A stretch of 64,000 nt of DNA from assembly GCA_951812955.1 (NCBI GenBank), contig OX638340.1, positions 2,656,001 to 2,720,000 of the forward strand, in the 5' to 3' direction. Origin of the DNA: an uncultured Gemmatimonadota bacterium. GTDB taxonomy: Bacteria > JAAXHH01. The translations under genes were made by a program, and so were the position numbers. Numbering within the stretch: position 1 is the stretch's first letter; each line of letters starts with the position of its first letter. The notes below the pieces were generated by a model. That model was not told the origin of the DNA. It did no database searches and was given only the letters and a program-made list of their open reading frames with translations. Below, piece by piece: positions 1-64,000 of the stretch.

Positions 1-453
1 AAGCTTCCCTGGGGGATCCTGCTGCTCTTTGGAGGTGGGCTCAGCCTGGCCGCGGCCATCCGGGCCAATGCCGTGGGGGAATACATCGGGCACCAACTGG
101 CCTTCCTGTCCGGCATCCCCACGCTGCTGCTCGTTATGGCCGTCATCGCGCTGGTGATCTTCCTGACCGAACTGACCAGCAACACGGCCACCACGGCCAC
201 GTTCATCCCCATCCTGGCCGCCCTGGCGCCGGTTTTCGACCTGCACCCCTTCATGCTGATCGTGCCGGCCGCCATCGCCGCCAGCTGTGCCTTCATGCTG
301 CCGGTCGCCACCCCGCCCAACGCCATCATCTTCGGTTCCGGTCACGTCACGATCCAGCAGATGATCCGCGCGGGGTTCTGGCTGAATCTGACCGGCGTCG
401 TACTGATAACCTTGCTCGTATACACCGTGATGATGCGGATGCTCGGGGTCTGA
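1..453 (+). CDS. DASS/SLC13-family (divalent anion:Na+ symporter-like) transporter, C-terminal fragment; 5' end lies outside the window
   Basis: The frame is open from base 1 (KLPWGILLLFGGGLSLAAAIRANAVGEYIG...). Two hydrophobic helices flank an SNTATTATFIP hairpin-tip motif typical of DASS C-terminal repeats. Stop codon at 451-453. Confidence 0.55.
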   Translation, partial: KLPWGILLLFGGGLSLAAAIRANAVGEYIGHQLAFLSGIPTLLLVMAVIALVIFLTELTSNTATTATFIPILAALAPVFDLHPFMLIVPAAIAASCAFMLPVATPPNAIIFGSGHVTIQQMIRAGFWLNLTGVVLITLLVYTVMMRMLGV

Positions 454-494
454 GGTGAAGATCGCAACGCAAGCTCCCGCCTGCGGACTGGACC

Positions 495-2882
495 ATGATA
501 ACAAGCGACATGATTATAGCGCTGCGGCACCTGAGACGGCACAAGGGCTACGCGATGGTCAACGTCCTGGGCCTGGCGGTCGGCATGGCCTGCGCGATCC
601 TGATTTTCCTATATGTCGTGCATGAACTGAGTTACGACCGCTACCACGATCAGGCTGGCCGGATCTACCGGGTCGTGTTCAACGACAACGCCAAAACGCC
701 CCGCAGCGTGGGACCCGCCCTGCAGACCGACTTCCCTGAAGTGCAGGACCTGTTGCGCATGCATCCCACGACCGGCACCTGGATCATGAAGTACGAAGAT
801 CGCGTTTTCTACGAAAGAGCGGTGTATTGGGCGGAAGACTCGCTGTTCGACTTTTTCTCGCTGCCCCTGGTTCGGGGAAATCCCGAGACCGCGCTCGAGG
901 CGCCGTATAACCTGGTCATCAGCGAGGACACGGCCCGCAAGTACTTCGGCGACGAAGATCCTATGGGCAAGACGATCATCGCCGACAACGGCTTCATGTT
1001 GCTGACCGTCACCGGGGTCATGAAAAACATGCCGGCGAACACCCATTTCCAGGCCGATTTCTTCATTTCACTGGCTTCGGGGTACGAGGAATACGGGCAC
1101 TGGTCGCGGGAGACCTGGGACGCGTTCTTCTTCTACACCTACATCATGTTGGGAGACGGCCATTCGCCGAGGGATTTGGCGGCGAAGCTCCCCGATTTCG
1201 TGGACCGGCACGTGGGAGAGCAGCTCCAGGTGCGTGGCGGCCGATACGAGTTCTCGCTTCAGCCAGTCACCGATATTCACCTGTATTCCCACCTGGAGAA
1301 CGAACCCGGCGCCAACACCGACGTCAGCTATGTCTATATCCTGGCCGCCCTGGGCCTCTTCATCCTCGTGATCGTCTGCATCAACTACGTGAACCTGTCC
1401 ACCGCGCAGTTCGTCCACCGGATGGGTGAGACCGGCACGCGAAAGGTACTCGGCGCGTCGCGGCTGCACCTGGTCCGGCAGTACCTGGGAGAGTCCGTCC
1501 TGCTGGCCCTGGCGGCCCTGTTGATCTCCCTGCTGGCGGTTTGGCTCGTTTCTCCCTGGTTCGATGGGCTGACGGGCATGCCGGCATCCGACGGATTCAT
1601 GGCGCACGCACTCTGGTTGGTAGCCCTGCCGGTCGCGGCGGTCATCATCGGCCTGTTGTCCGGCGGATATCCGGCCGTCAGGCTCTCCTCCTTCGGGGCG
1701 ATTCCAGGGCTCAAGGATGGCCGGCAGTTCGGAACGGACCGAGCGCTTTCGAGGAAAGTGCTCGTCGTCATCCAGTTCGCAATTTCCATCGCGCTCATCA
1801 TTGGCACGGGCGTCCTGTTCAGCCAGATCAGCTACATCCAGAGCAAGCACCTGGGTTTCGACAAGGAATACGCGATCGCTATTCCGTCGATCGCCCAGGT
1901 CGCCTACAAGTACCAGCCGTGGAAGGATGAACTGCTCGGGTACAGCGGGGTGTCCGCGGTGAGCCAGGGCATCTACCTGCCCGGCCTGACGGGAAACATC
2001 GGACGAATCACCACCGAAACGGCCTGGCGCGTCGATGATCCGGACCAGGTCAAGCACGACCTGCAGGGCATCATCGTCGCGGCGGGTTACGTGGAGACGC
2101 TGGGCCTGGAGCTGCTGGCGGGAAGGTCGTTCGGCGGTCCGCTGGATAGCCAGGCGGAATCCGGTAACATCCTGCTCAACGAAAGTGCGCTTCGCCTACT
2201 GGGCTGGGATACGCCGGAGGAGGCGCTGGGAAACCAGGTTCGGTTCGGCATCGGCTTGACGCAAACGGTCATCGGCGTGGTCAGGAACTTCCACCTGCGC
2301 TCGCTGCACCTGCCCATCGAACCCCTCGTGATCATGTACGGCCGCGGACAGCTCATCGCGGCCCGAATCCACCCGGAGGACACATCGGGTACCCTCGATT
2401 ACATGGAACGGGCGTGGGTGCGGCACTTCCCCGATTTTCCCTTCGCCTTCTCCTTTATCGACGTAGATATCGACCGATTGTACCGTGCCGAACAGCGCAT
2501 GGGATACGTCTTCGCGGTTTTCGCCGTGGTGGGGGTACTGCTCGCGTGCCTGGGTCTCTTCGCGCTGGTCTCCTACACGGTCGAGCGGCGGGTCCGGGAG
2601 ATCGGCATCCGCAAGGCGCTGGGCGCTTCCGCGCGCCGCATGCTCGCCGCGCTGTCCGCCGAATTCATTGGGCTCGTGGTCGTCGCCAACGCCCTCGCCT
2701 GGCCTGCCGCCTGGTTCGTCATGAGCCGCTGGCTCGATTCCTTCGCCTACCGGATCGAGATGGGTTGGGAGATCTTCTTCGCTTCCGGTGGCGCGGCCCT
2801 GCTGATCACGATGCTGACCATCGCATACCACGTAACCCGGACCGCGCTGGCCAATCCCGCCGAAGTGCTGCGCAGCGAGTAA
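495..2882 (+). CDS. ABC transporter permease, MacB/FtsX-type (N-terminal TM helix, MacB-like periplasmic domain, FtsX 4-TM domains), ~795 aa; paralog 1 of 4
   Basis: N-terminus RHLRRHKGYAMVNVLGLAVGMACAILIFLYV matches the conserved start of FtsX-family permeases. The protein ends in ...TALANPAEVLRSE like the other paralogs. Start could be 495 or 510. Confidence 0.85.
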   Translation: MITSDMIIALRHLRRHKGYAMVNVLGLAVGMACAILIFLYVVHELSYDRYHDQAGRIYRVVFNDNAKTPRSVGPALQTDFPEVQDLLRMHPTTGTWIMKYEDRVFYERAVYWAEDSLFDFFSLPLVRGNPETALEAPYNLVISEDTARKYFGDEDPMGKTIIADNGFMLLTVTGVMKNMPANTHFQADFFISLASGYEEYGHWSRETWDAFFFYTYIMLGDGHSPRDLAAKLPDFVDRHVGEQLQVRGGRYEFSLQPVTDIHLYSHLENEPGANTDVSYVYILAALGLFILVIVCINYVNLSTAQFVHRMGETGTRKVLGASRLHLVRQYLGESVLLALAALLISLLAVWLVSPWFDGLTGMPASDGFMAHALWLVALPVAAVIIGLLSGGYPAVRLSSFGAIPGLKDGRQFGTDRALSRKVLVVIQFAISIALIIGTGVLFSQISYIQSKHLGFDKEYAIAIPSIAQVAYKYQPWKDELLGYSGVSAVSQGIYLPGLTGNIGRITTETAWRVDDPDQVKHDLQGIIVAAGYVETLGLELLAGRSFGGPLDSQAESGNILLNESALRLLGWDTPEEALGNQVRFGIGLTQTVIGVVRNFHLRSLHLPIEPLVIMYGRGQLIAARIHPEDTSGTLDYMERAWVRHFPDFPFAFSFIDVDIDRLYRAEQRMGYVFAVFAVVGVLLACLGLFALVSYTVERRVREIGIRKALGASARRMLAALSAEFIGLVVVANALAWPAAWFVMSRWLDSFAYRIEMGWEIFFASGGAALLITMLTIAYHVTRTALANPAEVLRSE

Positions 2883-2890
2883 GGAACGGA

Positions 2891-3898
2891 CTACGCCGTG
2901 CCCAGGTAGAGGTCCCGCCCCGCCACCAGGCTGGCCATCTTGCGGTCCGCCACGCTGCGGGGAAGCATCCAGAAACCGCAGTCGGGGTGCACCCAACGCA
3001 CGCGCTCAGGGCCGAGTACGTCGACGGAATGCTCGATGCGCCGGGCGACCTCGTCCGGAGATTCGACCCCGTTGTCCTTGATGTCGATCACGCCCACGCC
3101 CAGGGCGATGTCTTCGCGCAGTTCTCTGAACAGCGGCAACTCGTCGTATCCCCGCCGGGCGAACTCCAGCACCAGGTGATTCACGTCGAGGTTGTTCAGG
3201 AAGCCCATAAGATCGTTCCACAGGCCGCTTTGGATGCTCTGGCCGCCGTAATTTCCGAAGCAGAGGTGCAGCCCCTTCTCGCCCTTCACGGCGCCCAGCA
3301 CGTGGTTGACGGGCTCGTGGGCCCAGCTCGCGTCCTTCGGGTGGCCGGTCAGATTGGCCTCGTCCACCTGCAAGATCGGCGCGTCGATCTCGCCGACCTG
3401 CTTGCGCAACACCTCCGCGATGTCCATCGTCATCTTCTGCAGATCGCCGTAGTGCTCGTCCAGCAACGTCTTGGCCAGCATGTAGGGCGAGGTGACGGTG
3501 AACTTGAGCGTCCGGTCCGTGAGGGGCCGGATCATCTTCCACGCGGCCGGAAGATTCAGCGTGCCCTCTTCGATCCAGTCCTTCACGATGCCGCCCGGGG
3601 TACTGCGAAAGGCCATCCCTTCCCGCTTTCTGAATTGGGCAAGGACCTCGCGGGAAACATCCGTCGTGATCCCGGACATGGGCCGGATGAAATACTCGAT
3701 CATCCCATTGGTCTCCGGGTGGCTGACGTCGAAACGGGAAAGCTCGCCGTCGGTGAGCACATCGATCCCGGACAGTTCCTGGGTCTTCAGGATCACCTTG
3801 GCCGCGTCGATCAGATTGGGCGTAGTGGGATAGGCCGCCAGCCAGTCGGGGATGGGATAGCTGCCAACTACGGTCGTCTTGATTGCGGGTACCGCCAT
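2891..3898 (-). CDS. Cobalamin-independent methionine synthase (MetE C-terminal domain-like) family zinc methyltransferase, 335 aa
   Basis: Contains TTVVGSYPIP and DGELSRFD...EYF motifs. Putative Zn ligands are HLCFGNYGG (His/Cys), a Glu, and HPDCGF (Cys), as in the Meth_synt_2 fold. The protein is the size of a single domain. Confidence 0.7.
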   Translation of the reverse strand: MAVPAIKTTVVGSYPIPDWLAAYPTTPNLIDAAKVILKTQELSGIDVLTDGELSRFDVSHPETNGMIEYFIRPMSGITTDVSREVLAQFRKREGMAFRSTPGGIVKDWIEEGTLNLPAAWKMIRPLTDRTLKFTVTSPYMLAKTLLDEHYGDLQKMTMDIAEVLRKQVGEIDAPILQVDEANLTGHPKDASWAHEPVNHVLGAVKGEKGLHLCFGNYGGQSIQSGLWNDLMGFLNNLDVNHLVLEFARRGYDELPLFRELREDIALGVGVIDIKDNGVESPDEVARRIEHSVDVLGPERVRWVHPDCGFWMLPRSVADRKMASLVAGRDLYLGTA

Positions 3899-4203
3899 TG
3901 TGTGGACTCCCTTTACCGATAAGGTCCTTCAGAGCCTTCGTTCCGGTTCCAGTTCTTTTCACATAACATAACGCTGACATCAAGTATACATTATGCATCT
4001 CAAAGTGGGTATCAATACCGAACACTCAGGTCCTGCAACAGCGTGTTATTTCCGATGGCGCGTGCCGTTGCCATCCGTTGCCATTGGTACGCTGTAAGAT
4101 GTCGCTTTAAGTTGCCGTAGTAGGACCGCAATAGGTATGCATACGCGCCTCATGTCCATTCTCCGCATACGGATCCAGAAAGCCCTGCCAGCAAGGTCCT
4201 GAG

Positions 4204-6567
4204 ATGCTCAAAAGCTACCTGACCATAGCGATCCGGAATATGACGAGGCAGAAGGGATATACGGCGATCAACGTGCTCGGACTGGCCGTGGGCATGGTCT
4301 GCGCCATTTTGATCTTCTTTTACGTCGATTTCGAGCTCAGTTATGACCGGTATCATGAGAACGCCGGCCGTATCTACCGGGTCGCGGTCAACAACGACGC
4401 CCGGACGCCTCCAGCCCTGGCGCCCGCACTGCAGCAAGATTTCCCGGAAATCACGCGTTCTGTTCGCCTGCTGCCGACAACCGGTGTGTGGATCATGAAC
4501 CACGCGGAGAACATATATTACGAAAACCGGGTTTACTGGGCGGACAACGCGCTGTTCGACATTCTTGATTTTCCCTTGATCCAGGGAGATTCCCGGTCTG
4601 CGCTCGTTGCGCCTTTATCCGTGGTAATCAGCGAAGATACGGCCCAAAAGTACTTCGGAGAAACGGATCCGATGGGCAAGACGATTATCGCCGATAACGG
4701 TTTCCTGGTACTGACCGTTACGGGCGTCATGGAAAACACGCCGGCGAATACACACCTTCAGGCAGACTTCATCATTTCCCTTTCCACGGCATACCAGGAT
4801 GACCTGAAATACTGGTCGTGGATCAATTTCTACACCTACATCCTGTTGTCCGAGGGCCAGTCACCAGAGGCTACCGAGAGGAAACTGCCCGATTTCGTGA
4901 ACCGGCACATCGGGGAACGCGAGGGCCGTTTCGATCTCTTTCTGCAGCCGGTCACCGACATTCATCTCCATTCCAATCTCGAGCATGAACCCGGCGCGAA
5001 CAGCGATATCACCTACGTTTACATCCTGTCGGCCATCGCCGTCTTCATCCTGGTCGTCGCCTGCATCAATTTCATCAACCTGTCTACCGCACGGTTTGCC
5101 GTCCGCGCTCGAGAAGTGGGACTGCGCAAAGTGCTGGGAGCCCACCGAATCCAGCTGATACGTCAGTTTCTGGGAGAATCGGTCCTGGTAACCGCCGCCG
5201 CGCTGATCATCGCCCTGGTGGTCCTTTTGCTGATCTCCCCGTATATCGACGGCTTTGCAGGGAAACCGGTAACCGCGGCATTCACGGGACATCTCCCCTG
5301 GCTGCTCGCACTGCCGGTGGTTGCGCTGGTCATCGGGTTGTTATCCGGCAGCTATCCCGCTTTCCTTCTTTCTGCCATGCAACCGATACAGGGCGTGAAG
5401 GGAGGCCGCCGGCTCGATTCGGCCGGGGCCATGTCGAGGAAGATTCTGGTTGTTATCCAGTTCTCGATATCCATCGCGTTGATCATCAGCACGGGGATTT
5501 TGTTCAGTCAGATGGAATACCTCCGCAACAAGCGTCTGGGCTTCGATCAGAACCAGGTGATCGTGATACCCACGTTTAACGATGTCCTGGATGACTTTCA
5601 ACCCTGGAAAGAAGCCTTGCTGCAACATGCAGGCGTGATCGGGGTGACCCAAAGCAGGTCGCTGCCAGGACTGGCCGGCAACATCGGCCAGGTTGAGACC
5701 GTCACGATACAGCGTGTCGATGACCCCGGCAATACCAGGCACGACGCGCAGGGACTGAACGTCGGTCTGGATTTCGTGGAGACCCTGGGCATGGAACTGA
5801 TTGCAGGGCGGTCTCATGATGGTGCGTTTGCCAGGGAAGCGGAGAGACTGAACATCGTAATCAACGAAACGGCGCTCCGCGCGCTGGGCTGGGAAACCCC
5901 GGAGGCGGCCATCGACCAGCAGGTACGGTTCGGCAACGACGCGACGCGGACTGTTATCGGAGTGATCGGGGATTTCCATTTTCGATCGTTGCATCTGAAG
6001 ATCGAACCGCTCGTGTTGTTTCTGGGCGGCGGTTCCCACATGGCGGTCAAGCTCCAGCCCGGGGTCGTGGAAGATACGCTGGATATGATTGAAAGCCAGT
6101 GGTCGCGGTTCTTTCCGGATTTCCCCTTCGCTTATACGTTTCTCGACGAGAACATCGATCGGCTGTACAGGTCTGAAGTCGCTACCAGTTACGTGATCGG
6201 CATATTCGCCATGGTGGCTGTTTTCCTTGCCTGTCTCGGACTGTTCGCGTTGGTTTCGTTCACGGTGGAGCTGCGAACCAGGGAGATCGGCATTCGGAAA
6301 TCGCTCGGTGCTTCCGTCCATCGGATGCTGGCCCTGCTTTCCAGCGAGTTCATCGGCCTCGTGCTCCTCGCCAATTTCTTCGCCTGGCCGGCTTCGTGGC
6401 TGGTCATGCAGCGGTGGCTCGAGTCTTTCGCTTACCGCACGGAGGTCGGATTGGGCGTCTTCTTTCTTGCGTGCGGTCTGGCCCTGCTGATCACGCTGAT
6501 CACCATCGCCTTTCATGTGACCCGTACCGCCCTGACCAATCCGGCGGAGGTGTTGCGAAACGAGTGA
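4204..6567 (+). CDS. ABC transporter permease, MacB/FtsX-type, 787 aa; paralog 2 of 4
   Basis: MLKSYLTIAIRNMTRQKGYTAINVLGLAVGMVCAILIFFYV... and a C-terminal ...TALTNPAEVLRNE. Collinear with the other three paralogs over its full length. Confidence 0.85.
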   Translation: MLKSYLTIAIRNMTRQKGYTAINVLGLAVGMVCAILIFFYVDFELSYDRYHENAGRIYRVAVNNDARTPPALAPALQQDFPEITRSVRLLPTTGVWIMNHAENIYYENRVYWADNALFDILDFPLIQGDSRSALVAPLSVVISEDTAQKYFGETDPMGKTIIADNGFLVLTVTGVMENTPANTHLQADFIISLSTAYQDDLKYWSWINFYTYILLSEGQSPEATERKLPDFVNRHIGEREGRFDLFLQPVTDIHLHSNLEHEPGANSDITYVYILSAIAVFILVVACINFINLSTARFAVRAREVGLRKVLGAHRIQLIRQFLGESVLVTAAALIIALVVLLLISPYIDGFAGKPVTAAFTGHLPWLLALPVVALVIGLLSGSYPAFLLSAMQPIQGVKGGRRLDSAGAMSRKILVVIQFSISIALIISTGILFSQMEYLRNKRLGFDQNQVIVIPTFNDVLDDFQPWKEALLQHAGVIGVTQSRSLPGLAGNIGQVETVTIQRVDDPGNTRHDAQGLNVGLDFVETLGMELIAGRSHDGAFAREAERLNIVINETALRALGWETPEAAIDQQVRFGNDATRTVIGVIGDFHFRSLHLKIEPLVLFLGGGSHMAVKLQPGVVEDTLDMIESQWSRFFPDFPFAYTFLDENIDRLYRSEVATSYVIGIFAMVAVFLACLGLFALVSFTVELRTREIGIRKSLGASVHRMLALLSSEFIGLVLLANFFAWPASWLVMQRWLESFAYRTEVGLGVFFLACGLALLITLITIAFHVTRTALTNPAEVLRNE

Positions 6568-6641
6568 CCGGGGCCGGGGGCGGGAGTTCTGATTTCAGTT
6601 CCCGCCGGGGCAAGCGAGGTTTCGTAGCGATACGCAAAGGG

Positions 6642-8066
6642 ATGGTCAACTCCATGAAACACGTCGTCATCGTGGGCGGCGGCTTTGCCGGACTGAACGC
6701 GGCCAAGAAACTCGGCGGCCGGACCGATGTCCGCGTCACCCTGGTGGACCGGCAGAACTACCACCTGTTCCAGCCGCTCCTCTACCAGGTGGCCATGGCC
6801 GGCCTGTCGCCCGCCGATATCGCCACGCCCATACGCAGCGTGCTTGCCCGGTGCGGGAACATTTCGGTGCTGCAGGGCTCGGTCGAGCGGGTCGATCTGC
6901 AGGAACGGACCGTATCGGTGGATTTCGGCCAGCTTCAATATGATTATCTGATGCTCTGTTGCGGGTCGATCCCGAGCTATTTCGGTCACGAGGACTGGGA
7001 GGAGCACGCACCCAGCCTGAAGACGATTCCGCAGGCCACCGAGATTCGCCGGCGCCTGCTGAGTGCCTTCGAAGAAGCGGAACGGACCGACGACACTGAG
7101 CGGCGCCGGCAACTGCTGACCTTCGTCGTCATAGGCGGCGGACCCACCGGAGTGGAGCTAGCGGGCGCCATCGGCGAAATGAGCCGTTTCACCCTCGCGC
7201 GGGACTTCCGCAACATCGACACGAAACTTACCCGCGTCATCCTGATCGAATCGGGCCCGCGCATCCTCTCGATGTTCTCCGAAAAGCTGGCGTCCCGGGC
7301 GACGCGGGACCTGGAAAAGCTCGGCGTGCAGGTCTGGCCGAACACGCTCGCGACGGATATAGACGAGCATGGCGTGCAGGCGGGACCGGAACGCATCGCG
7401 TCCTCGACGGTACTCTGGGCGGCGGGCGTTCGGGGCGTTGAAATCGAGGGACAGCGGCAACAGGGCGTGGAGGCGGAGCGAGTGGGGCGCGCGGAAGCAG
7501 ACTGCGAGGGACACGTGGAGGTAGACTGCGAGGGACACGTGGAGGTAGACCGCGGTGGACGCGTGGAGACGGACCGCGGAGCGCACGTGGAGGTGGACCG
7601 CGGGGGACGCGTAGTCGTCAACGAAGACCTGAGCATCCCAGGACACCCGAACGTGTTCGTCGCGGGCGACCAGGCCTGTTTTACCCACCAGACCGGCAGT
7701 CCCCTTCCGGGCACAGCGCCCGTGGCTATCCAGCAGGGACGCTTCGTGGCACAGACTATTCGCCGCGACCTCGCGTGCAGACCGCGTGAGGCCTTTCGAT
7801 TCGTCGACAAGGGACAGATGGCGACGATCGGTCGCAGCCGTGCCATCGTGGAAATCGGTAAACTCAGATTCTCAGGCTGGTTCGCGTGGGTCACCTGGCT
7901 GGTGGTGCACGTCTACTTCCTCGTGGGTTTCAAGAACCGGCTGCTGGTCGTACTGCACTGGGCCTGGTCCTATCTGACCTTCCGCCGCGGCGCCAGGCTG
8001 ATCGTGGAGCGCGAGTGGCGTTTCGGCGGGCGCAAGGACGAGACCATGCCTGACAGGGAAGAATAA
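6642..8066 (+). CDS. ndh: Type II NADH:quinone oxidoreductase (NDH-2), carrying an unusual in-frame 5 x 8-aa tandem repeat insertion
   Basis: MVNSMKHVVIVGGGFAGLNAAKKLGG...VRVTLVDRQNYHLFQPLLYQVA is a classic NDH-2 Rossmann N-terminus. A second dinucleotide-binding region follows (FVVIGGGPTGVELAG). The ORF-track ATG at 6396 overlaps the previous gene, so the internal ATG at 6642 (or 6654) is preferred. The stop codon overlaps the next gene's start (TAATG). Confidence 0.85.
   Translation: MVNSMKHVVIVGGGFAGLNAAKKLGGRTDVRVTLVDRQNYHLFQPLLYQVAMAGLSPADIATPIRSVLARCGNISVLQGSVERVDLQERTVSVDFGQLQYDYLMLCCGSIPSYFGHEDWEEHAPSLKTIPQATEIRRRLLSAFEEAERTDDTERRRQLLTFVVIGGGPTGVELAGAIGEMSRFTLARDFRNIDTKLTRVILIESGPRILSMFSEKLASRATRDLEKLGVQVWPNTLATDIDEHGVQAGPERIASSTVLWAAGVRGVEIEGQRQQGVEAERVGRAEADCEGHVEVDCEGHVEVDRGGRVETDRGAHVEVDRGGRVVVNEDLSIPGHPNVFVAGDQACFTHQTGSPLPGTAPVAIQQGRFVAQTIRRDLACRPREAFRFVDKGQMATIGRSRAIVEIGKLRFSGWFAWVTWLVVHVYFLVGFKNRLLVVLHWAWSYLTFRRGARLIVEREWRFGGRKDETMPDREE
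7500..7619 (+). repeat. Five tandem 24-bp units inside the ndh coding region (unit consensus gacygcgrgggacrcgtggaggtn)
   Basis: Read directly from the sequence: gactgcgagggacacgtggaggta appears twice, then three related units. Translation is DCEGHVEV DCEGHVEV DRGGRVET DRGAHVEV DRGGRVVV. The last unit merges into the native NDH-2 motif RVVVNEDLSIPGHPNVFVAGD. Confidence 0.85.
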
Positions 8067-10456
8067 TGCCCGGAAGCAAGTTCACCATAAGTCTACGGCA
8101 CATGAGCCGCCAACGGGGATATACCGCGATAAACGTCCTCGGGCTGGCCGTGGGCCTGGTCTGCGCGATCCTGATCTTCCTGTACGTGCGCTGGGAACTG
8201 AGCTACGACCGCTACCACGAAAAGGCCGACCGTATCTACCGGGTAACGCTCAACGACAGCGCCCGATCGCCCCGTGAACTGGGTCCGATACTGCAGGCCG
8301 ACTTCCCCGAAATCCAGCAGTACGCCCGATTGCTTCCCACCATTGGAACCTGGATCATGAAGTACGAAGACCGGGTTTACTATGAAAAGAACGTGTACTG
8401 GGCCAACAACGAGCTGTTCCACGTATTTGACTTTCCCCTCGTCAGAGGAGATCCCGATCATGCCCTCGTAGCACCGTACACGGCGGTGATCAGCGAGGAT
8501 ACGGCCAGGAAATATTTCGGCGAGGACGATCCCATGGGGAAGACCATAATCGCCGACAATGGCTACATGCTGCTGACCGTCACAGGCGTCATGGAGAATG
8601 TTCCGGAAAACTCCCATTTTCATCCCGAATTCCTGATATCCTTGCCTACCGGATATGACAAATTCCAATGGAGCGAGACCCCGAGAATCTGGTATAGCGA
8701 CCTTTTTTACACCTACGTCGTCATGCCTGAAGGCCATCCGCCGTTGGAGACCCAGGAGAAACTGCCCGGTTTCGTGGAGAAACACGTAGAAGCGAGTTTC
8801 CTGGAGGACATCGGCCGTTTCGAACTGACGCTGCAACCCCTCACCGATATCCACCTTCATTCCCATCTTGAAAACGAGCACGGCACGAACACCGATATCT
8901 CCTACGTGTATATCCAGTCCGCCATCGGGCTGTTCATCCTGATCATCGCTTCGGTGAATTATGTAAACCTGTCCACCGCGCAGTTCGCGCACCGGGCCCG
9001 CGAGATCGGCATGCGCAAGGTTCTGGGGGCGTCCCGGGGACAGTTGATTCGGCAATACCTGGGCGAATCGGTCCTGATGACCATCGCGGCCCTGTTGATC
9101 GCCCTGGCGGCGGTCTACTTTCTTGCGCCGTATTTCGACGCGCTGCTGGGCCTGCCGGTAACCGCGGTCCATGCGCTGCACCCCCTGTGGTGGTTCGCCA
9201 TGCCGGCCATCGCGATCCTCATCGGGCTCCTTTCGGGTGGTTACCCGGCCCTTTTGTTCTCCTCCATGCGGGTCATTCCGGGGCTCAAGGCAGCGCAGCC
9301 CTACCAGCTTGGCGGCGCGTGGTCCAGGAAGATCCTGGTCATCGCCCAGTTCGTCATTTCCATCGCGCTGATCATCGGAACGGGCATCCTGTTCAGCCAG
9401 TTGAACTTCATTCAGAACAAGAAACTGGGATTCGAAAAGGACCTGGTGATCGTGATTCCCACGGTTCAGCAGGTGGCGGTCAACTACCAGCCGTGGAAAG
9501 ATGCCCTGTTGCAGTACACCGGAGTGGACGGCGTGAGCCAGGCCATCACCCTGCCCGGCCTGTTCGGTACCATAGGCCGGATGTCGACCGGTACGATCCA
9601 GCGCGTCGAGGATCCGGACCACGTCCGGCATACCGTCCAGGGATTTCAGGCCGCCGTGGATTTCGTGGAGACGATGGGCATGGAACTGCTCGCGGGCAGG
9701 TCTCATCGCGGGTCATTCAGAAACGACACCGAAACTGAAAACATCGTGATCAACGAAGCGGCTATGCGCGTCCTGGGCTGGGAAACGCCCGAAGAGGCCA
9801 TCGGCCGGCAGGTCCGCTTCGCCAGTGGAAACATCCACACGGTAGTCGGCGTGGTCCGGGACTTTCACTTCCGTACGCTTCACCTTGCCATCGAGCCGCT
9901 CGTATTCTTTCACGGCACAGGCCTGCACCTGGTGGTCCGGATCCGACCCGAAGACATCAGTCGCACGCTGGAATTCATCGAAGGGACATGGTCCGAGTTC
10001 TTCCCCGATTTCCCCTTTGCCTATACGTTTCTCGACGAAGACATCGACCGCCTGTATCGGACAGAGGCTCGTATCGGCTACTTCTTCGGCGCATTCGCCC
10101 TGGTTGCTGTTTTCCTCACCTGCCTGGGCCTCGTCGCGCTGGTATCGTTCACGGTCGAACGGCGGACCCGGGAGATCGGCATACGCAAGGCACTGGGCGC
10201 TTCCGTGCGGCGGCTACTCGCCATGCTGTCCGCCGAGTTCGTAGGACTTGCGCTCGTTGCCAATGTCTTCGCCTGGCCTGCGGCGTGGCTGATCATGACC
10301 CGCTGGCTCGAGGATTACGCCTACCGTGTCGAGTTCGGATGGGACATATTCTTCCTTTCGGGCGGCGCAGCGGTGCTGATCACCCTGGTCACCATCGGGT
10401 ACCACGTAATCCGGACTGCGTTGGCCAACCCCGCGGACGTGTTGCGGAGTGAGTGA
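8066..10456 (+). CDS. ABC transporter permease, MacB/FtsX-type, 796 aa; paralog 3 of 4
   Basis: MPGSKFTISLRHMSRQRGYTAINVLGLAVGLVCAILIFLYV... and ...TALANPADVLRSE at the C-terminus. Same architecture as paralogs 1 and 2. Confidence 0.85.
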   Translation: MPGSKFTISLRHMSRQRGYTAINVLGLAVGLVCAILIFLYVRWELSYDRYHEKADRIYRVTLNDSARSPRELGPILQADFPEIQQYARLLPTIGTWIMKYEDRVYYEKNVYWANNELFHVFDFPLVRGDPDHALVAPYTAVISEDTARKYFGEDDPMGKTIIADNGYMLLTVTGVMENVPENSHFHPEFLISLPTGYDKFQWSETPRIWYSDLFYTYVVMPEGHPPLETQEKLPGFVEKHVEASFLEDIGRFELTLQPLTDIHLHSHLENEHGTNTDISYVYIQSAIGLFILIIASVNYVNLSTAQFAHRAREIGMRKVLGASRGQLIRQYLGESVLMTIAALLIALAAVYFLAPYFDALLGLPVTAVHALHPLWWFAMPAIAILIGLLSGGYPALLFSSMRVIPGLKAAQPYQLGGAWSRKILVIAQFVISIALIIGTGILFSQLNFIQNKKLGFEKDLVIVIPTVQQVAVNYQPWKDALLQYTGVDGVSQAITLPGLFGTIGRMSTGTIQRVEDPDHVRHTVQGFQAAVDFVETMGMELLAGRSHRGSFRNDTETENIVINEAAMRVLGWETPEEAIGRQVRFASGNIHTVVGVVRDFHFRTLHLAIEPLVFFHGTGLHLVVRIRPEDISRTLEFIEGTWSEFFPDFPFAYTFLDEDIDRLYRTEARIGYFFGAFALVAVFLTCLGLVALVSFTVERRTREIGIRKALGASVRRLLAMLSAEFVGLALVANVFAWPAAWLIMTRWLEDYAYRVEFGWDIFFLSGGAAVLITLVTIGYHVIRTALANPADVLRSE

Positions 10457-10490
10457 CGCGGAGGAAAGTATCGACTGTATGGAGGGCCGG

Positions 10491-11246
10491 ATGAGTACAT
10501 CGCAATCCTGGGACCCGGAACGTTACGCCCGTAACGCCCGGTTCGTGGCGGACCTGGGCATGCCCGTGGTCGAGCTGCTGGAACCGCAGCCGGGTGAGTG
10601 CATCCTGGACCTGGGATGTGGCGACGGGGCACTGACGGCGAAGCTCGTCGATATGGGCTGCAGCGTCGTCGGCGTGGACAGCAGCGCGGAGCAGATCGAG
10701 GCGGCCAGGCAGATTGGTCTCGACGCACACGTCATGGACGGGCATCGGCTGACTTTCGAAGACGAATTCGACGCGGTGTTCAGCAATGCGGCGCTCCACT
10801 GGATGGGCCATCCGGACGAGGTGATCGCGGGCGTGCGGCGCGCGCTCAAGCCCGGCGGGAGGTTCGTGGCTGAATGCGGCGGGCACGGGTGCGTGGACAC
10901 CATTGTAAGGGCCCTCACTGAGGCGTTGAAACGGCGCGGTCTATGGGCGGACGGGATCAATCCGTGGTATTTTCCAACGGACGAGGAGTATCGCGAACGG
11001 TTGATCCGGCAAGGATTCGACGTGAAGTACATCGCGCTTATCCCCCGGCCCACCCCGCTTCCGGGCGACATCGGAGGCTGGCTGGAGACCTTCGCCGAAA
11101 ACTTCACGTCTCGGGTGCCCGAGGCGGAACGTCCCGCGTTTCTCGAAGAGGTCCGGGAAGCGATGAGGCCGAAGTTGTGCGATGCAGAGGGAGCGTGGAC
11201 GGCGGACTATATTCGGCTGAGGTTTAAGGCGGTGAAGGAGGGTTAG
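10491..11246 (+). CDS. Class I SAM-dependent methyltransferase, trans-aconitate methyltransferase (Tam)-like
   Basis: SWDPERYARNARF...ILDLGCGDGALT (SAM motif I)...FDAVFSNAALHWM matches the Tam-family pattern. GGAGGG sits 5 nt upstream of the ATG at 10491. The track ORF from 10449 overlaps the upstream gene's stop. Confidence 0.7.
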   Translation: MSTSQSWDPERYARNARFVADLGMPVVELLEPQPGECILDLGCGDGALTAKLVDMGCSVVGVDSSAEQIEAARQIGLDAHVMDGHRLTFEDEFDAVFSNAALHWMGHPDEVIAGVRRALKPGGRFVAECGGHGCVDTIVRALTEALKRRGLWADGINPWYFPTDEEYRERLIRQGFDVKYIALIPRPTPLPGDIGGWLETFAENFTSRVPEAERPAFLEEVREAMRPKLCDAEGAWTADYIRLRFKAVKEG

Positions 11247-11341
11247 ATTTGAAATCGTCAGATGCCGGCGCGGCACCTGTTTAAGTGTCCGGTGATTAAT
11301 TCGAAGTGCGATTCCAACAACATGGGAAAGGACAGTAAATC

Positions 11342-11764
11342 ATGTCTCCAAATAACGCATCATTAGATTCGGAATTGGTTCAACGATTCGTTTCCGACGC
11401 CCATAGAGATTTCGATAGTGTCAAGGATATGGTCGAAAAGGAACCCAAGTTGGTCAACGCCTGCTGGGACTGGGGTGGCGGTGACTGGGAAACCGGGCTC
11501 GGTGCCGCCGCGCACACGGGAAGCAGGGATATTGCGGAGTATCTGCTGCAAAAAGGGGCGCGCATAGATCTGTACGCTGCGGCTATGTTGGGCAAGCTGA
11601 GCGTCGTGCAGGCTATTCTTGAAGACAATCCATCTGAAAAAGACAAGCCGGGTCCCCACGGGATTAAGCTCATGACCCACGCGAAAAAGGGAGGTAAGGA
11701 AGCCGCGGAGGTCGTTAAGTTGCTGCAGTCCCTCAACAAGAAACCGAAGTCTAAGGAGAAGTAA
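11342..11764 (+). CDS. Ankyrin-repeat protein, 140 aa, in a lower-GC patch
   Basis: GLGAAAHTGSRDIAEYLLQKGARIDLYAAAMLGKLSVVQAIL fits the ankyrin consensus (G-TPLH-AA--GH---V--LL--GA). Visibly lower GC than the flanks. Confidence 0.65.
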   Translation: MSPNNASLDSELVQRFVSDAHRDFDSVKDMVEKEPKLVNACWDWGGGDWETGLGAAAHTGSRDIAEYLLQKGARIDLYAAAMLGKLSVVQAILEDNPSEKDKPGPHGIKLMTHAKKGGKEAAEVVKLLQSLNKKPKSKEK

Positions 11765-11768
11765 CGAA

Positions 11769-12131
11769 TTGCCGAGACCCACGCAGACTCATTCGACGGA
11801 ACGCGATGGCAAGCGGTACATCTGGTATACGGAACGCCTGTGGAAACTGGCGAAGGATCTTCCGGAATACGAGGTGGAAGTGGAGCGTTTCGCGGAGTTG
11901 GACCGCGACTGCTGGTTCGGAGAAGGCAGGACGCCAACAATTCGTCAGGTGGCTGCCCACTGCCGTCGGATTAACGAGGCCGACCCCGAAATCCCTGTCA
12001 TCGTCAACGACAACGGACGGCTGATGGACGGTGGTCACCGCCTTGCGCGCGCCCTGCTCGAAGGGCGAGAGACCGTGAAGGCGGTACAATTTGTGGAGAT
12101 GCCGGCGCCGGACGAGGTGGAGGAGTTGTGA
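11769..12131 (+). CDS. ParB/sulfiredoxin-like nuclease-domain protein, 120 aa (TTG start)
   Basis: PVIVNDNGRLMDGGHRLARALLEGRETVKAV resembles the ParB N-terminal domain core (DG-HR--AA---G). RBS AAGGAGAAG lies 9 nt upstream of the TTG. Confidence 0.45.
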   Translation: MPRPTQTHSTERDGKRYIWYTERLWKLAKDLPEYEVEVERFAELDRDCWFGEGRTPTIRQVAAHCRRINEADPEIPVIVNDNGRLMDGGHRLARALLEGRETVKAVQFVEMPAPDEVEEL

Positions 12132-12485
12132 TGCGGAGTTGGTCTGAATGTTTATACAAGCCTATCGGACGCTTACAGATCTGATCTACTAAAAACCGGA
12201 CTATTAGTACATTGGTCCAGGCCTATACTCATTACCCCATCTGCTCCTGTGAATGTGCGAACTGCTCCGCCACAAACCGAGCATATGATGTAGAGCTACA
12301 AGTTAATGATGTCGTGAAATCACACGTGAATAATGTTGTTTATCTTCTTTGGTGAAAGCTGATAGGGGCGGACCCGCGTGGCGGAGGGCCAAAAGTAACA
12401 GGAGCTCTTGCACAGGAACGGTGCCGGCGTGTAAACCAGAAAGCGTAAGTCTGCCCCTCCCAGGCGAGCCCCCAACTGGTCCAGA

Positions 12486-13601
12486 CTACCCCATCCTCAA
12501 ACCGCGGTCCTCAAGCGGCAGATCAACGCGAACGTTTCCCCTGCGGTGAGATTCCCTTAAGGCAATGGCGATTTCGAGGGCTTCGCGGCCGAACTCGCCG
12601 GGACAGGTCGTCTCCCTTCCATCTTCGATCGAACGGCACACACCCTCGATGGCGTCGACCATGGAGCTCCTGGGATGCCAGGGTCCGGGCAGGTGCGTCT
12701 GGGTAGGTGCGCCGGTTTCGGGGTGAGGCGTCCATAGCTCGAACTGGGCATGGGAATTCCGGGATACGATGCGGCCGGTTTCGCCGATGAACTCGAGGGA
12801 CCAGGAGTAAAGCAGGGATTCGGACCGGGAGTTCAGGATGGTGCGGATTCCGTTTTCGTATACAATTATCCCCGATCCGGGGATGTCGCCCTCTGAAGCG
12901 GCCTGGTCGTCTGTATCGATCAGACCGACTACCCACCGGGCGGGCGCACCGGCGAATAGACGCAGCAGGGCCAGGGTGTGGCTCTGGATGTTGGACAGCG
13001 TGGAGTGGCTGTGGCAGACCATGCTCTTCAATGGTCCAATGGCGCCTTCGGCGATGAGCCTGCGCGCCGTCGTGTAATAGCTGTACCAGTTGAGATGGCA
13101 GGCCATGGCGAGGATGACGCCGTGCCTGGCGCAGGCATCGATCATGGCATCGGCTTCGGCCAGCGTGCGGCACATGGGCTTCGTGGCAAAAATGGCCTTA
13201 ACCCCCAGTTCGGCCAATCCCACCGTGATCTCCGTGCGCGGCTCGGGCCGGGTGGTCAGGCAGACCAAGTCGATCGCTTCCTTTTCAACCATCTCCCGAT
13301 AGTCGGTGTAGAGGGCCGAAACGCCCCAGCGCCGCTTGAAATCCTCGAGTTTGGCGGGATCCTCGTCCGCCGCGGCGACGAGATCGATCCCCCGCGCCTC
13401 CATCATGGCGGGCGCGTGCGCCCAGGGCCAGGGGTAATGGGGCTGACCGACATGTTCGTCGTCGATGGTGCTGCCCATCCTTCCGCATCCGACCACGGCG
13501 CCCCGGTAGGTATGCTTTGGCGCTGTGTCCTCTACGGCCTGGAAGGCTTCATCGTTGGATTCGGGCATGGGGGACATTCCTTCTTCTGTCTTGCCAGTCA
13601 C
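12486..13601 (-). CDS. Gfo/Idh/MocA-family NAD(P)-dependent oxidoreductase
   Basis: N-terminal Rossmann motif YRGAVVGCGRMGS. Overall pattern matches the family. Sits 33 nt downstream of the nitrile hydratase accessory gene on the same strand. Confidence 0.7.
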   Translation of the reverse strand: MTGKTEEGMSPMPESNDEAFQAVEDTAPKHTYRGAVVGCGRMGSTIDDEHVGQPHYPWPWAHAPAMMEARGIDLVAAADEDPAKLEDFKRRWGVSALYTDYREMVEKEAIDLVCLTTRPEPRTEITVGLAELGVKAIFATKPMCRTLAEADAMIDACARHGVILAMACHLNWYSYYTTARRLIAEGAIGPLKSMVCHSHSTLSNIQSHTLALLRLFAGAPARWVVGLIDTDDQAASEGDIPGSGIIVYENGIRTILNSRSESLLYSWSLEFIGETGRIVSRNSHAQFELWTPHPETGAPTQTHLPGPWHPRSSMVDAIEGVCRSIEDGRETTCPGEFGREALEIAIALRESHRRGNVRVDLPLEDRGLRMG

Positions 13602-13634
13602 CGGTCAGAGAGAACCGTGCTTACCAAGTGGAAC

Positions 13635-14033
13635 CTATTTGGAAGAAATGCGCTGCGAGGTATGGTTTGGCCCGAGTTCGACCGGTTTGCCGTGCGGCGT
13701 GTTCAGATACGCCCTTCGCCATGCGTCCTTGCGGTTCGACGCTTCCGCCTGAGACACGAGCCCGCGCGCTCTGCAGAAGCGCTCAAGGGCCCGGAGCCAG
13801 TGCCGGTAATACGTATTGCCCTGGTCGGGGTCGCCCTCCCGCTGTGCCGCACGTATCTCCTCGCTCAGCGTGGCGGCCCACTCGCCCCACGTGAAGTAAC
13901 CTTCGCCGGAGAGACGCACCGCGAGCGCGAACGCCGATGCCTCCCATGGCGCGGCGAACACCGGCGAGCCATCGTCCCCAAGCGGTATGTCTCCCAGCCC
14001 ATGCGTGACGCCGGGCAGTTGCGAGTCTGTCAC
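13635..14033 (-). CDS. Nitrile hydratase accessory/activator protein (beta-subunit homolog, P14K-like), 132 aa
   Basis: SPVFAAPWEASAFALAVRL...GYFTWGEWAATL resembles the N-terminal region of NHase beta. The size matches the ~14 kDa accessory proteins of Co-type NHases. The ATG overlaps the beta-subunit stop (ATGA). Confidence 0.6.
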   Translation of the reverse strand: MTDSQLPGVTHGLGDIPLGDDGSPVFAAPWEASAFALAVRLSGEGYFTWGEWAATLSEEIRAAQREGDPDQGNTYYRHWLRALERFCRARGLVSQAEASNRKDAWRRAYLNTPHGKPVELGPNHTSQRISSK

Positions 14034-14701
14034 GGTTCAGGCTCCAGGTACGATTCCCAGAGGTCGACGTATACGGCGCTGTTCAAGTTGGCCGATTCCC
14101 CCCACAGATCACGCCCCTCGAAGCGAACGTTGTAGAGATGCCTTCCCTCGTCCACGCCCTGGGCGCTCAGGTCTGGGTACACCTGTGACCCGTAGTGCTC
14201 CCGCACGATCCCCGTGTGGCCTCGAACATAACGCGGTGCGCGTGTGTGCCCGCTTGGGTGGCGGTTGATTGCGCGCACACGGTCGCCGGGCGTAAAGCGG
14301 GCCGGGCCGGGCGCGGGCCGGACGTAGCTCGCAGTCATGTAGGGAGCCCCCAGCACCTGTTCGGCATGCACGACCCGTTCCATGATGTATTCCGGCACGG
14401 GGGTCGCCGCCCTTCCGGTCTGCAATTCCTCTTCGGAAACGAGGCCGGACCTGACCAGTTGCTTCTGTATACCCGCGAACCAATTCTCGTAGTATGAGTT
14501 GGCGAGATATTCGGCAGGAGGCAACTGCTCCCTGTTGTGGCGGGACATGTCGATGTTCCACAGTCCCAGAAGCCCGATAAGACGGACGATGCCGTACACC
14601 CGGCTCTCCCATTCCTCGTGGAAGACCGGCTCCTCGGACTCCGGTTCAGGTTGCACCGGTCCGAACCCCTTCATCCCGCCCAGGTCGTGTACGCCCTTCA
14701 T
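14030..14701 (-). CDS. Nitrile hydratase beta subunit
   Basis: Starts [16 protein letters not shown]...[16 protein letters not shown]...[12 protein letters not shown] and ends ...[29 protein letters not shown]. Collinear with known NHase beta subunits. The ATG overlaps the alpha-subunit stop (ATGA). Confidence 0.85.
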
Positions 14702-15333
14702 GGTTTGCCGCCTTGCGCTGCCGGTTGCCGCGCCTCCTCGACTCCGATCATGGCGTTGCGCGTCACGAGTTCCATGAGTTCCTCTTCGCTCCATCCCTCC
14801 GTGCCTTCGGGTCGCTGCGGCAGCACGAGGTAGCGCATCTCAGAGGTGGAATCCCATACGCGCACCTCTTTCCGATCGGCAATCTCCGAACCGAACTGCC
14901 TGATCACGCCTCGCGGATCGATGACGGCCTGCGCTCTGTATGGCGCGGACTTGTACCAGACGGGCGGCAGGCCAAGGAGCGGCCACGGGTAGCAGGAGCA
15001 GAGCGTACAGACGACGAGGTTGTGTACGTCGTCCGTGTTTGCCACGACACGCATCTGCTCGCCCTGCGCCCCCACGTAGCCCATCGATGCGATGGCGGCA
15101 TCCGGGTCGTCAAGCAGCCACCGCCTGTACGCTTCGTCCGACCAGGCATGCGCAACGACGTGCTTGCCGTTCGCCGGACCGATCTTGTCCTGGTACAGGT
15201 CAATGAGCGCGTCCAGCGCCTCCGGATCGACGAGGCCTTTCTCCACGAGCAGTGACTCGAGCGCTTTCACGCGCAACTCGATATCCGGGGGCGGCTCCGT
15301 GTGGTCTTGATGGTGCCGGTGATCGATGGCCAT
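14698..15333 (-). CDS. Nitrile hydratase alpha subunit, cobalt-type
   Basis: The metal-binding motif [22 protein letters not shown] has the Co-type Thr/Tyr signature (C-T-L-C-S-C-Y). The downstream sequence is collinear with Pseudonocardia-type Co-NHase alpha. Confidence 0.9.
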
Positions 15334-15365
15334 GGCGTTCTTCTCCCGCTCGGGAAGCTCCGGTG

Positions 15366-15578
15366 TCAGCGGTCAATCTGATGGTCGTCGGAAATCCGGA
15401 GATGTCCTTCGTCCCTACCCAGGTGGGTATTCCTATCGTGCATTTCGATTCGAACCTCGGAGAACTTTACGTTCATTTCAGTTCGTAACTCTTCAATATC
15501 GTCTCGCAGGGAGGCGATGTCCTTCCGGATAGCAATGGTAGAACGCCCCATGAAGGTCAGGATCGCCACGACCAGCAC
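15366..15578 (-). CDS. Small hypothetical protein (repeat copy A): hydrophobic N-terminus plus charged coiled-coil-like C-terminus (...[32 protein letters not shown]...)
   Basis: ORF with a GTG start, immediately upstream of NHase alpha. Its 3' half is 100% identical over 67 bp to a second copy at ~17000-17170. The coding status is uncertain. Confidence 0.3.
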
Positions 15579-15600
15579 ACCACGGCTGTGATCCCCTGCA
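15380..15600. repeat. Direct repeat copy A (~220 bp) containing the 67-bp core ccctacccaggtgggtattcctatcgtgcatttcgattcgaacctcggagaactttacgttcatttc
   Basis: Identical 67-mer found at 15408-15474 and again at ~17005-17071. The flanks are ~75% similar, with 1-nt indels. Confidence 0.85.
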
Positions 15601-15683
15601 TTTACTAACCTGTGTTTTCCGTATTTAAAAGCATTATATCATGTTTTTGACTTTATGATGGAGACTTCGGAAAGTATTCCCTT

Positions 15684-16781
15684 TTACGCCTCGGTTAAAC
15701 TCAAATCCGTGATTGCTGCAATAAATCTCTCGGACACTGCTCGTGCGAGTCTGTTTTCTCGGTCATTTTCCGGATTCAAAGAAGCTACCATAAGTACAGC
15801 CTGGATAAAATAACGTAGCATGGCGAGACGGTAGTCTTTCCAGCAATCATCCAAGGTGTATCCTCTGACTCCATTGGCCTTCAGGGTTTCATGGTAGAAT
15901 TTAAGGAGTTGGCGTTCTTCGGCTTGTCGTTTTGGTGTGGTTTTTAAACATCCACCGATATACCATGCGATATCCGAAACGCCCTCTCCGCACGATACGT
16001 CCTGCCAGTCGATCACGGCGAAGCCCGGCTCTCCAAGAGAAGCACCAAAAAACACGTTCTCCAAACGAAAATCTCCGTGAACCATGGTTCTCGGCGGTTT
16101 ACCCAATTGGGATTCATTTTTTAACTTCTCGGGTAATTGTTTTCCAAATGTCTTGACTGCATCCGTCATCAAGTCTTCAGTTTTATCGGCAAAGACTGGA
16201 AAAGCTTCTTTATACTGATCAAGGATCCAATTCGAAACAGCGTCAGAATCCTTCGGCGAATTCGCCAGCCAATCAAACGCTTCGAGTCTTTTGTTTTCCC
16301 ACCAATAGGCGTGAAACCTGGCTATTTCGTGGAGAGCATGTGCCGTCTCTTTCATTGTACTTCCACTGATTTGATCTCCAACTTTCGCGGGAGCAAGGTC
16401 TTCAAGAATCCTGATGTACTTTCCATGAGTAACACTCATCGCACTGAAATAACAGAGGGGTGTGCGAAGGGGTATCTCGCTGGCAATTTGCTGATAAAAC
16501 AAAATCTCGCACTTATCTGGTGTAGGTAGACGCGTTTTTGCTCGTAGAGGCTCATCTGGTGCATGTAGTTTGGCAATCAGCTTTTTGGGCAGTTCTGATT
16601 GAGGTTGATTAAAGCCAAGGTGCAAGCGTGCTAACTGTCCGTCACAAGTCAATTCTGCAATCGGCTCGATACGAAGCGAGGCTATACCGACATTCGAAAA
16701 CGTATTTGTTGAAACTAGTGCTGCGGTGAGCCAATGAGATGTTATATCCAGAGGTGTATTGGGAATACTCAAAAGAGTCAT
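15684..16781 (-). CDS. Phosphotransferase-family protein (APH/choline-kinase/EcKL-like kinase fold), 365 aa, lower GC
   Basis: Brenner motif MVHGDFRLENVFF (HxDxxxxN) and FAVIDWQD (DxD-like). HAYWWE is shared with the paralog at 56166-57263. AT-richer than the surroundings. Confidence 0.75.
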   Translation of the reverse strand: MTLLSIPNTPLDITSHWLTAALVSTNTFSNVGIASLRIEPIAELTCDGQLARLHLGFNQPQSELPKKLIAKLHAPDEPLRAKTRLPTPDKCEILFYQQIASEIPLRTPLCYFSAMSVTHGKYIRILEDLAPAKVGDQISGSTMKETAHALHEIARFHAYWWENKRLEAFDWLANSPKDSDAVSNWILDQYKEAFPVFADKTEDLMTDAVKTFGKQLPEKLKNESQLGKPPRTMVHGDFRLENVFFGASLGEPGFAVIDWQDVSCGEGVSDIAWYIGGCLKTTPKRQAEERQLLKFYHETLKANGVRGYTLDDCWKDYRLAMLRYFIQAVLMVASLNPENDRENRLARAVSERFIAAITDLSLTEA

Positions 16782-16939
16782 CAGAATTCCAGCCGCCTAG
16801 ATGTAGCCGAATAACGAGCACGCTTACTACATCAGTGTTCGAGAGGAATAACCAGTAATGAGTTACAGGTTTATGATATGGCGGTGCCAATTACACAGAA
16901 CTACAGACTCAAACAACGGCGCTGAGATCACCGTTCGCC

Positions 16940-17200
16940 CTTACTGTGGTCGTTGGAATTCGTAGATCTCCTTCGACCGTACCCAGGCGGTTATTCACCC
17001 TACCCAGGTGGGTATTCCTATCGTGCATTTCGATTCGAACCTCGGAGAACTTTACGTTCATTTCTGTCCGTAGCCCTTGAAATCGTCCCTCAAAGTCCCG
17101 ATGTCTTCCCTCAGAGCGTTTGTCGAACGCCCCAGGAAGGTGGGGATCGCCACGACCAGCACGCCGACAGCAGTGATTCCTTGTATGAATATGCCGAGTG
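16940..17200. repeat. Direct repeat copy B (~260 bp) with the same 67-bp core and an internal 21-bp tandem duplication (ccctacccaggcggttattca / ccctacccaggtgggtattcc)
   Basis: Read directly from the sequence. The minus-strand reading frame is shifted relative to copy A by single-nucleotide indels. Confidence 0.85.
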
Positions 17201-17311
17201 ATTCCATGACCAGGATGTGTGGATGAGAGTTTAGGAATTATGACACACTAACTATATCAGTGTGAGAAGTCCTGGAAATCTTGGTGGTTTTTTAATTTTT
17301 AAAAAAGGACC

Positions 17312-18658
17312 TTACGCGCCGTCCTGCCCGATCAGCAGTTCGAGCGGTTGCTCGAGGACTTCCCTGAGGTGGGAGAGGAACCGGCCGGCGACCGCGCCGT
17401 CGATAAGCCTGTGGTCGGAGGAGAGCGTGATCGACATCATGGCCTTGATCTCGACCTTGCCGTCCACCGCGACCGGGGTGTCCTTCACCCGGCCCACGGC
17501 GAGGATGGCCGCTTCCGGCGGGTTGATGATGGCGGTGAACTGGTCCACGCCGAACATGCCGAGATTGGAGATGGTGAAGGTGCCATAGCCGTAGTCTGAG
17601 GGGCCCAGGCCCTGTGCCCGTGCCTTCTTGCCCAGCGCACTGGTCAGCGCGGCGATCTCGAAGACCGATTTCTGATCGGCGGACGCCACGACCGGGACGA
17701 CCAGCCCGTCATCTAGGGCGACGGCGAAACCCACGTTCACGTCCGCATACTCCACGATATCCCCGCCTTCGAGGGACGCGTTGACGGCGGGGAAGGACCG
17801 CAGGGCGATCCCGGCGGCCTTGATGATCAGGTCGTTCACGGAGACCCTGGCCAAGCCGCGTTTTTCGCCGTAGGCGATCAGCTGTTCCCGCAGCCCGGTA
17901 AGCCGCGTCATGTCCACGTCCATGGTGAGGTAGAAGTGGGGAATGGTTGAAGCGCTTTCGGCCAGTCGCGTCGCGGCGACCTTGCGCAGGCCGCTGAGCG
18001 GCGCGCGGCGTTGGACGCGTTTCGAACCGGGACTGGATGGGGCCGAGGCCGTTGCTGGCTCCGTCACGGGCGTCGCCGTTGCTGCCGCTGGAATCGGCGC
18101 GGCGGCGGCCTGGGCAGCAAAGGCTTCCACGTCCGAGAAAACAATCCGCCCACCGGGGCCCGTCCCCGCTATATTTCCGATGTCTACGCCGAGATCTCGT
18201 GCGTGCCGACGCGCCTTGGGCGAAATTTTGACGCGGCCGGGTTGTCCGGGCCGTCCGTCCGGTTCGGTCATGGCCGCCTGCCCCTGGCCGTTTTGTTCGG
18301 GAGCTACGGCGGCCGGGATACCTTCCCCGGTCGTTCCAGCCGGGTCGGACACCAATGCATCCGCGCCACCTGTCGCGCCTCCGCCATCGCCGGGGTCTCC
18401 GTCGCCGCCGACGGTCTCACCCGCTTCGCCGATGTATCCGATGACCTGCTGAATGGGCACGTCGTCTCCCGGTCCGTGCATAATCTTGAGCAGCGTGCCG
18501 GAAGCCTTTGCCTCGACTTCCATCACGCTCTTGTCCGTTTCGACGTTGAAGAGCACTTCGCCCTCTTTGACGGAATCGCCTTCATTTTTCATCCACTCGA
18601 CGATGATTCCGGATTCCATGGTCATGCCGAGTACGGGCATGATGACTTCTGTGGCCAT
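17312..18658 (-). CDS. Dihydrolipoamide acyltransferase (E2 component of a 2-oxoacid dehydrogenase complex), ~449 aa
   Basis: Lipoyl domain MATEVIMPVLGMTMESGIIVEWMKNEGDSVKEGEVLFNVETDKSVMEVEA, followed by an Ala/Pro-rich linker and E3-binding region. The C-terminal catalytic domain ends ...SDHRLIDGAVAGRFL (DHR motif). Preferred start is the ATG at 18658. No E1 or E3 genes lie adjacent. Confidence 0.85.
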   Translation of the reverse strand: MATEVIMPVLGMTMESGIIVEWMKNEGDSVKEGEVLFNVETDKSVMEVEAKASGTLLKIMHGPGDDVPIQQVIGYIGEAGETVGGDGDPGDGGGATGGADALVSDPAGTTGEGIPAAVAPEQNGQGQAAMTEPDGRPGQPGRVKISPKARRHARDLGVDIGNIAGTGPGGRIVFSDVEAFAAQAAAAPIPAAATATPVTEPATASAPSSPGSKRVQRRAPLSGLRKVAATRLAESASTIPHFYLTMDVDMTRLTGLREQLIAYGEKRGLARVSVNDLIIKAAGIALRSFPAVNASLEGGDIVEYADVNVGFAVALDDGLVVPVVASADQKSVFEIAALTSALGKKARAQGLGPSDYGYGTFTISNLGMFGVDQFTAIINPPEAAILAVGRVKDTPVAVDGKVEIKAMMSITLSSDHRLIDGAVAGRFLSHLREVLEQPLELLIGQDGA

Positions 18659-18988
18659 TACGGGCTCCCGGGGTCCTTTGATACGTCCGATCCTGGTCTG
18701 TATTCTCTGTGCTAAATCTTTTGTATCTATGTGACTTACAACGCGATAAAAAGTCCGTAGAGCATACACTTCCGCATGGCCGGCGTCAAGCATTTTTTGA
18801 TTGACTTGGACCGGAGGAAAGGGATAGATTCATCCCGGTTCCGCATTCGAAAAACACGGGAGGGAAACCGTCCCGAGGTACGGATTCTTCCATCCTGAAC
18901 GAATGTAAGAACAGTTTTTCGGAACGTCCGCGTTTCGAGGACCTGTTCGGCTGTTGTTCACCCTACCTGCGTGGAGGATCCGAGCCAC

Positions 18989-19279
18989 ATGGAAATCAAA
19001 GTCGATCGATACACGAAAGTGGTGTTGACACTGATCGCCGTCGGTCTGCTGGCGAATGTATTCAAGGATGAGTTGTCCACCATGTCCACGCCGTTGAATC
19101 CCCAACCGGCCATGGCCAAGAACATCGTCATGGGATCCACGATCGCGAATATGGGACAGCGTTTCATCACGGCCAGCCCCGACGGGAAGATCGTCTACAC
19201 TTGGTTTCGGGAAGAGGACCGGCAATGGTACGATCGCGACAAGGTGTATTTCATAGACGCTACGCACGCGGACGATTGA
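18989..19279 (+). CDS. Small hypothetical membrane-anchored protein (~96 aa)
   Basis: MEIKVDRYTKVVLTLIAVGLLANVF... has a single N-terminal TM helix. GGAGGA lies ~10 nt upstream. Divergent from the E2 gene. No recognisable family. Confidence 0.3.
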   Translation: MEIKVDRYTKVVLTLIAVGLLANVFKDELSTMSTPLNPQPAMAKNIVMGSTIANMGQRFITASPDGKIVYTWFREEDRQWYDRDKVYFIDATHADD

Positions 19280-19343
19280 TGGGCGGTCCGCGGGCAAAGG
19301 ACCTGCTGAAGGGCGCTGGGCGGGCGAAAGTTCGGCAGATTCG

Positions 19344-19955
19344 ATGATATCGGGTCTCGTACTCGCCGCCGGCCGGTCCGAGCGCATGGGGACGCCGAAG
19401 CAGTTGCTGCCCTTTGGAAGCTTGACGTTGATCGAACAGGTGATCCGGACGCTGACACGTTCGCGCCTGGGGAAAGATGTTGTCGTCGTGCTGGGCCACC
19501 GCGCCATGGATATCGTAAAGCGGATCTCGGGTATGCCGGTCAGCCTCGCGTACAACCCGGACCCGGAAGGCGACATGATCTCGTCGATCCGATGCGGTCT
19601 GGCGTACATCGAACCCGAACAGGCATTCCTGATCGCCCTCGGCGATCAGCCCCTGGTCACGACGGGGATCGTGGACCGGTTGATTGACGAATACGAGCGG
19701 CGTCCCGAAGGCATGGTACTCCCGGTGCATGAAGGAAAGCGGGGCCATCCCATGATCCTGTCGCCAGCGTACAGGGAGGAAATCCTGTTTGAATCGATGC
19801 CGGGTGGCTTGAAGGCGTTGCGCGACCGGCACGCCGATAGCGTCCGCCCGGTGCCCGTGGATACGGATGCGGTCCTGATCGACCTGGATTACCGGAGCGA
19901 TTACGAAGAAGCACTGCGAAGATGGCGAGAGGAAACCGATCTTGATGAACAGTAG
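19344..19955 (+). CDS. MobA-like NTP transferase (molybdenum cofactor cytidylyl/guanylyltransferase family)
   Basis: N-terminus LVLAAGRSERMGTPKQLLPF is the MobA/MocA signature. About 200 aa. Confidence 0.7.
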   Translation: MISGLVLAAGRSERMGTPKQLLPFGSLTLIEQVIRTLTRSRLGKDVVVVLGHRAMDIVKRISGMPVSLAYNPDPEGDMISSIRCGLAYIEPEQAFLIALGDQPLVTTGIVDRLIDEYERRPEGMVLPVHEGKRGHPMILSPAYREEILFESMPGGLKALRDRHADSVRPVPVDTDAVLIDLDYRSDYEEALRRWREETDLDEQ

Positions 19956-19970
19956 AGGAAACCGGACCTG

Positions 19971-20951
19971 TTGAACAGTAACGTGCTCGTTACGCGGCGA
20001 ATCCCCGACGAATCTATCGGAATGCTGGAAGCGGCCTGCGGCGTGGTGGACGTCAATCCCCACGACCGGGCCATGACCCGCGAGGAGTTCCTTGCGGCGG
20101 CCCGGGACCGCGACGGGCTGCTCTGCCTGTTGACCGAGGACATCGACGACGAGGTCCTGGATCTGTCCCCGGACCTGAAAGGCGTGGCCATCTACGCGGT
20201 CGGATATAACAATATCGACGTGGATGCCTGCACGCGGCGCGGCATCCCGGTGACCAACACGCCGGATGTGCTGACCGACACGACCGCCGACATCGCCTGG
20301 GCCCTCATGTTCGCCGCGGCGAGGCGGGTGGCGGAAGGCGACCGGTACGTGCGTGAGGGCCGATTCTCGGGGTGGGGCCCCTTGCTGATGCTGGGCAGCG
20401 ACGTCACCGGCGCGACGCTGGGCATTGTAGGAGCCGGTCGTATCGGCACGGCCACGGCAAAGCGGGCGGCCGGGTTTTCCATGCCCATCGTTTATGCCAG
20501 CCGACGCCGCAGCGAGGCGATCGAGCGCCTAGGAGCGCGGTACCTTCCGCTGGACGACCTGCTCCGGGAATCGGATTTCGTGTCACTGCACGTGCCGCTC
20601 ACGACTGAGACCACCCACCTCATCAGCGAACGCGAACTGGATCTGATGAAGTCCACGGCATATCTCATAAATACGACCCGCGGCCCCGTGGTCGACGAAA
20701 AGGCCCTGGTGCGGGCGCTTCGCGACGGCGTCATCGCCGGTGCGGGACTCGATGTCTTCGAACGCGAACCCGAACTGGAACCTGGGCTGGCGGACCTGGA
20801 GAACGTGGTCATGCTGCCCCACGTCGGCAGTGGGACGGTCGCCACGCGCATCCGGATGGGCAACACGGCCGCGGCGAACCTGATTGCCATGGTCAACGGG
20901 GCGGACCCGCCGAATTGCGTGAATCCGGAATGGAAGGAATATCGTACGTAA
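19971..20951 (+). CDS. D-isomer-specific 2-hydroxyacid dehydrogenase (glyoxylate/hydroxypyruvate reductase-like)
   Basis: NAD motif GIVGAGRIGTATAKRA. Catalytic region ...LINTTRGPVVDEKAL...GAGLDVFEREP...LPHVGSGT has the Arg/Glu/His triad context. Confidence 0.85.
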   Translation: MNSNVLVTRRIPDESIGMLEAACGVVDVNPHDRAMTREEFLAAARDRDGLLCLLTEDIDDEVLDLSPDLKGVAIYAVGYNNIDVDACTRRGIPVTNTPDVLTDTTADIAWALMFAAARRVAEGDRYVREGRFSGWGPLLMLGSDVTGATLGIVGAGRIGTATAKRAAGFSMPIVYASRRRSEAIERLGARYLPLDDLLRESDFVSLHVPLTTETTHLISERELDLMKSTAYLINTTRGPVVDEKALVRALRDGVIAGAGLDVFEREPELEPGLADLENVVMLPHVGSGTVATRIRMGNTAAANLIAMVNGADPPNCVNPEWKEYRT

Positions 20952-21018
20952 AACACACGACAGCGTGTGAATATGAATCGTCAAACCCGGCCGGGAAGAC
21001 CGGATACAGGAGCCTGAA

Positions 21019-21864
21019 ATGAAACTTGTGACCTATGGAGAAAGCGGACAGGAACGGATCGGCGCGGTCGCCGGCAGCGAGATCGTCGACCTTCAGTCGG
21101 CCGATTCGTCCCTGCCCGGCACCGTGCTGGGCGTGATTGAAGCGGATGCCGTCGAGGCGGTATCCCGCGCGGTGGAAAGCGGAGCCGGTGCGCGGACGCC
21201 CCTGGAAAGCGCCCGGCTGGCATCTCCCATTCCCCGACCGCCCAAGATCGTCTGTGTCGGGCTCAACTACCTCGATCACGCGACGGAGCAGAACGTGCAG
21301 CTGCCCGAGCACCCGCTGCTGTTCTCCAAGGCCACCTCGTCGGTGGTCGGTCCCTACGACGACGTGGTACTGCCGGCCGAAAGCGAGCAGGTGGACTACG
21401 AGGTCGAACTCGCCGTGGTAATCGGGAAGACCGCCACCGCCGTACCGGAGGCGGATGCCTACGATTACGTCGCCGGGTACACCGTGGCCAACGACGTCAG
21501 CGCACGCGACATCCAGTTCAGGCAGCAGCAGTGGCATCAGGGCAAGAGCTACGACACGTTCTGTCCCATGGGCCCGTGGTTGGTGACGAAGGACGAGATC
21601 CCCGATCCGAACGCGCTCGCCGTGAAACTGACGCTGAACGGGACCGTCCTGCAGGACAGCAACACGGACAATCTCATTTTCAACGTACCCACGCTGGTGT
21701 CGCGCATATCGAGCGCCATGACCCTGTTGCCGGGCGACGTGATCTCGACCGGAACGCCCGCGGGCGTGGGCGTGTTCCGCGATCCGAAGATCCTGCTCAA
21801 GGCCGGCGACTACATGGAGACCTGGGTGGAAGGCATCGGCACGCTGAAGAATCACGTGCGGTAG
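21019..21864 (+). CDS. Fumarylacetoacetate hydrolase (FAH)-family protein
   Basis: KIVCVGLNYLDHATE...DYEVELAVVIGK...ANDVSARDIQ...GKSYDTFCPMGP is the typical FAH-fold metal-binding pattern. Confidence 0.85.
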   Translation: MKLVTYGESGQERIGAVAGSEIVDLQSADSSLPGTVLGVIEADAVEAVSRAVESGAGARTPLESARLASPIPRPPKIVCVGLNYLDHATEQNVQLPEHPLLFSKATSSVVGPYDDVVLPAESEQVDYEVELAVVIGKTATAVPEADAYDYVAGYTVANDVSARDIQFRQQQWHQGKSYDTFCPMGPWLVTKDEIPDPNALAVKLTLNGTVLQDSNTDNLIFNVPTLVSRISSAMTLLPGDVISTGTPAGVGVFRDPKILLKAGDYMETWVEGIGTLKNHVR

Positions 21865-21925
21865 CCACCGTGCCGCGAAGGCTGAAATTCAGACCACCGG
21901 TGATCGATCCGGTAAAGGAAGGATC

Positions 21926-22501
21926 ATGGAGAAACTGAACAGGGAACAGGTGCTGGCCAGGGCGGCGGACACGGGCGACCTCAACGGCGTTGACCTGGGT
22001 GGCCTGGATCTGTCGGAGGCCATTCTGCCCCGTGTCGATTTCAGGGACGCCAACCTGGAGGGAACGAATTTCCGGGAGGCGGATCTGACCGAGGCGGAAT
22101 TCCGCGACGCGAAGATGAGCGGCGCCGATTTTTCGGGCGCGAAGTTGGAAAGAGCGGTGCTGATCGGCGCCAGTATCGAGGGAGCGCGATTCGACGGCGC
22201 CCACATGGTCGGCGCCTTTCTCAACGGTACGGCCGCGTCGGGCGCAAGTTTCAGGAAAGCGGACCTGCGTGCGGCCCGAATCGGCGTACCCAGGTTCCAG
22301 TCAGACGATCCCTTCGCCGCGGTCACGAGCTTCGAAGGCGCGGATATGACCTGGAGTCTATTCGGCGAGGCGGACCTGACGGGGGTGGACCTCAGGAACG
22401 CGAACCTTTCCCACGCCCACATGTACGAGACGGAGATGCGCAGCGCCTTGCTGGACGGAGCGATCCTGACCGGCGTCCGGTTGAAGCGGCAGACAGTCTA
22501 G
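21926..22501 (+). CDS. Pentapeptide-repeat protein
   Basis: Consecutive A(D/N)LxG/A(D/N)FxG pentapeptides (ANLEGTNFREADLTEAEFRDAKMSGADFSGAKLERAVLIGASIEGARFDGA...). Confidence 0.8.
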   Translation: MEKLNREQVLARAADTGDLNGVDLGGLDLSEAILPRVDFRDANLEGTNFREADLTEAEFRDAKMSGADFSGAKLERAVLIGASIEGARFDGAHMVGAFLNGTAASGASFRKADLRAARIGVPRFQSDDPFAAVTSFEGADMTWSLFGEADLTGVDLRNANLSHAHMYETEMRSALLDGAILTGVRLKRQTV

Positions 22502-22577
22502 CCTGGACTGCCGGGCATGACCCGTTTACTCGACCAGGCGGCCAATCTGACCGTTCACTCGACCAGGTACGACCCGT

Positions 22578-23441
22578 TCACCCGACCAGGCGGCGCAGGT
22601 ATTCGCAGTACGCGTTGTCTTCCACATAATTTCCGATCTTCAGCACCTGGTCCCGGTCGATGTACCCCTTCCGGTAGGCGATTTCTTCGACGCAGCCGAT
22701 CTTCAAGCCCTGCCGGTGTTCGACGGCCTGGACGAAATTGCTCGCCTCCAGCAGGCTTTCCGGCGTGCCGGTATCCATCCAGACGATCCCTTCGTCGAAC
22801 CGCTCCACCTTCAGCTTGCCCCGCTGGAGATAGATGTTATTCACATCGGTGATCTCGAGTTCTCCGCGGCCCGATGGCCGCAGCGTTTTTGCAATGAATA
22901 CGACTTCGTTGTCGTAGAAGTAGAGCCCCGTGACGGCGTAGTTGGATCGTGGATTGCGGGGTTTCTCTTCAATGCCGACGACGCGCTCGTGCTCGTCGAA
23001 TTCGACCACGCCGTACCGTTCGGGCTCCTTGACGTAGCAGGCGAAGACCAGTCCTCCGTCTTCGTGCTGCGCGGCCTTTTCGACGATCTCGGTCAGGTTG
23101 CTGCCGTAGAAGAAGTTGTCTCCGAAGATCAGTGCACATGATTCATCGCCGATAAACGATTCCCCTATCAGAAAAGCCTGTGCCACCCCCGCGGGCGCGG
23201 GTTGTATGGCATATTCGAAGTGCATCCCGAGGGCGCTGCCGTCGCCGAAGAGCCTGCGGTACAGGTCGATGTGATCGGGAGAGGAAATGATCAGGATTTC
23301 CCGAATCCCCGCCATCAAGAGGACCGACAGCGGATAGTAGATCATCGGCTTGTCGAAGATGGGGATGATCTGCTTCGATATGGCCTGGGTCTGCGGGTAT
23401 AGACGCAATCCGTGCCCACCCGCGAGTATGATGCCCTTCAT
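22578..23441 (-). CDS. rfbA: Glucose-1-phosphate thymidylyltransferase
   Basis: MKGIILAGGHGLRLYPQT...KQIIPIFDKPMIYYPLS...GDNFFYG is a near-canonical RmlA. The track ORF extends upstream, but the ATG at 23441 (MKGIILAGG) is the conserved start. Confidence 0.85.
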   Translation of the reverse strand: MKGIILAGGHGLRLYPQTQAISKQIIPIFDKPMIYYPLSVLLMAGIREILIISSPDHIDLYRRLFGDGSALGMHFEYAIQPAPAGVAQAFLIGESFIGDESCALIFGDNFFYGSNLTEIVEKAAQHEDGGLVFACYVKEPERYGVVEFDEHERVVGIEEKPRNPRSNYAVTGLYFYDNEVVFIAKTLRPSGRGELEITDVNNIYLQRGKLKVERFDEGIVWMDTGTPESLLEASNFVQAVEHRQGLKIGCVEEIAYRKGYIDRDQVLKIGNYVEDNAYCEYLRRLVG

Positions 23442-23761
23442 TTGTGGTCTCCGGTTGTCGTAGGGGCGACTAGCACTAGAGGATCCTGTTTTAGGTGTCA
23501 TACACGCTTTCACAAGTTGAATTGCAAAAGATGGACAAGCGAAGAATCGCTGGACTGAGCACATCAGCAAAAAACGCGAAGTTGAATCCGGCAAGCCGAT
23601 TCTTTTTACGAGGCTACAAATCTGTTTTCGACTAAGTTTGTAGTCAAAGTAAACGCTTCATGCCGTAAAAAACACATGTCATTTTTTAAAATTAGAAACA
23701 ATCGCAATCGAAACTGGAGATAAACCACCCCTCATCGAACTCAAAAGCAAAGAAGCGACAT

Positions 23762-24650
23762 ATGGCTGATGACTCTACCACGACTGCTATACCACCAAAA
23801 CAACCGGATACGAGTAGTTCGATTGCAATTAAGTGGCTTCATTCCAAGCTTGTGGAGATTGAAGACCATACATGCATGGATGCGTTAACGATATTTGGTC
23901 CCATAACGGAAACAGTAGATCATCGAGTCAGGTTGGCGATCGAGAGTTTACCGAATCACCGCAACGGCTTGTTGGTCATTATCGATACACCCGGTGGAAT
24001 TGTAGAGGTAGCCGAACGTATTGTAACCACTATCAGGCATTACTACAAAGAGGTCAAGTTTCTCATACCTGATAAAGCGATGTCAGCAGGTACGGTTCTG
24101 GTGATGTCTGGAGATGCGATATTGATGGATCACTTTTCTTGTTTAGGCCCAGTTGATCCACAGTTGTATATCGAAGGCAAACCAATCCCGACGTCTGTCC
24201 TTTCTTATCTTGAACAATATGAACGATTTGTTCAAAAATCCATGGAAGGTACCTTGACGAGTGCTGATTTGGTTCTGCTTCAAAAGCTTGACGCTGCTGA
24301 CTTACGACAGTACGAACTGGCGGCCGAGTTATCTGTGCGCCCGTGATTGGCTTGTTCGGTATAAATTCAAGGATTGGTCCAAGCACAGTTCCACAGGGAA
24401 CACGGTTTCAAAAGAGGAAAAAACAATCCGTGCCGAAGAAGTTGCGAGAGCGCTTAATGATCAGGAAAGATGGGGTACCCATGGAAGGGGAATAAACCGA
24501 GAAGTTCTTGTCAAATTAAAGCTCAAGATTGATAATTTGGAATCCGATACTGAATTAAGTAGTCTAACAAAAGAGTATTTCTGGTTTTTTAGAGACTTAG
24601 CATTCAAAGAGGAGTCGCAAAGTCTTGTACACAACCGGTTATTCATCTGA
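23762..24650 (+). pseudogene. SDH/S49-type Clp-fold serine protease, disrupted by a -1 frameshift near 24325-24335 (N-terminal part 23762-24346; C-terminal part continues in the +1 frame to 24650); low-GC island 1
   Basis: The N-terminal frame has IIDTPGGIVEVAERIVTTIR...AMSAGTVLVMSGDAILMDHFSCLGPVDPQ (oxyanion and Ser nucleophile context of ClpP/SppA-class proteases). The second frame (SYLCARDWLVRYKFKDW...GTHGRGINREVL) aligns to the C-terminus of the intact paralog at 35429-36433 (VKSWLESYMFKGM...KSHSRHIPREEL). Confidence 0.55.
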
Positions 24651-24660
24651 GAGGAATATC

Positions 24661-24882
24661 ATGAAAACAAATGACAAACTTGTCCTCACTAAGGAACAAC
24701 TGGTTGAGAACCCCGCTGTCAATCCCGGGATTGTAAAAGAAGCGCTGAAAATGCGCCTTGAACTGGAGCGTTTAGGAGTATGGGATAACAGTGGGACACG
24801 TGTGGTATCGCCTTCCGAAATCAGGCCAGCTAAGAATCCCATCGGGAATATCAGACGTCGGTCTATTTCTCAAATCCGGTAA
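24661..24882 (+). CDS. Small hypothetical protein (74 aa), companion of the SDH-type protease; has a PGIVKE motif
   Basis: MKTNDKLVLTKEQLVENPAVNPGIVKEALKMRLELERLGVW... starts 11 nt after the protease stop. GAGGAA RBS. Homologous to the small ORF upstream of the second protease copy. Confidence 0.4.
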   Translation: MKTNDKLVLTKEQLVENPAVNPGIVKEALKMRLELERLGVWDNSGTRVVSPSEIRPAKNPIGNIRRRSISQIR

Positions 24883-25015
24883 TCCTAGCCTGCAGCCGTA
24901 TTATCCTCAGGTATTAAGTCCTTGTTCCGGATTCAATACCCATACTGAATGGTTTGATTAGGCAGTAGCGAAGAAAACGAGCCCGCCCGTTCCTCACCCG
25001 CTCTTCACCCGCTCT

Positions 25016-26065
25016 TCATCCACTCCTCACCCACTCCAGATCGAACCGGACCAACTTGATCGTCTCGTAGGGATGATCTTCTCCCCGTTCATAGAGGCAG
25101 GCGACGGTACCGTCTGGAAGCACGGCGAGGGATGAATAGGCGGACGGCCCGGGATGCAGCACCTTTTCACGTGGCCAGGATCCGCCGGCTTCATCGGAAA
25201 GTCTCACGGTCAGGTTACACCGCTCGTCCCGGCTGGCCGGATTCGAGAACAGCAGGCGGTCGCCCGCGCCGGGATACCGGACGAGGGCCGCCTGGCAGAT
25301 CGGTTCGATCAGCGTTTCGTCGTGGCGCTGGTTACGCCACGTCATCCCGCCGTCTCCGCTGACGGCGAACTGCCTGGTGCGCAAGGCCCGGTCGTAATTT
25401 CGCATGTTGAGCAGGACGTCGCCGTTTTCCAGCTCGGTGACGCAGCATTCGTTGACCTGGTCTTGCAAAGTCGTGCCGCCCATCCGCCAGGTTTCCCCAT
25501 GGTCTTCGCTGTATATGACATGAGAATAGTAGCGTTTGGTGCTTGCCTCTATGTGGTCGCAGGGTATCAGCATCCGGCCCGACGATAGCTGAATTCCGTT
25601 GCCCGGTCCGGTGGCGTACCACGTCCAGTCCGCGCGCTTCGCGGTGGAGGTGATATCCCGCGGTTCGCGCCACGTGCGGCCGTCGTCTTCGCTGGCCGTG
25701 ACCCAGACGGTCCGTGAGCCCTGGCTCGTCCCCTCGATGATCTCGGATTCGCGGTCGATCCCCATGTTGTGGGTCATGAGCAGCCATACTTTCCCGGTCT
25801 CGCCGTCTACCACCGGACAGGGATTGCCGCAGGTATTCCCTGCGTCCGCCCAGACCAGCTCCTGGTCCGACCAGGTGCGCCCGCCGTCTTCGCTCCGCTT
25901 CACCAGCATGTCGATATCGCCGGTGTCGCTTCGGCTGCTCCTCCGGCCTTCGCAGAAGGCGAGGACCGTACCCCGGGTTGTCGCGATGATCGCTGGAATG
26001 CGGTAGGTATCGTAACCTTCCGTGCCGCTGGTCCAGATATCGGATTGTTTACAGGAGCCGCTCAT
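25016..26065 (-). CDS. Exo-alpha-sialidase (GH33, BNR/Asp-box repeat)
   Basis: YRIPAI (sialidase RIP motif) plus four Asp-boxes: SEDGGRTW, SEDDGRTW, SEDHGETW and SGDGGMTW. Confidence 0.85.
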   Translation of the reverse strand: MSGSCKQSDIWTSGTEGYDTYRIPAIIATTRGTVLAFCEGRRSSRSDTGDIDMLVKRSEDGGRTWSDQELVWADAGNTCGNPCPVVDGETGKVWLLMTHNMGIDRESEIIEGTSQGSRTVWVTASEDDGRTWREPRDITSTAKRADWTWYATGPGNGIQLSSGRMLIPCDHIEASTKRYYSHVIYSEDHGETWRMGGTTLQDQVNECCVTELENGDVLLNMRNYDRALRTRQFAVSGDGGMTWRNQRHDETLIEPICQAALVRYPGAGDRLLFSNPASRDERCNLTVRLSDEAGGSWPREKVLHPGPSAYSSLAVLPDGTVACLYERGEDHPYETIKLVRFDLEWVRSG

Positions 26066-26164
26066 GGGATTTCCTGGGCAATGAACGAGATTTCAGTCAA
26101 TCGGCCGACCACACCGGATCGGTTCAAGGCCTGAACTGATATATGCGGCCGGATTTCGTCATTT

Positions 26165-28120
26165 TCAGTTGAATATGATGTGCCCCGTTATGCCCGTCAA
26201 TCCATCTATGATGACCCATAGGCCTGCGCTGACGAACTCGCCGAGAATCAGCCCCAGGAAGAAGGGCAGCATCTTCCGATAGATGTCGATCCCACCGTAC
26301 TTGAGGATGAGTCCCTTGATCATCCAGGCGAGGAATATGGAAAACCACGCGGTGAGGAGCGGGGCGGAGGCGCCAACGGGAAATCCGATGAAATGGAGGG
26401 GCCACCAGATGAACTTCTGCCTCACGTACATAAGCGCCCACATGATGGTAGCGCCCAGACCGAAGAAGAACCATCGCCCGGCGGGTTCGGACGTGGAGGT
26501 GATGGTGGTCGCATAGTAGCTGAACCGGTTCTGCTGAAGCTCTCCGAAGAACTGCCAGTTGAGGTTGATGCCGCCGTGTTCATAGGCCAGGTACATGACC
26601 GTGTAGATCGAGCTGGCCAGGCTGCACAGGATGGCCAGGCCGATGGCCGCGGTGAGCCAGCGCTGGTTCCGGATCTTCGCCGTATCGGCCAGTTTCAGGC
26701 CGTTGACCATTGAGGGCATGATGAGCGTTCGGGTGTGGGTGAACCAGAACTTGGTCAATCCGATGGCCACCAGGTTGCGCGCGCCGACGAAGGGGCCGGT
26801 GAATCCGTGGATCATGAACTCCTGGGGATTGAAGGTCTCCGCGAAGATCACGCCCCCTTCCGCCACGATCCGCGCGAAGCCGACGTAGACCGCGAGTACC
26901 AGGATCAGCAGAATGATGGCCAGCCAGGCGGAGAGGCCGATCATCCATAGCCAACCGAGCAGGAACAGGACGCCCAGTCCCCCGCCGATCACGGCGAAAC
27001 GGTAGGAAAGGCATTCGTTGGAGTCGTCCGGCTCGCCGCCTCCGCGGAACGCCTTGCCCAGGATCTCGCGGATATGCGCCCGGGCCAGCCAGAGACTGAA
27101 CAGGGCGAGGACCATCAGCGCGCCGAACATCTGGTATTCACCCGGCAAGGTGGTACTGCCCGCCAGGTCCACGCCGAAGCTCGCGTTTACCAGGTTTTGC
27201 AATCGCCCGATGAGAAAGAAGAGCCACAGGCTGAATGAAATCTCGAGACTGAGCAGATAGGCGAAGCCCACCAGCGGGAACGACAGGTTGATGGGCAGCA
27301 CCAGCTGGTTGTTGAAGAGCCCGATGGTCTCCTGGAAGTAAATTGTCGGGAAAAAGTAGATATAGTTGTGTACGGCGTTCCAGGCGTTGATCAGGAAGGG
27401 AATGGCGAACCCCGCCCACATGATCCGGTTCCGGAAGAACGACGCAAGGCGGGAACTCGACCCATCCTCTCCCGGATCGATCATCTCGGCGGGCAGCTTG
27501 ACCAGGGGGAAGACGAGACGTTCCCGTTCCACCCATTGCTTGCGCAGGATTACGGTGATGCAGAACACCACGAAATATAGCACCAGGACGAAACTCAGCC
27601 AGGCGGCCAGGGGTACGGCCCATTCGCCCCAGGGGATGCTCCCGCCCCGGGGCAGGCCTTCGAAGAACGATCGCACCGCCTCGGAGTCCTGGGGCATCAG
27701 CCAGGGCTCGACATGGGGCCCCACGGTCTCGAGCCAGCGGTTCTCCGGCGTGGCGTAGTACATGGAGGCCATGGCCGGCAGGAGGACCTCGGTCAGGCCG
27801 TAAGACGGGATGGCCGACGCGATGAGCGACATGATGTAGACGACGGCCAGTTCGCCCTGCGTGAGCGCGTGGCCCGGCGACCAGGTCCGCAGCAGCGTGT
27901 TCACGATTCCGACGAGGACGGCAAAGAGGAAGACCACGCCGATTGGGGTGAAGTTGCTGCCCAGGTACGATCCCTGGATGATCATATTGGAATAGGGATC
28001 GGCGATACCCAGGATCAACGAGCAGGCCATCCCCACGGCCACGGCGCGAGGGGTGACCATCTCCCTCGGCGTAGATACGTGATGTTCATCCCGGGATGTA
28101 ACTGGACGGGGGACCGACAT
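26165..28120 (-). CDS. Large polytopic membrane protein of unknown function (651 aa); paralog 1 of 3
   Basis: At least 12 predicted TM helices. Shares length and conserved blocks (TPRAVA..., ATPEN(R/Q)W, YYWGLP, PIPW, ERL(V/S)(F/Y)PL) with 42952-44907 and 44998-46953. Lies immediately upstream of the sialidase gene. Confidence 0.65.
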   Translation of the reverse strand: MSVPRPVTSRDEHHVSTPREMVTPRAVAVGMACSLILGIADPYSNMIIQGSYLGSNFTPIGVVFLFAVLVGIVNTLLRTWSPGHALTQGELAVVYIMSLIASAIPSYGLTEVLLPAMASMYYATPENRWLETVGPHVEPWLMPQDSEAVRSFFEGLPRGGSIPWGEWAVPLAAWLSFVLVLYFVVFCITVILRKQWVERERLVFPLVKLPAEMIDPGEDGSSSRLASFFRNRIMWAGFAIPFLINAWNAVHNYIYFFPTIYFQETIGLFNNQLVLPINLSFPLVGFAYLLSLEISFSLWLFFLIGRLQNLVNASFGVDLAGSTTLPGEYQMFGALMVLALFSLWLARAHIREILGKAFRGGGEPDDSNECLSYRFAVIGGGLGVLFLLGWLWMIGLSAWLAIILLILVLAVYVGFARIVAEGGVIFAETFNPQEFMIHGFTGPFVGARNLVAIGLTKFWFTHTRTLIMPSMVNGLKLADTAKIRNQRWLTAAIGLAILCSLASSIYTVMYLAYEHGGINLNWQFFGELQQNRFSYYATTITSTSEPAGRWFFFGLGATIMWALMYVRQKFIWWPLHFIGFPVGASAPLLTAWFSIFLAWMIKGLILKYGGIDIYRKMLPFFLGLILGEFVSAGLWVIIDGLTGITGHIIFN

Positions 28121-28388
28121 GGAGGAGCCTTTCGGGCCGGCACGTGGCGTACGTCTCGCGGTCGGTCATCGGGGACGACCGGTGAAGGAAAAGGGTATAG
28201 CGTCGGGAAAGCCGATGTCAAGTTGATTGTCCGTGTGCCGGGGGCAGGTTGTCCCGTGTCAAGCATGTCGGCGTGCTCCTTTCTCGGCTTACTCGGTGCG
28301 GTGGGTGCGGCCGGCGGTACCCGGTTGCCTCCGGTGAACACGAAGATAGACTTGACGCTGCCCTTCTCCTCGCATACGGTTGTAGCCT

Positions 28389-29204
28389 ATGATGCTCACC
28401 AGTTTCCAGAATCCCCGGGTCAAGGCGATTCGGGCTCTTTCGCGGCGTAAAAACCGTCGGGAGACCGGGTTGTTCTTCGCGGAAGGCATCCGGCTCGCGG
28501 GCGAGGCCGTGCAGACCGGGGCGGACATCGAAACGCTCGTGGTCGCTCCGGAACTGCTGCGCAGCGATTTCGGACAAGATACGGTGCGCCGCGCGGAGCA
28601 GGATGGTGTCGAGACGCTGAACGTCAGCACCGCGGTGTTTCAGACGCTTTCGATGAAGGACGGCCCGCAGGGTATCGGGGCTGTCGTCCGGCAAAGGTGG
28701 ACCGCGCTCGACGAGGTGAGCGCGGACGACTTGGCGCCTGGCAAGACACTCGGCTGGGTGGTTCTCGAGGACGTGGGCAACCCGGGCAACCTGGGTTCGA
28801 TCCTGCGCACGAGTGAGGCGGTGGGTGGGTCCGGTGTCATCCTGCTGGGTGATACGGCGGACCCATACGATCCTGCATCGGTACGTGGCAGTATGGGGTC
28901 CATTTTCACGCAGCGGGTCGTTCGAACCTCGCTCGAATCCCTGATCGACTGGCAGAACGAGACCGATCTTCCGATGGTCGGCGCGTCAGACGCCGCGACG
29001 GTCGATTACCGGGATGCCGAATATGCCCCACCCATCCTCCTGTGCCTGGGTAGCGAACAACACGGTCTGTCTGAAATCCAACGCGCCGCCTGCGATCAGG
29101 TCGTACGCATTCCCATGGTCGGCCGGGCCGATTCCCTGAACCTGGCCGTGGCTGCCGGCGTGCTGCTGTACGATGTTTTCAATTGGGCGCGTGGTGCGGA
29201 CTGA
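28389..29204 (+). CDS. TrmH/SpoU-family RNA 2'-O-methyltransferase
   Basis: VVLEDVGNPGNLGSILRTSEAVGGSGVIL and ...LCLGSEQHGLS...IPMVGRADSLNLAVAAGVLLY are the SPOUT motifs. Confidence 0.8.
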   Translation: MMLTSFQNPRVKAIRALSRRKNRRETGLFFAEGIRLAGEAVQTGADIETLVVAPELLRSDFGQDTVRRAEQDGVETLNVSTAVFQTLSMKDGPQGIGAVVRQRWTALDEVSADDLAPGKTLGWVVLEDVGNPGNLGSILRTSEAVGGSGVILLGDTADPYDPASVRGSMGSIFTQRVVRTSLESLIDWQNETDLPMVGASDAATVDYRDAEYAPPILLCLGSEQHGLSEIQRAACDQVVRIPMVGRADSLNLAVAAGVLLYDVFNWARGAD

Positions 29205-29315
29205 CCGATTCCGTTTAATCGAGTTTTGCTTGTCATGATCGCGCCGGCCGGGTTATTATACCGTTCTGACTTTCGCAATCACAGGATACTCAATCTACAA
29301 CAAAGAGGTCGACCC

Positions 29316-30476
29316 ATGCCAGTTACCCGCCGCGCTTTCCTGGAAACCTCCGCCCTCGCGTTGACCGGTCTGGCCGCGTCCGCGAAGGCACACGCCGACA
29401 CTGCACCCCAGGATACGAGTTCTGTCCTCGCTCCGCCGACGGTAGTCGCGTCGCGTAACGGTATTCGCGGCGTCAGGAAGGCCTACGAGATGATGACGCA
29501 GGACCAGGCCGACCCACTCGACGCGGTCATCGCCGGCGTGAACATCCAGGAGCTGGACCCCAATGACCAGTCCGTAGGGTACGGGGGCCGTCCCAACGCG
29601 GACGGTGTCGTTACCCTGGACGCATCCGTCATGCACGGACCCACCCGGCGGGCCGGTTCGGTCGCCGCGCTGGAGGACATAGCCTCGGCGTCGTTGGTGG
29701 CCAAGGCGATCATGGACTATACCGATCACATCATGCTGGTCGGAAAAGGCGCGAAGCGCTTTGCCCTCGGCCTGGGATTCAAGGAACAGGACCTGTTGTC
29801 CGAGGAGAGCAGGCAGGACTGGCTGCGCTGGCGGTCCCAGCTCAGTCCGGACGACGACTGGCTGGACCATGAGGACGACATCGTGATCGATCGGCCGGGC
29901 GGCACGATCAACATGTGCGGGGTGGACGCCAACGGCGACATCGGCAGCGTAACGACCACGAGCGGCCTGTCCTGGAAGATCCCGGGCCGCGTGGGCGACA
30001 GCCCCATAATCGGTACGGGGCAGTACTGCGACAACGACGTGGGCGCTGCCGGGTCCACGGGCCGAGGCGAAGCGAACATCAAGGTATGCGGGGCCTTTCT
30101 GACCGTGGAATTCATGCGGCAAGGCAAGTCACCCCAGGAAGCCTGTCTGGCTACGCTCGAGCGGGCCGTGGCCATGACGGAGGACCGGCTGCTGGACGGC
30201 AAGGGCCGCCCCCTATTCAGCCTGAACTTCTACGCCGTGTCCAAGGACGGCCGGTTCGGCGGGGCGACCATGTACCAGTACCCGGACGAGTATCTCGAGG
30301 TGCTGCCGGGACGGGGCAATTACGCCGTGGCCAACGCGGATGGCGCCCGCCACGTGCCTCTACAGTACGTGTACGACCAGACGCAGCTTCCCGGATCGCT
30401 GAAGGACCGGATGATGGAGCGCGTGGAGCGGATCAGGAAGGAACGAGCCGAGATGGAAAACCAGGAGAACCAATAG
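29316..30476 (+). CDS. N4-(beta-N-acetylglucosaminyl)-L-asparaginase (glycosylasparaginase; Ntn-hydrolase) with a Tat signal peptide
   Basis: MPVTRRAFLETSALALTGLAASAKAHA is a twin-arginine signal. GGTINMCGVDANGDIGSVTTTSGLSWKIPGRVGDSPIIGTGQY closely parallels the aspartylglucosaminidase autoproteolytic and catalytic Thr region. The track ORF start at 29226 is an N-terminal over-extension. Confidence 0.8.
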   Translation: MPVTRRAFLETSALALTGLAASAKAHADTAPQDTSSVLAPPTVVASRNGIRGVRKAYEMMTQDQADPLDAVIAGVNIQELDPNDQSVGYGGRPNADGVVTLDASVMHGPTRRAGSVAALEDIASASLVAKAIMDYTDHIMLVGKGAKRFALGLGFKEQDLLSEESRQDWLRWRSQLSPDDDWLDHEDDIVIDRPGGTINMCGVDANGDIGSVTTTSGLSWKIPGRVGDSPIIGTGQYCDNDVGAAGSTGRGEANIKVCGAFLTVEFMRQGKSPQEACLATLERAVAMTEDRLLDGKGRPLFSLNFYAVSKDGRFGGATMYQYPDEYLEVLPGRGNYAVANADGARHVPLQYVYDQTQLPGSLKDRMMERVERIRKERAEMENQENQ

Positions 30477-30486
30477 AGGGTTTCAT

Positions 30487-31282
30487 GGTACTGAATGACC
30501 AGCAGATCGCCGCGTTCGAGGAATCGGGCTACCTGTTCTTTTCCGGATTACTCGACGAAGAGGAAGTGAAGACGCTGCAGGAGGCGGTTCCGGAAGTGCT
30601 AAGCCGCCAGGGACCCGAGGTGGTACGGGAGAAGGACGATCCCACGGCCGCCCGGCTGGCTTTCGGAGCGCATACCTATTCCGAGCCCTTCGGACGCCTG
30701 GCGCGGCTTCCCCGGCTGATGGACCCGGTCCGCCAGTTGGTGGGAGACGAGGTCTATCTCCACCAGACTCGCATGAATCCCAAGCAGGGCTTCGGAAGCG
30801 GGGCATCGTGGACGTGGCACCAGGATTATCCATCGTGGTACAAGGTGGACGGCATGCCCGAACCGAATTGCATCATGGCGTCGGTATTCATCGACGACTG
30901 CACGCCGGTCACATCTCCGCTCATGATCATTCCGGGGTCCCACCGATGGGGGCTGCTAAACTCGGAACTCCACGCTGACGCCAAAGGCCGGGGTTATCAC
31001 CTGTTTAACATCGACCGACCGACCCTGGAGCAGCTGGCCGACGAGCACGGCATCGAGCCGCTGATCGGCCCGGCGGGCTCGGTCGCCCTGATCCACAGCA
31101 ACATCGTCCACGGCTCTGCCGACAACGTATCGCCCTGGCGCAGGGCCATCTTCTACCTGATCTACAACGCGGTCGGCAACGCGTGCACTCGAGAGGTCCG
31201 GCCCTGGTACCAGAATAACCGGGACTTCACGCCCCTGGAACCGATCGAAGACGACGGGTTGCGGGTCCTCTCGACAGCCTGA
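30487..31282 (+). CDS. Phytanoyl-CoA dioxygenase (PhyH)-family Fe(II)/2-oxoglutarate dioxygenase, ectoine-hydroxylase-like
   Basis: WTWHQDYPSWYKVDGMPEP resembles the EctD signature (WHSDFETWH-EDGMP). ...LIHSNIVHGSADN has the distal His. The track ORF 29915-31282 is an over-extension; the ATG at 30487 follows the previous gene's stop. Confidence 0.7.
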
Positions 31283-31410
31283 TTCGCCGGGCCTGGCCCC
31301 TGTCGCCCGGAACCAGGCCACTTTCTCAGGTTGGGAACCTACCGGTCCGGGATCAGCACCCAGGCCGCCGCGCCTCCCAGTCATCCCGCCGCCCAGTCCG
31401 CCCCTGCCGG

Positions 31411-32397
31411 TTAGTCCGCCGCATTCGCCGCCTGGATCGCGGCATGGATGTACCCGTAGGCGTAGGCGAATCCCACCTGGCCCGCCTCGGGTCCTGAAAT
31501 CCCGGGCACGTGATCGGGCATGATCATGTACTCGTACCCCACTTCTTTGTAGGTACGCATCGCCTTCAGCATATCGACGTCGCCCTCGTCGGGGAACACC
31601 TCCACGAAGTTGTTCAGCCGACCCTTGATGTTCCGGAAGTGGACGTTGAAGATCTTCTTCCTGCTGCCGAAATATCGGATCACGTCGTAGATCTCCTCCG
31701 AGGGGTTCTCCAGGCTTTCCGACATGCAACCCTGGCAGAAGTTCAGCCCGTTGTAGGGACTGTCATAGAGTTCGATCAGTTTCTTGAAGCCGTCCGACAT
31801 CCCCAGCACGCGGGCGACACCGCGGTACGTCCGGCCGTGCCCGATGCCCGGGTCCGACGGATGGCAGGCCATCTGGACCTTGTATTCTTCGGCCACGGGG
31901 ATGATCGTCTTCAGCCAGTGATCGATGCGTTCCCACATTTCGTCTTCATCGGCGGGCCCCCCTTCGAATTCGGGTCTGCCCTGGTCGAGCTTGTCGTATT
32001 CGAAGGTCGACAGCTTCGCTTCGCCGCGGCCATACTTGGGCTCGGTACGCAGATGGCCCAGCAGCGTGATGTTGTAGTTCAGTCCCCGTATTCCGGCTTC
32101 GGAGGCCATGCGCACGGTCTCGCACATGCGGTCCAGCGCACGGTCCCGCTCATCGCTCTTTCCCAGAAATATGGCTCCAGCTTCGTTGTCGAAGGCACTG
32201 GCGGAACCCAGGGGGATATGGATCATCTCCAGGTTGATCCCGTACCGGTCGAACCGTTCACGCTGGGCTTTGAGCAAGTCGGCCGTCCACTCGGACCAGG
32301 GCTCCGAAGGCGTCTGGTCCACGTTGAACACGCCGAGTTGGGCCAGGACCTCGATATCCGTGTCGTTTCTGCACCGGGTCTGTGTTCCGATGTACAT
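31411..32397 (-). CDS. uxuA: Mannonate dehydratase
   Basis: Collinear with the UxuA family, including QMACHPSDPG (MACHPDDPP in E. coli UxuA) and MIMPDHVP. Confidence 0.85.
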   Translation of the reverse strand: MYIGTQTRCRNDTDIEVLAQLGVFNVDQTPSEPWSEWTADLLKAQRERFDRYGINLEMIHIPLGSASAFDNEAGAIFLGKSDERDRALDRMCETVRMASEAGIRGLNYNITLLGHLRTEPKYGRGEAKLSTFEYDKLDQGRPEFEGGPADEDEMWERIDHWLKTIIPVAEEYKVQMACHPSDPGIGHGRTYRGVARVLGMSDGFKKLIELYDSPYNGLNFCQGCMSESLENPSEEIYDVIRYFGSRKKIFNVHFRNIKGRLNNFVEVFPDEGDVDMLKAMRTYKEVGYEYMIMPDHVPGISGPEAGQVGFAYAYGYIHAAIQAANAAD

Positions 32398-32547
32398 GTA
32401 ATTCCTCCAAAAATGAATGGTGATGTATTACTCGTGGTGCGTCAGGACTATGGCGCGTTAGATTCGTGTTCGTGACGCGGCTTTCATGATCTCGCCGCAG
32501 CTTGACCTCGTTCCGTCAAACCACGACTATAGCCCGGTTCTTGATCC

Positions 32548-33966
32548 TCAACCCGTTCCTTCAGCGACCTCTTCCGATTCCTTGCCAAAGAGCCGGACGC
32601 GCTTTCCGGCCAGCATGTCTCGCAGTTTGCTGCGAATCGCCCAGAGACAGGCCAGAGATGGGATCACCATCAGCGTTGTAATGACGAAGAAGGTCCCCCA
32701 GTCGCCATCGAGCCAGTCGACCATCGCGCCGGAGGAAGCCGCGAAGATGGTCCGTCCCGCCGTCCCGATCGACGCGAGCAGGGCGTACTGCGTGGCCGTG
32801 TACGTCCGGTCGACGAGCAGGGAGATGAAGGCGACGAAGGTCACGGTTGCGAAGGCGCTGGTAAGGTCGTCTACCACGACTGCGGTCGCGAACAGCAGTT
32901 CTGACCTGTCCGACCAGGCCATGGTGGCGAACAGGAGATTGGTCACCGCCATGGCGATTCCCGCGGCGAACATGGCCCGGACGAGTCCGATGCGGATCGC
33001 GAGGAAACTGCCCAGCACGGTGAAAGCCACGGTGACAACCCAGCCCAGTCCCTTGGAGTAGAGGGCGATGTCCGACTTGGAGAACCCGATCTCCTTGTAG
33101 AAAATGAGGGACATGCGTCCGAGGAAGGCCTCGCCGATCTTGAACAGGAAGATGAAACCGAGCACGGCGGCGGCGATGGCGTACCCGTTGCGCCGGAAGA
33201 AGCTGGTCAGCGGGTTGGCCACGGTGCCTGCGAACCAGGCGACGACACGGCTGTACCTGCTTGGAATATGAAGGTGGGAGATGATCTTTTCATCATCCTC
33301 CACCTGTGCCGCGATGCGTTCCGAGGCGGCGGTCTCATGTACGAAGAGGAGGCCGATGTTGCAGAGGATGACCAGGGCGCCCAGACAGAGAAAGGTGGCC
33401 TGCCAGTAGTCTTCGACGCCGGCGCCTTGAAAGGCTTCCGCTGCCTCCAGGGCGATTACGCCGCCCAGTTTGAAGCCCGTCCACCATCCGACGACGGCCG
33501 TAGCCGCCCCGGCGGCCATGGACTCGCTTTCCGTCTTGCCGATCTGCTCGATACGCAGCGCGTCGATGGCGATGTCCTGGGTGGCGGACGCGATGGCAAT
33601 GGCGAGCCCGATGGCGACCACGCCGCTGAGATCGGCCGTCGGCTGGGCGACGCTCCAGAGCACGAGGCAGGTGAGGATGACGGCCTGCAGCGCGAAGATC
33701 CACGCCCGTCGATGTCCAAGCCAGGCCGTCAACAGGGGTATCCGGACCCGATCGATCAGCGGCGCCCAGAGGAAGTTGACGGCGTAAACGGCGAAGATCA
33801 GGCTCGCCCAGCCTATCGTGGTGCGGGAAAGGCCCTCTTCCTTCAACCATAAATTGAGGCAACTGCCAATGAGCACCCAGGGAAAACCGCTGATGATGCC
33901 CAGCAGGAGGATGCGGGCCATACGGCGCTCGAAATAGATCGACAGCGATTCCAAAAAGCTCCGCAT
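32548..33966 (-). CDS. ampG: AmpG-family muropeptide MFS permease
   Basis: MRSFLESLSIYFERRMARILLLGIISGFPWVLIGSCLNLWLKEEGLSRTTIGWASLIFAVYAVNFLWAPLIDR matches the AmpG N-terminal consensus. At least 12 TM helices. The ATG at 33966 is preferred over the track start at 34221. Confidence 0.8.
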   Translation of the reverse strand: MRSFLESLSIYFERRMARILLLGIISGFPWVLIGSCLNLWLKEEGLSRTTIGWASLIFAVYAVNFLWAPLIDRVRIPLLTAWLGHRRAWIFALQAVILTCLVLWSVAQPTADLSGVVAIGLAIAIASATQDIAIDALRIEQIGKTESESMAAGAATAVVGWWTGFKLGGVIALEAAEAFQGAGVEDYWQATFLCLGALVILCNIGLLFVHETAASERIAAQVEDDEKIISHLHIPSRYSRVVAWFAGTVANPLTSFFRRNGYAIAAAVLGFIFLFKIGEAFLGRMSLIFYKEIGFSKSDIALYSKGLGWVVTVAFTVLGSFLAIRIGLVRAMFAAGIAMAVTNLLFATMAWSDRSELLFATAVVVDDLTSAFATVTFVAFISLLVDRTYTATQYALLASIGTAGRTIFAASSGAMVDWLDGDWGTFFVITTLMVIPSLACLWAIRSKLRDMLAGKRVRLFGKESEEVAEGTG

Positions 33967-34199
33967 GGGATGCTCCGAAGGGAGTTTGCTTCCGCCCCTG
34001 CCGTGGTTCGTGAAGGGCGGCGAAGACGACGGGAATGTATGCACGCGGGGCCATATCGTCAATCGAATTGAAAGCAGCGCCAGCCGCGCGAAAGCAGCGC
34101 CAGCCGCGCCCGGGCCCAGTCGCGCGCGCCCGGGAAGAACATGGCTTTCCGCCGGCGGTAGTCGTTGACAGAAAGGCGGAATATCGCTAGGATAAAGCC

Positions 34200-35069
34200 A
34201 TGTTTTCGGCTGGTACGACACGGGTGCGGTTGCCTCGGACGCTGCGGATCTGCGGCAGCATATTGGTCCTCTATGGACTGGTGTTCTGCCACTTCGGATG
34301 CGGTTCGTCTGGTTCGGAGGTGGATCCGAATGACAGAGAGGCCGTGGCCCGGGCGTTCTTGGACCAGTTGATCGAGGGCACGATCACGCCCGGAACGATC
34401 GGTTTCCACGAAGTACCCGAACAGTTCGTGCAGGATGGGAAGGCGTTGTATACCCGGTACGGCTGTACCGTGTGCCACGGCATGGACGGCCACGGGGACG
34501 GGCCGGTCGCCTATACGCTGAAGCCACCACCCCGCGACTTCAGGGACCCCGGCGCCTACCGCGTCGGCCGCGACGTGGTCACGATCGCCGGCACACTGAG
34601 GGACGGCATGCCCGACAGCCCGTCCATGGTGCCCTTCCCCCATATCAAGGACGAAGAGCGCTTCAAGATCGCCATGTACGTGGCTTCGCTGCAGCCGGCG
34701 GACGACCTGGAGATCGCCGGGACCTGGGTGCGGGCCACACCGCCGAACCGCGACGTTACCGCCGCCTACCTGGTGATCAAGAACCGGTCGGACCGGACCC
34801 GGGAATTGCTGTCCGTCGAGACGCCGGCCGCTGAATACACGGAACTGCATACCATGCGGTACGTAGACGACATGATGGAGATGGAAAAGATTGAACGCCT
34901 GGTGGTTCCAGCGCAGGGCGAGGCGGCATTGAAGCCTGGCGGAAACCACATCATGTTGTTCGGTGTGAAACGACAGATGGTGGAAGGCGATTCGGTATCC
35001 CTGACTCTGCGTTTCGCCGACCAGTCGACCCGGAACATTGTGGCCGAAGTGTTGAAAAGCAAACCATAG
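34200..35069 (+). CDS. Cytochrome c (CxxCH) - PCu(A)C copper chaperone fusion lipoprotein
   Basis: Lipobox LVFCHFGCGS. CTVCHG heme-binding motif. C-terminal PCuAC motifs ...ELHTMRY...MMEME...NHIMLFG (H(M)X10MX21HXM-type). Confidence 0.7.
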   Translation: MFSAGTTRVRLPRTLRICGSILVLYGLVFCHFGCGSSGSEVDPNDREAVARAFLDQLIEGTITPGTIGFHEVPEQFVQDGKALYTRYGCTVCHGMDGHGDGPVAYTLKPPPRDFRDPGAYRVGRDVVTIAGTLRDGMPDSPSMVPFPHIKDEERFKIAMYVASLQPADDLEIAGTWVRATPPNRDVTAAYLVIKNRSDRTRELLSVETPAAEYTELHTMRYVDDMMEMEKIERLVVPAQGEAALKPGGNHIMLFGVKRQMVEGDSVSLTLRFADQSTRNIVAEVLKSKP

Positions 35070-35212
35070 TACCTACAATATGTTGTGTGTAGTAGTGGAA
35101 AAAAGTACAACATGCTTGTCTAATAGGATTTATTTGGGATTTCACACCACAAACAACTATCTTATAGATACTTCCTCAATTCCGTATACCTATCCCCCTA
35201 GGGAGTATGTAC

Positions 35213-35404
35213 ATGCCTCGATCTGAGTCCAAACGCGTACAAGAACATGAAGCCATGCTCCAAGAAGCACTATCCCGTCCTGGTGTTAAAGAGGTCATGG
35301 AGGTTTATAGAGGATGGCTAGAATCAGACCAGGGAATGACCCCATATCGTGTGGCTACTAAGGAACCTCATCGGATCACGACAACTAATTCCACTAATCA
35401 ATAA
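35213..35404 (+). CDS. Small hypothetical protein (~64 aa), companion of the SDH-type protease; has a PGVKE motif; low-GC island 2
   Basis: MPRSESKRVQEHEAMLQEALSRPGVKEVMEVYRGWLES... has an AGGGAG RBS 7 nt upstream of the ATG at 35213. Aligns with the 24661-24882 product. Confidence 0.4.
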   Translation: MPRSESKRVQEHEAMLQEALSRPGVKEVMEVYRGWLESDQGMTPYRVATKEPHRITTTNSTNQ

Positions 35405-35428
35405 ACAGTGTGACGCGGGAGCTATTCG

Positions 35429-36433
35429 TTGCCAATCTGGAGCGAAATCCTTAAAGAGTTGACACCGACACAAAATGGACTTCCAGTTGATTTTGATGGC
35501 GTTCGAAGGAAATATCTACTGAAACTCCATCAGCACACGGAACGGAATGTAATTCTGTACGCCTCAGGATGGCTTCAAGGGGAAGCCCCTCCTGCGCTTG
35601 TTTCAATAAATGATGAAGACATACAGGCGTTCATGGAAGTTAGTCACGGTCTACATGGAGATCAGCTCGATCTGATCCTACATAGCCCCGGAGGTTTTCC
35701 CGAAGCAGCCGAAGCGATCGTTGCGTATCTGAGGTCTCGATTTTCTCATATAAGAGTAATTGTTCCACAACTCGCAATGTCGGCAGCAACTATGATAGCA
35801 TGTGCTGCCGATAAGATCGTGTTAGGCAAGCATTCATTTCTCGGTCCTACTGATCCTCAGATAATGCTGGCAACCCCTCTAGGTGTGCGTTCAGTACCGG
35901 CTCAGTCTGTCCTGGATCAGTTTGATCGGGCCAAGAAGGAATGTTCCGACCCAGCCAAATTGTCGGCTTGGTTACCGATGTTAAGTCAATATGGTCCGGA
36001 TTTACTGGTTCAATGTGAGACCGCGTTAGAAATGTCTAAAGTGCTAGTGAAGTCTTGGTTGGAATCGTACATGTTTAAAGGGATGGATGATCGTAAATCA
36101 AGGGCGGAAAACGTCTCGACGTGGCTCGCTGATCACATGGAGTTCAAAAGCCACAGTCGACACATACCACGCGAAGAACTTGAAGACCACCAGTTGTCGA
36201 TATCTAGGTTGGAAGAAGATACGATATTGCAGGACATGAGCCTTTCAGTGTTTCATGCAACTACTCATACCTTTTCCGGCACCCCCGCTGTAAAGATCGT
36301 CGAGAACCATACAGGTCGTGCATTCATAAAACAAAATGTTACTCAACCGGTGCAGGTTGCCATGCAGCCAGTCCAGTCGATAGAAGTTGCACCAGTACCA
36401 CTAGTAATGCCCGAACATAGTGCCGATAGTTGA
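35429..36433 (+). CDS. SDH/S49-type Clp-fold serine protease (intact, 334 aa)
   Basis: LILHSPGGFPEAAEAIVAYLRSRF...LAMSAATMIACAADKIVLGKHSFLGPTDPQ has the ClpP/SppA-class catalytic Ser context. Low GC. Inserted between the PCuAC and SCO1 genes. Confidence 0.65.
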   Translation: MPIWSEILKELTPTQNGLPVDFDGVRRKYLLKLHQHTERNVILYASGWLQGEAPPALVSINDEDIQAFMEVSHGLHGDQLDLILHSPGGFPEAAEAIVAYLRSRFSHIRVIVPQLAMSAATMIACAADKIVLGKHSFLGPTDPQIMLATPLGVRSVPAQSVLDQFDRAKKECSDPAKLSAWLPMLSQYGPDLLVQCETALEMSKVLVKSWLESYMFKGMDDRKSRAENVSTWLADHMEFKSHSRHIPREELEDHQLSISRLEEDTILQDMSLSVFHATTHTFSGTPAVKIVENHTGRAFIKQNVTQPVQVAMQPVQSIEVAPVPLVMPEHSADS

Positions 36434-37076
36434 ACCTACCCTAGGCGGCGGGATTCCCACTCCTGTTCGACGGTACTTCTGCTATTATGTGATTTCGATC
36501 TGCGCGGCCCTGCTGCTCATTCCAGGATGCCGCACCGAATCCCCTCCTCCGTCCCAGATCGACGTCCCCGCACTCCTGGACTACGGCGAACGCTTCGGCG
36601 GCGATTTCACGCTGACCGACCAGGACGAAGCGCTATTCAACCTTTCTGAATACCGCGGCGACGCCTTCCTGATCTTCTTCGGCTACACCTTTTGCCCCGA
36701 TGCCTGCCCGCTCATGCTCTCCAAGCTGGCGGCCGTCTACGACGTGCTCGATCTCGAACCAGGCCAGCACGTACGCACGGTATACATCACCGTCGATCCA
36801 TCGCGCGACACGCCCGAGCAACTCAGAGAGTACCTGGCCTACTTCTCCACGGTGGACGTCCGCGGCCTGACGGGATCGCGGGAGGAGATCGACGAGGTCG
36901 CCGAACGGTACGGCGTGCTGTACAAACTGCAGGAGCCGAACGAGGCGGGGCACTACCTGGTGGCCCACACCACCACCCTGTTCCTGGTGGATACGGAGGG
37001 CCGCCTGCGTTTCCGGTTCCATCCAAGCGACACCCCGGAATACATCGCGGCGGGCGTGAAACTGCTCTTCGAATAG
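36420..37076 (+). CDS. SCO1/SenC-family copper chaperone (thioredoxin fold), lipoprotein
   Basis: FGYTFCPDACP (CxxxC) and HTTTLFLVD (conserved His). Lipobox LLLIPGC. The start overlaps the protease stop by 14 nt, so its exact start is uncertain. Confidence 0.8.
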   Translation: MPIVEPTLGGGIPTPVRRYFCYYVISICAALLLIPGCRTESPPPSQIDVPALLDYGERFGGDFTLTDQDEALFNLSEYRGDAFLIFFGYTFCPDACPLMLSKLAAVYDVLDLEPGQHVRTVYITVDPSRDTPEQLREYLAYFSTVDVRGLTGSREEIDEVAERYGVLYKLQEPNEAGHYLVAHTTTLFLVDTEGRLRFRFHPSDTPEYIAAGVKLLFE

Positions 37077-37142
37077 CCCGAGGATCTCAGGTTTTTAGGG
37101 ACCGATCGTGGCTTGCGGGATAGCTGTGCTTGTTCTGAAGAC

Positions 37143-39545
37143 CTAATGCTCGCGCCGCAGCGCGTCCACCGGGTTCATCGTGGCGGCCTGAAGGGTCTGG
37201 GTACTCACCGTGATCCAGGCGATGAGCAGTCCGAGCAGGCCCGCGGCGGGGAACAACAGCAGCGAGATCTCGGTGTGATAGGCGTACTGCCGAAGCCACT
37301 GCTGCGTGACGAAGTAGGCCGCTGGCCAGGCGATGACGTTCGCAATTACCACGAGGATGGTGTATTCCCTTGAAAGTAGCAAGACGAGTTGCCGCGCCGA
37401 CGCGCCCAGGGCCTTCCGGATTCCCACCTCCCTGGTGCGCTGTTTCGCCGTGAAGACCGCAAGGCCGAACAGTCCGAGGCACGCCGTAAAGACCGCCAGC
37501 CCGGCAAACATGGTGACGAGCCGTCCCAGCAACTGATCCGAACGATACAGGCGTTCCACGTCCTGGTCGAGGAACGAATATACGAAGGGGATATCCGGCG
37601 TGGACGCCTTCCACATGGCTTCCAGGTCCCTCAAGGTTCCGCCGGGATCGCCGGGAACGAACCGCACGGCCCAGTAGCCGGAACCCCCGAAGGTGAAGAT
37701 TACCGGATCGATCCGCTCGTGGAGGCTCCTGAGGTGGAAGTCGCCCACCACCCCGACGACCTGCATCTCGCTGTTCCCCATTTTTACGAACTGATCCATG
37801 GCTTCTTCGGGCGATCCCCATCCCAGTCGACGGACCGCCTCCTCGTTCAGGAGACTTCCGGTCGATCTCCCCCATCCTCCTCCATCTGGGTCCTCGACCC
37901 ATTCGAAATCTCTTTCAAAGGATATGTCGCGTCCGACAAGCGACTCGAGCCCGAGCGTCCGTACAAGACCGCCCTCGGTATGGATGTGTTGCATCTCGAC
38001 CGTCCCCGCCGCCGGGTCGTCTACGCGGCCCACGGGCAGGATCGGCAGTCTCCCCCGGCCGGCCGCTCGTCCGGGCATGTAGTTCGCCCCGGCAACGCTG
38101 ACTACCCCGGCGTGCTGTGGGTAACGATCACGGATCATGTCGAAGTCCATGCCCTCGAGGTCGGGCAGGATCACCACGTGTTCCTTCTCGAATCCCAGGT
38201 GTTTCTCCCGCATGTACTCCAGCTGCTGGTAGACGGTTCCCGTGCCGAACATCAGCAGGATGGCCAGGGAGAATTGCATGACCACGAGGGCTTTTCGCAG
38301 GGTTGCGGCGCCGGTACCCGAAAGTCCGCGAAAGATCGCAACGGGACTGATCCGGGACAGCAGCAGGGCGGGGTAGGCGCCGGCGAGGACGCCCGCCGTG
38401 AGGATAATAGCCGTGCCGCCCAGAATTGACCACGGTTCGAGCGAAGGCATGGAAAGTACGTGGCCCGTCATGGACCGGAAGAGGGGCAGGACCACCCAGA
38501 CAGCGGCCAGGGCGACGAGGAACGCCACGGCACTCAGGAGTATGGTTTCACCCAGGAACTGGCGGCCGATCTGGCTTCTGGTGGCTCCTGAGACTTTGCG
38601 CATGCCGATTTCCCGGGCCCGGGAGATGGACCGGACAATCGCCAGATTCGTGAAATTCATGCAGGCAATCAGCAGGATGAAGACCGCGATGGCGATCAGC
38701 ATCCAGATGAAAGACACTTCGCCGTTTGCCTCCATCTCCAATTCCAGTTGAGAATGCAGATGGATATCGAAAAGCGGCTGCAATTCATAGGTGTGGGTAA
38801 AGGCCGTCGCCCGGACCGATGCGTCGACATGTTCCGTGAGCCGTGTCTGCAGCAGGTTGCCTATCTGTTCGGGCGAGACGCCGAGCGGCAGGAGCAGGTA
38901 GGTGTAGTACGCGCTGTTCGCCCAGTTTCTCAAAAGACCGATAGGATCGCCGCGTCCGGTCGTCGTGGCGATGGAGACGTAGAAATCGGGATGATAGTGG
39001 GCGTAAGGCGGTGGGTCTTCCATGATGGCGGTGATCGTGAAGGGAAACAGGTGGTCACCGGTGATCGTCTTGCCGATCGGGTCGGCGTCCCCGAAATACT
39101 TGCGGGCCATGGATGCGCTGATGACCATCGTATTCGGCGCCGTGAGCGCGGAGGAAGGGTTGCCGCGCACCAGGGAGACATCGAAGACTTCGAAGAGGTT
39201 GCCATCCGCCCAGTAGACCCGTTGCTCATAGAACTGCTTGTCTTCGGTGGTGAAAAGCCAGGTCCCCACGGTCGCCCGAAGGCGGAGCACTTGCTCCACT
39301 TCGGGAAGCTGCGTACCGATGAAGTCGCCCAGAATGCCGGGCGTCCGCGCCGTGCGATCCGTGACGACCCGGTATATACGGTCGCCGCGGGAGTTGTGCC
39401 GGTCGTAGCTCAACTCGTCGCGGATGTACAGCAGGATGACCAGGCAGCAGGCCATGCCGATGGCGAACCCGATGACGTTGATCGCGGCGTGGGACCTGGA
39501 CGAGAGTACGTTCCGCCAGGCGGTTAGGAGGTAGTGTCCGATCAT
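37143..39545 (-). CDS. ABC transporter permease, MacB/FtsX-type, 800 aa; paralog 4 of 4
   Basis: MIGHYLLTAWRNVLSSRSHAAINVIGFAIGMACCLVILLYIRDELSYDRHNSRGDRIYRVV... and a C-terminal ...ATMNPVDALRREH. Same architecture as the + strand paralogs. Confidence 0.85.
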   Translation of the reverse strand: MIGHYLLTAWRNVLSSRSHAAINVIGFAIGMACCLVILLYIRDELSYDRHNSRGDRIYRVVTDRTARTPGILGDFIGTQLPEVEQVLRLRATVGTWLFTTEDKQFYEQRVYWADGNLFEVFDVSLVRGNPSSALTAPNTMVISASMARKYFGDADPIGKTITGDHLFPFTITAIMEDPPPYAHYHPDFYVSIATTTGRGDPIGLLRNWANSAYYTYLLLPLGVSPEQIGNLLQTRLTEHVDASVRATAFTHTYELQPLFDIHLHSQLELEMEANGEVSFIWMLIAIAVFILLIACMNFTNLAIVRSISRAREIGMRKVSGATRSQIGRQFLGETILLSAVAFLVALAAVWVVLPLFRSMTGHVLSMPSLEPWSILGGTAIILTAGVLAGAYPALLLSRISPVAIFRGLSGTGAATLRKALVVMQFSLAILLMFGTGTVYQQLEYMREKHLGFEKEHVVILPDLEGMDFDMIRDRYPQHAGVVSVAGANYMPGRAAGRGRLPILPVGRVDDPAAGTVEMQHIHTEGGLVRTLGLESLVGRDISFERDFEWVEDPDGGGWGRSTGSLLNEEAVRRLGWGSPEEAMDQFVKMGNSEMQVVGVVGDFHLRSLHERIDPVIFTFGGSGYWAVRFVPGDPGGTLRDLEAMWKASTPDIPFVYSFLDQDVERLYRSDQLLGRLVTMFAGLAVFTACLGLFGLAVFTAKQRTREVGIRKALGASARQLVLLLSREYTILVVIANVIAWPAAYFVTQQWLRQYAYHTEISLLLFPAAGLLGLLIAWITVSTQTLQAATMNPVDALRREH

Positions 39546-39671
39546 GGGTGATGCCGCCGCAGTGAGGAATGCTGCCGGGAAAACAGCCAGGGGTCCCTCA
39601 AGATACCAACGACACAGCCGGAATGTCCACCAGTTTGCGGTGCTGGAAGCCGCCGGGAGGCCAGGGCTCGC

Positions 39672-40778
39672 TTAAGGCGCCAGCCTGTTCCAGTGGACGT
39701 CCATGGCCGTTTCGGTACCCGCGTAGTACACCACCAGGACCGTGCCGTCGGGCAGGGCTTCCGCATAGGGCAGGCCGAAGGACCACACCGAGAAGCCCAG
39801 GGCGCCCTTGGGATCTTCCTTAGGCGCCTCGTGGGTATACAGGGTCACCTCGGTTTCCGGATCGAACGTCCCGTCGATGGAAGGCGCGACGCGGGCCTTG
39901 ATGGACTGGTCGTGGAAGCGGTCCACCCACGGCAGGACGATGCGTCCGTCCGGCAGCACCGCGGGATGGGCCGCCTGGTCGGTGACGCCGATGTCTTCCG
40001 GCGCGGACCAGGTTCGCCCGCCGTCGGAGCTGACGCGGCGGTGAATGTTCAGGTAGGATTCCGTTTCGGTGTTGTAGGTCCAGGCGAACGCACCGATTCT
40101 GCCGTCCGGCGCCACGGCCGACCGCAGATCCCAGTTGTAGATCAGGCCCGTCGGATCGAACCCGATGTTCACCGGTTCACCCCAGGTCCTTCCCCCGTCC
40201 GTGGAGTGAAATGCGACGACCCGCTGGTACCATTTCGAGGTGTCGAGGTAGTGCTTGTTGGTTTCGATGGTCATGACCAGGGCGCCGTCCGGAAGTTGCA
40301 TGATTGGATTGGTCAGGCTCGCCGGTCCAATCTCCTCCGGCATGGGTACCTCGCGCCACGCCGTCCAGGTTTTTCCCCCGTCCGCGGAGTCCGCCAGGAG
40401 GATGGACATGGGCACGCAGCCCTCGGTCTCCGGATTGAAGAGTCCCGGGGCGTCAGGATAGGTTTCGCGGTCGATCCACATTGATGCGGCGATGATCCGT
40501 CCGGGCGCCAGTTCAGTCAGGTAGACGATCTTGACCGTCCCCCGGACTCCGTGAAGCGTTGGGCTTCCGAAGGGGCGTTCGGGTGCGCTCCAGGTCTTTC
40601 CGAGATCGGAGGAGCGGCTGAGTTCCACCACTTCGTCCGCGCAGTCCTTCGTCGTGCCGCTGTGCCAGGTGGCGATCAGCGTGCCGTCGGTCTTGCTAAG
40701 GACTGAGGGGAACGTGAGATTGGCCCGGTCCGTGCCGGGCGTGCTGCGGCTGAGGACGCCGGAGTCGACGATGCGCAT
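39672..40778 (-). CDS. BNR/Asp-box repeat glycoside hydrolase, sialidase-like
   Basis: Asp-boxes SSDLGKTW, SADGGKTW, STDGGRTW and SSDGGRTW. No obvious RIP motif, so sialidase specificity is uncertain. Confidence 0.75.
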   Translation of the reverse strand: MRIVDSGVLSRSTPGTDRANLTFPSVLSKTDGTLIATWHSGTTKDCADEVVELSRSSDLGKTWSAPERPFGSPTLHGVRGTVKIVYLTELAPGRIIAASMWIDRETYPDAPGLFNPETEGCVPMSILLADSADGGKTWTAWREVPMPEEIGPASLTNPIMQLPDGALVMTIETNKHYLDTSKWYQRVVAFHSTDGGRTWGEPVNIGFDPTGLIYNWDLRSAVAPDGRIGAFAWTYNTETESYLNIHRRVSSDGGRTWSAPEDIGVTDQAAHPAVLPDGRIVLPWVDRFHDQSIKARVAPSIDGTFDPETEVTLYTHEAPKEDPKGALGFSVWSFGLPYAEALPDGTVLVVYYAGTETAMDVHWNRLAP

Positions 40779-40891
40779 GGTGGCTGGCCTTTCGAGATTG
40801 GTTGTTAAACCTTTTTCAGTTCGGATGTGCCTTCACGATTCGGATGTGCCTTCCATGTTCGGATCCGGCAAGGATCCAATCCGGGTACCGA

Positions 40892-42883
40892 TCAGACCCG
40901 TTTGATCCCCTCGCACAGATCGATCATGGCGGAGAGGATGGATTCCGCCAGGCAGTCGATGGCTTCCCGTGTTCCCGCGATGTCTACCGAGGCCGCCGAA
41001 ACGTAGCACTTGACCGTGGGTTCGGTGCCCGACGGTCGCACGATGACCCGCGTATGTCCGGACTCAGAAAAGGTGAAGACCAGGATATCCGCGCGATCGC
41101 CGTCAACGGGCGTAGTCGTTCCCGTTCGCAGATCCTGCGCCTGGCCGCTCTGCCGGTCGATCACGCGGCAAACGGCGCGTCCGCCTATCCGCTCGGGAGG
41201 CGCTTCACGCAGCGCGGCCATCATGCCTTCGATCCTCCGTGTGCCCTCCGCGCCGGGCAGCGCGACCGACCGCTGGACTTCCCTGAAATATCCGTACGTT
41301 CGGTAGATATCGTCCAGTTCATCGCGCAGGGTGCGGTTGTCCTTCTTCGCCAGGGCGGCGAACTCGGCGAGCAGGATGCCGGTGGCAGCCTCCTTGTCCC
41401 GTATCCGGGCGTCGGCCAGATAGCCGTGGCTTTCCTCGGTACCGAACACGAAGGACATATCCGGCGGCAAGCCTTCGATCGCCGCGCCAACGTGTTTGAA
41501 ACCGATGGGCAGGTCGTCGATGACCTCCAGTCTGAAGGACCGGGCGATGATCGAGGCAAGGTCCGAGGTGACCAGCGTCTTGCAGAACAGACCCCTAGGG
41601 GGCAGCGTACCCGCCGCTTGCTTCCGGCTGAGTATGTAGTGGCAGAGGAGGACGCCGATCTGGTGACCGTTTAAACTCAGTTCTTCCGGCGGAGCTTCCC
41701 ATCCCCTGTCCGGCAGCGGCAGCGCGCACCCGATCCGGTCGGCGTCGGGGTCGCTCGCGAGCACGAGGTCCGCGCCGACTTCCGCGGCTTTTCTGAAGCC
41801 CAATTGAAAGGCCGCCGGTTTTTCGGGGTTTGCGATCCCATGGTCCAGCGTGGAGAACGCACCGTCCGGGACGACCTGCTCATCCACGTAGTGCACGTCC
41901 TCATAACCCAGCTTATCCAGTGCCGCGGCCACCGAGGTCATGCCCACGCCGTGCAGTGGGGTATACACCACACGCACGTCTCGGCCATCGGCCAGCGACA
42001 GGTCCGACAGGACGCCGATATACCCCTCGTCCAGGTCCCTGCCGATGATCCGGATCAGGCCGTTTCGGAGGCCTTCTTCGTAGTCGATCCGCCTGATCTC
42101 ACCGGCCTGCCTCATCTCTCTCGTGATGTCCCCGTCCCGGGGCGCCACCACCTGCCCCCCGTCGGGTCCGTAAACCTTGAATCCGTTGTCTTCGGGTGGA
42201 TTGTGGCTCGCGCTGATCATCACACCGGCCGCCGCCCGGAGTTCGCGGACGGCGAAGGAAAGCGCGGGGGTGGAGCGAAAACCGTCGAAGATCAGGACGT
42301 CTATGCCGTTGGCGGCCAGCACGCCGGCCGTCTCTTTCGCAAACAACTCCGAATTGCGCCGGGTGTCCCATGCCACGACGACGCCGCGCGCCCCAGCGGG
42401 ACCGCGGTGATTTTCACTAACTTGCCCATCACCGCCTTGCCCATCGCCCTCGAGCCCTGCACCGACACGTTCCCCGTCGCCATCGTCGCCCTGCCCATCG
42501 CCGCCTCGCCCATCACCTTCGCGCTCTGCACCGACGCGATCCCTGTCGCGCTCTGCACCCTCGCGATCCCCATCGCCTCTCCCCATCATCCCGGTGACAT
42601 ACCTGGCCAGTCCCTGTGCCGCCAGGCCCACGGTGTGGGTGTTGAGCCGGTTCGGCCCCGGTCCCATCCGACCTCGGATGCCGCCCGTTCCAAAGGAGAG
42701 GACCGAACCGAATGCGTCCTCCAGTTCGTCGGTGCCGCCGGCATCGATGAGGGCATGGATCTCATCCCGGTACGCCGCGAGGCCGGGCTCCGTAGACCAT
42801 AGTACCAGGGCATCCGAGGCCGCACGGGACAGGATGCCGTTTTCGGTCCAGGCGTTGATCCTGCTGACGCGTTGTTGATTCAT
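40892..42883 (-). CDS. Phosphoglucomutase/phosphomannomutase (alpha-D-phosphohexomutase family), with a ~55-aa Gly/Asp/Arg/Glu-rich low-complexity insertion
   Basis: Phosphoserine loop SASHNPPEDNGFKV. Metal loop ASDPDADR. Sugar-binding GTEESHG. Preferred start is the ATG at 42883 (MNQQRV...); the track start at 43198 is an over-extension. Confidence 0.85.
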   Translation of the reverse strand: MNQQRVSRINAWTENGILSRAASDALVLWSTEPGLAAYRDEIHALIDAGGTDELEDAFGSVLSFGTGGIRGRMGPGPNRLNTHTVGLAAQGLARYVTGMMGRGDGDREGAERDRDRVGAEREGDGRGGDGQGDDGDGERVGAGLEGDGQGGDGQVSENHRGPAGARGVVVAWDTRRNSELFAKETAGVLAANGIDVLIFDGFRSTPALSFAVRELRAAAGVMISASHNPPEDNGFKVYGPDGGQVVAPRDGDITREMRQAGEIRRIDYEEGLRNGLIRIIGRDLDEGYIGVLSDLSLADGRDVRVVYTPLHGVGMTSVAAALDKLGYEDVHYVDEQVVPDGAFSTLDHGIANPEKPAAFQLGFRKAAEVGADLVLASDPDADRIGCALPLPDRGWEAPPEELSLNGHQIGVLLCHYILSRKQAAGTLPPRGLFCKTLVTSDLASIIARSFRLEVIDDLPIGFKHVGAAIEGLPPDMSFVFGTEESHGYLADARIRDKEAATGILLAEFAALAKKDNRTLRDELDDIYRTYGYFREVQRSVALPGAEGTRRIEGMMAALREAPPERIGGRAVCRVIDRQSGQAQDLRTGTTTPVDGDRADILVFTFSESGHTRVIVRPSGTEPTVKCYVSAASVDIAGTREAIDCLAESILSAMIDLCEGIKRV
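42410..42600. repeat. Imperfect in-frame repeats inside the phosphohexomutase gene (encode RGDGDREGAERDRDRVGAEREGDGRGGDGQGDDGDGERVGAGLEGDGQGGDGQ)
   Basis: The plus-strand sequence shows repeated ctgcccatcgcc / ctgcaccgac / cgcgctctgcacc blocks. The translated insertion sits between the conserved N-terminal helix and the VVVAWDTRRNS segment. Confidence 0.6.
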
Positions 42884-42951
42884 CTCATGAGAGGAGGATT
42901 GGGAAACCGCGGTCGAGCGCCACGTTTTCCATGTGGAGTTCCGTGTCCCCT

Positions 42952-44907
42952 TTAGAAGAACTGGAGTTCGTGTATTGACCCTCGAAAATACCAGAAGTCC
43001 ACCAGGATCGCAACGGCGGCGCCGAGGACATAGCCTACCATGATGCCGATCATCAGCGGCTGGACAGCCTGGTAGAGGCGTACACCGCCTACCCTGATCA
43101 GTATGGTTTTCAACAGCCAGGCCAGAAAGACGGGAAAGAATGCGTTGCGCGCGGGACCGCCGGCGGCCACCACGAAACCGATAGGCGAAATGGGCCACCA
43201 GCTGAAGTAATAGCGGGCAACGCTCATACCCGTGACCATGGCCATGCCCACGACCAGGAAGAACACCTCCGCACCCGAAATGGTGGTACTGTTCTGCATC
43301 CAGGTTATGATCAAGTTATAGAAACCGGGGTCTCCGGCGATATTGTTGTAGTAATTCGCCGCACCGCCCAGCCGGTATCCGGAATAGGCCGAAAAACCGA
43401 TGGCCGTAATCGAGCTGACGACGAAGGTGACCGATGCCCAGAAGAACAGGACCCGTCCGGAGACGCCGAGTATGGACTGCATCCGCGCGACGTGGGAGGG
43501 GATGATCATCGTAAAGGTCTTCCAGTTGCGTGCAAAAGCGCTTCCCAAGCCCAGGGCCGTCAGGTTCTGCGGCGACAGTGAGGCGGAGCCCAGCATGCCC
43601 ACAGTAAACTGGTGGGCGTTGATGGGCAGGTCCAGGAAGACCAGCCCCGATTCCGCCATCACGCGGCACAGTGCGAAGTAGAAGAGGAAAAGCAGGACGA
43701 GAAAGACGGCGATCACCGGGAAGGACATGCCGATCACGTGCAGCCACCAGGAGATATAGGCCATGCCGCAGACGCCCGTGACCAGGGCCGCCCGGTAGGA
43801 AATGAACTCGTCTTCGTCGCGCAGGTTCGTTTCGTGTCCCCGTACGTGGCGCCACACCATCGCCAGGTGCCGCCGCGCGATCCAGAAACCCCAGAGCGCG
43901 AAGGCGATCATGCCCCCGATGAACTGCACGGCGACCAGTCCGCCCGGTATGGCCGTACCCGAGGCTGCGACAACGCCGACCCGGGCCAGGATGCCCTGCT
44001 GTAGCGTATTGATGATCTGGAACAGCCACACGCTGAAAAGGATATCCACGTTGATGAAGTAGGAGAAGGCAAAGGTGAGGACGTTCATTCGGATTGGATG
44101 CGCCGGAAAAGCATGTCCGAAATTAACGCTGAGCACGGTGCTCGCGTCGACGGGAAAGGACGACCACTGGGTCCAGTATGATGCGGTGTTCCAGAGCATG
44201 ATGGAGAAGGTGACCACCGCGCCGGTGATGAACATGCGGTTTCGCATGATCGTCGGCAGGACGGCGTCCGGCTCATCCTTCGTTTCCGTCATGACGACCG
44301 GCGCCTGGACGAGGGGATAGGAAAGCCGCTCGTGCTCGACCCACTGCCTGCGCATCAGGATGACGAAGCAGATGCCCACGGCCAGGAGGCCGCCAAAGAA
44401 AGACAGCCACCAGAACGACGGAATGATCCAGGCCGCCCAGGGGATCGGCATGCTTTCTGGTAGGCCCCAGTAATAGTCCCGGTTCGCGTTCTGTTCGTTC
44501 GTGACGATGAGCCAGTCGGGCAGATAGGCGAAGAACATCTCGCGCCACTGGTTCTCGGGCGACGCGAAGTATTCCGCCGTGGCCATCACGTTCACGACGT
44601 AGTTGGACATGCCCCAGGTCGGCACCATGAAACCGACCCAGCCAAGTACGAAAACGAAGAGTACTTCTTTGTCCCGCAATCCCAATGACGGACGGATCGC
44701 CTTGACCAGCAGGTTGGGACCCAGGACACCCAGCAGGAAGGGAATCAGCAGGGCGAGATCTATGTGGGCGAAGGTAAGGTGCACATACCCCAGGTGGTAG
44801 TTGCTCGACACGGAGAAAAGATTGACGACGACGGCCAGGGCCAGGCCCGCCGCCACCGCCCGGGGCGTTACCACCTTCGAGGAGGTTCTTTGTTCCAGTT
44901 CGCTCAT
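42952..44907 (-). CDS. Large polytopic membrane protein of unknown function (651 aa); paralog 2 of 3
   Basis: Same length and conserved blocks as 44998-46953 (about 85% nt identity over long stretches) and 26165-28120. Confidence 0.65.
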   Translation of the reverse strand: MSELEQRTSSKVVTPRAVAAGLALAVVVNLFSVSSNYHLGYVHLTFAHIDLALLIPFLLGVLGPNLLVKAIRPSLGLRDKEVLFVFVLGWVGFMVPTWGMSNYVVNVMATAEYFASPENQWREMFFAYLPDWLIVTNEQNANRDYYWGLPESMPIPWAAWIIPSFWWLSFFGGLLAVGICFVILMRRQWVEHERLSYPLVQAPVVMTETKDEPDAVLPTIMRNRMFITGAVVTFSIMLWNTASYWTQWSSFPVDASTVLSVNFGHAFPAHPIRMNVLTFAFSYFINVDILFSVWLFQIINTLQQGILARVGVVAASGTAIPGGLVAVQFIGGMIAFALWGFWIARRHLAMVWRHVRGHETNLRDEDEFISYRAALVTGVCGMAYISWWLHVIGMSFPVIAVFLVLLFLFYFALCRVMAESGLVFLDLPINAHQFTVGMLGSASLSPQNLTALGLGSAFARNWKTFTMIIPSHVARMQSILGVSGRVLFFWASVTFVVSSITAIGFSAYSGYRLGGAANYYNNIAGDPGFYNLIITWMQNSTTISGAEVFFLVVGMAMVTGMSVARYYFSWWPISPIGFVVAAGGPARNAFFPVFLAWLLKTILIRVGGVRLYQAVQPLMIGIMVGYVLGAAVAILVDFWYFRGSIHELQFF

Positions 44908-44997
44908 GCTCTATACGGCGCGCCGCGATCTGCGCATTGGTCGGTGCCGTGGCCGGCGCGTTCACCGGACGGCAAGTGGCCCATAACGGGTCCCGTT

Positions 44998-46953
44998 TCA
45001 AAAGGAATGGGGATTATGAACGGCTCCGGGAAAATACAGCAGATCGGCCAGGATAGCAATGGAAGCGCCAAGGACGTAGCCCACGAGGATGCCGATCATC
45101 AACGGCTGAACGGCATGGTATAGCCGCACGCCGCCTGCCCTGATCAGGATGGTTTTCAACAGCCAGGCGAGAAGGACCGGGAAGAAGGCGTTGCGGGGCG
45201 GACCGCCGGCCGCTACCACGAAGCCGATGGGTGAAATGGGCCACCAACTGAAGTAGTAACGGCATACAGTCATTCCCAGGACCATCGCCATGCCCGCGAT
45301 CAGAAAGAACACCTCGGAACCGGAAATCGTCGTGTTGTTCTTCATCCAGCTGATGATCAGGTCGTAGAATCCGGGGTTACCTGCGATATCAGCGTAGAAG
45401 TTCGACGCGCCGCCGAGCCGGTATCCGGAATAGGCTGTGAAGCCTACGGCGGAAATCGCGCTGAGGGAGAAGGCGACGGCGCTCCAGAAGAACAGTGTGC
45501 GCCCTTCGACGCCAATCACCGATCTCAGCCGCGCGACGTGGGACGGTATGATCATGGGAAAGGTCTTCCAGTTGCGCGCGAAAGCGCTTCCCAGGCCCAA
45601 CGCCGACAGGTTCCGGGGTGAAAGCGAAGCGGAGCCCAGCATGGCGACGGTAAACTGGTGGGCGTTAACGGGAAGGTCCAGGAAGACCAGTCCGGATTCC
45701 GCCATTACGCGGCAGAAGGCGAAGTAGAATAGGAACAGCACCGTCAGAAACGCGGCGATCACCGGAAAGGACATGCCCACGGCGTGCAACCACCACACGA
45801 TGTAGGCCATGCCGCACGCCCCGGTGATCACGGCCGTCCGGTAGGAGAAGAACTCGTCCTCGTCACGCAGGTTCGTGGCGCCTCCCAGCACATGGCGCCA
45901 CACAGTCCCCAGGTGCCGCCGCGCGATCCAGATCCCCCAGAGCGCGAAGGCGATCATCCCGCCGATGAACTGGACTGTGACCAGCCCTCCAGGTACGGCG
46001 GTTCCTGAATCTGCGATGATGCCGAGCCGGGCCAGGACGCCTTGCTCCAGCGTGTTGATGATCTGGAAGAGCCATACGCTGAACAGGATGTCCACGTTGA
46101 TGAAGTAGGAGAATGCGAAGGTAAGGACGTTCATGCGAATGATTTGAACCGGGAAGGCGCGGCCGATCTCGATATTGATCAGGAACTTCGTATCGATGGG
46201 AAAGGACGTCCATTGCGTCCAGTATGACACCGTGTTCCAGAGCATGAGGGAAAACGTGATGATAGCGCCGGTGATGAACAGCCGGTTGCGCATGATCGAC
46301 GGCAGGACCGAATCCGTTTCGTCGTCCGCATCCGTCATGACGACCGCCGTCTGCGCGAGGGGATAGGAAAGGCGCTCGTGCTCGGCCCATTGCCGGCGCA
46401 TCAGGACGACATAGCAGAGGCCGACGGCTAGCAGGCCGGCGAAAAAGGAAAACCACCAGAACACGGGAATGATCCACGCCGCCCAGGGAATCGGAGCGCC
46501 GGCAGGAAGACCCCAGTAGTAGTCCCGGTTCGCGTTCTGTTCGTTCCTGATAATTACCCAGTCCGGGAGAAAGGGGAAAATCAGTTCGCGCCACTGGTTC
46601 TCGGGCGTGGCGTAGTATTCCGCCGTGGCCATCATGCCGACCAGGTAGTTCGACATGCCATAGGTGGGTACCATGAAACCGATCCAGCCCAGGACGAAGA
46701 CGAACAGGAGTTCCTTGTTTCGCAGTCCCCACGACGGATTAATCGCCTTGACCAGGATATTGGGGCCAAGTACGCCCAGGAAGAAAGGGATCAGCAGGCC
46801 GAGGTCGATATGGGCGAAGGTGAGATGGGTAAACCCGACGAGATAACTGGTCGACACCGACAGGATGTTGACCGCGACGGCCAGCGCCAGACCCATGATT
46901 ATGGCCCGGGGGGTCGCTGCGCGCGGGCTGGACGGGTCGACCGTATCGGTCAT
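44998..46953 (-). CDS. Large polytopic membrane protein of unknown function (651 aa); paralog 3 of 3
   Basis: A tandem duplicate of the downstream gene. Its start overlaps the stop of the M32 carboxypeptidase gene (ATGA). Confidence 0.65.
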   Translation of the reverse strand: MTDTVDPSSPRAATPRAIIMGLALAVAVNILSVSTSYLVGFTHLTFAHIDLGLLIPFFLGVLGPNILVKAINPSWGLRNKELLFVFVLGWIGFMVPTYGMSNYLVGMMATAEYYATPENQWRELIFPFLPDWVIIRNEQNANRDYYWGLPAGAPIPWAAWIIPVFWWFSFFAGLLAVGLCYVVLMRRQWAEHERLSYPLAQTAVVMTDADDETDSVLPSIMRNRLFITGAIITFSLMLWNTVSYWTQWTSFPIDTKFLINIEIGRAFPVQIIRMNVLTFAFSYFINVDILFSVWLFQIINTLEQGVLARLGIIADSGTAVPGGLVTVQFIGGMIAFALWGIWIARRHLGTVWRHVLGGATNLRDEDEFFSYRTAVITGACGMAYIVWWLHAVGMSFPVIAAFLTVLFLFYFAFCRVMAESGLVFLDLPVNAHQFTVAMLGSASLSPRNLSALGLGSAFARNWKTFPMIIPSHVARLRSVIGVEGRTLFFWSAVAFSLSAISAVGFTAYSGYRLGGASNFYADIAGNPGFYDLIISWMKNNTTISGSEVFFLIAGMAMVLGMTVCRYYFSWWPISPIGFVVAAGGPPRNAFFPVLLAWLLKTILIRAGGVRLYHAVQPLMIGILVGYVLGASIAILADLLYFPGAVHNPHSF

Positions 46954-48443
46954 AGGCTGTACAGGGAGCTGTACTTATCGTGTACGTAAGCCAGGAAGTA
47001 ATCCGCCGATAGCACTTCGCCGGTGACGTGCTGCACGAGTTCACCGGCGCGGTAGGTCATGCCGGGCCGATGGATGCGGTCCCTGAGCCAGTCTCGAAGG
47101 GGAAGCAATTCTCCGCGTGCGATTCGTTCCGACAGGTCGGGTATTTCCCGCTCGGCGGCGCGGTAGAACTGGGCGGCGTAGAGATTCCCAAGGGTATAGG
47201 TGGGGAAATACCCGAAACTTCCGTGCGACCAGTGGATGTCCTGCAGCACGCCGTCCCGGTCGTCCGGTGGCTCGATGCCGAGAAAGGCCTTCATATTCTC
47301 GTTCCATACCGCCGACAGATCGCCCGCCGCGTATTCGTCCGTGAACAGTCCGCGCTCTATTTCGAACCGGAGCAGGATGTGGAGATTGTAGGTGATTTCG
47401 TCCGCTTCCACCCGGATGAGCGAGGGTTTCACCTCGTTAACCGCGGCGTAGACTTCTTCTTCGCTCACGTCCGCCGAGTTTTCAGGGAATATCGCCGAGA
47501 ATTCGGGGAAGAAGTGTTGCCAGAATGCCCTGCTTCGACCGACCATGTTTTCCCACATACGGGATTGGGATTCGTGTATGCCGAGGGACACCGAAGCCCC
47601 GCGGGGCGTGCCCTCGTTCTCCGGGTCGTGTCCCTGTTCATAGAGACCGTGCCCCGCCTCGTGGATCACGCCGTAGAAGGATTGCATGGGGAGCGTCTCG
47701 GAATACCGGGTCGTCATTCGGACGTCGTTGACGCCCATGTGCGTGCAGAATGGATGGGGAGAGATATCCAGGCGGCCTGCCTCGAAATCGAAGCCCATGC
47801 GTTCGGCGGCCATGACGCCCATGCGCCGCTGGTCGTCGACGGGGTAGTTACGCTCCAGGAAATCGGTGCGAGGCTTGACGCCAGAGTCGGCGATGCGCTG
47901 CACCAGGTCCACGAGGGGACCACGTATAGAATCGAAGACCGCCGCGGTCTCTTTCGTCGAAGCGTAAGGCTCGTATTCATCGAGCAGCGCGTCGTAGGGT
48001 TCGTCCTCGTATCCCACCGCCTCGGCGACCTCGCGCTGGAGGGCGACCAGCTTGTCGACCCACGGGGCGAAAGCCGGGAAATCATCCTCCTGCCGGGCTT
48101 TGATCCACACACCGATGGCCGCCGAACTCGTTTCCGCCAGGTCCTTGACCAGGCCGACGGGGATCTTTACCGCCCGGTCGCTGAAACGGGAAATCTCGCG
48201 GACGTTGACCTCTTCGTCGGCCGTCAGCGATTCGGAACGGGCCCCGTCCAGCGCGCCGCGCATTTCATCGGAGGTGATCCGTTCGTGGGCCATGCCTGAG
48301 AGCGTGGCGAGTTGCCGTCCCCTGCTGGCCGCGCCCTTGGGGGGCATGTAGGTTTCCTGGTCCCACCCCATCAGGGCCAGGGCGGCGTACAGGTCACTTA
48401 TCTCCCGATAGATCTCCATTACCCGATCATAGTGCTTTGGCAC
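46950..48443 (-). CDS. Carboxypeptidase Taq (M32)-family metallocarboxypeptidase
   Basis: HEAGHGLYEQG (HExxH), HESQSRMWE, and DIHWSHGSFGYFPTYTLG are the M32 signature blocks. Confidence 0.85.
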   Translation of the reverse strand: MPKHYDRVMEIYREISDLYAALALMGWDQETYMPPKGAASRGRQLATLSGMAHERITSDEMRGALDGARSESLTADEEVNVREISRFSDRAVKIPVGLVKDLAETSSAAIGVWIKARQEDDFPAFAPWVDKLVALQREVAEAVGYEDEPYDALLDEYEPYASTKETAAVFDSIRGPLVDLVQRIADSGVKPRTDFLERNYPVDDQRRMGVMAAERMGFDFEAGRLDISPHPFCTHMGVNDVRMTTRYSETLPMQSFYGVIHEAGHGLYEQGHDPENEGTPRGASVSLGIHESQSRMWENMVGRSRAFWQHFFPEFSAIFPENSADVSEEEVYAAVNEVKPSLIRVEADEITYNLHILLRFEIERGLFTDEYAAGDLSAVWNENMKAFLGIEPPDDRDGVLQDIHWSHGSFGYFPTYTLGNLYAAQFYRAAEREIPDLSERIARGELLPLRDWLRDRIHRPGMTYRAGELVQHVTGEVLSADYFLAYVHDKYSSLYSL

Positions 48444-48523
48444 GGCGTATATCTCCCTTGTCTGGAACCGCTCTGGCCGTTTCTCGTCTGTCAGGAGGCT
48501 TCCGTGAGCGGTCTCGTTTCTCT

Positions 48524-49819
48524 CTAGTTGCCCAGGACCGGTTGGACGCGCAATTCAAGCAGGCCATGGGCCCTTCGAAGCACTTGTTCCACCTGGCCGG
48601 GTTGATCTCCTCGTGCGAATATGAAACCGGGGTAACTGGCGCCTTCGGGAAGCGGAGTCAGCAGGTCGCCTTCCTTTGCGGTGATTACCACGTCTTCCAC
48701 GCCCGGAACCTTCTTCGCCGTTTCGACACCGTCGTATCGCAGAAACTGTCCGCTTTCCGGAACGGGCAGCATCATCACGCCCGCGGCCTTCGTCTGCCCG
48801 GTACTTCGCCCGAAGTCCGTCGCGTCGAGACCTGTACCGCTCGTGTCCTGTCCCAGGGCGTGACGCAGGATGAGTTCCTCCAGGGACAGCCCGATTCCGA
48901 ACTCCAGGACGCGCGAGCAAAGCCCCCCGATGGATCGGCCGGCGATTTCAATGATCCTGGCCTCGCCGTGGTGGATGCGCAGTTCGGCGTGGACCGGACT
49001 CTCCGACAGGCCCACGGCCGTGGAAGCCCTTTGTACGGCTTCGGCTACGACCTTTTGCGTCTTGCCGGGCAAGCGCGAAGGCGTTATGTAAATCGACTCC
49101 TCGAAATAGGGCCCCTCCAGCGGATCGGGCTTGTCGAACAGCGCGAGCACGCGCAGCAGTCCGCCGGTCAGTAATCCCTCCAGGGCTACCTCTGCGCCTG
49201 GTATGTAGGATTCCACCATGATGCGTCGGGCGTCGGGATCGAGGCTCGGCGGCCTGTCCGTCGCGCTGTCGAGTAGGTGGCTGATTCTCCGGAATGCTTC
49301 TATAAAGCCTGATGGCGAGTCGGCCCGTATTACGCCCCGGCTGCCCGATAGCAGGACGGGTTTGAGCACACAGGGGTAAGGTTGCTCCAGCGCGATTTCC
49401 TCGACCGGGACCGACAGGTCGAACAGGGCGAAATACGGGTTCCATACCCCCGCGGACGAGAGCATTTCACGCATGCGGTACTTGTTGCGCGCGGCGACGG
49501 CCGCTTCGGGCGTGTTGTGCGGAAGGTCGAGGATCTGACATGCCCTGGCGGCGATCTCGGTGGTATAATCGTCGACTGGTACGATGGCATCGAGGGTATG
49601 ATCACGGGCGTAGGCCACGATTTCCTCCACGGCCTGCGACACGTATCTCAGCCGAAGCGACAGCGGGACGTCCCAAGCTTCCGCCAGCACGTGGCAGAAG
49701 TCCGAACCCACGACGACTTCAATGCCCATACGCCGCGCCGCAGCCAGAAACGGATCCGCGCGATAGGTCGTCGTCGGCATCAGGAGCAGTAGTTTTTTGG
49801 ACCGGGTCTCTGCTGGCAT
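48524..49819 (-). CDS. ATP-grasp-domain protein (carboxylate-amine ligase family)
   Basis: Central PYPCVLKPVLLSGSRGVIRA...MVESYIPGAEVALEGLL...HAELRIHHGEARIIEIAGR has the ATP-grasp B and C subdomain pattern. Substrate unknown. Confidence 0.65.
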   Translation of the reverse strand: MPAETRSKKLLLLMPTTTYRADPFLAAARRMGIEVVVGSDFCHVLAEAWDVPLSLRLRYVSQAVEEIVAYARDHTLDAIVPVDDYTTEIAARACQILDLPHNTPEAAVAARNKYRMREMLSSAGVWNPYFALFDLSVPVEEIALEQPYPCVLKPVLLSGSRGVIRADSPSGFIEAFRRISHLLDSATDRPPSLDPDARRIMVESYIPGAEVALEGLLTGGLLRVLALFDKPDPLEGPYFEESIYITPSRLPGKTQKVVAEAVQRASTAVGLSESPVHAELRIHHGEARIIEIAGRSIGGLCSRVLEFGIGLSLEELILRHALGQDTSGTGLDATDFGRSTGQTKAAGVMMLPVPESGQFLRYDGVETAKKVPGVEDVVITAKEGDLLTPLPEGASYPGFIFARGDQPGQVEQVLRRAHGLLELRVQPVLGN

Positions 49820-49912
49820 GGTTAGACTGGAAAATAGAAATTTTGTCGATCGAAATCAATGAAATCGCCCGCCCCGTCGAGATACCATACACAGGTATAG
49901 CGAAAAAAAAAC

Positions 49913-49942
49913 TTGCATACGCAATCGCGTAGAAAATATATT
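49913..49942 (+). promoter_or_regulatory. Candidate sigma-70 promoter for hup (TTGCAT -18- TATATT)
   Basis: AT-rich region with an A9 tract upstream. GGAGGG RBS 8 nt before the hup ATG. The minus-strand operon promoter probably lies in the same 240-bp gap. Confidence 0.3.
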
Positions 49943-50058
49943 GCACGTACATTTCGCTTAAATCACCCGCAGGCACGGGACCTTAGAACGGTCTGTCGCG
50001 GGAATTCTCGCACTCTATCGGGTGCATTACTCCCATTATTTCATCTGGAGGGTAATCA

Positions 50059-50331
50059 ATGAATCGCACAGAATTGGCCGGTAAGGTCGCTGATGCTACC
50101 GGGTTGTCCAAAGCGCAAGCCGATAGCGCGGTCGCCGCAGCACTCGACGCCATCAAGAGCAGTCTCAGTGACGGCGATTCCGTCACGCTGATCGGCTTCG
50201 GCACGTTCAGCGTATCGAATCGTGCTGCTCGCCAGGGGCGAAATCCCGGTACGGGAGAGTCCATTACGATCGCTGCGAGAAACGTGGCCAAGTTTACGGC
50301 GGGCAAGGCTTTAAAAGACGCCATAGGCTAA
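50059..50331 (+). CDS. hup: HU-family DNA-binding protein
   Basis: MNRTELAGKVADATGLSKAQADSAVAAALDAIKSSL...GFGTFSVSNRAARQGRNPGTGESITIAARNVAKFTAGKALKDA is a canonical 90-aa HU. Confidence 0.9.
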   Translation: MNRTELAGKVADATGLSKAQADSAVAAALDAIKSSLSDGDSVTLIGFGTFSVSNRAARQGRNPGTGESITIAARNVAKFTAGKALKDAIG

Positions 50332-50343
50332 GAAAAGCTACGG

Positions 50344-50380
50344 GGCCCGTCCGGCCTCATCGGTCGGACAGGCCCTGTTG
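50344..50380 (+). terminator. Candidate rho-independent terminator after hup (stem GGCCCGTCCG / CGGACAGGCC, 9/10 bp, followed by CTGTTG)
   Basis: Inverted repeat read directly, 13 nt after the hup stop. The U-tract is weak. Confidence 0.35.
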
Positions 50381-50602
50381 AACGGTACTCGGACAGCCGG
50401 GCCGGAGAGGCCTGCCGGAGCGAATAAAAGCTTCAGTCGCCCCGGTTAGTGACGATCTGCCTGTCCTTTTTTTAAACGGATCCTTGAATCGTTCGTTTTT
50501 TTGCCTTGCTAAGCACACGTGTGCATATCCGGCTCAGGTAGACTGCACGAACTCGTTAGCGTTCTGTCGCACCGACATCGAGAAGACAACTGGAGGATTG
50601 CC

Positions 50603-51262
50603 TTGCCGCTCTATGAATTCAACCTCACGGATTTTCTTTTTCCCGCGGATCTCCCGAACAACAAGGCCAATTTCCGCTTTGTTGTCGATCTGCGATTCAT
50701 AAATCATCGCAGTCAGTTTGCCACCGAACACGCCGTGATGCCTAGCCTCGACACGTTCTGGGAATGCGATACCGAACGGTCGGGAAAACCGAATTACGTT
50801 CGCGGCGCTGGAGAGGAAGCGTTGCGGATTGGCGATCTTCCGGCCGGCCGTTGCGGCCGTTTCGAGATGGCGGAGATTGACGATTGGGACAAACTCATTT
50901 TGCTGGTACGGGGGAAGCGTATCCATTCCATTCAATTCAAGGTATACGACGTGGATCGCAGAGATGCCTGGGACAAGATCAAGGATTTCCTGGCCGGGAT
51001 CGTCGAGGCCGTCGTCGGCAGAATCCGAGGGGCGGTCCCGGAGAACCTCCCCTTGCATCTGCCGGAATCCCTGGGCGGCGCGGCGGACGACCTGCAGTCC
51101 TTCCTGCTGAAAAAGATCGCGGGTGGCGACGCGGTCCTGTTCCGGGGATCTGCGAATCTTGCCGAGCTTTCCGGTGAAGGATCGACGCACCATACGGTGC
51201 ATGGCCGGGGAACCCGGGGAACGTACATGATCGGTTTCAGCCTGACCCAGCGGGATGGGTGA
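50603..51262 (+). CDS. Hypothetical protein (~220 aa) immediately upstream of a metallophosphoesterase gene; start uncertain (TTG at 50603 with GGAGG 6 nt upstream, or ATG at 50738)
   Basis: Open frame with coding-like composition. Ends 12 nt before the MPP gene start. No recognisable motifs. Confidence 0.4.
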   Translation: MPLYEFNLTDFLFPADLPNNKANFRFVVDLRFINHRSQFATEHAVMPSLDTFWECDTERSGKPNYVRGAGEEALRIGDLPAGRCGRFEMAEIDDWDKLILLVRGKRIHSIQFKVYDVDRRDAWDKIKDFLAGIVEAVVGRIRGAVPENLPLHLPESLGGAADDLQSFLLKKIAGGDAVLFRGSANLAELSGEGSTHHTVHGRGTRGTYMIGFSLTQRDG

Positions 51263-51274
51263 ATCCATGCCGCC

Positions 51275-52651
51275 ATGCTGGTAATCGTCAGCGACCTGCA
51301 TTTGACGGACGGCACATCCGGCCGGACCATCAATGCGCATGCCTTTCGGTTGTTCGCCGACCGGGTTCGGGACATGGCCTTCGACGCCTCCTGGCGGCGC
51401 GGGGGTTCCTACCGGCCGGTCGAGCGCGTCGACATCCTCCTTCTGGGAGATATCCTGGACGTCATTCGCTCGACCCGGTGGCTTGAGACCGATCGCGGGA
51501 CGCGTCCCTGGAGCGACCCCGCGGACGTCCGGCTCGCCCGGAAGGTGAATGAAGTAACCGATGAGATCCTGAAGCACAATGCGCACGCGCTGTCTCATCT
51601 CGGGAACCTGGCGCGTCCCGGAGGCCTCCTGCTTTCTCCGCCCGGGGGAGCGAATGGGAACCCGAAGCATTCCGAGCCCGGCCTGCCGGTACGGATCGGC
51701 ATCCACTACATGGTCGGCAACCACGACTGGTTCTATCATTTGCCCGGCGCGGACTACCACCCTCTGAGGAGGAAGGTCTCGGACGCCCTGGGGCTGGAGA
51801 ACGACCCTGACGCGCCCTTCCCCCACGATCAGGAAGAATCGGCCCGACTCGACGGCATACTTCGTGATCACGGGGTCATCGCCCGCCATGGAGACGTCTT
51901 CGATCCCTTCAATTACTCCGGATCGAGGAACGAGCCGTCGCTGGGGGACGGCGTCGTCATAGAATTGGTGATCCGCTTCCACCGGGAGGTCCTCGCCCGC
52001 CTGGGATCACGAATGCCCCGGTCGTTCATCGACGGACTGCGGGAGATGGACAATGTCCGCCCCCTGGCAGCCGTTCCCGTCTGGATCGACGGCCTGTTAC
52101 GTAGTCACGGGGTGCCAGGAAGAGAGGCTCGCAAGGTAAAAGACACCTGGAACGACCTGGTCGACGCCTTCCTCGATCTGGATTTCATCCGGGGGCGGGA
52201 CGCTTACTTGAATCCCTTCGACAGCGTGGACCGGCTGGAATACGCGCTGAGGATCACGCGAGACATTCCGCTAGTCGCGGCGAGCGCGCTGGGCGCGTGG
52301 TGGAACGACCTGGCGAGTGGTCCAGGCGGCACGGACGAATCCTATCATGCCCACGCTGCCGGGGAAAAGGCGGTGCTGGACAGGGAGGCACGGCACGTGG
52401 TATACGGCCATACCCACCACTACGAAATCGTGCCCCTCGACGCCATGACGCGGGACGGCCGGCGATTCGAACAGGTCTACTTCAACGCGGGCACGTGGCG
52501 CAGGGTACATCGGCTCGCTCGTTCGTCCCGGCGCGGCCGGTCCTTTGTAGCCTACGACGTCATGACCTTCCTGACATTTTTCAAGGACGACGAACGCATG
52601 GGCCGCCCGTTCGCCTGCTGGTCGGGGACGCTGGGCGAGGCGCGCCGGTAG
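51275..52651 (+). CDS. Calcineurin-like metallophosphoesterase (MPP superfamily), 458 aa with long insertions
   Basis: All MPP motifs are present in order: VSDLHLTDG (DxH), LLLGDILD (GDxxD), MVGNHDW (GNHD/E), ARHGDVFD, and YGHTHHYE (GHxH). Confidence 0.75.
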   Translation: MLVIVSDLHLTDGTSGRTINAHAFRLFADRVRDMAFDASWRRGGSYRPVERVDILLLGDILDVIRSTRWLETDRGTRPWSDPADVRLARKVNEVTDEILKHNAHALSHLGNLARPGGLLLSPPGGANGNPKHSEPGLPVRIGIHYMVGNHDWFYHLPGADYHPLRRKVSDALGLENDPDAPFPHDQEESARLDGILRDHGVIARHGDVFDPFNYSGSRNEPSLGDGVVIELVIRFHREVLARLGSRMPRSFIDGLREMDNVRPLAAVPVWIDGLLRSHGVPGREARKVKDTWNDLVDAFLDLDFIRGRDAYLNPFDSVDRLEYALRITRDIPLVAASALGAWWNDLASGPGGTDESYHAHAAGEKAVLDREARHVVYGHTHHYEIVPLDAMTRDGRRFEQVYFNAGTWRRVHRLARSSRRGRSFVAYDVMTFLTFFKDDERMGRPFACWSGTLGEARR

Positions 52652-52934
52652 GACGGGATATGAGTATCAGAACCGCAATCCGAATCAAAGTCAACTGAGA
52701 TTGAACGACATAAACGAGTTACGGTCAGCAAAGAATAGTTTACCCTAACTGCTGATATTCGTACATTTTGTTGACGAGCATTTGACTCCAAGTTCTAACG
52801 ATACTTCGCATGCGATGCGTGTTTTTCAAACCAAAGATCGTGTTGGAAGTGTTATACTGAGTGAGGATACGTGTGAATTGCCGACGAGATTCCTGACAAA
52901 AACTTAATAGAATTTGGCCACAAAGGAGACTGTT

Positions 52935-53123
52935 ATGTCTGAGGATAGACATACTTCCAGAGAGCAGAACGATATAGAAATCAAGAGTGTAAACGAAGAT
53001 TCGCCAGGAATCGAGACTATGCCCGATATTACCCCGGAGATGATTTCGCCAAATCCTCCCCAAAGCAACAGTGAGAACAACCAGCACGATCAAACAGGGT
53101 CATCAAATGTAGAAAGTGACTAA
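52935..53123 (+). CDS. Small acidic, low-complexity hypothetical protein (62 aa) in an AT-rich spacer
   Basis: AAGGAG RBS 6 nt upstream of ATG. The product is Ser/Asn/Glu/Pro-rich. Weak coding evidence. Confidence 0.25.
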   Translation: MSEDRHTSREQNDIEIKSVNEDSPGIETMPDITPEMISPNPPQSNSENNQHDQTGSSNVESD

Positions 53124-53309
53124 GATGTCGAGTTCAGTTCAGGCGATATAGAGTGGGTGCAATTGCACAAGAAAAAGTAACAAATAAAACTGTATTCAAC
53201 CGCTTGATTAGAATCCTTGTTAAGACTGGCAGCAGACCCTTTTCACTTGACTTGAAAGACCTCTCGCCCTACCATGGTGCAGTTGTTTAGGGAGATATCG
53301 GGAAGGTAT

Positions 53310-53396
53310 GCCGGGGTGGTGGAATTGGTAGACACAGGAGACTTAAAATCTCCCGGACCTCAATAGTCCGTGCCGGTTCGAGTCCGGCCCTCGGCA
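53310..53396 (+). tRNA. tRNA-Leu (anticodon UAA), type II with a long variable arm
   Basis: GCCGGGGTGGTGGAATTGGTAGACACAGGAGACTTAAAATCTCC...GGTTCGAGTCCGGCCCTCGGCA. The anticodon loop cuUAAaa reads UAA. Acceptor stem has one G-U pair. No encoded CCA. Confidence 0.85.
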
Positions 53397-53435
53397 TTCG
53401 GGGTCGTGAACAAACTGGTGAATGCTGGATATGCA

Positions 53436-53509
53436 GGGCGCTTAGCTCAGATGGTTAGAGTGCCACGTTGACATCGTGGAGGTCAGTGGTTCGATCCCAC
53501 TAGCGCCCA
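53436..53509 (+). tRNA. tRNA-Val (anticodon GAC)
   Basis: GGGCGCTTAGCTCAGATGGTTAGAGTGCCACGTTGACATCGTGGAGGTCAGTGGTTCGATCCCACTAGCGCCCA. The anticodon loop ttGACat reads GAC. T-loop GGTTCGATCC. Confidence 0.85.
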
Positions 53510-53597
53510 TTCCGTTCCGAACCAAGCAAATGCCCGGCCCTGGTCGCTCCGGCCGGGTTTCTTAATTCCCCCTGCTCCTAAACCAGTTTGCTCCAGC

Positions 53598-54647
53598 ATG
53601 AAAATCACGGATATCAAGGCCGTCTACCCGGCATGGAAGAAAAAGGGGTCGGGCGCCTGGCAAGAGTATTACTGGCAGATCGTGGTCCGGGTGGAGACGG
53701 ACACCGGCGTCCTGGGGTACGGGTACGGCGGAGGCGGAGAACCCGGCAAACTGATCGTCAACGGTCATCTGCGCGATGCGCTGATTGGCAGGACGATCGG
53801 CAGCGTGGATGATATTCGCGACACCTGGGACCATCTCTACTTCAAATCCCTGCCGTACGGCCGCAATGGCATTGTGATCATGGCCCTCAGCGGAATCGAT
53901 CTGGCCCTGTGGGACCTGCTCGGTAAAACCGAAGGCAAGCCCGTATACGAGCTGATCGGGGGATTGAAGAAGGACAAGGTCCGTGCCTACGCGACAGGGG
54001 GCGACCCTGCACGGGTCCGCGACCTGGGCTATACGGCCGTAAAGCGCTCGCACAAGTGGCGGTCTGACGCCGACTACGACGTAGCCGCGGTCCAGGCGGC
54101 CCGGTGCAGGGAGCTGTTCGGTCCGGACGCGCTGCTCATGTTCGACTGCTACATGTCCTGGGATGCCTGGGTAGCCCTGCGGATGCGCGAAATCCTGGCC
54201 GAATACGAACCCTACTGGTTCGAGGATCTCATCACCCCCGACCATCTGGACGAACTGGCCGAACTCAGGCCGCGGCTGGCGCCTGTTCTACTGGCCGGCG
54301 GCGAGCACGATTTCTCCCACCATGCGTTCCGCGCCATTGCCCGCGCCGGCGCCCTGGACCTGTGGCAGCCCGATATCACCTGGTGCGGTGGAATAACGGC
54401 GGGGTTGCGCATCCTGGACCTGGCCAGATCGCAAGGGGTGCCTGTATGTCCCCATCGTGGGGGCGAAATCTGGGGGCTGCACCTAATCGCCGCGACGGAT
54501 TGCATGGATCTGGCGGAGACCCACCCGGATAGGCGGAACGATATGGACGGCTCGGTGCTGCTCGACGAGCCCGTGGTATCCGGCGGCGAGATCGCACCGG
54601 CTGACCGTCCGGGGTTCGGCGTCACGCTGAAACCGGCGTATTGCTAG
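53598..54647 (+). CDS. Enolase-superfamily protein (mandelate racemase/muconate-lactonizing-enzyme family; likely sugar-acid dehydratase)
   Basis: N-terminal capping domain plus a barrel domain. Metal ligands lie in MFDCYMSWD / YWFEDL / ...context, with a C-terminal ...PGFGVTL typical of MR/MLE-family dehydratases. Confidence 0.8.
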   Translation: MKITDIKAVYPAWKKKGSGAWQEYYWQIVVRVETDTGVLGYGYGGGGEPGKLIVNGHLRDALIGRTIGSVDDIRDTWDHLYFKSLPYGRNGIVIMALSGIDLALWDLLGKTEGKPVYELIGGLKKDKVRAYATGGDPARVRDLGYTAVKRSHKWRSDADYDVAAVQAARCRELFGPDALLMFDCYMSWDAWVALRMREILAEYEPYWFEDLITPDHLDELAELRPRLAPVLLAGGEHDFSHHAFRAIARAGALDLWQPDITWCGGITAGLRILDLARSQGVPVCPHRGGEIWGLHLIAATDCMDLAETHPDRRNDMDGSVLLDEPVVSGGEIAPADRPGFGVTLKPAYC

Positions 54648-54725
54648 CATATGCATCCGCTCTCGTGGGATATAAGGAAGCGCTTCGACTACTCTATCTA
54701 GCTGAAACCATGTAACTTGTGGATT

Positions 54726-54768
54726 AAATCCCCGGTTTTCGGGGATTTGGCGCCGGATCATATCCGGC
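54726..54768 (+). terminator. Two adjacent GC-rich hairpins (AAATCCCCG-gtttt-CGGGGATTT; GCCGGA-tcata-TCCGGC) ~80 nt downstream of the enolase-family gene; possible terminator or attenuator structure
   Basis: Perfect inverted repeats read directly. Followed by TTGTTG rather than a clean U-run. Confidence 0.3.
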
Positions 54769-54838
54769 TTGTTGATGCATCGGCAAGGACCGCGCCTCGT
54801 ACTGCAGCACGGCGGCGCAAAAACGAAAGGAGGTTTGT

Positions 54839-54871
54839 ATGATATCTAAACCACGGAGGCGTGAAGACTGA
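54839..54871 (+). CDS. Candidate 10-codon leader peptide ORF (MISKPRRRED) upstream of pyrD
   Basis: A strong SD, AAAGGAGG, lies 5 nt before the ATG. The stop codon sits inside a 9-bp-stem hairpin. Confidence 0.3.
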   Translation: MISKPRRRED

Positions 54872-54945
54872 TCTGATCAGTTGACACGCCTCCAGACGTG
54901 ACCCGGGCGTCTTGTCTAGTGCAAGGCGTCCGGTTTTTTTGTGCT
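54855..54945 (+). promoter_or_regulatory. Attenuator-like structured leader: 9-bp-stem hairpin (GGAGGCGTG...CACGCCTCC, loop contains the palindrome ACTGATCTGATCAGT), alternative stem GTGCAAG...CTTGCAC, and a T7 run (CCGGTTTTTTTGTG) ~110 nt upstream of pyrD
   Basis: Inverted repeats and the U-run read directly from the sequence. The arrangement resembles leader-peptide or UTP-sensing attenuators of pyrimidine genes. Confidence 0.35.
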
Positions 54946-55051
54946 TGCACCTCGAACCGGGCGGATGTAGTCCTCTAGTATCGGATTGGTTTCTACCGAT
55001 GATTGCGGGCCTCCGGCGAGACATTCTTTCCACTAACCCTGTCACACTTCC

Positions 55052-56173
55052 ATGTCCATGTACCGTCTGCTTCGTCCCGTTCTTTTTCGTCTCGATCCCG
55101 AGTGGATACACCGTGCCACATTGTCCGCGGTCGGTGCGGCGGGCCGTATTCGGCCGGTGCGGGACCTGCTTCATAACCTGCTCACCGAAGAAGACTCGCG
55201 GCTGAGGGTGGAGGCTGGAGGACTTGCCTTCCCGAATCCTGTGGGACTGGCAGCCGGGTTCGACAAGAACGGCGTCGCCATGGAAGGGCTCGCGGCAGCG
55301 GGATTCGGTTTCGTAGAGGTGGGTTCGGTCTCTGCCCATCCGTCGTCGGGTAATCCGGAACGGCCCAGGCTGTTCCGGGTACCGAAGGACGAGTCGATCG
55401 TGGTCAACTACGGGGTGCCCAATGACGGCGCGGAAGCGGTGGCACGGCGGTTCGCATCCACCAGGCTGTCCGTCCCCCTCGGCATCAACCTGGTCGAAAC
55501 GAACACAGGAAGGCCGGCGGGCGCGGACGAGGTGGTGGTGGAACTGATCGAGGCGATGCGTCCCTTTCTCGGCCTCGCGGATTACGCGACGCTCAATCTG
55601 AACTGCCCCAACACGACATCGGGCCGCAGCCCTTTCGACGATCCGAACACCTTGCGGTCGCTACTCGAAGGATACGCGAAGTACGAGGCCATGCCCCCCA
55701 CCTTCCTGAAGGTGGTGCCCACCACCGATCCGGGTACGATCGAAGGAACGCTCGCGGCCATGGATTCTTTTCCCTACGTGAAGGGGATCGTGTTCGGCCT
55801 GCCGACGGGGAAACCCTATGACAACCTGAAGACGCCGCCGCAGGTCCTCGGCGCTATGCCCGGGACCCTTTGCGGCAGGCCCACGCGGGAATTGATCGAC
55901 GATTCCATTCGGGCATGGTTTGCCCGGATGGACCATGGCCGTCACGTGATCGTGGGCACCGGGGGTGTTTTCACCGCCGAAGACGTCTACCGGAAGATCC
56001 GCCTGGGCGCTACACTCGTTCAACTATACACGGCCCTGATCTATCACGGCCCGGGTCTGGTTAAGCGCATCAACCGGGGCCTGGGCAGCCTGATGGACCG
56101 GGACGGCCTGAGCCGGATTTCCGACGCTGTGGGCGTGGATAATCGGCAGAAGAGGAGTACCCTCGATGTCTGA
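55052..56173 (+). CDS. pyrD: Dihydroorotate dehydrogenase (quinone), class 2
   Basis: N-terminal amphipathic MYRLLRPVLFRLDPEWIHR (membrane/quinone site). Contains GLAAGFDKNG, NLNCPNT, GTGGVF and a C-terminal ...LYTALIYHGPGLV. Confidence 0.9.
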   Translation: MSMYRLLRPVLFRLDPEWIHRATLSAVGAAGRIRPVRDLLHNLLTEEDSRLRVEAGGLAFPNPVGLAAGFDKNGVAMEGLAAAGFGFVEVGSVSAHPSSGNPERPRLFRVPKDESIVVNYGVPNDGAEAVARRFASTRLSVPLGINLVETNTGRPAGADEVVVELIEAMRPFLGLADYATLNLNCPNTTSGRSPFDDPNTLRSLLEGYAKYEAMPPTFLKVVPTTDPGTIEGTLAAMDSFPYVKGIVFGLPTGKPYDNLKTPPQVLGAMPGTLCGRPTRELIDDSIRAWFARMDHGRHVIVGTGGVFTAEDVYRKIRLGATLVQLYTALIYHGPGLVKRINRGLGSLMDRDGLSRISDAVGVDNRQKRSTLDV

Positions 56174-57263
56174 GGTTGTGTCGTCTCTGGACGCCTTAAC
56201 GCCTGAACTGCTGACCTCTATACTCCGCAAGAACGGCAAGCTGGGACAGGGCAGGGTCCTGGGCATGAGGATTCAACCCAATCCCGCGTTCAATTCAATC
56301 GCCGCACACCTTGAGCCGGTGTACACCACGAACGCGCAGGCCGACGTTCCGAAGCGCCTGTTCATCAAGATAAATCAGACGCATGGTGGAAGGGATGAGA
56401 TCGCCTTCTATGGCCTGGTCTCCGCGCAAAAACAGCCACTTTCCATGATGATTCCGGTCATCGACGGCGCGTACGACGAGGACACGGGGGTTTCGCACTG
56501 CCTGATGCACGACGTATCCGGTACGCACCATGCACCCGTCTCCCGCGAGCGCATACTGGCTGGAGACGGCGTGCCTGAGGAAGGGGAACTGACCGGTTGT
56601 GTGGAAGCCCTGGCCGGCCTGCACGCATATTGGTGGGAACATCCGGTCCTGCGGGACGGCCCCGTAAGGACCCCGCTGCCGTTCAGGGATGAAGAACGCT
56701 ACATGGCCGAGGTGCGGGAGCAGGCGGAGGAATGGAGGCGATTCAGATCATCGGAAGCAGACGGATTATCTCGAGATTTGCTCGAACTGTACGACAGTCG
56801 AATAGAAGCGCTTCCCACGCTTTGGGACCGGTATCTAAATCACAGATTCACCCATTTCTCAAAGCTCACGGTTTGCCACTCGGATTGTTACTTCACCCAG
56901 TTCCTCTGTCCCGACGACCCGGAGGTTCACGGAACCTATCTGTCGGATTTGGAGGAGGCATGCGTCTACCTGGGCGCTGAAGACCTGGTATACCTGATCG
57001 CGACGTTTTGGACGCGTGAACAGAGACAGGAAAATGACCGGGAAATACGATGCCTGACGCGGTACTACGAGGCGCTGGTGAATCGCGGTGTTGAAAACTA
57101 CTCGTGGGACGATCTCTGCAGGGATTACCGCCTTCAACTGATCTGGCGGGTCGAACTTCCCATCTGGGATCAGCAAAACGGGAGTTCGGGGGACTACTGG
57201 CGGCCAAAGATGCAGTGTCTGGCCGACGCGTACCGCGACTGGGACTGCGCGGCGCTCCTGTAG
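56166..57263 (+). CDS. Phosphotransferase-family (CHK/APH-like kinase fold) protein; divergent paralog of 15684-16781
   Basis: LHAYWWEHP is shared with the other paralog. CHSDCYFTQF retains the HxD catalytic-loop core. Overlaps the pyrD stop by 8 nt. Confidence 0.55.
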   Translation: MSEVVSSLDALTPELLTSILRKNGKLGQGRVLGMRIQPNPAFNSIAAHLEPVYTTNAQADVPKRLFIKINQTHGGRDEIAFYGLVSAQKQPLSMMIPVIDGAYDEDTGVSHCLMHDVSGTHHAPVSRERILAGDGVPEEGELTGCVEALAGLHAYWWEHPVLRDGPVRTPLPFRDEERYMAEVREQAEEWRRFRSSEADGLSRDLLELYDSRIEALPTLWDRYLNHRFTHFSKLTVCHSDCYFTQFLCPDDPEVHGTYLSDLEEACVYLGAEDLVYLIATFWTREQRQENDREIRCLTRYYEALVNRGVENYSWDDLCRDYRLQLIWRVELPIWDQQNGSSGDYWRPKMQCLADAYRDWDCAALL

Positions 57264-57321
57264 CCGGCGCCGCTGTTACAAGCGCTTCTGTAACCCGTGG
57301 GCCAGCGATGGACAGTCCGGC

Positions 57322-58482
57322 CTAGAACGTGCCTTCCACGCTCAGCGTCGCGCCGCCGGTTCCCTCTTTTCGCATCGTGGACGAACGGATTCGCTCCTGT
57401 AGTTTTTCGTAGTACAGGTTTTCGTCCACCGGGATATCGACCAAGCCGTCCGTCCAGGCGGACAGCAACATGGCGTTGGCCAGTTCCACGCCACGGATGC
57501 CCTCGACGCCCGGCGCGATCAGCGGCGTTCCCTCGCGGATTGCGCCCACCCAGTCCCTGGTGATGCCGCGATGCTCTTCTCCGCCGCCGCGGAAGGGAAT
57601 CTCGCATTTCCAGGTCTCCGGACTGCCGAACCCGCCCTTCCATTCGCGGTTGAAGACGTTCATCGGCGTCCGGTTGCGCCAGAAGGTGATCCGGCCCTCT
57701 TCCATGACCACCTTGCCGTTGTCGCCCGTGATCTCCATACGGTTGGTGCCGGGCGATTCGCCCGTTGTCGTGATGAATACGCCGGTGGCGCCGTTTTCGT
57801 ATTCGGCATAGGCCGTCACGTCGTCTTCCACCTCGATGTCGTGGTATTTCCCGAAACCGCAGAAAGCCCGGATACGTACCGGCATGCCGCAGATCCACTG
57901 CCAGAGGTCGAGGTTGTGGGGGCACTGGTTGGCCAGCACGCCGCCGCCTTCGCCGGCCCACGTGGCGCGCCATCCGCCCGAGTCATAGTAGCTCTGCGCG
58001 CGGAACCAGTTCGTGATGATATAGTTCGTCCTGCGAAGTTCGCCCAGTTCCCCGGAATCCACCAGTTCCTTGAGCTTGCGGTGCTCCCCGAGGGTGCGCT
58101 GGTTGAACATGAGGCCGAAGACCAGGCTGCTCTTCTCCGCTGCCGCGTTCATTTCCCTGACCTGGCCGGTATACACGCCGGCCGGTTTCTCGCACAGGAC
58201 GTGGAGGCCGTGGCCAAAGGCCTTGATCGCCAGTGGCGGATGGTCGTAGTGGGGCGTGGCGATGATCACGGCGTCGATTCCGTTCGAACGCAGCAGCTCG
58301 TCCGCGTCCCTGTAGGCTTCGACGCCGTCCCCGGTCCGGGACTTCGCACGGGCCAGTTGGTCCGGATCGACGTCGCAGACGGCCTTCAACTCCGCGCCCG
58401 GTATTTCGTTCCCGGCGAGGTATTCTATGTGGAAGTTGCCCATGTTTCCGAGGCCGATGACACCTATGCGTACGCCGTCCAT
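57322..58482 (-). CDS. Gfo/Idh/MocA-family oxidoreductase
   Basis: VRIGVIGLGNMGNFHIEYL is the Rossmann N-terminus. ...LHVLCEKP... is a family hallmark. Confidence 0.85.
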   Translation of the reverse strand: MDGVRIGVIGLGNMGNFHIEYLAGNEIPGAELKAVCDVDPDQLARAKSRTGDGVEAYRDADELLRSNGIDAVIIATPHYDHPPLAIKAFGHGLHVLCEKPAGVYTGQVREMNAAAEKSSLVFGLMFNQRTLGEHRKLKELVDSGELGELRRTNYIITNWFRAQSYYDSGGWRATWAGEGGGVLANQCPHNLDLWQWICGMPVRIRAFCGFGKYHDIEVEDDVTAYAEYENGATGVFITTTGESPGTNRMEITGDNGKVVMEEGRITFWRNRTPMNVFNREWKGGFGSPETWKCEIPFRGGGEEHRGITRDWVGAIREGTPLIAPGVEGIRGVELANAMLLSAWTDGLVDIPVDENLYYEKLQERIRSSTMRKEGTGGATLSVEGTF

Positions 58483-58522
58483 TGCATACTCCTCCCAAAA
58501 CCGCGCCGGCCGGGAATTCCAT

Positions 58523-59386
58523 TCACCCGGCGAGGGCGGCCATCTTTCCGTTTCGCATCACGCTGGGGAAATGCTCGCCCGCCTGGTTCATGGGTCCGCC
58601 GTCCGGCAGGTCGACGAAGGCTTTCATCACATGCTGGCCCGAGGCGACGAAGCGGGACTCGCCGGTCATGTAATGCATGGCGATGGCGCGTCTCGGCGTC
58701 TGGGAATGGTTGAAGGGCGAGCCGTGCCAGGTCAGCGAATGGTGGAACGAGACCTCGCCGGCCTGCACAGGCCAAGGCCTGGGCTCCACGACGGAGGTTT
58801 CGGCGTCGTCTGGCGGCGAGAAGCCCTCGATCTGTCCGAAGTCCCCGGCCTGCTTCAGGTGGGCCTGCGTCCGCAGGAACTCGATCTGGTTGCCCCACCG
58901 GTGGCTGCCCGGCGTCATCCACATGCATCCGTTTTCCACCGTGGCGTCGTCCAGGGCGACCCAGGCGGAGACCGGCGTCATGGGCCGTATGATAGGCCAG
59001 AGCGGCGCGTCCTGGTGCCAGCTCGTCACACCGCCGTGTCCCGGTGGCTTGTACTGGATCTGGTCGTGCCAGACCAGAAGCTCTTCGGCCCCGGTGAGCT
59101 GGCTGATGGCTTCGACGATCAGGGGATGATGGATCAGGCGTCGGTAGGCGTCGGACACTTCCCAGATATTCACGATCTGCCATACGCAGCGTTCAGGCTC
59201 GCGTTCCCGGACCATGTTGTGAAAGAGTACCGGTCTCGGCCCTTCCTCGGGGAATCCCTCCGGACCGGTATCCAGCACGCGTTGCAATTCGTCCCTCAGT
59301 TCCTGGATCCCGGCGTCGTCCAGCACGGGGCCGCCATTGAGAAACCCGTTCCGGTGAAACTCGGCGATCTGCCGACGGTTAAGCAT
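58523..59386 (-). CDS. Phytanoyl-CoA dioxygenase (PhyH)-family Fe(II)/2OG dioxygenase
   Basis: SWHQDAPLWP (HxD) and ...SFHHSLTWHGS (distal His). Preferred start is the ATG at 59386 (MLNRRQIAEFHRNGF). Confidence 0.7.
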   Translation of the reverse strand: MLNRRQIAEFHRNGFLNGGPVLDDAGIQELRDELQRVLDTGPEGFPEEGPRPVLFHNMVREREPERCVWQIVNIWEVSDAYRRLIHHPLIVEAISQLTGAEELLVWHDQIQYKPPGHGGVTSWHQDAPLWPIIRPMTPVSAWVALDDATVENGCMWMTPGSHRWGNQIEFLRTQAHLKQAGDFGQIEGFSPPDDAETSVVEPRPWPVQAGEVSFHHSLTWHGSPFNHSQTPRRAIAMHYMTGESRFVASGQHVMKAFVDLPDGGPMNQAGEHFPSVMRNGKMAALAG

Positions 59387-59488
59387 GTCCTGGTCCTCGA
59401 ATCGTTGGGCGTCGTGAAACGGACTTCTGGTCGCGGCGCGTCGTGTACCTGTTCCTGTGGTGAGCACTGGCTTTCTGCGGTAAAAAAG

Positions 59489-60304
59489 TCAAAAATCCTT
59501 CGTGTAAATCAGGCGAACCCTGTCCGTATACCGGAAGGTATTGACTATCATGCTCCGGTCTCCTGCCCCCATGCTCCCGCGTTCCAACCTGATCAGCGTA
59601 CCAACCTGGTCACCCGTAATGGTGAACGTCAGTTCGGTGCCATCCACGGAGTAGGTGCCTGGATAGGCTCTGCCGTCAAAGTTCGTCAGGATCAGACGGT
59701 CGCGGGAAACCAGCCACTGGCCCTCGTCCCCCGTGCCGTCCGTGTACAGTCCATCGGGCCCGAACCGGATAAGGCGGAAGCCTGCCTGGTCCAGCACTTC
59801 CTCAAAATAACCGATGACCTTTCTTATGCTCTCGTCAATACGAGTTTTGCGCCTGCGCCTAACCGCCGCCTGATCGGCCTGTTCGGCCTGCTCCACCAGG
59901 TACCTGCGGATATTGTTCGGTATCTCTTCGGCGAAATCATGCCGCGCCAACCGCCAGGCACCCACCAGCGCCGGATCCATTGTGGCGGGGGCAGATCCGG
60001 ATGTACCTGATGTCCCGGATGCCTCGGGTCCCGGCGATGAAGGGAACTTCCCGGATCCTGCTACTTCAATCGCTTCCAGGATCCGATCCAGTTGCCTTTC
60101 GATCTCGTCAAAACGCCGGTCCTGCGCTCCCAGCCTGTTTTTGATTCGTGACAGCTCCCATTCGATCTGGTTGAGCTTGACCATGATCTGGCTTTGCCGG
60201 AAATCGACGGACTGATCGTCCGCGGCGGTCCGGTTCCATCCGCCGGCAAACGCGAGGAGGACGAGAATGCCTAGAGGCGGGAGTATGTACAGCAGTCGTT
60301 TCAT
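59489..60304 (-). CDS. Hypothetical secreted protein (signal peptide, coiled-coil, Ser/Gly/Thr linker, C-terminal beta-rich domain)
   Basis: MKRLLYILPPLGILVLLAFAGG is a signal peptide. A heptad-like region (IEWELSRIKNRLGAQDRRFDEIERQLDRILEAIE) follows. No family recognised. Confidence 0.5.
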   Translation of the reverse strand: MKRLLYILPPLGILVLLAFAGGWNRTAADDQSVDFRQSQIMVKLNQIEWELSRIKNRLGAQDRRFDEIERQLDRILEAIEVAGSGKFPSSPGPEASGTSGTSGSAPATMDPALVGAWRLARHDFAEEIPNNIRRYLVEQAEQADQAAVRRRRKTRIDESIRKVIGYFEEVLDQAGFRLIRFGPDGLYTDGTGDEGQWLVSRDRLILTNFDGRAYPGTYSVDGTELTFTITGDQVGTLIRLERGSMGAGDRSMIVNTFRYTDRVRLIYTKDF

Positions 60305-60390
60305 CTATTTGCCCTTTGGTATGCGCGGCGGGCTATCAATTTACCCCAAGACACGACGCTGCCAAAGCCTTTTTTGACCGAAGCCCCGTG

Positions 60391-60419
60391 TTGACATAAA
60401 CAGTGGAAAACCCTATAAT
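60391..60419 (+). promoter_or_regulatory. Perfect consensus sigma-70 promoter (TTGACA -17- TATAAT) upstream of htpG
   Basis: Read directly: TTGACAtaaacagtggaaaacccTATAAT. Confidence 0.5.
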
Positions 60420-60426
60420 ACGCATG

Positions 60427-60470
60427 TTGTCCGGCCCGACGCGTACGTAAGAATGGCCGAAGCGGGACAA
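60427..60470 (+). promoter_or_regulatory. Imperfect inverted repeat (TTGTCCGGCCCG ...N23... GCGGGACAA) overlapping the predicted transcription start of htpG; candidate repressor operator
   Basis: The arms are reverse-complementary with one mismatch. Begins 8 nt after the -10 element. Does not match CIRCE or HAIR consensus sequences. Confidence 0.3.
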
Positions 60471-60586
60471 CGCTTATCTAACAGGGAAACCAGGCAACAA
60501 CGGCAGCATCCGGAAGACGATCAGACCTGGGAAAGTATGTCGCGCCGGGAGTAAACCGCTCCCCGTTCACGAGGAAAGGCCAGACG

Positions 60587-62515
60587 ATGTCCGAAGCATC
60601 CGCCCCATCCACCGAAACCATGGAATTCAAGAGCGAGTTGAGGCAGATCCTCCACCTGATTACCCACTCGCTATATTCTCACAAGGAGATCTTCCTCCGC
60701 GAGTTGATAAGCAACGCCAGCGACGCGATCAACAAGATACGGTTCAATTCCATCAACAACAGCGATCTGCTGGACGGCGACACCGAGTGGAAAATCAGGT
60801 TGATCGTCGACAAGGACAAGAAAACCCTTACGGTTTCCGATAACGGCGCGGGGATGTCCCGCGATACCATCATCGATCAACTGGGTACGATCGCAAAGTC
60901 CGGCACGAAGGCGTTCATCGAGACCCTGCAGCAGGCCGACGAGGCCAGCCGGCCCGAACTGATCGGCCAGTTTGGCGTGGGGTTCTACTCCGCCTTCATG
61001 GTGGCCGACCGGGTCACGGTCGTTTCCCGTCTGGCCGGGGATCCGGTGGACCAGGGCGTACGCTGGGTCTCTGCGGGAGAAGGCGATTTCACGGTCAAGA
61101 TCGTGGATAAGGAGTCCCATGGCACCGACGTCACGCTCCATCTCAAGGAGGACGAGCAGGAGTTCCTGGAGGAGTGGCGGCTCCGGCTGGTCGTCAAGGA
61201 GTTCTCCGATTTCATCGAGTACCCGGTCGTCATGGACGTGGAACGGAACGAACCGGTCGAAGGGGAGGACGAAAAGACCGAGACGGTGATCCGGGAAGAA
61301 ACGCTCAACTCCATGAAGGCGCTCTGGCTGCGGTCGAAGGACGAAATCGAAGAGGACGAATACAACGCCTTCTACCGCCAGATCTCCCACGATTACGGCG
61401 ATCCGGCGAAGGTGATCCATTATACGGCCGAAGGGCTGACGGAATTCAAAGTGCTGCTCTTCATACCGGCCAAGCGTCCCTTCGACATGATGTTCGGCGA
61501 TCCCAAGGTAGGGCCCAGACTGTACGTACAGCGGGTACAGATCATGGAAAACTGCGAGGAACTGCTTCCGCCCTACCTGCGCTTAATCAAGGGCGTGGTG
61601 GACTGCGCCGACCTGCCCCTCAACGTCTCTCGCGAGATCCTGCAGCAGAATCCCATACTGGACCGCATCCGCAAGAACATCGTAAAGCGGATCTTCACCA
61701 CGCTGGAGGAGATGAAGAAGGATGAGTTCGACAAGTACGTGGATTTCTTCAAAGAGCTGGGCTTGATCCTCAAGGAAGGGATGGCGCAGGACTTCGAAAA
61801 CCGGGATACCCTCACCTCGCTTGCAGTTTACGAGTCCATGAATACCGAGGCCGGGAAGTTCATTCCCATGGACGAATACGTCGACCAGATGCCGCCCGAC
61901 CAGGAAGAGATCTACTACCTGATCGGCGAGCATCGCGGCATGCTCGAAAGGACGCCGTACCTGGAGGTTTTCCGGGACCGCGGCTGGAACGTCCTCTTCA
62001 TGACGGATCCCATCGACGAATTCGTCATGTCGTCGGTGACCGAGTACCGCGAGAAGAAGTACAAGGCGGCCAACAAGGGCGACATAGCAGCCGACGAATC
62101 CGCCAAGGCCCGCGCGGAGGACGACGAAAAGACATTCAAGGCCCTGATCGAAACGCTGAAGGGCAAAATATCGGATGTGCAGGATATCCGGTTGTCGACC
62201 CGGCTCACGGACAGCGCATCCTGCCTGGTGGCCGACGAAGGCGCCATGAGCGCCCACATGGAACGGCTCATGCAGCGCATGGGCGAAGGCGAAGGCCAGG
62301 ATTCGAAGCGCATCCTGGAACTCAATGCCGGCCATCCTGTCGTCCAGGGACTGCAGAAGCTGCACGACAGCGACAACGGCGACGCGCGCGTCGAATCCAT
62401 CGGCCGCCTGCTTTACGAACAGGCCGTCGTGGCTGAGGGGTCCAAGCTTGATGATCCGGTGGGTTTTGCGGGCCGCATCAACGAGTTGCTTGTAAAGGAG
62501 CTGATCCGGGTTTAG
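60587..62515 (+). CDS. htpG: Molecular chaperone HtpG (Hsp90)
   Basis: EFKSELRQILHLITHSLYSHKEIFLRELISNASDAINKIRF is the Hsp90 N-terminal ATPase signature. 642 aa. Collinear with bacterial HtpG. Confidence 0.9.
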   Translation: MSEASAPSTETMEFKSELRQILHLITHSLYSHKEIFLRELISNASDAINKIRFNSINNSDLLDGDTEWKIRLIVDKDKKTLTVSDNGAGMSRDTIIDQLGTIAKSGTKAFIETLQQADEASRPELIGQFGVGFYSAFMVADRVTVVSRLAGDPVDQGVRWVSAGEGDFTVKIVDKESHGTDVTLHLKEDEQEFLEEWRLRLVVKEFSDFIEYPVVMDVERNEPVEGEDEKTETVIREETLNSMKALWLRSKDEIEEDEYNAFYRQISHDYGDPAKVIHYTAEGLTEFKVLLFIPAKRPFDMMFGDPKVGPRLYVQRVQIMENCEELLPPYLRLIKGVVDCADLPLNVSREILQQNPILDRIRKNIVKRIFTTLEEMKKDEFDKYVDFFKELGLILKEGMAQDFENRDTLTSLAVYESMNTEAGKFIPMDEYVDQMPPDQEEIYYLIGEHRGMLERTPYLEVFRDRGWNVLFMTDPIDEFVMSSVTEYREKKYKAANKGDIAADESAKARAEDDEKTFKALIETLKGKISDVQDIRLSTRLTDSASCLVADEGAMSAHMERLMQRMGEGEGQDSKRILELNAGHPVVQGLQKLHDSDNGDARVESIGRLLYEQAVVAEGSKLDDPVGFAGRINELLVKELIRV

Positions 62516-62730
62516 AGGTCGGGAGACCGGGATAGCCGGCGTTTCCCATGGCACGCACGGCCGGTACGATCGGCAGGCATGGCACGCACGTCCCGCAGGC
62601 ACGGCAGGCACGCGTGGCAGGCAGGCACGACACCCACGGCAACGGCACGCACGGCCGGTCGGCACGTGGTCACGGACCGCCGTATTTCAAGCTGTCATCA
62701 AACCATTGGCATCTTCAGGTAGCTGTCATT

Positions 62731-64000
62731 ATGCGCGTACCCGTAATACTCGTATCGATACTTGCACTGGTCTCCTGCGGCGAGAGTGAACGCGCCGCCG
62801 AACAACCCGAGGCAGGGGGACGCGTAAACTCGATCGGCGTGGTCCTCCCGGATGACGCGGTGGACGCCTCCCGCCAGGTGCTGCGCTCCATGAGTCCCGA
62901 GCCCAAGAGCCTGGACCCCAGTATCGAACCCTACGATACCGAACAGACGATCCTGCCCTTTGAAGCGCTGCTGTTCAAGGACGAACACTGGAACCCGATC
63001 CCGGGCGCCGCGCACAGCTGGGGTTCGGAAGACGGCATTGTCTGGACCTTCAATCTCAGGTCCGGGATGCGCTGGAGCGACGGATCGCCTCTGACCGCGC
63101 ACGACTTCGTGTATTCCTATCGCCGGATGCTCAATCCCGAATCCACCAACATCTACGCCTTTTTCTACTACGACATCAAAAACGCCGAAGCCATCGTCAA
63201 AGGGGAGAACAAGGATATCGAGTCCCTGGGCATAAAGGCGGTGGATGACACGACCCTGGTCATCGAAACGGAAAAACGCGCACCTTACCTGCCCCATATC
63301 GTTTCCTTCGGCGACGCCATGCCGGTGCCGAAGCGGCTGGTGGACAAATACGGACGCAAGTGGACCGAGCCGGAGCACATCATCACCAATTCCGGCTTCA
63401 AAGTATCTGAATGGGTTCACGGCAGCCACATGACCCTCGTTCCCAATCCCTATTACAACGGCCCCCACAAGCCATTCCTGGAGAAGGTTATCCACCCCTT
63501 CCGAAACGCGGCCGCGGCGACCATACTTCCCTACGAGGGCGACGAAGTCGACATGGAGAACGTGGATATCAACGATCTGAATCGAATTGAAAGTGATCCT
63601 CAACTGAAGAAGGATCTCGTGCGATTCCACGGATTGAATACCTGGTATGTCTTTTTCAGGACGCAGTTGCCGCCGTTCAACGACATTCGCGTGCGGGAAG
63701 CCTTCACGCGGGTGATGGACCGTGAAAACATCTGCAACATCATCCTGCGGGGCGGAGCAGTTCCGGCCTATTCCATGATCCCGCCAGGATTCAAGGAATT
63801 CGAAGGCGACACGCACGCCGCGGTGCAGGGTTTCGATCCCGAACGGGCGCGGCAGCTGATGCGCGAAGCCGGATATCCCGGGGGACAGGGATTCCCCCGG
63901 CAGGAGCTGTGGCTGCGGGCGCCGACCCCCTCCGTCCGCCTCATCGGCGTGGCGATCCAGAGCATGCTGAAGGAGCATCTCGGCATCGAGGTGGACATCC
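62731..64000 (+). CDS. ABC transporter substrate-binding lipoprotein, family 5 (peptide/nickel/oligosaccharide type), 3'-truncated by the window end
   Basis: Lipobox ILALVSCGE. The frame is open to base 64000, with family-5 SBP blocks (...SMSPEPKSLDPSIEPYDTEQTIL...TFNLRSGMRWSDGSPLTAHDFVYSY...). It is not in the ORF track because no stop occurs within the window. The listed 62698-63978 minus ORF is its antisense shadow. Confidence 0.8.
   Translation, partial: MRVPVILVSILALVSCGESERAAEQPEAGGRVNSIGVVLPDDAVDASRQVLRSMSPEPKSLDPSIEPYDTEQTILPFEALLFKDEHWNPIPGAAHSWGSEDGIVWTFNLRSGMRWSDGSPLTAHDFVYSYRRMLNPESTNIYAFFYYDIKNAEAIVKGENKDIESLGIKAVDDTTLVIETEKRAPYLPHIVSFGDAMPVPKRLVDKYGRKWTEPEHIITNSGFKVSEWVHGSHMTLVPNPYYNGPHKPFLEKVIHPFRNAAAATILPYEGDEVDMENVDINDLNRIESDPQLKKDLVRFHGLNTWYVFFRTQLPPFNDIRVREAFTRVMDRENICNIILRGGAVPAYSMIPPGFKEFEGDTHAAVQGFDPERARQLMREAGYPGGQGFPRQELWLRAPTPSVRLIGVAIQSMLKEHLGIEVDI

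Follow-up and report, generated by a model that had tools for sequence, protein, structure and literature searches.

How does a core respiratory enzyme come to carry a run of tandem 24-nt units within its coding sequence, and what, if anything, does the run do there? The question is raised by a 64-kb stretch of DNA (hereafter the window) in which the gene for a type II NADH:quinone oxidoreductase (NDH-2) contains such an array. It could be an assembly error, an on/off switch, an ordered or regulatory module, or a tolerated loop whose length drifts among strains.

The host gene and its repeat array

The relevant features are listed below by window position.

6654..8066, +: ndh, type II NADH:quinone oxidoreductase (NDH-2), 470 aa, assigned by Pfam and structure match
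6675..6692, +: first GxGxxG, GGGFAG (G8-G10-G13), FAD-binding Rossmann motif, invariant in 116 homologs
7134..7151, +: second GxGxxG, GGGPTG (G161-G163-G166; residues 161-166), NADH-binding Rossmann motif, invariant in 116 homologs
7428..7475, +: ancestral loop, VRGVEIEG (from 7428) and QRQQGVEA (from 7452), residues 259-274, present in unexpanded relatives
7476..7499, +: inserted unit 1, ERVGRAEA, a diverged copy with 14-15 of 24 nt in common with the other units
7500-7523 and 7524-7547, +: inserted units 2 and 3, DCEGHVEV twice, both GACTGCGAGGGACACGTGGAGGTA, identical at 24/24 nt
7548-7571 and 7572-7595, +: inserted units 4 and 5, DRGGRVET and DRGAHVEV
7596..7619, +: native unit DRGGRVVV, residues 315-322, the conserved turn and strand that open the FAD-domain beta-meander
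7656..7670, +: FVAGD, the GD motif (second FAD-binding motif), residues 335-339, with F335, A337, G338 and D339 invariant (116 homologs)

The product of ndh has the two Rossmann domains, the GD motif, the C-terminal membrane-anchoring domain and the fold of an NDH-2. Pfam reports Pyr_redox_2 (1.1e-43, 150 bits) and Pyr_redox (54 bits), both above their cutoffs, together with NDH2_C at 32.2 bits against a cutoff of 27.7, and the best solved relative is the mycobacterial NDH2 9mqy (E 1.4e-100). When the AlphaFold2 model was searched with Foldseek, 9mqy_A came first (E 1e-40, TM 0.77/0.80), followed by the NDH-2 enzymes of S. aureus, C. thermarum and yeast (Ndi1); the model places C-terminal helices at residues 409-425 and 429-443. 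Because the core is under strong purifying selection (omega about 0.1), the gene appears to be functional, and all of its catalytic motifs are intact. Minus-strand ORFs that run over the array (6986-7894 and 7158-7688) were set aside as side effects of high G+C, lying opposite a gene for which the homology evidence is overwhelming.

The gene is bracketed by three paralogous MacB_PCD+FtsX permease genes (495-2882, 4204-6567 and 8066-10456, all on the + strand), which are 68-72% identical in nucleotide sequence to one another, and the placement of ndh between MacB/FtsX permease genes is kept in relatives. The TAA that ends ndh (8064-8066) shares its final base with the ATG (at 8066) of the permease gene that follows, forming TAATG at 8064-8068, an overlap which suggests that ndh and the third permease might be translationally coupled. 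A separate feature of the protein is its quinone-site motif at residues 355-362 (7716-7739), APVAIQQG as against AQGAIQGG in the mycobacterial enzyme. P356, standing in place of the first Gln, is invariant in 116/116 homologs and is therefore a family-level feature unrelated to the repeat.

Direct reading of the window sequence bears out the five in-frame, head-to-tail 24-nt units that the original prediction had placed at 7500-7619, as do the repeat-finding and shuffling results below. The 24-nt register also extends upstream of 7500 and takes in a sixth, diverged unit (7476-7499) that the prediction had left uncounted. In codon register, the region from 7428 to 7619 is laid out as eight units of 8 aa after the WAAG strand, beginning with the ancestral loop that comes after this last strand of the NADH domain. 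Over 7499-7612, Tandem Repeats Finder detects a 24-nt period with 4.8 copies and 78% matches, at a score of 128. No other periodicity in the window is as strong: at lag 24, the self-match over 7476-7619 amounts to 0.75, a value that none of 300 codon shuffles of ndh reached (shuffle maximum 0.52). With a unit length that is a multiple of 3 (24-nt period, 4.8-6 copies), the array has the form of an in-frame VNTR. Measured against unexpanded relatives, it amounts to five extra units, or 40 aa (7476-7595), the native unit, whose strand all NDH-2 enzymes have, not being counted. FVAGD lies a short way downstream, in agreement with the predicted position just before the second FAD-binding motif.

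The idea that the units are tandem copies of native codons is likewise supported, the pattern being DRGGRVxV. In the native unit, D315, R316, G318, R319 and V322 are invariant or nearly so in homologs, and the DRxGRVxV motif is found across phyla; we presume that the native DRGGRVVV unit was the seed of the repeat. At the upstream end, the counterpart of the ERVGRAEA unit in the relative L081 is ERVGRVKT. The DCEGHVEV doublet looks like the most recent duplication, as had been proposed from the identity of its two units. In P0125, a partial relative, the units follow the window's order except that DCEGHVEV occurs once, so that the doublet looks like a one-unit change.

Other kinds of element were considered for the array and rejected. 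A dispersed element, or a DGR-like template/variable pair, is excluded by the fact that all matches to the unit with <=3 mismatches fall inside the array; there is no second copy elsewhere in the 64-kb window, where 0 would be expected by chance. RTX/beta-roll nonapeptide repeats (9-residue GGxGxDxUx) do not fit the array's 8-residue (24-nt) period, and Pfam yields no match to a repeat family; nor does it find an EF-hand, RTX or other domain in the insert. The potential of the single-stranded array to form a hairpin or cruciform is no better than that of shuffles (fold z = 0.16), and it offers no structural promoter of slippage.

The window also holds repeats at other sites. The 3' end of a BNR_2 sialidase-like gene (25016-26065, - strand) falls within an 11-nt repeat at 24986-25037 (CCCGCTCCTCA, 4.7 copies); because 11 nt is not divisible by three, a gain or loss of units could change the C-terminus of that gene product. 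An irregular GGCACGCAC-type repeat with periods of 9, 13, 22 and 31 occupies 62547-62666, between the convergent htpG (60587-62515, +) and an unannotated ORF (62698-63978, -). Finally, a phosphoglucomutase-family ORF (40892-43198, -) has a 27-nt repeat (2.9 copies, 42504-42580) in the N-terminal extension that precedes its first PGM_PMM domain, and the true start codon of this ORF may be downstream of the repeat. An Rfam scan of the window matched only two adjacent tRNA genes (53310-53396 and 53436-53509) and nothing near the array.

Connector length in the family and among close relatives

Connector length was measured as the segment from WAAGV to FVAGD, which is 85 aa in the window. A protein search returned many relatives at 77-94% identity, with lengths of 421 to 498 aa. 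The segment is 41-43 aa long in Planctomycetota, Myxococcota, Acidobacteriota, Chlorobi and other groups, and a single clade of MAGs, which bear the label Gemmatimonadetes or Latescibacterota, has segments of 43-96 aa. An exhaustive search over 1.84 billion cluster representatives, in which 131 of the best 150 could be anchored, gave 34-47 aa in these 131 diverse NDH-2 representatives (mode 43) against the 85 aa of the window; one apparent 70-aa segment among them was an anchoring artefact. The figure of 85 aa is far outside this family norm, and the expansion is specific to the clade. The mycobacterial NDH-2 (9mqy/9mqz) resembles the window's enzyme in sequence (about 41% identity), fold (TM 0.77-0.80), Rossmann domains, GD motif and C-terminal membrane-anchor helices, but differs in its connector of about 10 residues. 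HMMER alignment with 9mqy leaves residues 262-309 of the query without counterpart, the solved enzyme having ~10 residues there (chain 279-290). The expected gain of residues relative to NDH-2 orthologs is confirmed, with 40 extra.

Many bin names in the clade (SB06xx, IRC1, APA, Plut) point, we assume, to sponge and coral metagenomes. MAGs of the Gemmatimonadetes and Latescibacterota phyla from Ircinia ramosa as well as Aplysina aerophoba were examined in PMC8163846, which confirms that point and nothing further. The host bacterium is probably sponge-associated, or a member of a sponge- or coral-associated lineage. A literature search on repeats in NDH-2 or on the NDH-2 of sponge symbionts returned nothing relevant.

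Counting the window, 29 close relatives were compared, and in every one the loop consists of an integral number of 8-aa units, ranging from 3 to 8.

3 units (no insert): P0011, P0012, P0014
4 units: P0004, P0010
5 units: P0003, P0008, P0009
6 units: 8 sequences
7 units: P0123, P0125, P0126
8 units: the window, P0130, P0001, P0121, P0122, P0124, P0128, P0129, P0135

P0130, on a 3.81-Mb contig, is the protein of the window itself, with its start annotated at a GTG codon further upstream. Eight units is both the commonest and the largest state seen, and nearly the whole clade keeps some expansion, P0043, P0049 and P0027 being among the members without any insert.

Sequences that are adjacent in a neighbour-joining tree of the core can have unequal segments: P0009 (61 aa) is next to P0135 (85), P0004 (53 aa) is beside the window (85), and P0126 (77) is beside P0128 (85). 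The window and L081 are 96-100% identical in DNA over 13 kb, and their ndh cores differ by dS 0.023 and dN 0.004, with 250-nt blocks of 100% identity, while their arrays have 8 and 4 units, respectively. Copy number thus differs among closely related genomes, and the VNTR-like behaviour that had been suggested for the array is supported by the range of 3 to 8 units. This polymorphism, like the repeat itself, is a direct observation.

The identity between the window and L081, its closest relative, is a mosaic, with blocks of 100% at 6000-6249, 6750-7249 and 11250-11499, and only 81-85% at 3750-4249, an intergenic region and the 5' end of the second permease gene. The pattern suggests that recombination may have occurred between strains.

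The same site in ndh has seen recent events in other lineages. DRGAHVET occurs twice in L020, a 72-nt block is duplicated in L082, and a 33-nt unit is present twice at 100% identity in L063. The loops of L005, L016, L021 and L023 carry 9-nt runs that encode Gly-Gln/Pro/Lys-His (GQH/GPH), with up to ~9 copies. The run of L021, for example, is GPHGQHGPHGQHGKHGPHGPHGPHG, and such runs yield His-rich, collagen-like Gly-X-Y strings.

The original prediction had treated a lineage feature and instability as mutually exclusive outcomes. Both parts hold: relatives share the insertion site, and copy number and unit order vary where the core is near-identical. What fails is the either/or choice between them.

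From these observations, we consider it probable that the array is an in-frame 24-bp minisatellite (VNTR) in an intact NDH-2, where it forms a tolerated loop whose copy number drifts quickly. The process would have started with a tandem duplication of the codons for the native turn and strand, DRGGRVxV, in the connector that joins the NADH domain's last strand, WAAG, to the beta-meander running up to the GD motif. Whole units would later have been gained and lost by slipped-strand mispairing or by unequal recombination between units. The enzyme presumably tolerates an acidic, probably disordered surface loop of 40 residues at this connector, and it is because of this tolerance that copy number could drift rapidly from strain to strain, with strong purifying selection still acting on the catalytic core. 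We infer both the mutational mechanism (slippage or unequal recombination) and the near-neutrality of the changes. An effect of the array on enzyme function that is small, or absent altogether, is most likely.

Structure and constraint of the loop, and the alternatives

Across residues 271-310, the AlphaFold2 model has block pLDDT values of 53, 37, 35 and 44, compared with 85-95 in the flanks, including the native unit onward. It has no strands in residues 275-312, and its sole helix there (268-283) is of low confidence. The original prediction had raised the possibility of a surface loop, and the insertion indeed appears in the model as a low-confidence loop (pLDDT 35-53) that lacks strands. 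In the model of the unexpanded relative P0012, the connector is also a loop, and with a pLDDT of 62 for residues 261-270 it is the weakest part of the region. Of the 40 inserted residues, 12 are acidic, 5 are Arg, 3 are His and 2 are Cys, for a net charge of -7. On the basis of these models, the inserted loop is probably flexible, disordered and exposed on the surface.

Constraint differs sharply between the two parts of the protein. Omega is 0.08-0.19 in the core (all pairs) versus 0.44-0.82 in the inserted units (equal-length arrays), where dN is ~10x higher, although the array values are rough because the positional homology of units between strains is uncertain. Even so, unit omega is below 1, and unit positions D1, V6 and E7 are well kept. 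This could mean that the units are under some constraint rather than being purely neutral, but homogenisation between units or a recent common origin would explain the same facts equally well. Similarly, the prevalence of the 8-unit state and the near-universal expansion in the clade could hint at selection on loop length.

These hints bear on the alternative that survives best, although we consider it unlikely: that the acidic, His/Cys-rich loop is a selected, tunable module for metal binding, pH or redox sensing or partner contact, whose copy number adjusts NDH-2 in the symbiont niche. In addition to the unit omega, the negative charge and the retention of some expansion by nearly the whole clade, this reading can draw on the occurrence of different repeat types at one site in the clade (24-nt DRGGRVET, 9-nt GQH/GPH and 33-nt), with His frequent in the 24-nt and 9-nt types alike. 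As read from the sequence, the DCEGHVEV doublet also makes a Cys-x2-His-x4-Cys-x2-His ligand set, and regulatory insertions (EF-hand, CxxC) are known in other NDH-2 groups (PMC5299459). However, those insertions are at another site, after the GD motif, and no Pfam domain is recognized in the present one, for which the model has very low confidence. Copy number is unequal between near-identical strains, and some clade members do without the insert. The Cys and His residues are not conserved between the units of relatives, and a change from R to H takes only one CGC-to-CAC transition. Nor are the expansions fully independent, given that GQH lineages retain one extra DRGDRVMT unit. More doubtful still is the proposition that the clade's connector expansion is adaptive, serving NDH-2 as a partner-binding element, or as a regulatory one that responds to metal, redox state or pH, with a length tuned by rapid unit turnover.

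It is very unlikely that the turn and strand units fold as an ordered extension of the beta-meander, making a small extra beta-sheet domain instead of a disordered loop. Each unit does copy the native DRGG + RVxV element of the model's beta-meander region, and its R-V-E-T/V pattern alternates in a strand-like manner in the sequence. Against this, AlphaFold2 places only a weak helix and no strand in the insert, dN is high in the units, and every integer array length from 3 to 8 is tolerated.

We give almost no credence to a contingency locus in which repeat changes switch ndh on and off by phase variation, a role that the original prediction had entertained. Copy number is highly variable among strains, but the 24-nt unit lies in mid-gene and never shifts the frame. 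All 29 of the arrays are whole multiples of 8 aa, and ndh carries no frameshift in any relative. Because every change keeps the reading frame, the array cannot be a phase-variation switch. Furthermore, NDH-2 is a peripheral membrane enzyme of the cytoplasmic face and not a surface antigen.

An equally negligible prospect, also raised at the outset, is that an assembler expanded a single unit or a shorter array. The window's exact array is found in one public record only (P0130), presumably from the same assembly as the window, and exact-protein look-ups of the window allele in its 470-aa and 500-aa annotated forms found none on record. However, relatives from several assemblies carry 4-8 units, including arrays of 4, 6, 6 and 8 units on contigs of 2.47, 2.25, 3.85 and 3.91 Mb, and P0125 supports the window's unit order. 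The 8-unit array of P0001 is nucleotide-identical in two separate records, a Logan assembly (run ERR3887490) and the ENA contig ctg30206l. Contig names of the forms ptg...l, ctg...l and ctg..._75x_c are in what we take to be the style of long-read assemblers, and the whole array (144-192 nt, with an identical stretch of just 48 nt) should be smaller than a single read. The suspicion of an artefact is therefore set aside.

Relation to known systems and implications

A tolerated, rapidly drifting minisatellite has clear parallels elsewhere. In-frame intragenic tandem repeats are known in bacteria, for example, at in-frame MIRU-VNTR loci of mycobacteria and in repeat-number variants of surface proteins. 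The ndh array is like these in having head-to-tail units that are multiples of 3 and a copy number that varies between close strains, in having adjacent identical units that mark recent events, and in its presumed origin by slippage or unequal recombination. It is unlike them in that its host is a core respiratory flavoenzyme instead of a surface or secreted protein, and in that its unit originates in a structural element native to the host protein, with variation known between strains. The contingency loci of host-adapted bacteria have short units (1-7 nt) that shift the frame or promoter spacing. The ndh array shares with these simple-sequence loci a hypermutable tract inside a gene, but its 24-nt unit is always in frame.

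Within the NDH-2 family, EF-hand inserts (in the Ca2+-dependent plant and fungal enzymes) and CxxC inserts are described between the GD motif and helix alpha7 (PMC5299459). The protein studied here is similar in combining an NDH-2 core with a lineage-specific extra segment near the GD motif, but its segment is upstream of that motif, repetitive, variable in length and without a Pfam match. Membership in the insertion-bearing EF-hand/CxxC group was rejected, because the insert (275-314) precedes the GD residues (338-339) and has neither an EF-hand match nor a CxxC.

The array is thus a lineage-specific, fast-varying loop expansion that is new among NDH-2 enzymes. It is also a clean intragenic VNTR, mechanistically ordinary, and does not constitute a new type of system. 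It marks a natural insertion-tolerant site in NDH-2 that is useful for engineering or tagging, and it could serve as a strain-typing marker for an uncultured, apparently sponge- or coral-associated lineage. A caution also follows for annotation and clustering pipelines, since alleles with cores about 99% identical are up to 40 residues apart in length.

If loop length proves functional, the array would represent a new kind of regulatory insertion in NDH-2, and if the expansion is truly adaptive, a core respiratory enzyme would have an evolvability device built into it. On the reading that we favour, of a tolerated minisatellite, the locus demonstrates that a fast-evolving repeat can be accommodated in a conserved respiratory flavoenzyme at a defined structural junction, one that is near-constant in length (34-47 aa) across the rest of the NDH-2 family, while the constraints on the enzyme's core are kept.

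Follow-up and report, generated by a model that had tools for sequence, protein, structure and literature searches.

How does a stretch of 67 nucleotides come to be perfectly identical at two positions of one locus, while the repeats in which both copies are embedded have drifted apart on either side? This question is raised by the region upstream of a nitrile hydratase (NHase) operon in a 64-kb window (the whole stretch of DNA that was analysed), where two direct repeats flank a low-GC kinase gene, here called K. The original prediction had described this arrangement from the DNA sequence alone, and the 67-mer, the ~220-bp repeats, the kinase and the NHase operon are all borne out (Table 1). 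The 67-mer (the ‘core’) occurs exactly twice in the window, with 0 occurrences expected by chance, and is identical at 67/67 positions between the two paralogous copies, versus ~76–83% in the repeat flanks. It opens a wider direct repeat of 190 nt (15413–15601 versus 16998–17186; 83% identity, two 1-nt indels), which is extended by a further 42 nt (15382–15423 versus 16947–16987; 83% identity), giving a total length of ~220 bp for copy A and ~240 bp for copy B. When the 48 mismatches were spread at random over the 254 aligned columns, an exact run of at least 67 appeared in 0 of 200,000 simulations, the mean longest exact run being 20.

As a whole, we consider it very probable that the repeats are defective paralogs of a small gene, that recombination relocated the kinase, and that a later gene conversion copied part of one paralog (sA) into the other (sB).

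Table 1. Features of the variable locus; positions are given in plus-strand coordinates of the window.
Feature	Position	Strand	Basis or remark
GFO/IDH/MocA oxidoreductase (GFO)	12486–13577	-	Conserved right border; start probably 13577 or 13568
Nitrile hydratase operon, Co-type	13635–15333	-	Pfam and synteny
NHase accessory gene	13635–14033	-	
NHase beta	14030–14794	-	
NHase alpha	14698–15333	-	10-residue motif read from translation
sA (NHase-proximal s copy, 5'-degraded)	15366–15625	-	ORFs and alignment to orthologues
Copy A core	15413–15479	-	Conversion donor; ancestral sequence
K, EcKL/APH-fold phosphotransferase, 365 aa	15684–16781	-	Pfam, GC, homologues, tree
Kinase leader	16782–16908	-	Homologous to the kinase leader in L002 and L022
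sB (E2-proximal s copy, pseudogene)	16909–17207	-	Family start MESLGIFIQGITAVGVLVV...; ORFs and family/paralogue alignment
Extra 21-nt (7-residue) unit of sB	16977–16997	-	Adjoins 3' end of conversion tract; position ambiguous by a few bases
Copy B core	16998–17064	-	Conversion recipient tract; encodes 22 residues; exact match to copy A
Putative s-unit promoter/leader	17208–17311	-	Between E2 stop and sB start; promoter-like hexamers, TG-extended -10 boxes (17278–17237)
E2 acyltransferase, 2-oxoacid dehydrogenase complex (E2)	17312–18793	-	Conserved left border of variable locus

The repeats are disrupted copies of a small gene

Both repeats are paralogous, disrupted copies (sA and sB) of a small minus-strand gene that is restricted to one group of sponge-associated bacteria and that we designate s; insertion scars, MITEs and RNA elements are ruled out as the nature of the repeats. 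The gene is protein-coding. Once repaired, sB matches a family of 42 clusters (67–99 amino acids, E values down to 9e-36), in which indels are in-frame units of 7 or 11 residues and the number of units varies across the family. The dN/dS ratio over the first 36 codons (26 copies) is 0.10, at which value (~0.1) the family is under purifying selection. The s product has an N-terminal membrane helix that continues into a long helix, the predicted structure being a single helix over residues 2–81 (pLDDT 77). Members share a 28-residue N-terminal motif and a C-terminal motif, MNTRLGRVEGHLRIS, the window copies being pseudogene members of the family; the C-terminal motif, in the form MN(T/G)RLGRVEGHL, is specific to the s superfamily. 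The gene is confined to the locus between E2 and GFO, with 1–3 copies at each of 15 loci in 15 genomes (sponge/marine Latescibacterota-like MAGs), and at all of these loci, as in the window, s lies between or next to E2, NHase and GFO.

The closest known counterparts are CCDC90-like proteins (PF07798, formerly DUF1640), DUF948 and YtxH, in which, as in s, a single N-terminal membrane helix leads into a long helix that contains repeats. CCDC90-like is the first or second best match of more distant s relatives, though a weak one, with scores (15–30 bits for these relatives, 20.6 bits for P0010) that stay below the threshold of 33.5 bits; the window copies themselves do not match PF07798, and s reaches 17 bits against DUF948 (cut-off 37). 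A PDB profile search returned only generic coiled coils.

It had been proposed that the minus strand of the repeat could encode a small transmembrane plus coiled-coil protein, intact in copy A and frameshifted in copy B. The membrane helix and long helix are indeed features of the s family, but copy A is not intact: compared with its orthologues, sA has lost its start codon (ATG to ACG) and carries two in-frame stops (TAG TAA) and a 1-nt deletion, the remnant being a 70-aa, GTG-started ORF (15366–15578) that lacks the membrane helix. Copy B is frameshifted as described, by two 1-nt deletions rather than one, and is split into ORFs of 49 and 50 amino acids. Both small ORFs of the window should be annotated as pseudogenes. 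Sequencing errors were considered as the source of the frameshifts and rejected, since sB is base-for-base identical, both frameshifts included, in two other assemblies (L024 and L025), and the first frameshift is common to a third (L026). The extra 21-nt unit noted in copy B is likewise real and corresponds to one 7-residue unit of the minus-strand ORF. It is found neither in sA nor in L026 sB nor in the s copy of L017 (the closest relative without the kinase), and it differs at 5–6 positions from the adjacent unit (as read from the alignment).

The s-unit leader upstream of sB contains a conserved motif, ACACTGATATAGTTAGTG (17246–17263), and may act as a promoter or operator. The last ~60 nt of the kinase leader are homologous to it and contain the same motif (16821–16838), 40 nt before the kinase ATG. 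Within the window, the s-type leader motif occurs only twice, 39–40 nt before the start codons of sB and of the kinase, versus a chance expectation of 0.02. Co-transcription of sB, K, sA and the NHase operon may start at the s promoter. The first NHase gene, alpha, starts 33 nt after the sA stop; the operon comprises alpha (NHase_alpha, 279 bits), beta (N- and C-terminal domains, 129 and 106 bits) and a beta-like accessory subunit (NHase_beta_N, 44.8 bits), along with the sequence CTLCSC, the T of which we take to indicate a Co-type enzyme.

A foreign kinase in a reshuffled locus

K belongs with the EcKL/APH/choline-kinase-like phosphotransferases. It exceeds the Pfam thresholds for EcKL (50 bits, cut-off 22), DUF1679 (39.8, cut-off 24) and APH (37.8, cut-off 23.2), and its translation contains the catalytic-loop sequence HGDFRLEN, followed by IDWQD. 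NCBIfam resistance models, in contrast, score 14–18 bits against cut-offs of 271–625 (14.2 bits for APH(2'')-IIa, cut-off 625; 13 bits for viomycin Vph, cut-off 400); because all of these lie far below threshold, K does not merit annotation as an aminoglycoside resistance gene. Exact-protein look-ups of the window kinase, the sA ORF and NHase alpha returned no record.

The GC content of K is 0.46, versus 0.60 for the window, and the same holds in all hosts, where the kinase has a GC content of 0.44–0.46 versus 0.60 for the host loci and 0.465 for a Poribacteria contig. In the tree, Latescibacterota-type kinases are monophyletic and sister to, not nested in, a large clade with Ca. Poribacteria among the names of its members (only three of its proteins are named). 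Foreign by both composition and phylogeny, K was acquired horizontally; the direction of transfer, and with it the probable donor, is suggested mainly by GC. Two Poribacteria-type contigs carry the kinase in a neighbourhood that is common to both and lacks s, and the sequence upstream of the Poribacteria kinase has no similarity to the s-type leader. A eukaryotic origin of this EcKL kinase was rejected, as its nearest relatives are bacterial, the named ones being Poribacteria, and lie in bacterial gene neighbourhoods.

The gene order in the window is E2-sB-K-sA-NHase-GFO. A comparison of relatives for the presence or absence of the segment between the repeats had been proposed. L001 (E2-s-NHase-s-GFO) and L017 lack the kinase; L002 and L022 carry it at a different position (E2-s-NHase-s-K-s-GFO), downstream of the NHase operon and between the copies s2 and s3, while L026 has it where the window does. 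In semi-global alignments, the window copies are mosaics with respect to these relatives. The 3' flank of sB is 79% and 74% identical to the s2 flanks of L002 and L022, versus at most 59% to all other copies. The 5' part of sA resembles s3 (the copy downstream of the kinase in relatives), its 5' flank being 71–72% identical to the s3 flank and at most 60% to others, whereas the core and 3' part of sA resemble s1 (the copy upstream of NHase), the 3' coding part being 100% identical to L017 s1 and its 3' flank 91%. Together with the gene order, which is the same in three other assemblies, these mosaic affinities are direct observations. Since sA and sB are mosaic by flank affinity, and the kinase is located elsewhere in L002 and L022, the evidence indicates that the kinase module was moved by homologous recombination of one s paralog with another.

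The following sequence of events would account for the locus. Copies of s with their putative promoter/leader mark the borders of modules (the NHase operon, the kinase and a TPR protein) within one variable locus that extends from E2 to GFO. A kinase acquired horizontally, and carrying an s-type leader, would have joined these modules, and in the window lineage recombination between s paralogs would have inserted the kinase module, bounded by an s2-type 3' part at one end and an s3-type 5' part at the other, into s1, the copy that precedes NHase, producing the mosaic sB and sA. The pathway may have involved a circular intermediate. Models of the relocation call for a third s copy, located between NHase and GFO, and the window has no s copy between the NHase accessory gene and the GFO gene, so that one has to assume either a further deletion or an exogenous circle. 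L017 is an uncertain guide to the immediate ancestor, because it carries another insertion at this site and an s that is truncated at its 5' end.

The idea of a cassette delivered by recombination is therefore retained in part. The kinase is foreign and stands between repeats, and its placement by recombination agrees with its position in relatives, between copies of the same repeat at another site in the locus. A recent delivery that itself created the repeats is contradicted by the finding that they represent a resident coding gene, present also at loci without the kinase, and by a kinase divergence between relatives that is about the same as that of its neighbours.

Origin of the identical core

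The decisive comparison is with L026, a sister strain (95% identical) that has the order E2-sB-K-sA-NHase in one contig, as in the window. Between the sB copies of the two strains, 17/65 core positions differ, versus 18/287 and 4/99 in the flanks (4–6% divergence). The sA core, in contrast, is identical in window and sister strain (67/67) and shows two synonymous differences from L017 s. Because the sB core of L026 differs while its flanks match, the 67-mer is a conversion patch that was transferred from sA into sB after the rearrangement: the paralogs are identical inside diverged flanks, the sister-strain orthologue is without the tract, and the donor has the ancestral sequence. Gene conversion, one of the two origins suggested for the core in the original prediction, is thereby confirmed. 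This recent, short ectopic conversion, which took place once the L026 lineage had branched off, copied 55–67 nt from sA into sB and left the perfect 67-mer. The mechanism is real but ordinary; in other genomes, paralogs of ~80% overall identity also share exact runs, of 42–53 nt.

A rival explanation is that the core marks the crossover point, or a heteroduplex repaired there, at which a circular kinase module integrated into s1 by a Campbell-type event. The pattern of affinities is suggestive of such an event, as the resemblance of sB to s1 extends as far as the 3' end of the core, that of sA to s1 starts at the core's 5' edge, and no more than a few bases separate this edge from the older mosaic junction of sA. 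L026, however, has already undergone the rearrangement, yet lacks the core identity, and the window sB is otherwise orthologous to its counterpart there. Since the sister strain shares the order but not the identity, the latter arose after the rearrangement, and a Campbell-type crossover as the source of the core is decidedly unlikely.

Very improbable is a selected non-coding element (a small RNA, a protein-binding site or an attC-like recombination site), a role that had also been suggested for the core and to which its perfect identity inside diverged flanks, the 14-nt palindrome at one of its ends and the fact that the same block is the one most often common to the paralogs of L002 would all lend themselves. 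Between genomes, however, 5–18 of the 67 positions differ, with synonymous and non-synonymous codon changes in similar numbers, and the block is absent from short members of the s family, while the sB of L026 does without it in an otherwise identical locus. Nor is the palindrome conserved: its perfect form, TACCCAggTGGGTA, is specific to the strain group of the window, the closest other relative having TACCCACCTGGGTC and most relatives TACCCGCCTGGGTC. Folding of the core revealed no excess structure (z-scores 0.08 and -0.44), the Rfam 15 covariance models gave no match at E ≤1 on either strand of 14500–18000, and no integrase is annotated in the syntenic loci.

That the repeat or gene order is an artefact of assembly (through collapse of the repeat, or a join at the 67-mer that is chimeric), a caveat raised at the outset, is scarcely credible. 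The short-read contigs L024 and L025 do end 55 and 57 nt inside the sA core, which shows the repeat to be a branch point of the assembly graph, but both, although from other samples, independently give E2-sB-K-sA(5') with an sB that is 100% identical, and L026 spans the region from the 3' end of E2 to the start of NHase alpha in a single contig, so that three independent assemblies agree with the layout; moreover, one misjoin in an L002-like genome could not yield the direct NHase–GFO junction. Delivery of the kinase by a mobile element (MITE, REP, or a transposon that generates long target duplications), as direct repeats around a compositionally foreign gene might imply, is barely tenable, given only two copies in the 64 kb of the window and a single locus in each relative's genome, repeats that are a conserved coding gene found also without the kinase, a cassette devoid of terminal inverted repeats and transposase (only weak internal inverted repeats were found), and a scan of viral contigs with the s alignment that yielded no match. 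JGI metagenome contigs, scanned with the s alignment and the exact 67-mer, yielded no match either.

Significance and relation to known systems

The locus provides a clean, dated natural case of ectopic gene conversion over a very short tract; the organism is an uncultured symbiont, and its sister strain retains the unconverted state. It also documents a small variable locus, in which an NHase operon, a kinase apparently acquired across phyla, and other modules have been reshuffled between copies of an undescribed small gene; in the window strain, the NHase operon now lies 1.9 kb from the putative promoter region that precedes NHase in relatives.

Known mechanisms are left unchanged by these results, the one open-ended aspect being whether the s unit is an adaptor for docking and expression that works without a recombinase, and not a passive repeat, which we regard as unlikely. 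Such a unit would consist of the promoter/leader and the small membrane-helix gene, sometimes with ~45 nt of the 3' end of E2, a segment of which several relatives have a duplicate ahead of those s copies that follow NHase. Modules bracketed by s (NHase, the kinase, the TPR protein) could loop out as circles with one s unit each, and insert anew into any genome of the group through homologous recombination with the s copy there, thereby gaining a shared and possibly co-regulated promoter. If true, this would amount to a cassette economy like that of integrons, operating among sponge symbionts and driven by nothing but homology.

Ectopic (non-allelic) gene conversion is well known between dispersed bacterial paralogs, including tufA/tufB and rRNA operons. 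As in the tufA/tufB type, a short perfect tract lies here within diverged paralogs and matches the paralog, not the orthologue; the transfer was unidirectional, from the copy with the ancestral sequence. In contrast to that type, the recipient and largely also the donor are pseudogenes, so that no selection for homogeneity need be invoked. Further differences are that the tract is very short (55–67 nt), that its 3' end adjoins a 21-nt indel, and that the part of the gene with variable repeat number lies slightly upstream of its 5' end.

With integron cassettes (attC plus IntI), the locus has in common promoter-proximal, single-gene modules of one orientation, divided by a repeated element, and a kinase that seems to use a shared upstream promoter/leader. 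Unlike integron cassettes, it has no integrase among the annotated neighbours of the syntenic loci (for the window, among the adjacent genes annotated), the core lacks excess structure, and the repeated element, at 200–400 bp, is not an imperfect-palindrome attC but a translated gene under purifying selection.

Recombination hot spots and ‘minimal mobile elements’ are variable cassettes between conserved genes, for the exchange of which homologous recombination suffices and no dedicated recombinase is needed. The present locus resembles them in its conserved E2 and GFO borders, between which relatives differ in whether, and in what order, they have NHase, the kinase, and TPR and DUF3857 proteins, with neither integrase nor transposase annotated. 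It differs from them in that its modules are separated by 1–3 copies of s with a leader, an internal homology at which the breakpoints apparently fall.

Decayed paralogues of a small gene around a kinase

The direct repeats that the original prediction placed around a low-GC phosphotransferase gene, upstream of the nitrile hydratase (NHase) operon, are real. Their identical 67-nt core occurs exactly twice in the window (0 occurrences expected by chance), and the gene between them, K, has a GC content of 0.46, whereas the window has 0.60 and the neighbouring NHase alpha gene 0.64. When the 48 mismatches of the repeats were randomised over 254 aligned columns, none of 200,000 simulations gave an identical run of at least 67 nt (mean longest run, 20). 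The finding is now largely explained: both repeats are decayed paralogues of a small, hitherto undescribed gene, here called s, and flank a horizontally acquired kinase gene, and the perfect core is a recent, short conversion tract.

Coordinates of features in the window and in loci of relatives (L numbers)
Feature	Locus	Position	Strand	Remarks
E2 acyltransferase	window	17312-18793	minus	first in minus-strand gene order, before sB
Leader motif ACACTGA-N5-(G/T)(A/T)AG(C/T)G, sB	window	17246-17263	minus	partly palindromic, CACACT-N9-AGTGTG
Leader motif, K	window	16821-16838	minus	
Core 67-mer	window	15413-15479; 16998-17064		identical
Direct repeat	window	15413-15601; 16998-17186		190 nt, 83% identity, two 1-nt indels
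Repeat beyond other side of core	window	15382-15423; 16947-16987		42 nt, 83% identity
K ORF, 365 aa	window	15684-16781	minus	passes Pfam thresholds for EcKL, DUF1679, APH
NHase alpha, beta, accessory genes	window	15333 down to 13635	minus	after sA
GFO/IDH/MocA oxidoreductase (GFO)	window		minus	after NHase genes
Second APH/kinase-like ORF	window	~56196-57143		
PF01972 protease ORF, 334 aa	window	35429-36433		looks intact
PF01972 protease ORF, 194 aa	window	23762-24346		overlaps ORF 24261-24650
E2-tail copy (last ~45 nt + poly-T tract)	L001	8080-8200		
E2-tail copy	L002	10070-10193		
E2-tail copy	L013	7640-7761		
E2-tail copy	L015	7640-7761		
E2-tail copy	L016	7880-8001		
E2-tail copy	L022	7470-7590		
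5.8-kb block, GC ~0.52	L017	2064-8000		between E2 and 5'-truncated s
1.1-kb block, GC ~0.43	L017	9914-11036		between NHase accessory gene and GFO
K without flanking s	L019; L020	9311-9710; 5350-5749		beside two fragments of degraded GFO
IS605 OrfB/TnpB-like gene	L021	4348-5466		~0.5 kb upstream of K homologue, opposite strand

Read on the minus strand, both the NHase-proximal copy (sA) and the E2-proximal copy (sB, which has 21 extra nt) are members of the s family. With its frameshifts repaired, sB matches 42 clusters of proteins 67-99 aa long (E down to 9e-36), all lacking Pfam domains and informative names. These proteins share a nearly invariant N-terminus (28 residues), a middle built from a variable number of 7- and 11-residue units, and a conserved C-terminal end (18 residues). 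Since dN/dS is 0.10 (first 36 codons, 26 copies) and length variation among intact members is in frame throughout, s is truly coding. AlphaFold predicts a single continuous helix (residues 2-81, mean pLDDT 77), consistent with a membrane helix that extends as a long and probably oligomerising helix. When 1.84 billion representative proteins were searched with a profile, 329 relatives were retrieved (E <= 0.001); those read have a common layout, in which a membrane helix is followed by 11-mer repeats of variable number and the C-terminal sequence MN(T/G)RLGRVEGHL, and their best Pfam similarities (CCDC90-like/DUF1640, apolipoprotein, DUF948) all fall below threshold. A PDB search with s finds only generic coiled coils, and no relatives were found in viral contigs.

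Both window copies are disrupted. sB retains the family start, and two 1-nt deletions (at AAGGGC-TACGG and CGAA-TTCC) leave ORFs of 49 and 50 aa. Copy A, previously described as intact, has an ACG start codon, followed by two stops (TAG TAA) and the loss of one base (GCCGT-GGT) relative to its orthologues, so that all that remains is a 70-aa ORF that starts at GTG and lacks the membrane helix. Sequencing errors are rejected as the cause, because sB is base-for-base identical in L024 and L025 (independent short-read assemblies from other samples) and the sister strain L026 shares the first frameshift of sB as well as the defects of sA.

Origin of the identical core

Gene conversion, one of the explanations first offered for the perfect core, is borne out by L026, a Logan contig from a third sample that is 95.3% identical to the window. 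This single contig spans the E2 3' end, sB, K and sA into the start of NHase alpha; the E2-sB-K-sA-NHase order is therefore older than the split between the two strains. The core occurs only once in L026, at sA (67/67 identical to the window core), and L026 sB, which has no 21-nt unit, differs from window sB at 17 of 65 aligned positions in the core, vs. 18/287 and 4/99 outside it. A stretch of 55-67 nt was thus copied from sA to sB on the branch leading to the window, L024 and L025, once this had separated from L026, since L026 sB is unconverted and the core is kept at the sA position both there and, with two synonymous differences, in the close relative L017. The tract is later than the rearrangement of K, and the core as crossover site of K insertion is excluded by L026 as the source of the identity. 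Such conversion is general in the s family; within L002, L022 and L013, exact runs of 42-53 nt are common to paralogues of ~80% overall identity.

The alternative that the core is a non-coding element under selection is unlikely. Across genomes 5-18 of its 67 positions differ, with synonymous and non-synonymous codon changes about equal, and short family members lack the block altogether. Its 14-nt palindrome is confined to this strain group, it folds no more stably than shuffled sequences (z = 0.08 and -0.44), and the core region has no Rfam match. An assembly artefact is excluded by the agreement of L024, L025 and L026. The short-read contigs L024 and L025 end within the sA core, after 55 and 57 nt; for the SPAdes contig this would be expected of a 67-nt repeat in a k=55 graph, were k=55 used. 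The duplicated core is thus present in those samples too. Nor can the repeats be a MITE, REP or transposon: they are coding, have too few copies and show no terminal structures.

Kinase K and its relocation

The K proteins of Latescibacterota-type loci (window, L002, L022, L019) form one clade (80-100% identity). Its sister is a large clade, 70-76% identical, in which some proteins carry the name Ca. Poribacteria; beyond these two clades, the nearest proteins are ~40% identical. In two Poribacteria-type contigs the K homologue lies, without s, in a common neighbourhood (PhyH ... kinase ... Sortilin, glyoxalase), and the GC content of the one such contig measured (0.465) equals that of K in all hosts. 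Symbionts residing in the same sponge are reported to exchange genes laterally (PMC8163846). For K, composition points to a Poribacteria to Latescibacterota direction. Between the window and L002/L022, K is 85-86% identical at the amino acid level, NHase alpha 88% and E2 82%; K has diverged about as much as its neighbours and is therefore an old resident of the locus. Of the proposed recombination-delivered cassette, horizontal acquisition stands and movement by exchange between s paralogues is probable; a recent arrival is not supported. K is not a recognisable antibiotic-resistance APH, because its scores against NCBIfam resistance models are far below the cut-offs.

In the relative represented by L019/L020, K lies downstream of a defence-like island (NACHT, SIR2, Fic and DUF433 genes). 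L021, which carries the IS605-type gene, is a Poribacteria-type contig. The second APH/kinase-like ORF of the window is distant from K (~20% identity over 353 aligned residues). Two other low-GC islets, 23000-25000 (GC 0.445-0.50) and 35000-36500 (GC 0.47, vs. 0.60), each contain a ClpP-like SDH-type serine protease gene; the ORF overlap in the former suggests one split gene.

Both s copies are mosaics when compared with the successive copies s1, s2 and s3 of L002 and L022. The 5' flank and 5' coding part of sB resemble s1 and s2 in segment-wise identities and alignments, and its 3' flank matches only that of the K-leading s2 (L002 79%, L022 74%; other copies <=59%). The 5' flank of sA matches only that of s3, which follows K (71-72%; other copies <=60%), and its 3' coding part and 3' flank resemble s1 upstream of NHase (100% and 91% to L017). 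Mismatches between sA and L017 number 23/79 5' of the core, 2/65 within it and 2/75 3' of it; an old recombination junction therefore lies at the 5' edge of the core in sA.

The simplest reading of these sequence comparisons is that homologous recombination among paralogous s copies inserted a K module into s1, probably within a recombination hot spot; the module would have brought an s2-type 3' part at one end and an s3-type 5' part at its other end. A possible route is that s2 x s3 recombination looped out a circle, which then entered s1. This pathway predicts a third s between NHase and GFO, or else a circle incoming from another strain; the third copy is cleanly absent from the window.

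The variable E2...GFO locus

In a scan of 185,579 species, each represented by one genome, s is found at 15 loci in as many MAGs, whose labels are Ca. Latescibacterota, Gemmatimonadetes or just "bacterium"; several isolate names suggest a sponge origin. All 15 place s, in one to three copies, in the same syntenic E2...GFO locus, which is highly variable among relatives and has no annotated integrase or transposase. Comparison of gene orders indicates that K is bracketed by s in relatives too, but across the other side of the NHase operon.

Gene orders between E2 and GFO
Locus	Order
L006-9, L011, L012, L016	E2-NHase-s-GFO
L001	E2-s-NHase-s-GFO
L013, L015	E2-s-NHase-s-s-GFO
L010, L014	E2-TPR-s-s-GFO (no NHase)
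L005	E2-NHase-TPR-s-GFO
L002/L003, L022	E2-s1-NHase-s2-K-s3-GFO
L017 (closest in genome scan, 92-94% nt)	E2-[DUF3857, TPR, DUF3857]-5'-truncated s-NHase-[1.1 kb low-GC]-GFO
Window	E2-sB-K-sA-NHase-GFO

In six loci (L001, L002, L013, L015, L016, L022), ~45 nt of the E2 3' end precede the promoter region of the NHase-downstream s; thus the repeated unit is E2 tail, leader and s. The NHase operon is therefore bracketed by ~400-bp repeats of this unit (in L016, by the E2 tail alone), a pattern suggesting that the NHase module was inserted or duplicated at an older date. The two foreign-looking blocks of L017, one encoding two DUF3857/transglutaminase proteins and a 458-aa TPR protein, the other two unannotated ORFs, occupy the same two junctions.

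In all Latescibacterota-type loci, the stretch of ~60 nt ahead of the K start shows homology to the s-unit leader. Only two sites in the window match the motif ACACTRAN5KWAGYG (0.02 expected by chance), 39 and 40 nt before the sB and K start codons. The motif is absent upstream of the Poribacteria kinase gene and recurs in front of s in most relatives; it may serve the modules as a common operator or promoter element. The sB motif overlaps promoter-like hexamers whose -10 boxes are TG-extended, there is no terminator-like site from 17500 to 15200, and sB, K, sA and NHase are probably co-transcribed in this strain. It seems to us improbable that cassettes of sponge symbionts use the s unit as a docking and promoter adaptor that needs no recombinase. 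The mechanism behind the repeats and their core is conventional, and the s family and the E2...GFO locus are new instances of it.

Follow-up and report, generated by a model that had tools for sequence, protein, structure and literature searches.

A decayed copy of a mobile two-gene protease cassette, plausibly an abortive-infection or toxin-antitoxin-like module, in an uncultured Gemmatimonadota bacterium

Proteases of the SDH_protease family have catalytic residues in the order Ser-Asp-His, which differs from the Ser-His-Asp order of ClpP. The proteases described here share with this family (PF01972, formerly DUF114; NF047768) a ClpP-like core, the Ser...Asp...His order and a C-terminal helical domain, and the name ‘serine dehydrogenase proteinase’ is the one that PGAP gives to their E. 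coli homologue. In contrast to typical SDH family members, they have an obligatory small partner gene; to our knowledge, no such partner has been described for the SDH-type family. The NfeD (1510-N) protease and SppA belong to the same protease clan and fold. Both are membrane-associated and use Ser-Lys chemistry, and NfeD cuts the protein encoded beside it in its operon, within that protein's C-terminal region. As its title states, SppA structure 4KWB has C-termini bound in the active sites. NfeD and SppA are precedents for a partner's tail entering the active site, but the family described here has no membrane segment, carries a conserved histidine, and has a partner unrelated to stomatin.

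A growing number of immune and addiction modules rely on proteases, among them ietAS, gasdermin-activating proteases, Craspase and CalpL; IetS is subtilisin-like and not ClpP-fold. Among described systems we know of no ClpP/SppA-fold protease with a dedicated 70-aa partner. The ietAS module joins a serine-protease toxin to an AAA ATPase antitoxin and is also an anti-phage system (PMC13069673). It resembles the present pair in being a two-gene mobile module with a serine protease as the presumed toxic effector, but our partner is a 70-aa protein without an ATPase domain, and the pair has no PADLOC match. In position, the pair resembles abortive-infection genes that are expressed from prophages: the cI-N slot is occupied by rexAB in lambda and by bstA in BTP1 (10.1101/2020.07.13.199331), and the E. 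coli homologues of our pair lie in this same slot, following the repressor in the same orientation. Neither in sequence nor in domains is the pair related to RexAB (a sensor and an ion channel) or to BstA (a single protein), and it differs from both in combining a protease with a small soluble partner and in having a defence role that is only putative.

The window, a 64,000-nucleotide stretch of contig OX638340.1, holds two copies of this kind of module (Table 1). The first, island 1 (23460–25015), had a GC content of 0.443 compared with 0.607 in each 2-kb flank, and the GC3 of its genes was 0.41–0.46 compared with 0.81–0.84 in the adjoining genes. The original prediction had described a low-GC mini-island between an rfbA-type and a sialidase-like gene, lacking an integrase, and the measured composition, the flanking-gene calls and a direct search upheld all three points. 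Integrase genes, tRNAs, and flanking direct or inverted repeats were looked for at both islands and none were found; an integrative element was therefore rejected. All four close relatives (L001–L004) carry island 1.

Table 1. Features of the two islands, in window coordinates, and the E. coli prophage homologue
Feature	Position	Strand	Remarks
rfbA-type NTP_transferase gene (flank)	22578–23441	minus	
AT-rich intergenic spacer	23442..23761	.	between rfbA-type gene start (23441, minus strand) and protease start
Protease pseudogene, N-terminal fragment	23762..24346	+	194 codons, premature TGA
Frame-break site	24341..24342	+	5-nt deletion, TCATT in sister strains (DNA alignment with L001, L002)
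Protease C-terminal third, +1 frame	24342..24650	+	helical domain; invariant W239 and H242 (ERWGTHGRG)
Small partner gene, intact	24661..24882	+	73 aa + stop; starts 10 nt after protease stop
3' spacer, small gene to convergent sialidase-like gene	24883..25015	.	GC 0.51
BNR sialidase-like gene (flank)	25016–26065	minus	
Island-2 small partner	35207..35404	+	65 aa; PGVxEvM..Y motif, Ser/Thr-rich tail; upstream of protease
Island-2 protease, intact	35429..36433	+	334 aa; SDH-type, phrog_11747 family; paralogue of island-1 protease
E. coli prophage homologue			WP_021518647.1 + adjacent 56-aa ORF; for example in NZ_CP037903.1, 3197295–3198368

The AT-rich 5' spacer (GC 0.371 over 23595–23761) is presumably the site of the cassette promoter. 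It gave no alignment to the syntenic relative L004, whereas the cassette and both flanks did align, and its conservation was confined to the species. An Rfam search of the spacer returned no match, and no convincing sigma-70 promoter or terminator pattern was found in it; on these grounds we rejected an RNA element there.

Pfam PF01972 matched the N-terminal fragment of the island-1 protease (E = 6e-17, 62 bits compared with a gathering cut-off of 31.3 bits) only at the ClpP-like core, profile positions 69–175 of 286; for the island-2 protease the match was at positions 93–175 (E = 8e-19, 68 bits compared with 31.3). The two proteases scored 68 and 77 bits against the NCBIfam SDH equivalog NF047768, far under its cut-off of 250 bits. 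Fold searches with Foldseek placed the island protease near SppA, ClpP and the 1510-N protease, with the SppA-like similarity at E = 1e-5 and TM 0.38–0.48; the best full-length structural matches were giant-virus proteins annotated as ‘serine dehydrogenase proteinase’ (TM ~0.55). No solved structure of a close relative was found, the only match being ClpP 1y7o at E = 0.001. The original prediction of an SDH/S49-type Clp-fold serine protease was thus supported by Pfam and by fold for its SDH part, but not by sequence for its S49 part: Peptidase_S49 (PF01343) reached E = 0.21, with the island-2 protease only, and the SppA model TIGR00706 gave 20 bits compared with a cut-off of 155. A word-limited search returned about 2,000 relatives of the protease.

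An alignment of 22 diverse island-1-type homologues revealed invariant Ser108, Asp132 and His242, and the island-2 family alignment likewise had invariant Ser118, Asp142 and His242, so the Ser-Asp-His order held in both subfamilies. In the predicted model, the histidine loop had a pLDDT below 50. The N-terminal fragment in island 1 keeps both the serine (in AMSAGT) and the aspartate (in GPVDPQ).

The small gene that follows the protease is preceded by a ribosome-binding site, GAGAGGAA. It had been described earlier as a 74-aa gene 11 nt downstream, which was essentially right; the measured values were 73 aa plus stop, and 10 nt. At other loci the spacing ranged from overlap to about 25 nt. The earlier expectation that the small ORF would be conserved beside homologous proteases was confirmed: of 82 related loci, 81 had a partner homologue on the downstream side of the protease. 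The partner family comprised 233 matches at E ≤ 1e-3 (173 clusters at 50% identity) and was significant against 5.8 billion proteins (E-values 1e-15 to 1e-10), with no match in Pfam. Its dN/dS was 0.14–0.25, and protease and partner distances were correlated (r = 0.865, Mantel p = 0.001). By these sequence measures, we concluded that the protease has in the small gene a genuine and conserved partner. The PG[IV]KE motif once assigned to it did not hold: the island-1 partner motif is NPx[IV]D...GYxLxxPLG, and PGVxE occurs only in the island-2 partner family. A low-confidence AF2 model (pLDDT 65) had helices at residues 11–16 and 22–37 and a disordered tail, which suggests a helical hairpin bearing NPx[IV]D followed by an extended conserved C-terminal tail. 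In some homologues the tail motif was doubled in tandem, a pattern to be expected if the tail acts as a short linear motif contacting a protease.

The second low-GC island (~35070–36433, GC 0.46) is inserted between a PCuAC-cytochrome c gene and an SCO1/SenC gene. The original prediction had read it as the same gene pair in flipped order. This was correct for the proteases, which are paralogous (32% identity), but not for the small partners, which have no significant similarity: BLASTP gave no match between them, cross-HMM comparisons gave E > 1, and hhalign gave a probability of 5.9%. Homology of the two partners was rejected, the hhalign pairing being of NPxID with xPGVx, a register other than PG[IV]KE. 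An ORF of 58–78 aa ended within a few nucleotides of the protease start in nearly all island-2-related loci, and at least 39 of these small ORFs formed one HMM family with the ORF of the window. Both proteases matched phrog_11747 (island 1, 3e-51; island 2, 1e-87 over the full length). This family has no assigned function, and its members include proteins of Gordonia phage BeeGee, a Shewanella Mu-like phage and Porphyromonas phages; compared with it, the island-1 clade branches further away and has its partner on the opposite side.

Comparison with loci of other phyla by blastn showed that only 23762–24891, that is, the two coding sequences, was shared, with similarity stopping at about position 24891. 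Copies in Latescibacterota and Opitutales differed by a dS of 0.23–0.44. The GC content of the pair was below that of its flanks in 76 of 79 loci (mean difference 0.084), and this lower GC persisted even inside high-GC Hma operons. Plasmid copies also occur, one of them in Rhizobium. The pair is a compact, self-contained, horizontally mobile two-gene cassette, as had been proposed, and its contexts (restriction-modification, Hma and the prophage cI-N slot) match those of defence and toxin-antitoxin cassettes.

We examined these contexts by scoring as a defence neighbour any HmaB, DUF499, type III Mod, HsdR or Eco57I-type gene within two ORFs of the pair. Such genes, from Hma, type I, type III or Eco57I-type systems, adjoined the pair in at least 20 of the 79 loci; this is a raw count, and the cases are partly non-independent, because the six HmaB loci all fall in a single clade of cassettes and the eight loci with type III Mod are all from Poribacteria. 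Most of the 79 loci, island 1 included, have ordinary metabolic neighbours. Genes downstream of the pair encoded AAA_21/AAA_15 ATPases (seven loci), ResIII, Mrr, HNH and transposases, and the Rhizobium plasmid copy adjoined a multiubiquitin/ThiF/DUF6527 operon. The hma operon is a known hotspot for inserted defence genes (PMC11232893). The pair thus resides in defence islands, by recurrent adjacency to defence genes in unrelated genomes, and it has the architecture of a type II toxin-antitoxin system, with genes that are adjacent, co-oriented, tightly spaced, co-inherited and horizontally spread.

In E. coli, the pair was present in 20 of 5426 genomes, with a protease homologue 41% identical to ours; the small ORF beside it did not match the partner HMM significantly (E = 0.036 in a database of three sequences). 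All three E. coli copies examined lay just downstream of a cI-like repressor on the same strand, with two repressor alleles among the prophages. Two of the three directly followed the repressor, and one of those two had an N gene annotated on its downstream side; the third had a gene for a small membrane protein between repressor and pair. One E. coli prophage and one Porphyromonas phage carried hicAB next to the pair. The earlier note had proposed a search of defence-system catalogues, and PADLOC-DB 2.0.0 yielded no credible match for eight family members (the window proteins, P0001, and the E. coli, Rhizobium, Klebsiella and BeeGee homologues), the sole hits listed being chance-level ones to unrelated models (E = 0.018–0.05). 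We therefore rejected a catalogued defence system. A full-text literature search found no published account of this protease-partner family.

These results suggest that the cassette is one of the accessory genetic units that populate defence islands and the immunity regions of prophages. On balance, we favour the view that island 1 is a pseudogenised copy of an uncharacterised mobile module of the abortive-infection or toxin-antitoxin-like kind, its function being judged from context. This reading follows from transfer between distant phyla together with the defence-island and prophage-immunity contexts. Gene 1 encodes a cytoplasmic ClpP/SppA-fold protease with the SDH-type residue order and a C-terminal helical domain, and gene 2, translationally coupled to it, encodes the cognate small protein of about 70 aa. 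In this reading, the protease would act as the effector of the module. The partner may restrain the protease or offer its tail to it, as a pseudosubstrate, an inhibitor or a cleavable sensor, and proteolysis would then be unleashed when a phage infects or when the partner is lost. More tentatively, the pair and its island-2 sister family could constitute an unrecognised widespread anti-phage system, in which a self-compartmentalising ClpP-fold protease is gated by a pseudosubstrate partner; such a system would circulate between phyla in the microbiomes of sponges and other marine settings, and, in E. coli, would also be carried in the rexAB slot of lambdoid prophages and expressed in the lysogen.

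A dedicated protease-substrate pair with no role in conflict, in which cleavage at the C-terminal motif releases a peptide (a signal or RiPP-like product) or regulates the partner, seems unlikely to us. By analogy, a precedent may be found in the related NfeD/1510-N protease, whose substrate is stomatin, the protein encoded with it in one operon, and our protease had both a fold match to the 1510-N protease and a weak similarity to NfeD1b_N (E = 8e-8, under the Pfam cut-off). The partner's N-terminus is also helical and leader-like, its C-terminal motif is extended and conserved, and the tandem arrangement of this motif in some members is like that of multi-core precursors. However, the loci have nothing in common beyond the two coding sequences, so that genes for a transporter, a modification enzyme or a receptor do not accompany the pair, and no signal peptide was evident. 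The patchy, low-GC, inter-phylum distribution and the restriction-modification, Hma and prophage-immunity contexts also fit conflict genes better.

We consider it doubtful that the pair is purely an addiction (toxin-antitoxin) module that stabilises its own DNA and has no anti-phage activity, although addiction and defence roles are compatible and not mutually exclusive. Its compact, translationally coupled layout, its horizontal mobility and its presence on plasmids would suit such a module, as would the adjacency to hicAB and, in the island-2 family, the upstream position of a disordered-tail partner, which is the usual position of an antitoxin; ietAS may serve as an analogous precedent for a serine-protease toxin (PMC13069673). 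Against this, toxicity of the protease is only presumed, the partner has no recognisable DNA-binding domain, and placement in the cI-N slot and in Hma operons is more typical of defence cargo.

The island-1 copy is broken. Both pieces of the island-1 protease aligned consecutively to the intact island-2 paralogue, and matched 297-aa homologues end to end with identities up to 96–98%; the N-terminal fragment was 96% identical to the intact 297-aa protein P0001. The DNA of sister strains L001 and L002 contains TCATT at the point of the deletion, and L003 and L004 have uninterrupted 297-aa protease genes. The frameshift that had been placed at about 24325–24335 is therefore a genuine disruption, but it lies about 10 nt away, at 24341/24342, and the sister-strain alignment identified a deletion of 5 nt, relative to three contigs from the same species and to the intact homologues, which led us to reject a single-base error or shift. 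It is very improbable that the gene still functions by way of a programmed ribosomal frameshift, or that the break is an assembly or sequencing error. The two open frames do overlap (24261–24346) and both halves are well preserved, but the deletion lies in non-repetitive sequence without a slippery site, and the reading frame is single and uninterrupted at exactly this point in the sister strains and in more than 100 homologues. The 120 homologues listed were mostly 280–300 aa and typically 297 aa long, and none of those listed has the break. Programmed frameshifting was rejected on this evidence, and a sequencing error appears unlikely. Four other loci had protease genes disrupted independently and at other positions, indicating that decay is recurrent in this family. 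From these comparisons we concluded that the frame break is decay, one of three explanations offered originally.

A prophage head-assembly remnant, composed of a ClpP-like prohead protease and a scaffold or small head protein, is scarcely credible: matches to head maturation proteases were weak (NCBIfam NF045542, E = 7e-8; phrog_53, E = 5e-8), with NF045542 giving 33–41 bits compared with a cut-off of 120 bits, the closest PHROG was instead phrog_11747, a family of unknown function, the phage homologues lie outside the head module (in the cI-N slot, after tail genes, beside an integrase or in the nin region), and no capsid, portal or terminase gene is near island 1.

Returning to the favoured abortive-infection or toxin-antitoxin-like module, its island-1 protease is, as judged from the reading frames, dead, because the 5-nt deletion parts the catalytic serine from the histidine: with the C-terminal third shifted to the +1 frame, translation no longer joins the presumed catalytic histidine to the serine. 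The small gene is the sole gene of island 1 left whole, whereas the island-2 module, of a sister family, is intact. Across the loci, five broken proteases had an intact partner and one intact protease had no detectable partner. This bias is about what is expected from the fourfold difference in gene length, and it is uninformative as to which gene is the toxin; we rejected the asymmetry as an indicator for this reason of target size. The cassette is probably an uncharacterised defence or toxin-antitoxin-type module whose island-1 copy has lost its function.

The island-1 copy should be annotated as a pseudogene and the island-2 copy as intact. Because a native version exists in E. coli prophages, the defence hypothesis is directly testable with standard phage panels. 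Finally, the cassette clearly marks genes moving between phyla in recent times within host-associated marine communities, since copies in different phyla differ by a synonymous divergence of only about 0.2–0.4.

The GC content of island 1 (the low-GC insert at 23460–25015) was 44.3%, compared with 60.7% in each 2-kb flank and 59.8% window-wide, which bore out the original observation of a lower-GC segment. Third-position GC in the island's genes was 0.41–0.46, versus 0.81–0.84 in neighbouring genes. The insert holds a broken protease gene and a 73-aa ORF (the partner) that starts 10 nt past the protease stop, with a GAGAGGAA ribosome-binding site in front. No tRNA, integrase or flanking repeat was found at island 1, in agreement with the earlier remark that an integrase is missing. 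Three copies of CCGTTyACyCGACCAGG span the 3' end (stop codon) of the bordering rfbA-type gene and continue just past it. The window contains two further low-GC patches besides island 2, the second low-GC insert. One (15400–17300, minimum 0.43) carries an ORF that matches EcKL, DUF1679 and APH kinase-like families and was probably also acquired by horizontal transfer; the other (52600–53500, minimum 0.42) lies directly upstream of two tRNA genes, and no convincing ORF was found in it.

Coordinates of features in the window
Feature	Position	Strand	Remark
365-aa ORF	15684–16781	minus	third low-GC patch
Pentapeptide-repeat protein gene, 191 aa	21926–22501		two genes upstream of island 1, past rfbA-type gene
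CCGTTyACyCGACCAGG repeats	22522–22590		region 22511–22594
rfbA-type nucleotidyltransferase gene	22578–23441	minus	borders island 1
Protease ORF, first piece	23762–24346
Protease continuation	ends at 24650		+1 frame
73-aa ORF	24661–24882		partner
BNR sialidase-like gene	25016–26065	minus	borders island 1 on other side
Tandem duplication	34070–34109
PCuAC-cytochrome c fusion gene	34200–35069
Island 2	~35070–36433
Island-2 small ORF	35207–35404		65 aa
Island-2 protease	35429–36433		334 aa, intact
SCO1/SenC gene	36420–37076		predicted start overlaps protease stop
tRNA-Leu(taa)	53309–53397
tRNA-Val(gac)	53436–53509

We aligned the DNA with L001 and L002, relatives that encode a 96%-identical protease in the same neighbourhood (FAA hydrolase, rfbA, protease, small ORF, sialidase, DUF6785). 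Results showed that five bases (TCATT) are absent from the window between 24341 and 24342. The surroundings of this site are neither repetitive nor slippery, and the protease gene is uninterrupted both in L003 (a reference MAG, 98% identity) and in the more distant, syntenic L004. We concluded that the lesion is a strain-specific deletion; thus, of the explanations first offered for a frame break at about 24325–24335, decay stands and programmed frameshifting is ruled out. The 194-residue product retains Ser108 and Asp132, and the deletion throws His242 out of frame. Judged by these residues, the protein should be inactive. That the gene functions despite its frame break is an unlikely alternative. 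The exact truncated protease had no record in a collection of 15 billion proteins; the collection does contain the 73-aa protein and the protease of island 2, both on the same 3.81-Mb contig. A disrupted protease beside an intact partner occurred at five loci including the window, and an intact protease without a detectable partner at one, an asymmetry that is uninformative because the protease gene is four times longer. The other four loci (L020, L055, L061, L082) carry independent disruptions or N-terminal truncations at differing positions and keep the small partner, so protease decay recurs in the family. The window's copy is broken; for this genome, the feature amounts to an unremarkable pseudogene from a mobile cassette.

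The N-terminal fragment matched SDH_protease (Pfam PF01972; E = 6e-17, over the gathering score). A search with both frames joined returned 1,967 relatives; among the 120 listed, most were 280–300 aa (typically 297 aa) and the best was 96% identical. Alignments revealed Ser (AMSAGT), Asp (GPxDPQ) and His ([ST]H[GS]R), in that order, as invariant in both protease subfamilies. The AlphaFold model of an intact homologue (pLDDT 78, pTM 0.74) combines a ClpP-like alpha/beta core with a helical domain at the C-terminus. Foldseek matched it in the PDB to SppA, ClpP and the NfeD-type 1510-N protease (E ~1e-5, TM 0.38–0.5); among viral models, giant-virus proteins that carry the annotation serine dehydrogenase proteinase gave the best full-length matches (TM ~0.55). 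No solved structure of a close relative was found. The NCBIfam SDH equivalog, S49/SppA and head-maturation-protease models all scored far under their cut-offs, ruling out an S49 enzyme and a prohead protease, and the nearest PHROG was phrog_11747, a family of unknown function. These comparisons place the protease in the broad SDH/ClpP-fold group, as a divergent branch; the SDH and Clp-fold parts of its original description were retained and the S49 part was not.

We searched 82 related loci with a profile from their downstream ORFs. A partner homologue lay downstream of the protease on the same strand in 81, as expected if the small ORF is conserved beside homologous proteases. It followed directly in 79 of the 81; about 1 kb intervenes in the remaining two, comprising an IS4/5-family transposase gene in L005 (4888–5863) and an insert without a Pfam match in L053 (4855–6013). 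The profile matched 233 small proteins among 5.8 billion (E down to 1e-15), none with a Pfam domain, and 173 partner clusters were obtained when 1.84 billion representatives were scanned exhaustively with HMMER. Two motifs are conserved, NPx[IV]D where a helix begins and, after the helix, an extended GYxLxxPLG-like one; a low-confidence AF2 model shows a helical hairpin and a disordered tail. Four homologues (P0127, P0128, P0160, P0239) carry the C-terminal motif (QGADYNLSHPLASKDxPTDAYH) twice in tandem, which suggests that the tail may act as a short linear motif. Partner dN/dS was 0.14–0.25, indicating purifying selection. The partner evolves much faster than the protease (mean identity 22% versus 53%), and their pairwise distances are correlated (r = 0.865, Mantel p = 0.001). 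The cassette behaves as one unit of two tightly linked genes that co-evolve.

It also spreads horizontally. Blastn of the window against L004, a different species, found both flanks in common at 81–84% and the cassette at 81%; thus the island was present in the common ancestor and has been AT-rich ever since. Loci from Latescibacterota, Opitutales, Dehalococcoidia, Ca. Foliamicus and Longimicrobiales have only 23762–24891 in common with the window, exactly the two coding sequences, at 68–77% nucleotide identity. Comparison of the Latescibacterota (L007) and Opitutales (L009) copies gave synonymous divergences of 0.23 (protease) and 0.44 (partner), low enough to indicate recent transfer between phyla. 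In both loci the cassette (4001–5127) sits directly behind an HmaB methylase gene, and therefore the cassette, possibly with the Hma operon, was exchanged. GC of the pair was below that of its flanks in 76 of 79 loci (mean gap 0.084, Wilcoxon p = 2e-14), a 1-kb notch even within high-GC defence operons. Many hosts bear names that we take to be those of sponge-associated lineages (Poribacteria, Ca. Poriferisodalis, Ca. Poriferisocius, Ca. Spongiihabitans, Ca. Palauibacter).

The cassette resides in defence islands and prophage accessory slots. We scanned the two nearest ORFs per side of the pair in 79 loci. Upstream were N6_N4 methylases that PADLOC scored as type III Mod (8–9), DUF1156/HmaB methylases (5–6), Eco57I-type enzymes (3), type I HsdR (2 by Pfam; 4 loci, counting both sides, by jackhmmer) and a DUF499 ATPase (1). 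Downstream were AAA_21/AAA_15 ATPases (7), transposases (6), ResIII (3), Mrr (2) and HNH (2). At least 20 of the 79 loci had a restriction-modification or Hma neighbour. Hma has been found to defend against T4, and its operon has been described as an insertion hotspot for other defence genes (PMC11232893); it has been treated as a DUF499-centred relative of BREX (PMC12839542). A Rhizobium plasmid copy adjoins a multiubiquitin/ThiF/DUF6527 operon and a Methylosinus plasmid copy a Fic gene, both with partners matching the family profile. In E. coli, a 41%-identical homologue followed by a 56-aa ORF, itself without a significant match to that profile, occurred in 20 of 5,426 complete genomes. The three copies examined lie in lambdoid prophages with two different repressor alleles, just downstream of a cI-like LexA-family repressor on the same strand. 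The protease directly follows the repressor in two, one of which has an annotated antiterminator N downstream; the third has a small membrane-protein gene in between, and hicAB behind the pair. The cI-N site, which holds rexAB in lambda and bstA in BTP1, has been described as a mosaic hotspot transcribed along with the repressor in lysogens (10.1101/2020.07.13.199331). No member of the family among those searched matched PADLOC-DB 2.0, and we found no paper on the protease-partner family.

Island 2 is of the same kind (46% GC), and its protease shares 32% identity with that of island 1 and has a full-length match to phrog_11747. Relatives occur in Gordonia phage BeeGee (after the tail genes), a Shewanella Mu-like phage, Porphyromonas phages (adjoining hicAB), a Klebsiella prophage (nin region) and a P. 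aeruginosa plasmid (adjoining an integrase); neighbours are mixed, with integrases, transposases, NERD, NOV_C and methylases among them. Of about 80 metagenomic loci of this family, nearly all have a 58–78-aa ORF that ends a few bases from the protease start. The window's own ORF and at least 39 of these group into a single HMM family, with a PGVxEvM..Y motif and a Ser/Thr-rich tail. No relatedness between the partners of the two islands was detected by BLASTP, cross-HMM comparison (E > 1) or hhalign (5.9% probability). The same pair had been thought to recur flipped; the proteases are indeed related, but the partners are not the same, so the islands carry sister modules with analogous, oppositely placed partners. 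Island 2 splits the genes for PCuAC and SCO1/SenC, copper-delivery genes that are normally adjacent. An exact 20-nt tandem duplication (GAAAGCAGCGCCAGCCGCGC, two copies) lies about 90 nt upstream of the PCuAC gene.

For the function of the cassette, we infer an abortive-infection or toxin-antitoxin-like module as the most economical model. In it, the protease would serve as effector, and the partner's conserved tail may interact with the active site, acting as an inhibitor, a pseudosubstrate or a cleavable sensor. As precedents, NfeD proteases cleave an operon partner. Others are the ietAS serine-protease toxin (PMC13069673) and, by the title of entry 4KWB, SppA with C-termini bound in its active sites. 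Less probable alternatives are a processing pair outside any conflict and a module purely of addiction. A prophage head remnant is very unlikely, given the head-maturation-protease scores. The original observation held, and its interpretation held in part. Protease-based two-gene conflict modules are a known kind, of which the island-1 family would be a variant; the family is a candidate for a role in defence or addiction, so far uncharacterised, and is natively represented in E. coli.

Follow-up and report, generated by a model that had tools for sequence, protein, structure and literature searches.

Next to each of two genes for ClpP-fold serine proteases of the SDH type in this stretch of DNA lies a short open reading frame, and the locus raises the question of whether each small protein belongs functionally with its protease and whether the two are copies of one companion gene. 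The preliminary description held that they are one conserved family, kept beside the protease in flipped gene order. The window, by which we mean the whole 64,000-nucleotide stretch analysed here, carries the two pairs as cassettes 1 and 2. The small ORFs and their order stand as described: ORF A lies downstream of its protease (family 1), and ORF B lies upstream of its protease (family 2). The two cassettes and their genes are laid out as follows.

23440 to 24960, no strand assigned: low-GC island 1, holding cassette 1, with a GC content of about 0.38-0.46 against flanks of about 0.62 in the composition profile.
23762 to 24346, plus strand: family-1 protease (SDH-type ClpP-fold serine protease, PF01972), N-terminal part of 194 codons, cut off by a premature stop.
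24661 to 24882, plus strand: ORF A, 73 aa, from the ATG at 24661 to the TAA at 24880-24882, exactly the peptide quoted in the preliminary description.
35070 to 36430, no strand assigned: low-GC island 2, holding cassette 2, with a GC content of about 0.42-0.49 in the composition profile.
35213 to 35404, plus strand: ORF B, 63 aa, the upstream partner of the family-2 protease, as traced by HMM matches across loci.
35429 to 36433, plus strand: family-2 protease, 334 aa, intact; an SDH-type ClpP-fold serine protease, PF01972.

Both small ORFs are genuine genes. ORF A starts after a gap of 11 nt from the stop of its protease gene (23762-24650, PF01972), and a Shine-Dalgarno-like GAGGA stands 6-7 nt 5' of its ATG. 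It has 6 close homologues among 5.8 billion proteins, all 6 of them syntenic, and is under purifying selection, with a dN/dS of 0.11-0.25 against its orthologues. ORF B ends with a gap of 24 nt before its PF01972 protease gene (35429-36433) and has 4 close homologues in the same set of 5.8 billion; its family comprises 254 cluster representatives (50% identity) among 1.84 billion proteins, nearly all of them 50-130 aa long. A 1,713-aa match with 14 matched stretches (P0141) is a repetitive coiled-coil protein and was rejected as spurious. Searches of Pfam, NCBIfam, PADLOC and PDB gave no meaningful match for either small protein, and neither shows an HTH, RHH or AbrB fold or family match, a signal peptide, a transmembrane segment or a known effector domain. 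From the alignment alone, A appears to consist of a helix, the NPxVD motif, a second helix and G[VIL], after which YxLxPPLG forms an extended stretch and the tail is basic, with a family consensus of NPxVD...ELxxxGVxxxxxYxLxPPLG. The AF2 model of B (pLDDT 86.8) has helices at residues 7-21, 25-40 and 43-49, with an RPG turn between the first two and an extended tail after the third, so that B is predicted to be a helical hairpin plus an extended tail, without a DNA-binding fold.

The proteases next to A and B are paralogues that share 30-32% identity. The N-terminal part of the family-1 protease carries GG, the AMSAGT nucleophile motif and GPVDPQ, and the protein scores 62 bits against Pfam PF01972 (gathering cut-off 31.3). 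The reading frame of this gene is shifted because of a 5-nt deletion, and its second half continues in another frame.

24339 to 24340, plus strand: site of the 5-nt deletion, CG-----CC against CGACTCATTC in orthologues, placed by DNA alignment with the relatives L001 and L003.
24340 to 24650, plus strand: C-terminal helical domain of the family-1 protease, in the shifted frame (RDWLVRYKFKDW...), with its stop at 24648-24650.

The two halves match consecutive stretches of the phrog_11747 profile and of the family-2 protease. The N-terminal part corresponds to profile positions 63-186 (E=4e-31) and is 32% identical to the family-2 protease (E=1e-18), and the C-terminal domain corresponds to positions 190-255 (E=6.7e-13) and to residues 192-275 of the family-2 protease (BLASTP E=9e-8). 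The family-1 orthologue is intact in syntenic relatives, where it is 297 aa long. Across both halves dN/dS is 0.05-0.23, indicating strong purifying selection, and the C-terminal domain, at 0.16-0.23 against orthologues, is free of long-term decay. Since the halves are still under purifying selection, the 5-nt lesion is recent, or possibly an assembly error. Cassette 1 of the window is probably inactive, with a frameshifted protease and an intact A.

The family-2 protease scores 68.2 bits against PF01972 (cut-off 31.3), and its match to phrog_11747 spans the full length (E=1.1e-87). Its modelled structure has the ClpP/crotonase fold, and residues Ser118, Asp142 and His242 are invariant in 83 aligned protease sequences, which makes them the probable, still candidate, catalytic triad of these proteases. 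The invariant His242 lies in an additional helical domain at the C-terminus, about 130 aa long, which ClpP, SppA and STOPP lack. Among structural relatives are the STOPP protease and SppA, whose crystal structure 4kwb has C-terminal peptides bound in the active sites. The fold likeness to STOPP is generic and ClpP-like, and several features set the cassette apart from STOPP/NfeD (1510-N) and SppA. Those proteases are membrane-associated, unlike the cassette, and use Ser-Lys dyads, whereas the cassette proteases have the invariant Ser118, Asp142 and His242 and their unique C-terminal helical domain; the STOPP partner is an SPFH-domain protein, and A and B have no SPFH domain. Against the NCBIfam equivalog model NF047768 the two proteases score 66.6 and 77, far under the cut-off of 250, and against Pfam NfeD1b_N they score 32.5 and 21.9 bits, under the cut-off of 40. 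No curated defence HMM of PADLOC-DB v2 is matched by A, B or the family-1 protease, and the family-2 protease has only a chance-level match there (E=0.027 over 26 residues).

Whether A and B are related was examined by sequence and profile comparison. The preliminary description based their kinship on a shared PG[IV]-KE core, which corresponds to NPGIVKEAL in A and RPGVKEVM in B, a register that needs a 1-residue gap. The letters are present, and the match is no better than chance. Pairwise BLASTP gives no alignment of A with B at E<=100. With hhalign the probability is 0.43% for shallow profiles, 0.67-0.77% (P=0.07-0.085) for profiles of 69 A and 74 B sequences, and 1.2% at the cluster level; the best local alignment pairs 'ELxxxGV' of A with 'ALxRPGV' of B, which is a different register from the one proposed. 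In the proposed register (PKV against PGV) the profile-profile score is 7.2, where shuffled columns give 6.4 +/- 0.8 (p=0.16). Conservation of the motif within each family also fails on one side, as the B family conserves RPGV+E and the A family does not retain PG: the glycine of the A 'PG' occurs only in the window, orthologues having DPK or DPE at this place and the family consensus being NPxVD. Finally, in converged jackhmmer searches over 2,021 protease-adjacent ORFs the A set and the B set never merge, the search from A collecting 78 loci, all downstream, and that from B 84 loci, all upstream; the A HMMs match nothing in family-2 loci, and the B HMMs match nothing in family-1 loci.

A and B could still be diverged members of one companion family, which would make the cassettes the same module with its gene order flipped. 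Both have helices, a Pro-x-Val turn (NPxVD in A, RPGV in B), an extended C-terminal segment and a conserved aromatic residue, and the proteases beside them are true paralogues. Gene order is also not rigid, since some viral family-2-like clades have a conserved ORF of about 65 aa downstream and no small ORF upstream. Homology of these downstream viral ORFs to B is not demonstrable by hhalign, and the links between upstream and downstream viral clusters (E 0.002-0.008), found in an all-against-all hhalign of 14 small-ORF clusters, fail correction for 91 tests. With no significant A-B similarity by any statistic tried, at any profile depth, with family HMMs that do not cross, and with the PG of A unconserved, we consider a shared ancestry of A and B improbable. 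By these comparisons A and B belong to different sequence families, so that the single companion family in flipped order gives way to two different partner families, each with its own side of the protease. A short motif common to two small proteins beside paralogous enzymes is not evidence of homology.

The other part of the preliminary description, that each small protein is functionally coupled to its own protease, gains support from neighbourhood surveys and from co-divergence. For family 2, a protease alignment was scanned against one genome per species, which gave 80 loci whose proteases share 53-92% identity with that of the window. Their hosts belong to Chloroflexota, Acidobacteriota, Gamma- and Alphaproteobacteria, Binatia, Latescibacterota and Gemmatimonadota, and further to Dehalococcoidia, Bdellovibrionales, Planctomycetes, Verrucomicrobia and Nitrospirales, more than 12 phyla in total. 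Many of these genomes appear from their bin names to be MAGs of sponge symbionts. In 77 of the 80 loci the B HMM (E<0.01) finds a co-oriented ORF whose end lies about 7-31 nt upstream of the protease, and those further loci that were inspected by eye all have a B-like ORF, for example ...QPGLREMEIVYG... or ...VLDVLQVYGG...FSTTSSSN, so that an upstream B-like ORF is present at 80/80 family-2 genome loci (77 of them by HMM). The pairwise identities of B and of the protease are correlated (r=0.87, Mantel p=0.001), with means of 37% for B and 64% for the protease, and B thus evolves faster.

The intact family-1 orthologue has 1,548 homologues at E<=1e-10. A metagenome scan for family 1 gave 80 loci with proteases 41-52% identical, 77 of which have room for a downstream ORF; at least 64 of these 77 carry an A-family ORF directly downstream of the protease, starting from about -50 to +30 nt relative to its stop. 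Conserved small downstream ORFs are also found at 67/80 viral family-1 loci. The surveys show that ORF A is a family-specific downstream partner of family-1 proteases and that ORF B is a family-specific upstream partner of family-2 proteases. OZ242008.1 is probably a second genome with both cassettes.

Only one homologue of either small protein was found without a protease. It is a 54%-identical B homologue (L006) at the edge of an integrative conjugative element, on a contig of 1.68x coverage, with no protease within 6 kb downstream. ORFs of 208 and 131 aa lie 3' of it and were rejected as a split protease, as they resemble TraP and TIGR03759-family conjugative-element proteins. A B-first pattern scan of viral contigs for B without protease returned 38 matches, of which 0 are relatives. 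The converse case, an intact protease without its partner, does not occur in the genome set, and broken proteases beside a retained partner are found in cassette 1 of the window and at 8/73 family-2 loci. This asymmetry is not statistically compelling, the protease gene being about 5x longer than the partner gene. Judging by their names, many of the MAGs also seem to come from long-read assembly, in which indel errors are common, a caveat for the broken proteases.

These surveys bear on the reading that the small ORFs are transcriptional regulators of the operon or neutral hitchhikers that make no direct contact with the protease. In its favour, both proteins are small and helical and have one basic terminus, the N-terminal one in B and the C-terminal one in A, and one B homologue stands alone on the conjugative element. 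However, no HTH, RHH or AbrB fold or family match accompanies them, a hitchhiker would not persist, closely spaced and co-diverging, in 80/80 loci over more than 12 phyla, and A is under purifying selection; we regard this reading as highly improbable. The partner is shown to be essentially obligatory, specific to the protease subfamily and transferred together with the protease.

The surroundings of the cassettes show that each is an autonomous two-gene unit that moves horizontally between phyla. Across loci the cassettes lie on average 6 GC points under their flanks, and the flanking genes are not conserved. The islands of the window are about 1.3-1.5 kb long and have 38-49% GC, against about 62% for the genome. 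Island 1 is inserted between an NTP-transferase gene and a BNR sialidase gene, with the same insertion in syntenic relatives. Island 2 lies between a cytochrome-c/PCuAC-like gene and a SCO1/SenC gene, the start of which overlaps the protease stop, and the arrangement is identical in L007. At the island borders of the window we found no terminal repeats, att-like sites, tRNA genes or Rfam families. The window cassettes stand among housekeeping genes, with no recognisable defence island or prophage around them.

Elsewhere, the results show that the cassettes are common in prophage immunity regions and defence neighbourhoods. On viral contigs there are 171 family-1-like and 146 family-2-like relatives, and an S24/CI-type repressor stands directly upstream on the same strand at 19 viral family-1 loci, with an HTH/CI-type repressor at 6 more. 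Lambdoid prophages in 20/5426 complete E. coli genomes carry a family-1 cassette between cI and the ral/cIII/kil/gam/bet/exo genes, in the order P-O-cII-cro, cI, protease, small ORF and, further on, ral, cIII, kil, gam, bet and exo. The E. coli pair consists of WP_021518647.1 ('SDH family Clp fold serine proteinase' in RefSeq PGAP) and the 56-aa WP_167851737.1, which falls in a viral A2 cluster that hhalign links to A at 81% probability (E=1.2e-5). The slot after cI is, by the established lambda map, the position of rexA-rexB. In lambda, rexA-rexB are exclusion genes expressed from the lysogen. The family-1 cassette has the same position and orientation after cI in the E. coli lambdoid prophages as rexA-rexB, while RexA and RexB have no sequence or fold relationship to the cassette proteins and the window cassettes lie outside any prophage.

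Annotated family-2 cassettes occur in a Klebsiella prophage-like nin region, in a Mu-like phage of Shewanella and in a Gordonia phage. The Klebsiella pair is WP_008807825.1 and WP_032426283.1, the B HMM matching the prophage example at E=4.7e-7, and the DNA of this cassette has no match in E. coli genomes. A DUF1156 methyltransferase (Pfam PF06634, 105 bits; under the model cut-off of NCBIfam 'anti-phage-associated DUF1156') lies directly downstream at 10/80 family-2 genome loci. IS1-type transposases stand beside 9 family-1 loci, and on the Methylosinus plasmid pMSC49a a gene annotated as 'serine dehydrogenasease' precedes one for a hypothetical protein of 76 aa. An anti-repressor role for the protease, like that of ImmR/ImmA, was considered and rejected: most of the neighbouring repressors have an S24 autocleavage domain of their own, and as a general explanation it fails because a repressor is missing beside most cassettes, the two of the window among them.

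The context favours an antitoxin-like or inhibitor role of the small protein, without proving it. Our main reading, to which we give a probability of about 40%, is that the small protein is devoted to binding its own protease, which it most likely inhibits, within a cassette that works like a toxin-antitoxin or exclusion system. In this mechanism the partner would dock onto the protease through its helical hairpin, and its conserved extended C-terminal segment (YxLxPPLG in A; YRxA...TTTNSSN in B) would occupy the groove that takes the substrate. Proteolysis would be kept in check until a trigger, for example phage infection or loss of the cassette, removed the faster-evolving and presumably labile partner, and the freed protease would then cleave cellular or phage proteins. 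Such a cassette would follow a toxin-antitoxin or abortive-infection logic and could be expressed from the lysogen as rexAB of lambda is. Points on the side of the inhibitor are the gene architecture, the faster evolution of the partner, the presence of two cassettes with unrelated partners in one genome, the partners kept beside broken proteases, the family-1 cassette in the rexAB slot and the precedent of ietAS. The structural relatives also speak for it, SppA having been crystallised with peptides in its active sites and STOPP acting on the partner encoded in its operon. On the other side, toxicity of the protease is purely inferred, B has no DNA-binding fold, PADLOC gives no match, one B homologue stands without a protease, and the window cassettes lie among housekeeping genes; in addition, the conserved C-terminal motifs suit a substrate as well as a pseudo-substrate.

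This last point leads to the main rival of the inhibitor, namely that the small protein is a dedicated substrate or pro-protein that the protease cuts at or near the conserved C-terminal motif, releasing a peptide or an effector. Parallels are known in STOPP/NfeD, where the protease acts on its operon partner, a stomatin, and in prohead proteases with their adjacent scaffold proteins, and candidate cut sites are at hand in the YxLxPPLG of A and in the S/T/N-rich tail of the TTTNSSN type in B. However, A and B carry none of the signal peptides, transmembrane segments or known effector domains that were looked for, and an intact partner beside a broken protease would be an unprocessed precursor, so that the partner alone would be at least not harmful or useless. 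We consider a substrate or pro-protein rather doubtful. The two roles can overlap, as a slowly cleaved pseudo-substrate would fit both.

A partner that switches the protease on would be held to it just as closely. The small protein could be a positive cofactor that helps the protease assemble as a chaperone, brings substrates to it as an adaptor, or senses phage components and activates it. Strict co-occurrence and co-divergence suit an obligate subunit as well as an inhibitor, fast evolution of the partner is expected of a component that touches variable phage proteins, and the extra C-terminal helical domain of the protease could be the docking site. We found no known adaptor fold for the partner, and the data do not separate activation from inhibition; a positive cofactor appears unlikely to us, if somewhat less so than common descent of A and B. 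As to a single-chain form of either arrangement, no natural fusion of partner and protease was found among the best 150 of the 254 B-family representatives.

The inhibitor reading can be compared with the systems that the cassette calls to mind. The literature on PF01972, the SDH protease family and ClpP-like proteases in defence yielded no description of the cassette. PF01972, NF047768 and phrog_11747 resemble it in the protease only; their family descriptions include no small partner gene, and phrog_11747 is listed as 'unknown function'. The protease family is thus known but functionally uncharacterised, and the partners belong to no described family. A serine protease serves as the toxin in ietAS, a plasmid toxin-antitoxin system that is also an anti-phage system (PMC13069673). 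It consists of the subtilisin-like IetS and the AAA ATPase IetA, whereas the cassettes combine a ClpP fold with a helical partner of 60-75 aa.

With toxin-antitoxin systems in general the cassettes share co-oriented, tightly spaced gene pairs that are mobile on plasmids, prophages and islands, a small and fast-evolving partner that lies on either side in different families, and the coexistence of paralogous cassettes with non-cross-reacting partners. Adjacency, co-orientation, a small partner and mobility are the traits shared with type II systems, and a toxic protease neutralised by its partner would be a further one; the DNA-binding antitoxin domain of that type (HTH, RHH, AbrB, Phd) is absent from the cassette partners. 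The cassette would work like a toxin-antitoxin or prophage exclusion module, though it lacks the DNA-binding antitoxin domain and any match to a PADLOC model.

The preliminary idea of a functional tie between the small ORF and its protease is correct and generalises widely. At its broadest, the reading extends to a large and so far undescribed class of mobile two-gene immunity or addiction cassettes, in which a labile inhibitor or phage sensor would unleash a proteolytic abortive-infection effector. This class would be expressed from lysogens out of the rexAB slot, would have spread over more than 12 phyla including sponge symbionts, and would have recruited unrelated, hypervariable partner families of about 60-75 aa (A, B and the viral ones) repeatedly, on either side of the protease. 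We offer it tentatively, as a possibility less secure than the inhibitor role itself.

For the family, the finding concerns a large group of proteases that have been annotated by fold alone and small partners that have had no family assignment. Because the partner is essentially obligatory, specific to its subfamily and found in prophage immunity regions or near defence genes, the pair is a candidate exclusion or toxin-antitoxin system. An anonymous 'hypothetical protein' thereby becomes a testable candidate component of a protease-based phage-exclusion or toxin-antitoxin system, for which WP_021518647.1/WP_167851737.1 of E. coli and WP_008807825.1/WP_032426283.1 of Klebsiella are tractable examples.

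Cassette 1 of the window consists of a family-1 SDH-type ClpP-fold protease gene (23762-24650) and the small ORF A (24661-24882). Compared to the orthologues at loci L001 and L003, 5 nt are missing from the protease gene at 24339-24340, and the deletion splits the gene into two ORFs of 194 and 129 codons in different frames. Strong purifying selection is still visible in both halves, indicating that the lesion is either recent or an assembly error. Broken proteases were also observed among the family-2 loci, where ORFs shorter than 280 aa were counted as truncated or frameshifted. By this threshold, a full-length B gene, encoding the small partner of family 2, lies beside a broken protease ORF in 8 of 73 loci (L011, L046, L049, L060, L081, L084, L087, and L088), which could be true pseudogenes or could result from indel errors in long-read assembly. 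A lone B homologue (54% identical) with no protease is found at L006:653-868, on a contig with a coverage of just 1.68x. It is flanked by a thioredoxin gene on one side and by integrative-conjugative-element genes (TraP-like, TIGR03759, RAQPRD, DUF3487, DUF2895, and DUF3438) on the other. The B family profile also matched P0141 in 14 stretches in a representative search; this 1713-aa repetitive coiled-coil protein was rejected as a relative, and the match is a chance one amplified by the repeats.

Cassette 2 of the window, small ORF B (35213-35404) followed by a family-2 protease gene (35429-36433), lies inside the following region:

34200-37076, copper-chaperone-like operon containing cassette 2, flanked by a cytochrome-c/PCuAC(LpqE)-like gene and a SCO1/SenC gene

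The interrupted operon looks like a copper-chaperone operon. Its SCO1/SenC gene starts with a GTG at 36420, in overlap with the stop of the protease gene (36433). The relative L007 shows this arrangement as well. In 10 of the 80 genome loci, the next gene after the family-2 cassette, directly adjoining it, encodes a DUF1156 methyltransferase with a length of about 950 aa (for example, L022:3981-6818); in one paper, DUF1156 and DUF499 proteins are discussed in connection with BREX-related defence systems.

Additional small ORFs accompany the proteases elsewhere. Directly 5' of the family-1 protease, 17 of the 80 metagenome loci carry a small, basic, conserved ORF (for example, L125:2218-2496; ...KNPAAVALGRLGGLKGGKARAxxLSxExRxEIARxAAxARW) with no match in Pfam or NCBIfam, which could be an additional component of a three-gene variant of the cassette. 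In one viral clade with family-2-like proteases (L294, L305-L310, L314-L319, L320, and L324-L325), a conserved small ORF of about 65 aa (for example, ...LLYQQLNIP... or ...ELYKRCGV...) sits downstream of the protease, not upstream. In at least two inspected loci of this clade (L305 and L314), a further ORF precedes the protease, and by eye its C-terminus looks like an HTH or sigma-region-4 motif.

Three other features of the window were recorded:

15684-16781 (- strand), third low-GC island (GC about 0.46) with one 365-aa ORF containing HGDFRLENVFF, a motif reminiscent of kinases or phosphotransferases
24991-25036, 13-nt unit TCCTCACCCGCTC present in three imperfect copies, spaced by 11 and 22 nt, at the 3' end of the BNR sialidase gene, just outside island 1 (cassette 1)
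53309-53509, tRNA-Leu(TAA) and tRNA-Val(GAC) genes

The GC content is somewhat reduced (about 0.54-0.56) at 52-54 kb around the tRNA genes, and this region may be a further insertion hotspot.

Family-1 cassettes also occur in Escherichia coli. In 20 of 5426 complete genomes, a lambdoid prophage carries the protease and a 56-aa ORF of the A2 type (the viral cluster linked to A) directly 3' of cI, as in E. coli CE0007a (L334:4233-6074) and in a second example, L333. In lambda, this slot is occupied by rexAB. The E. coli prophage cassette provides a tractable experimental model.
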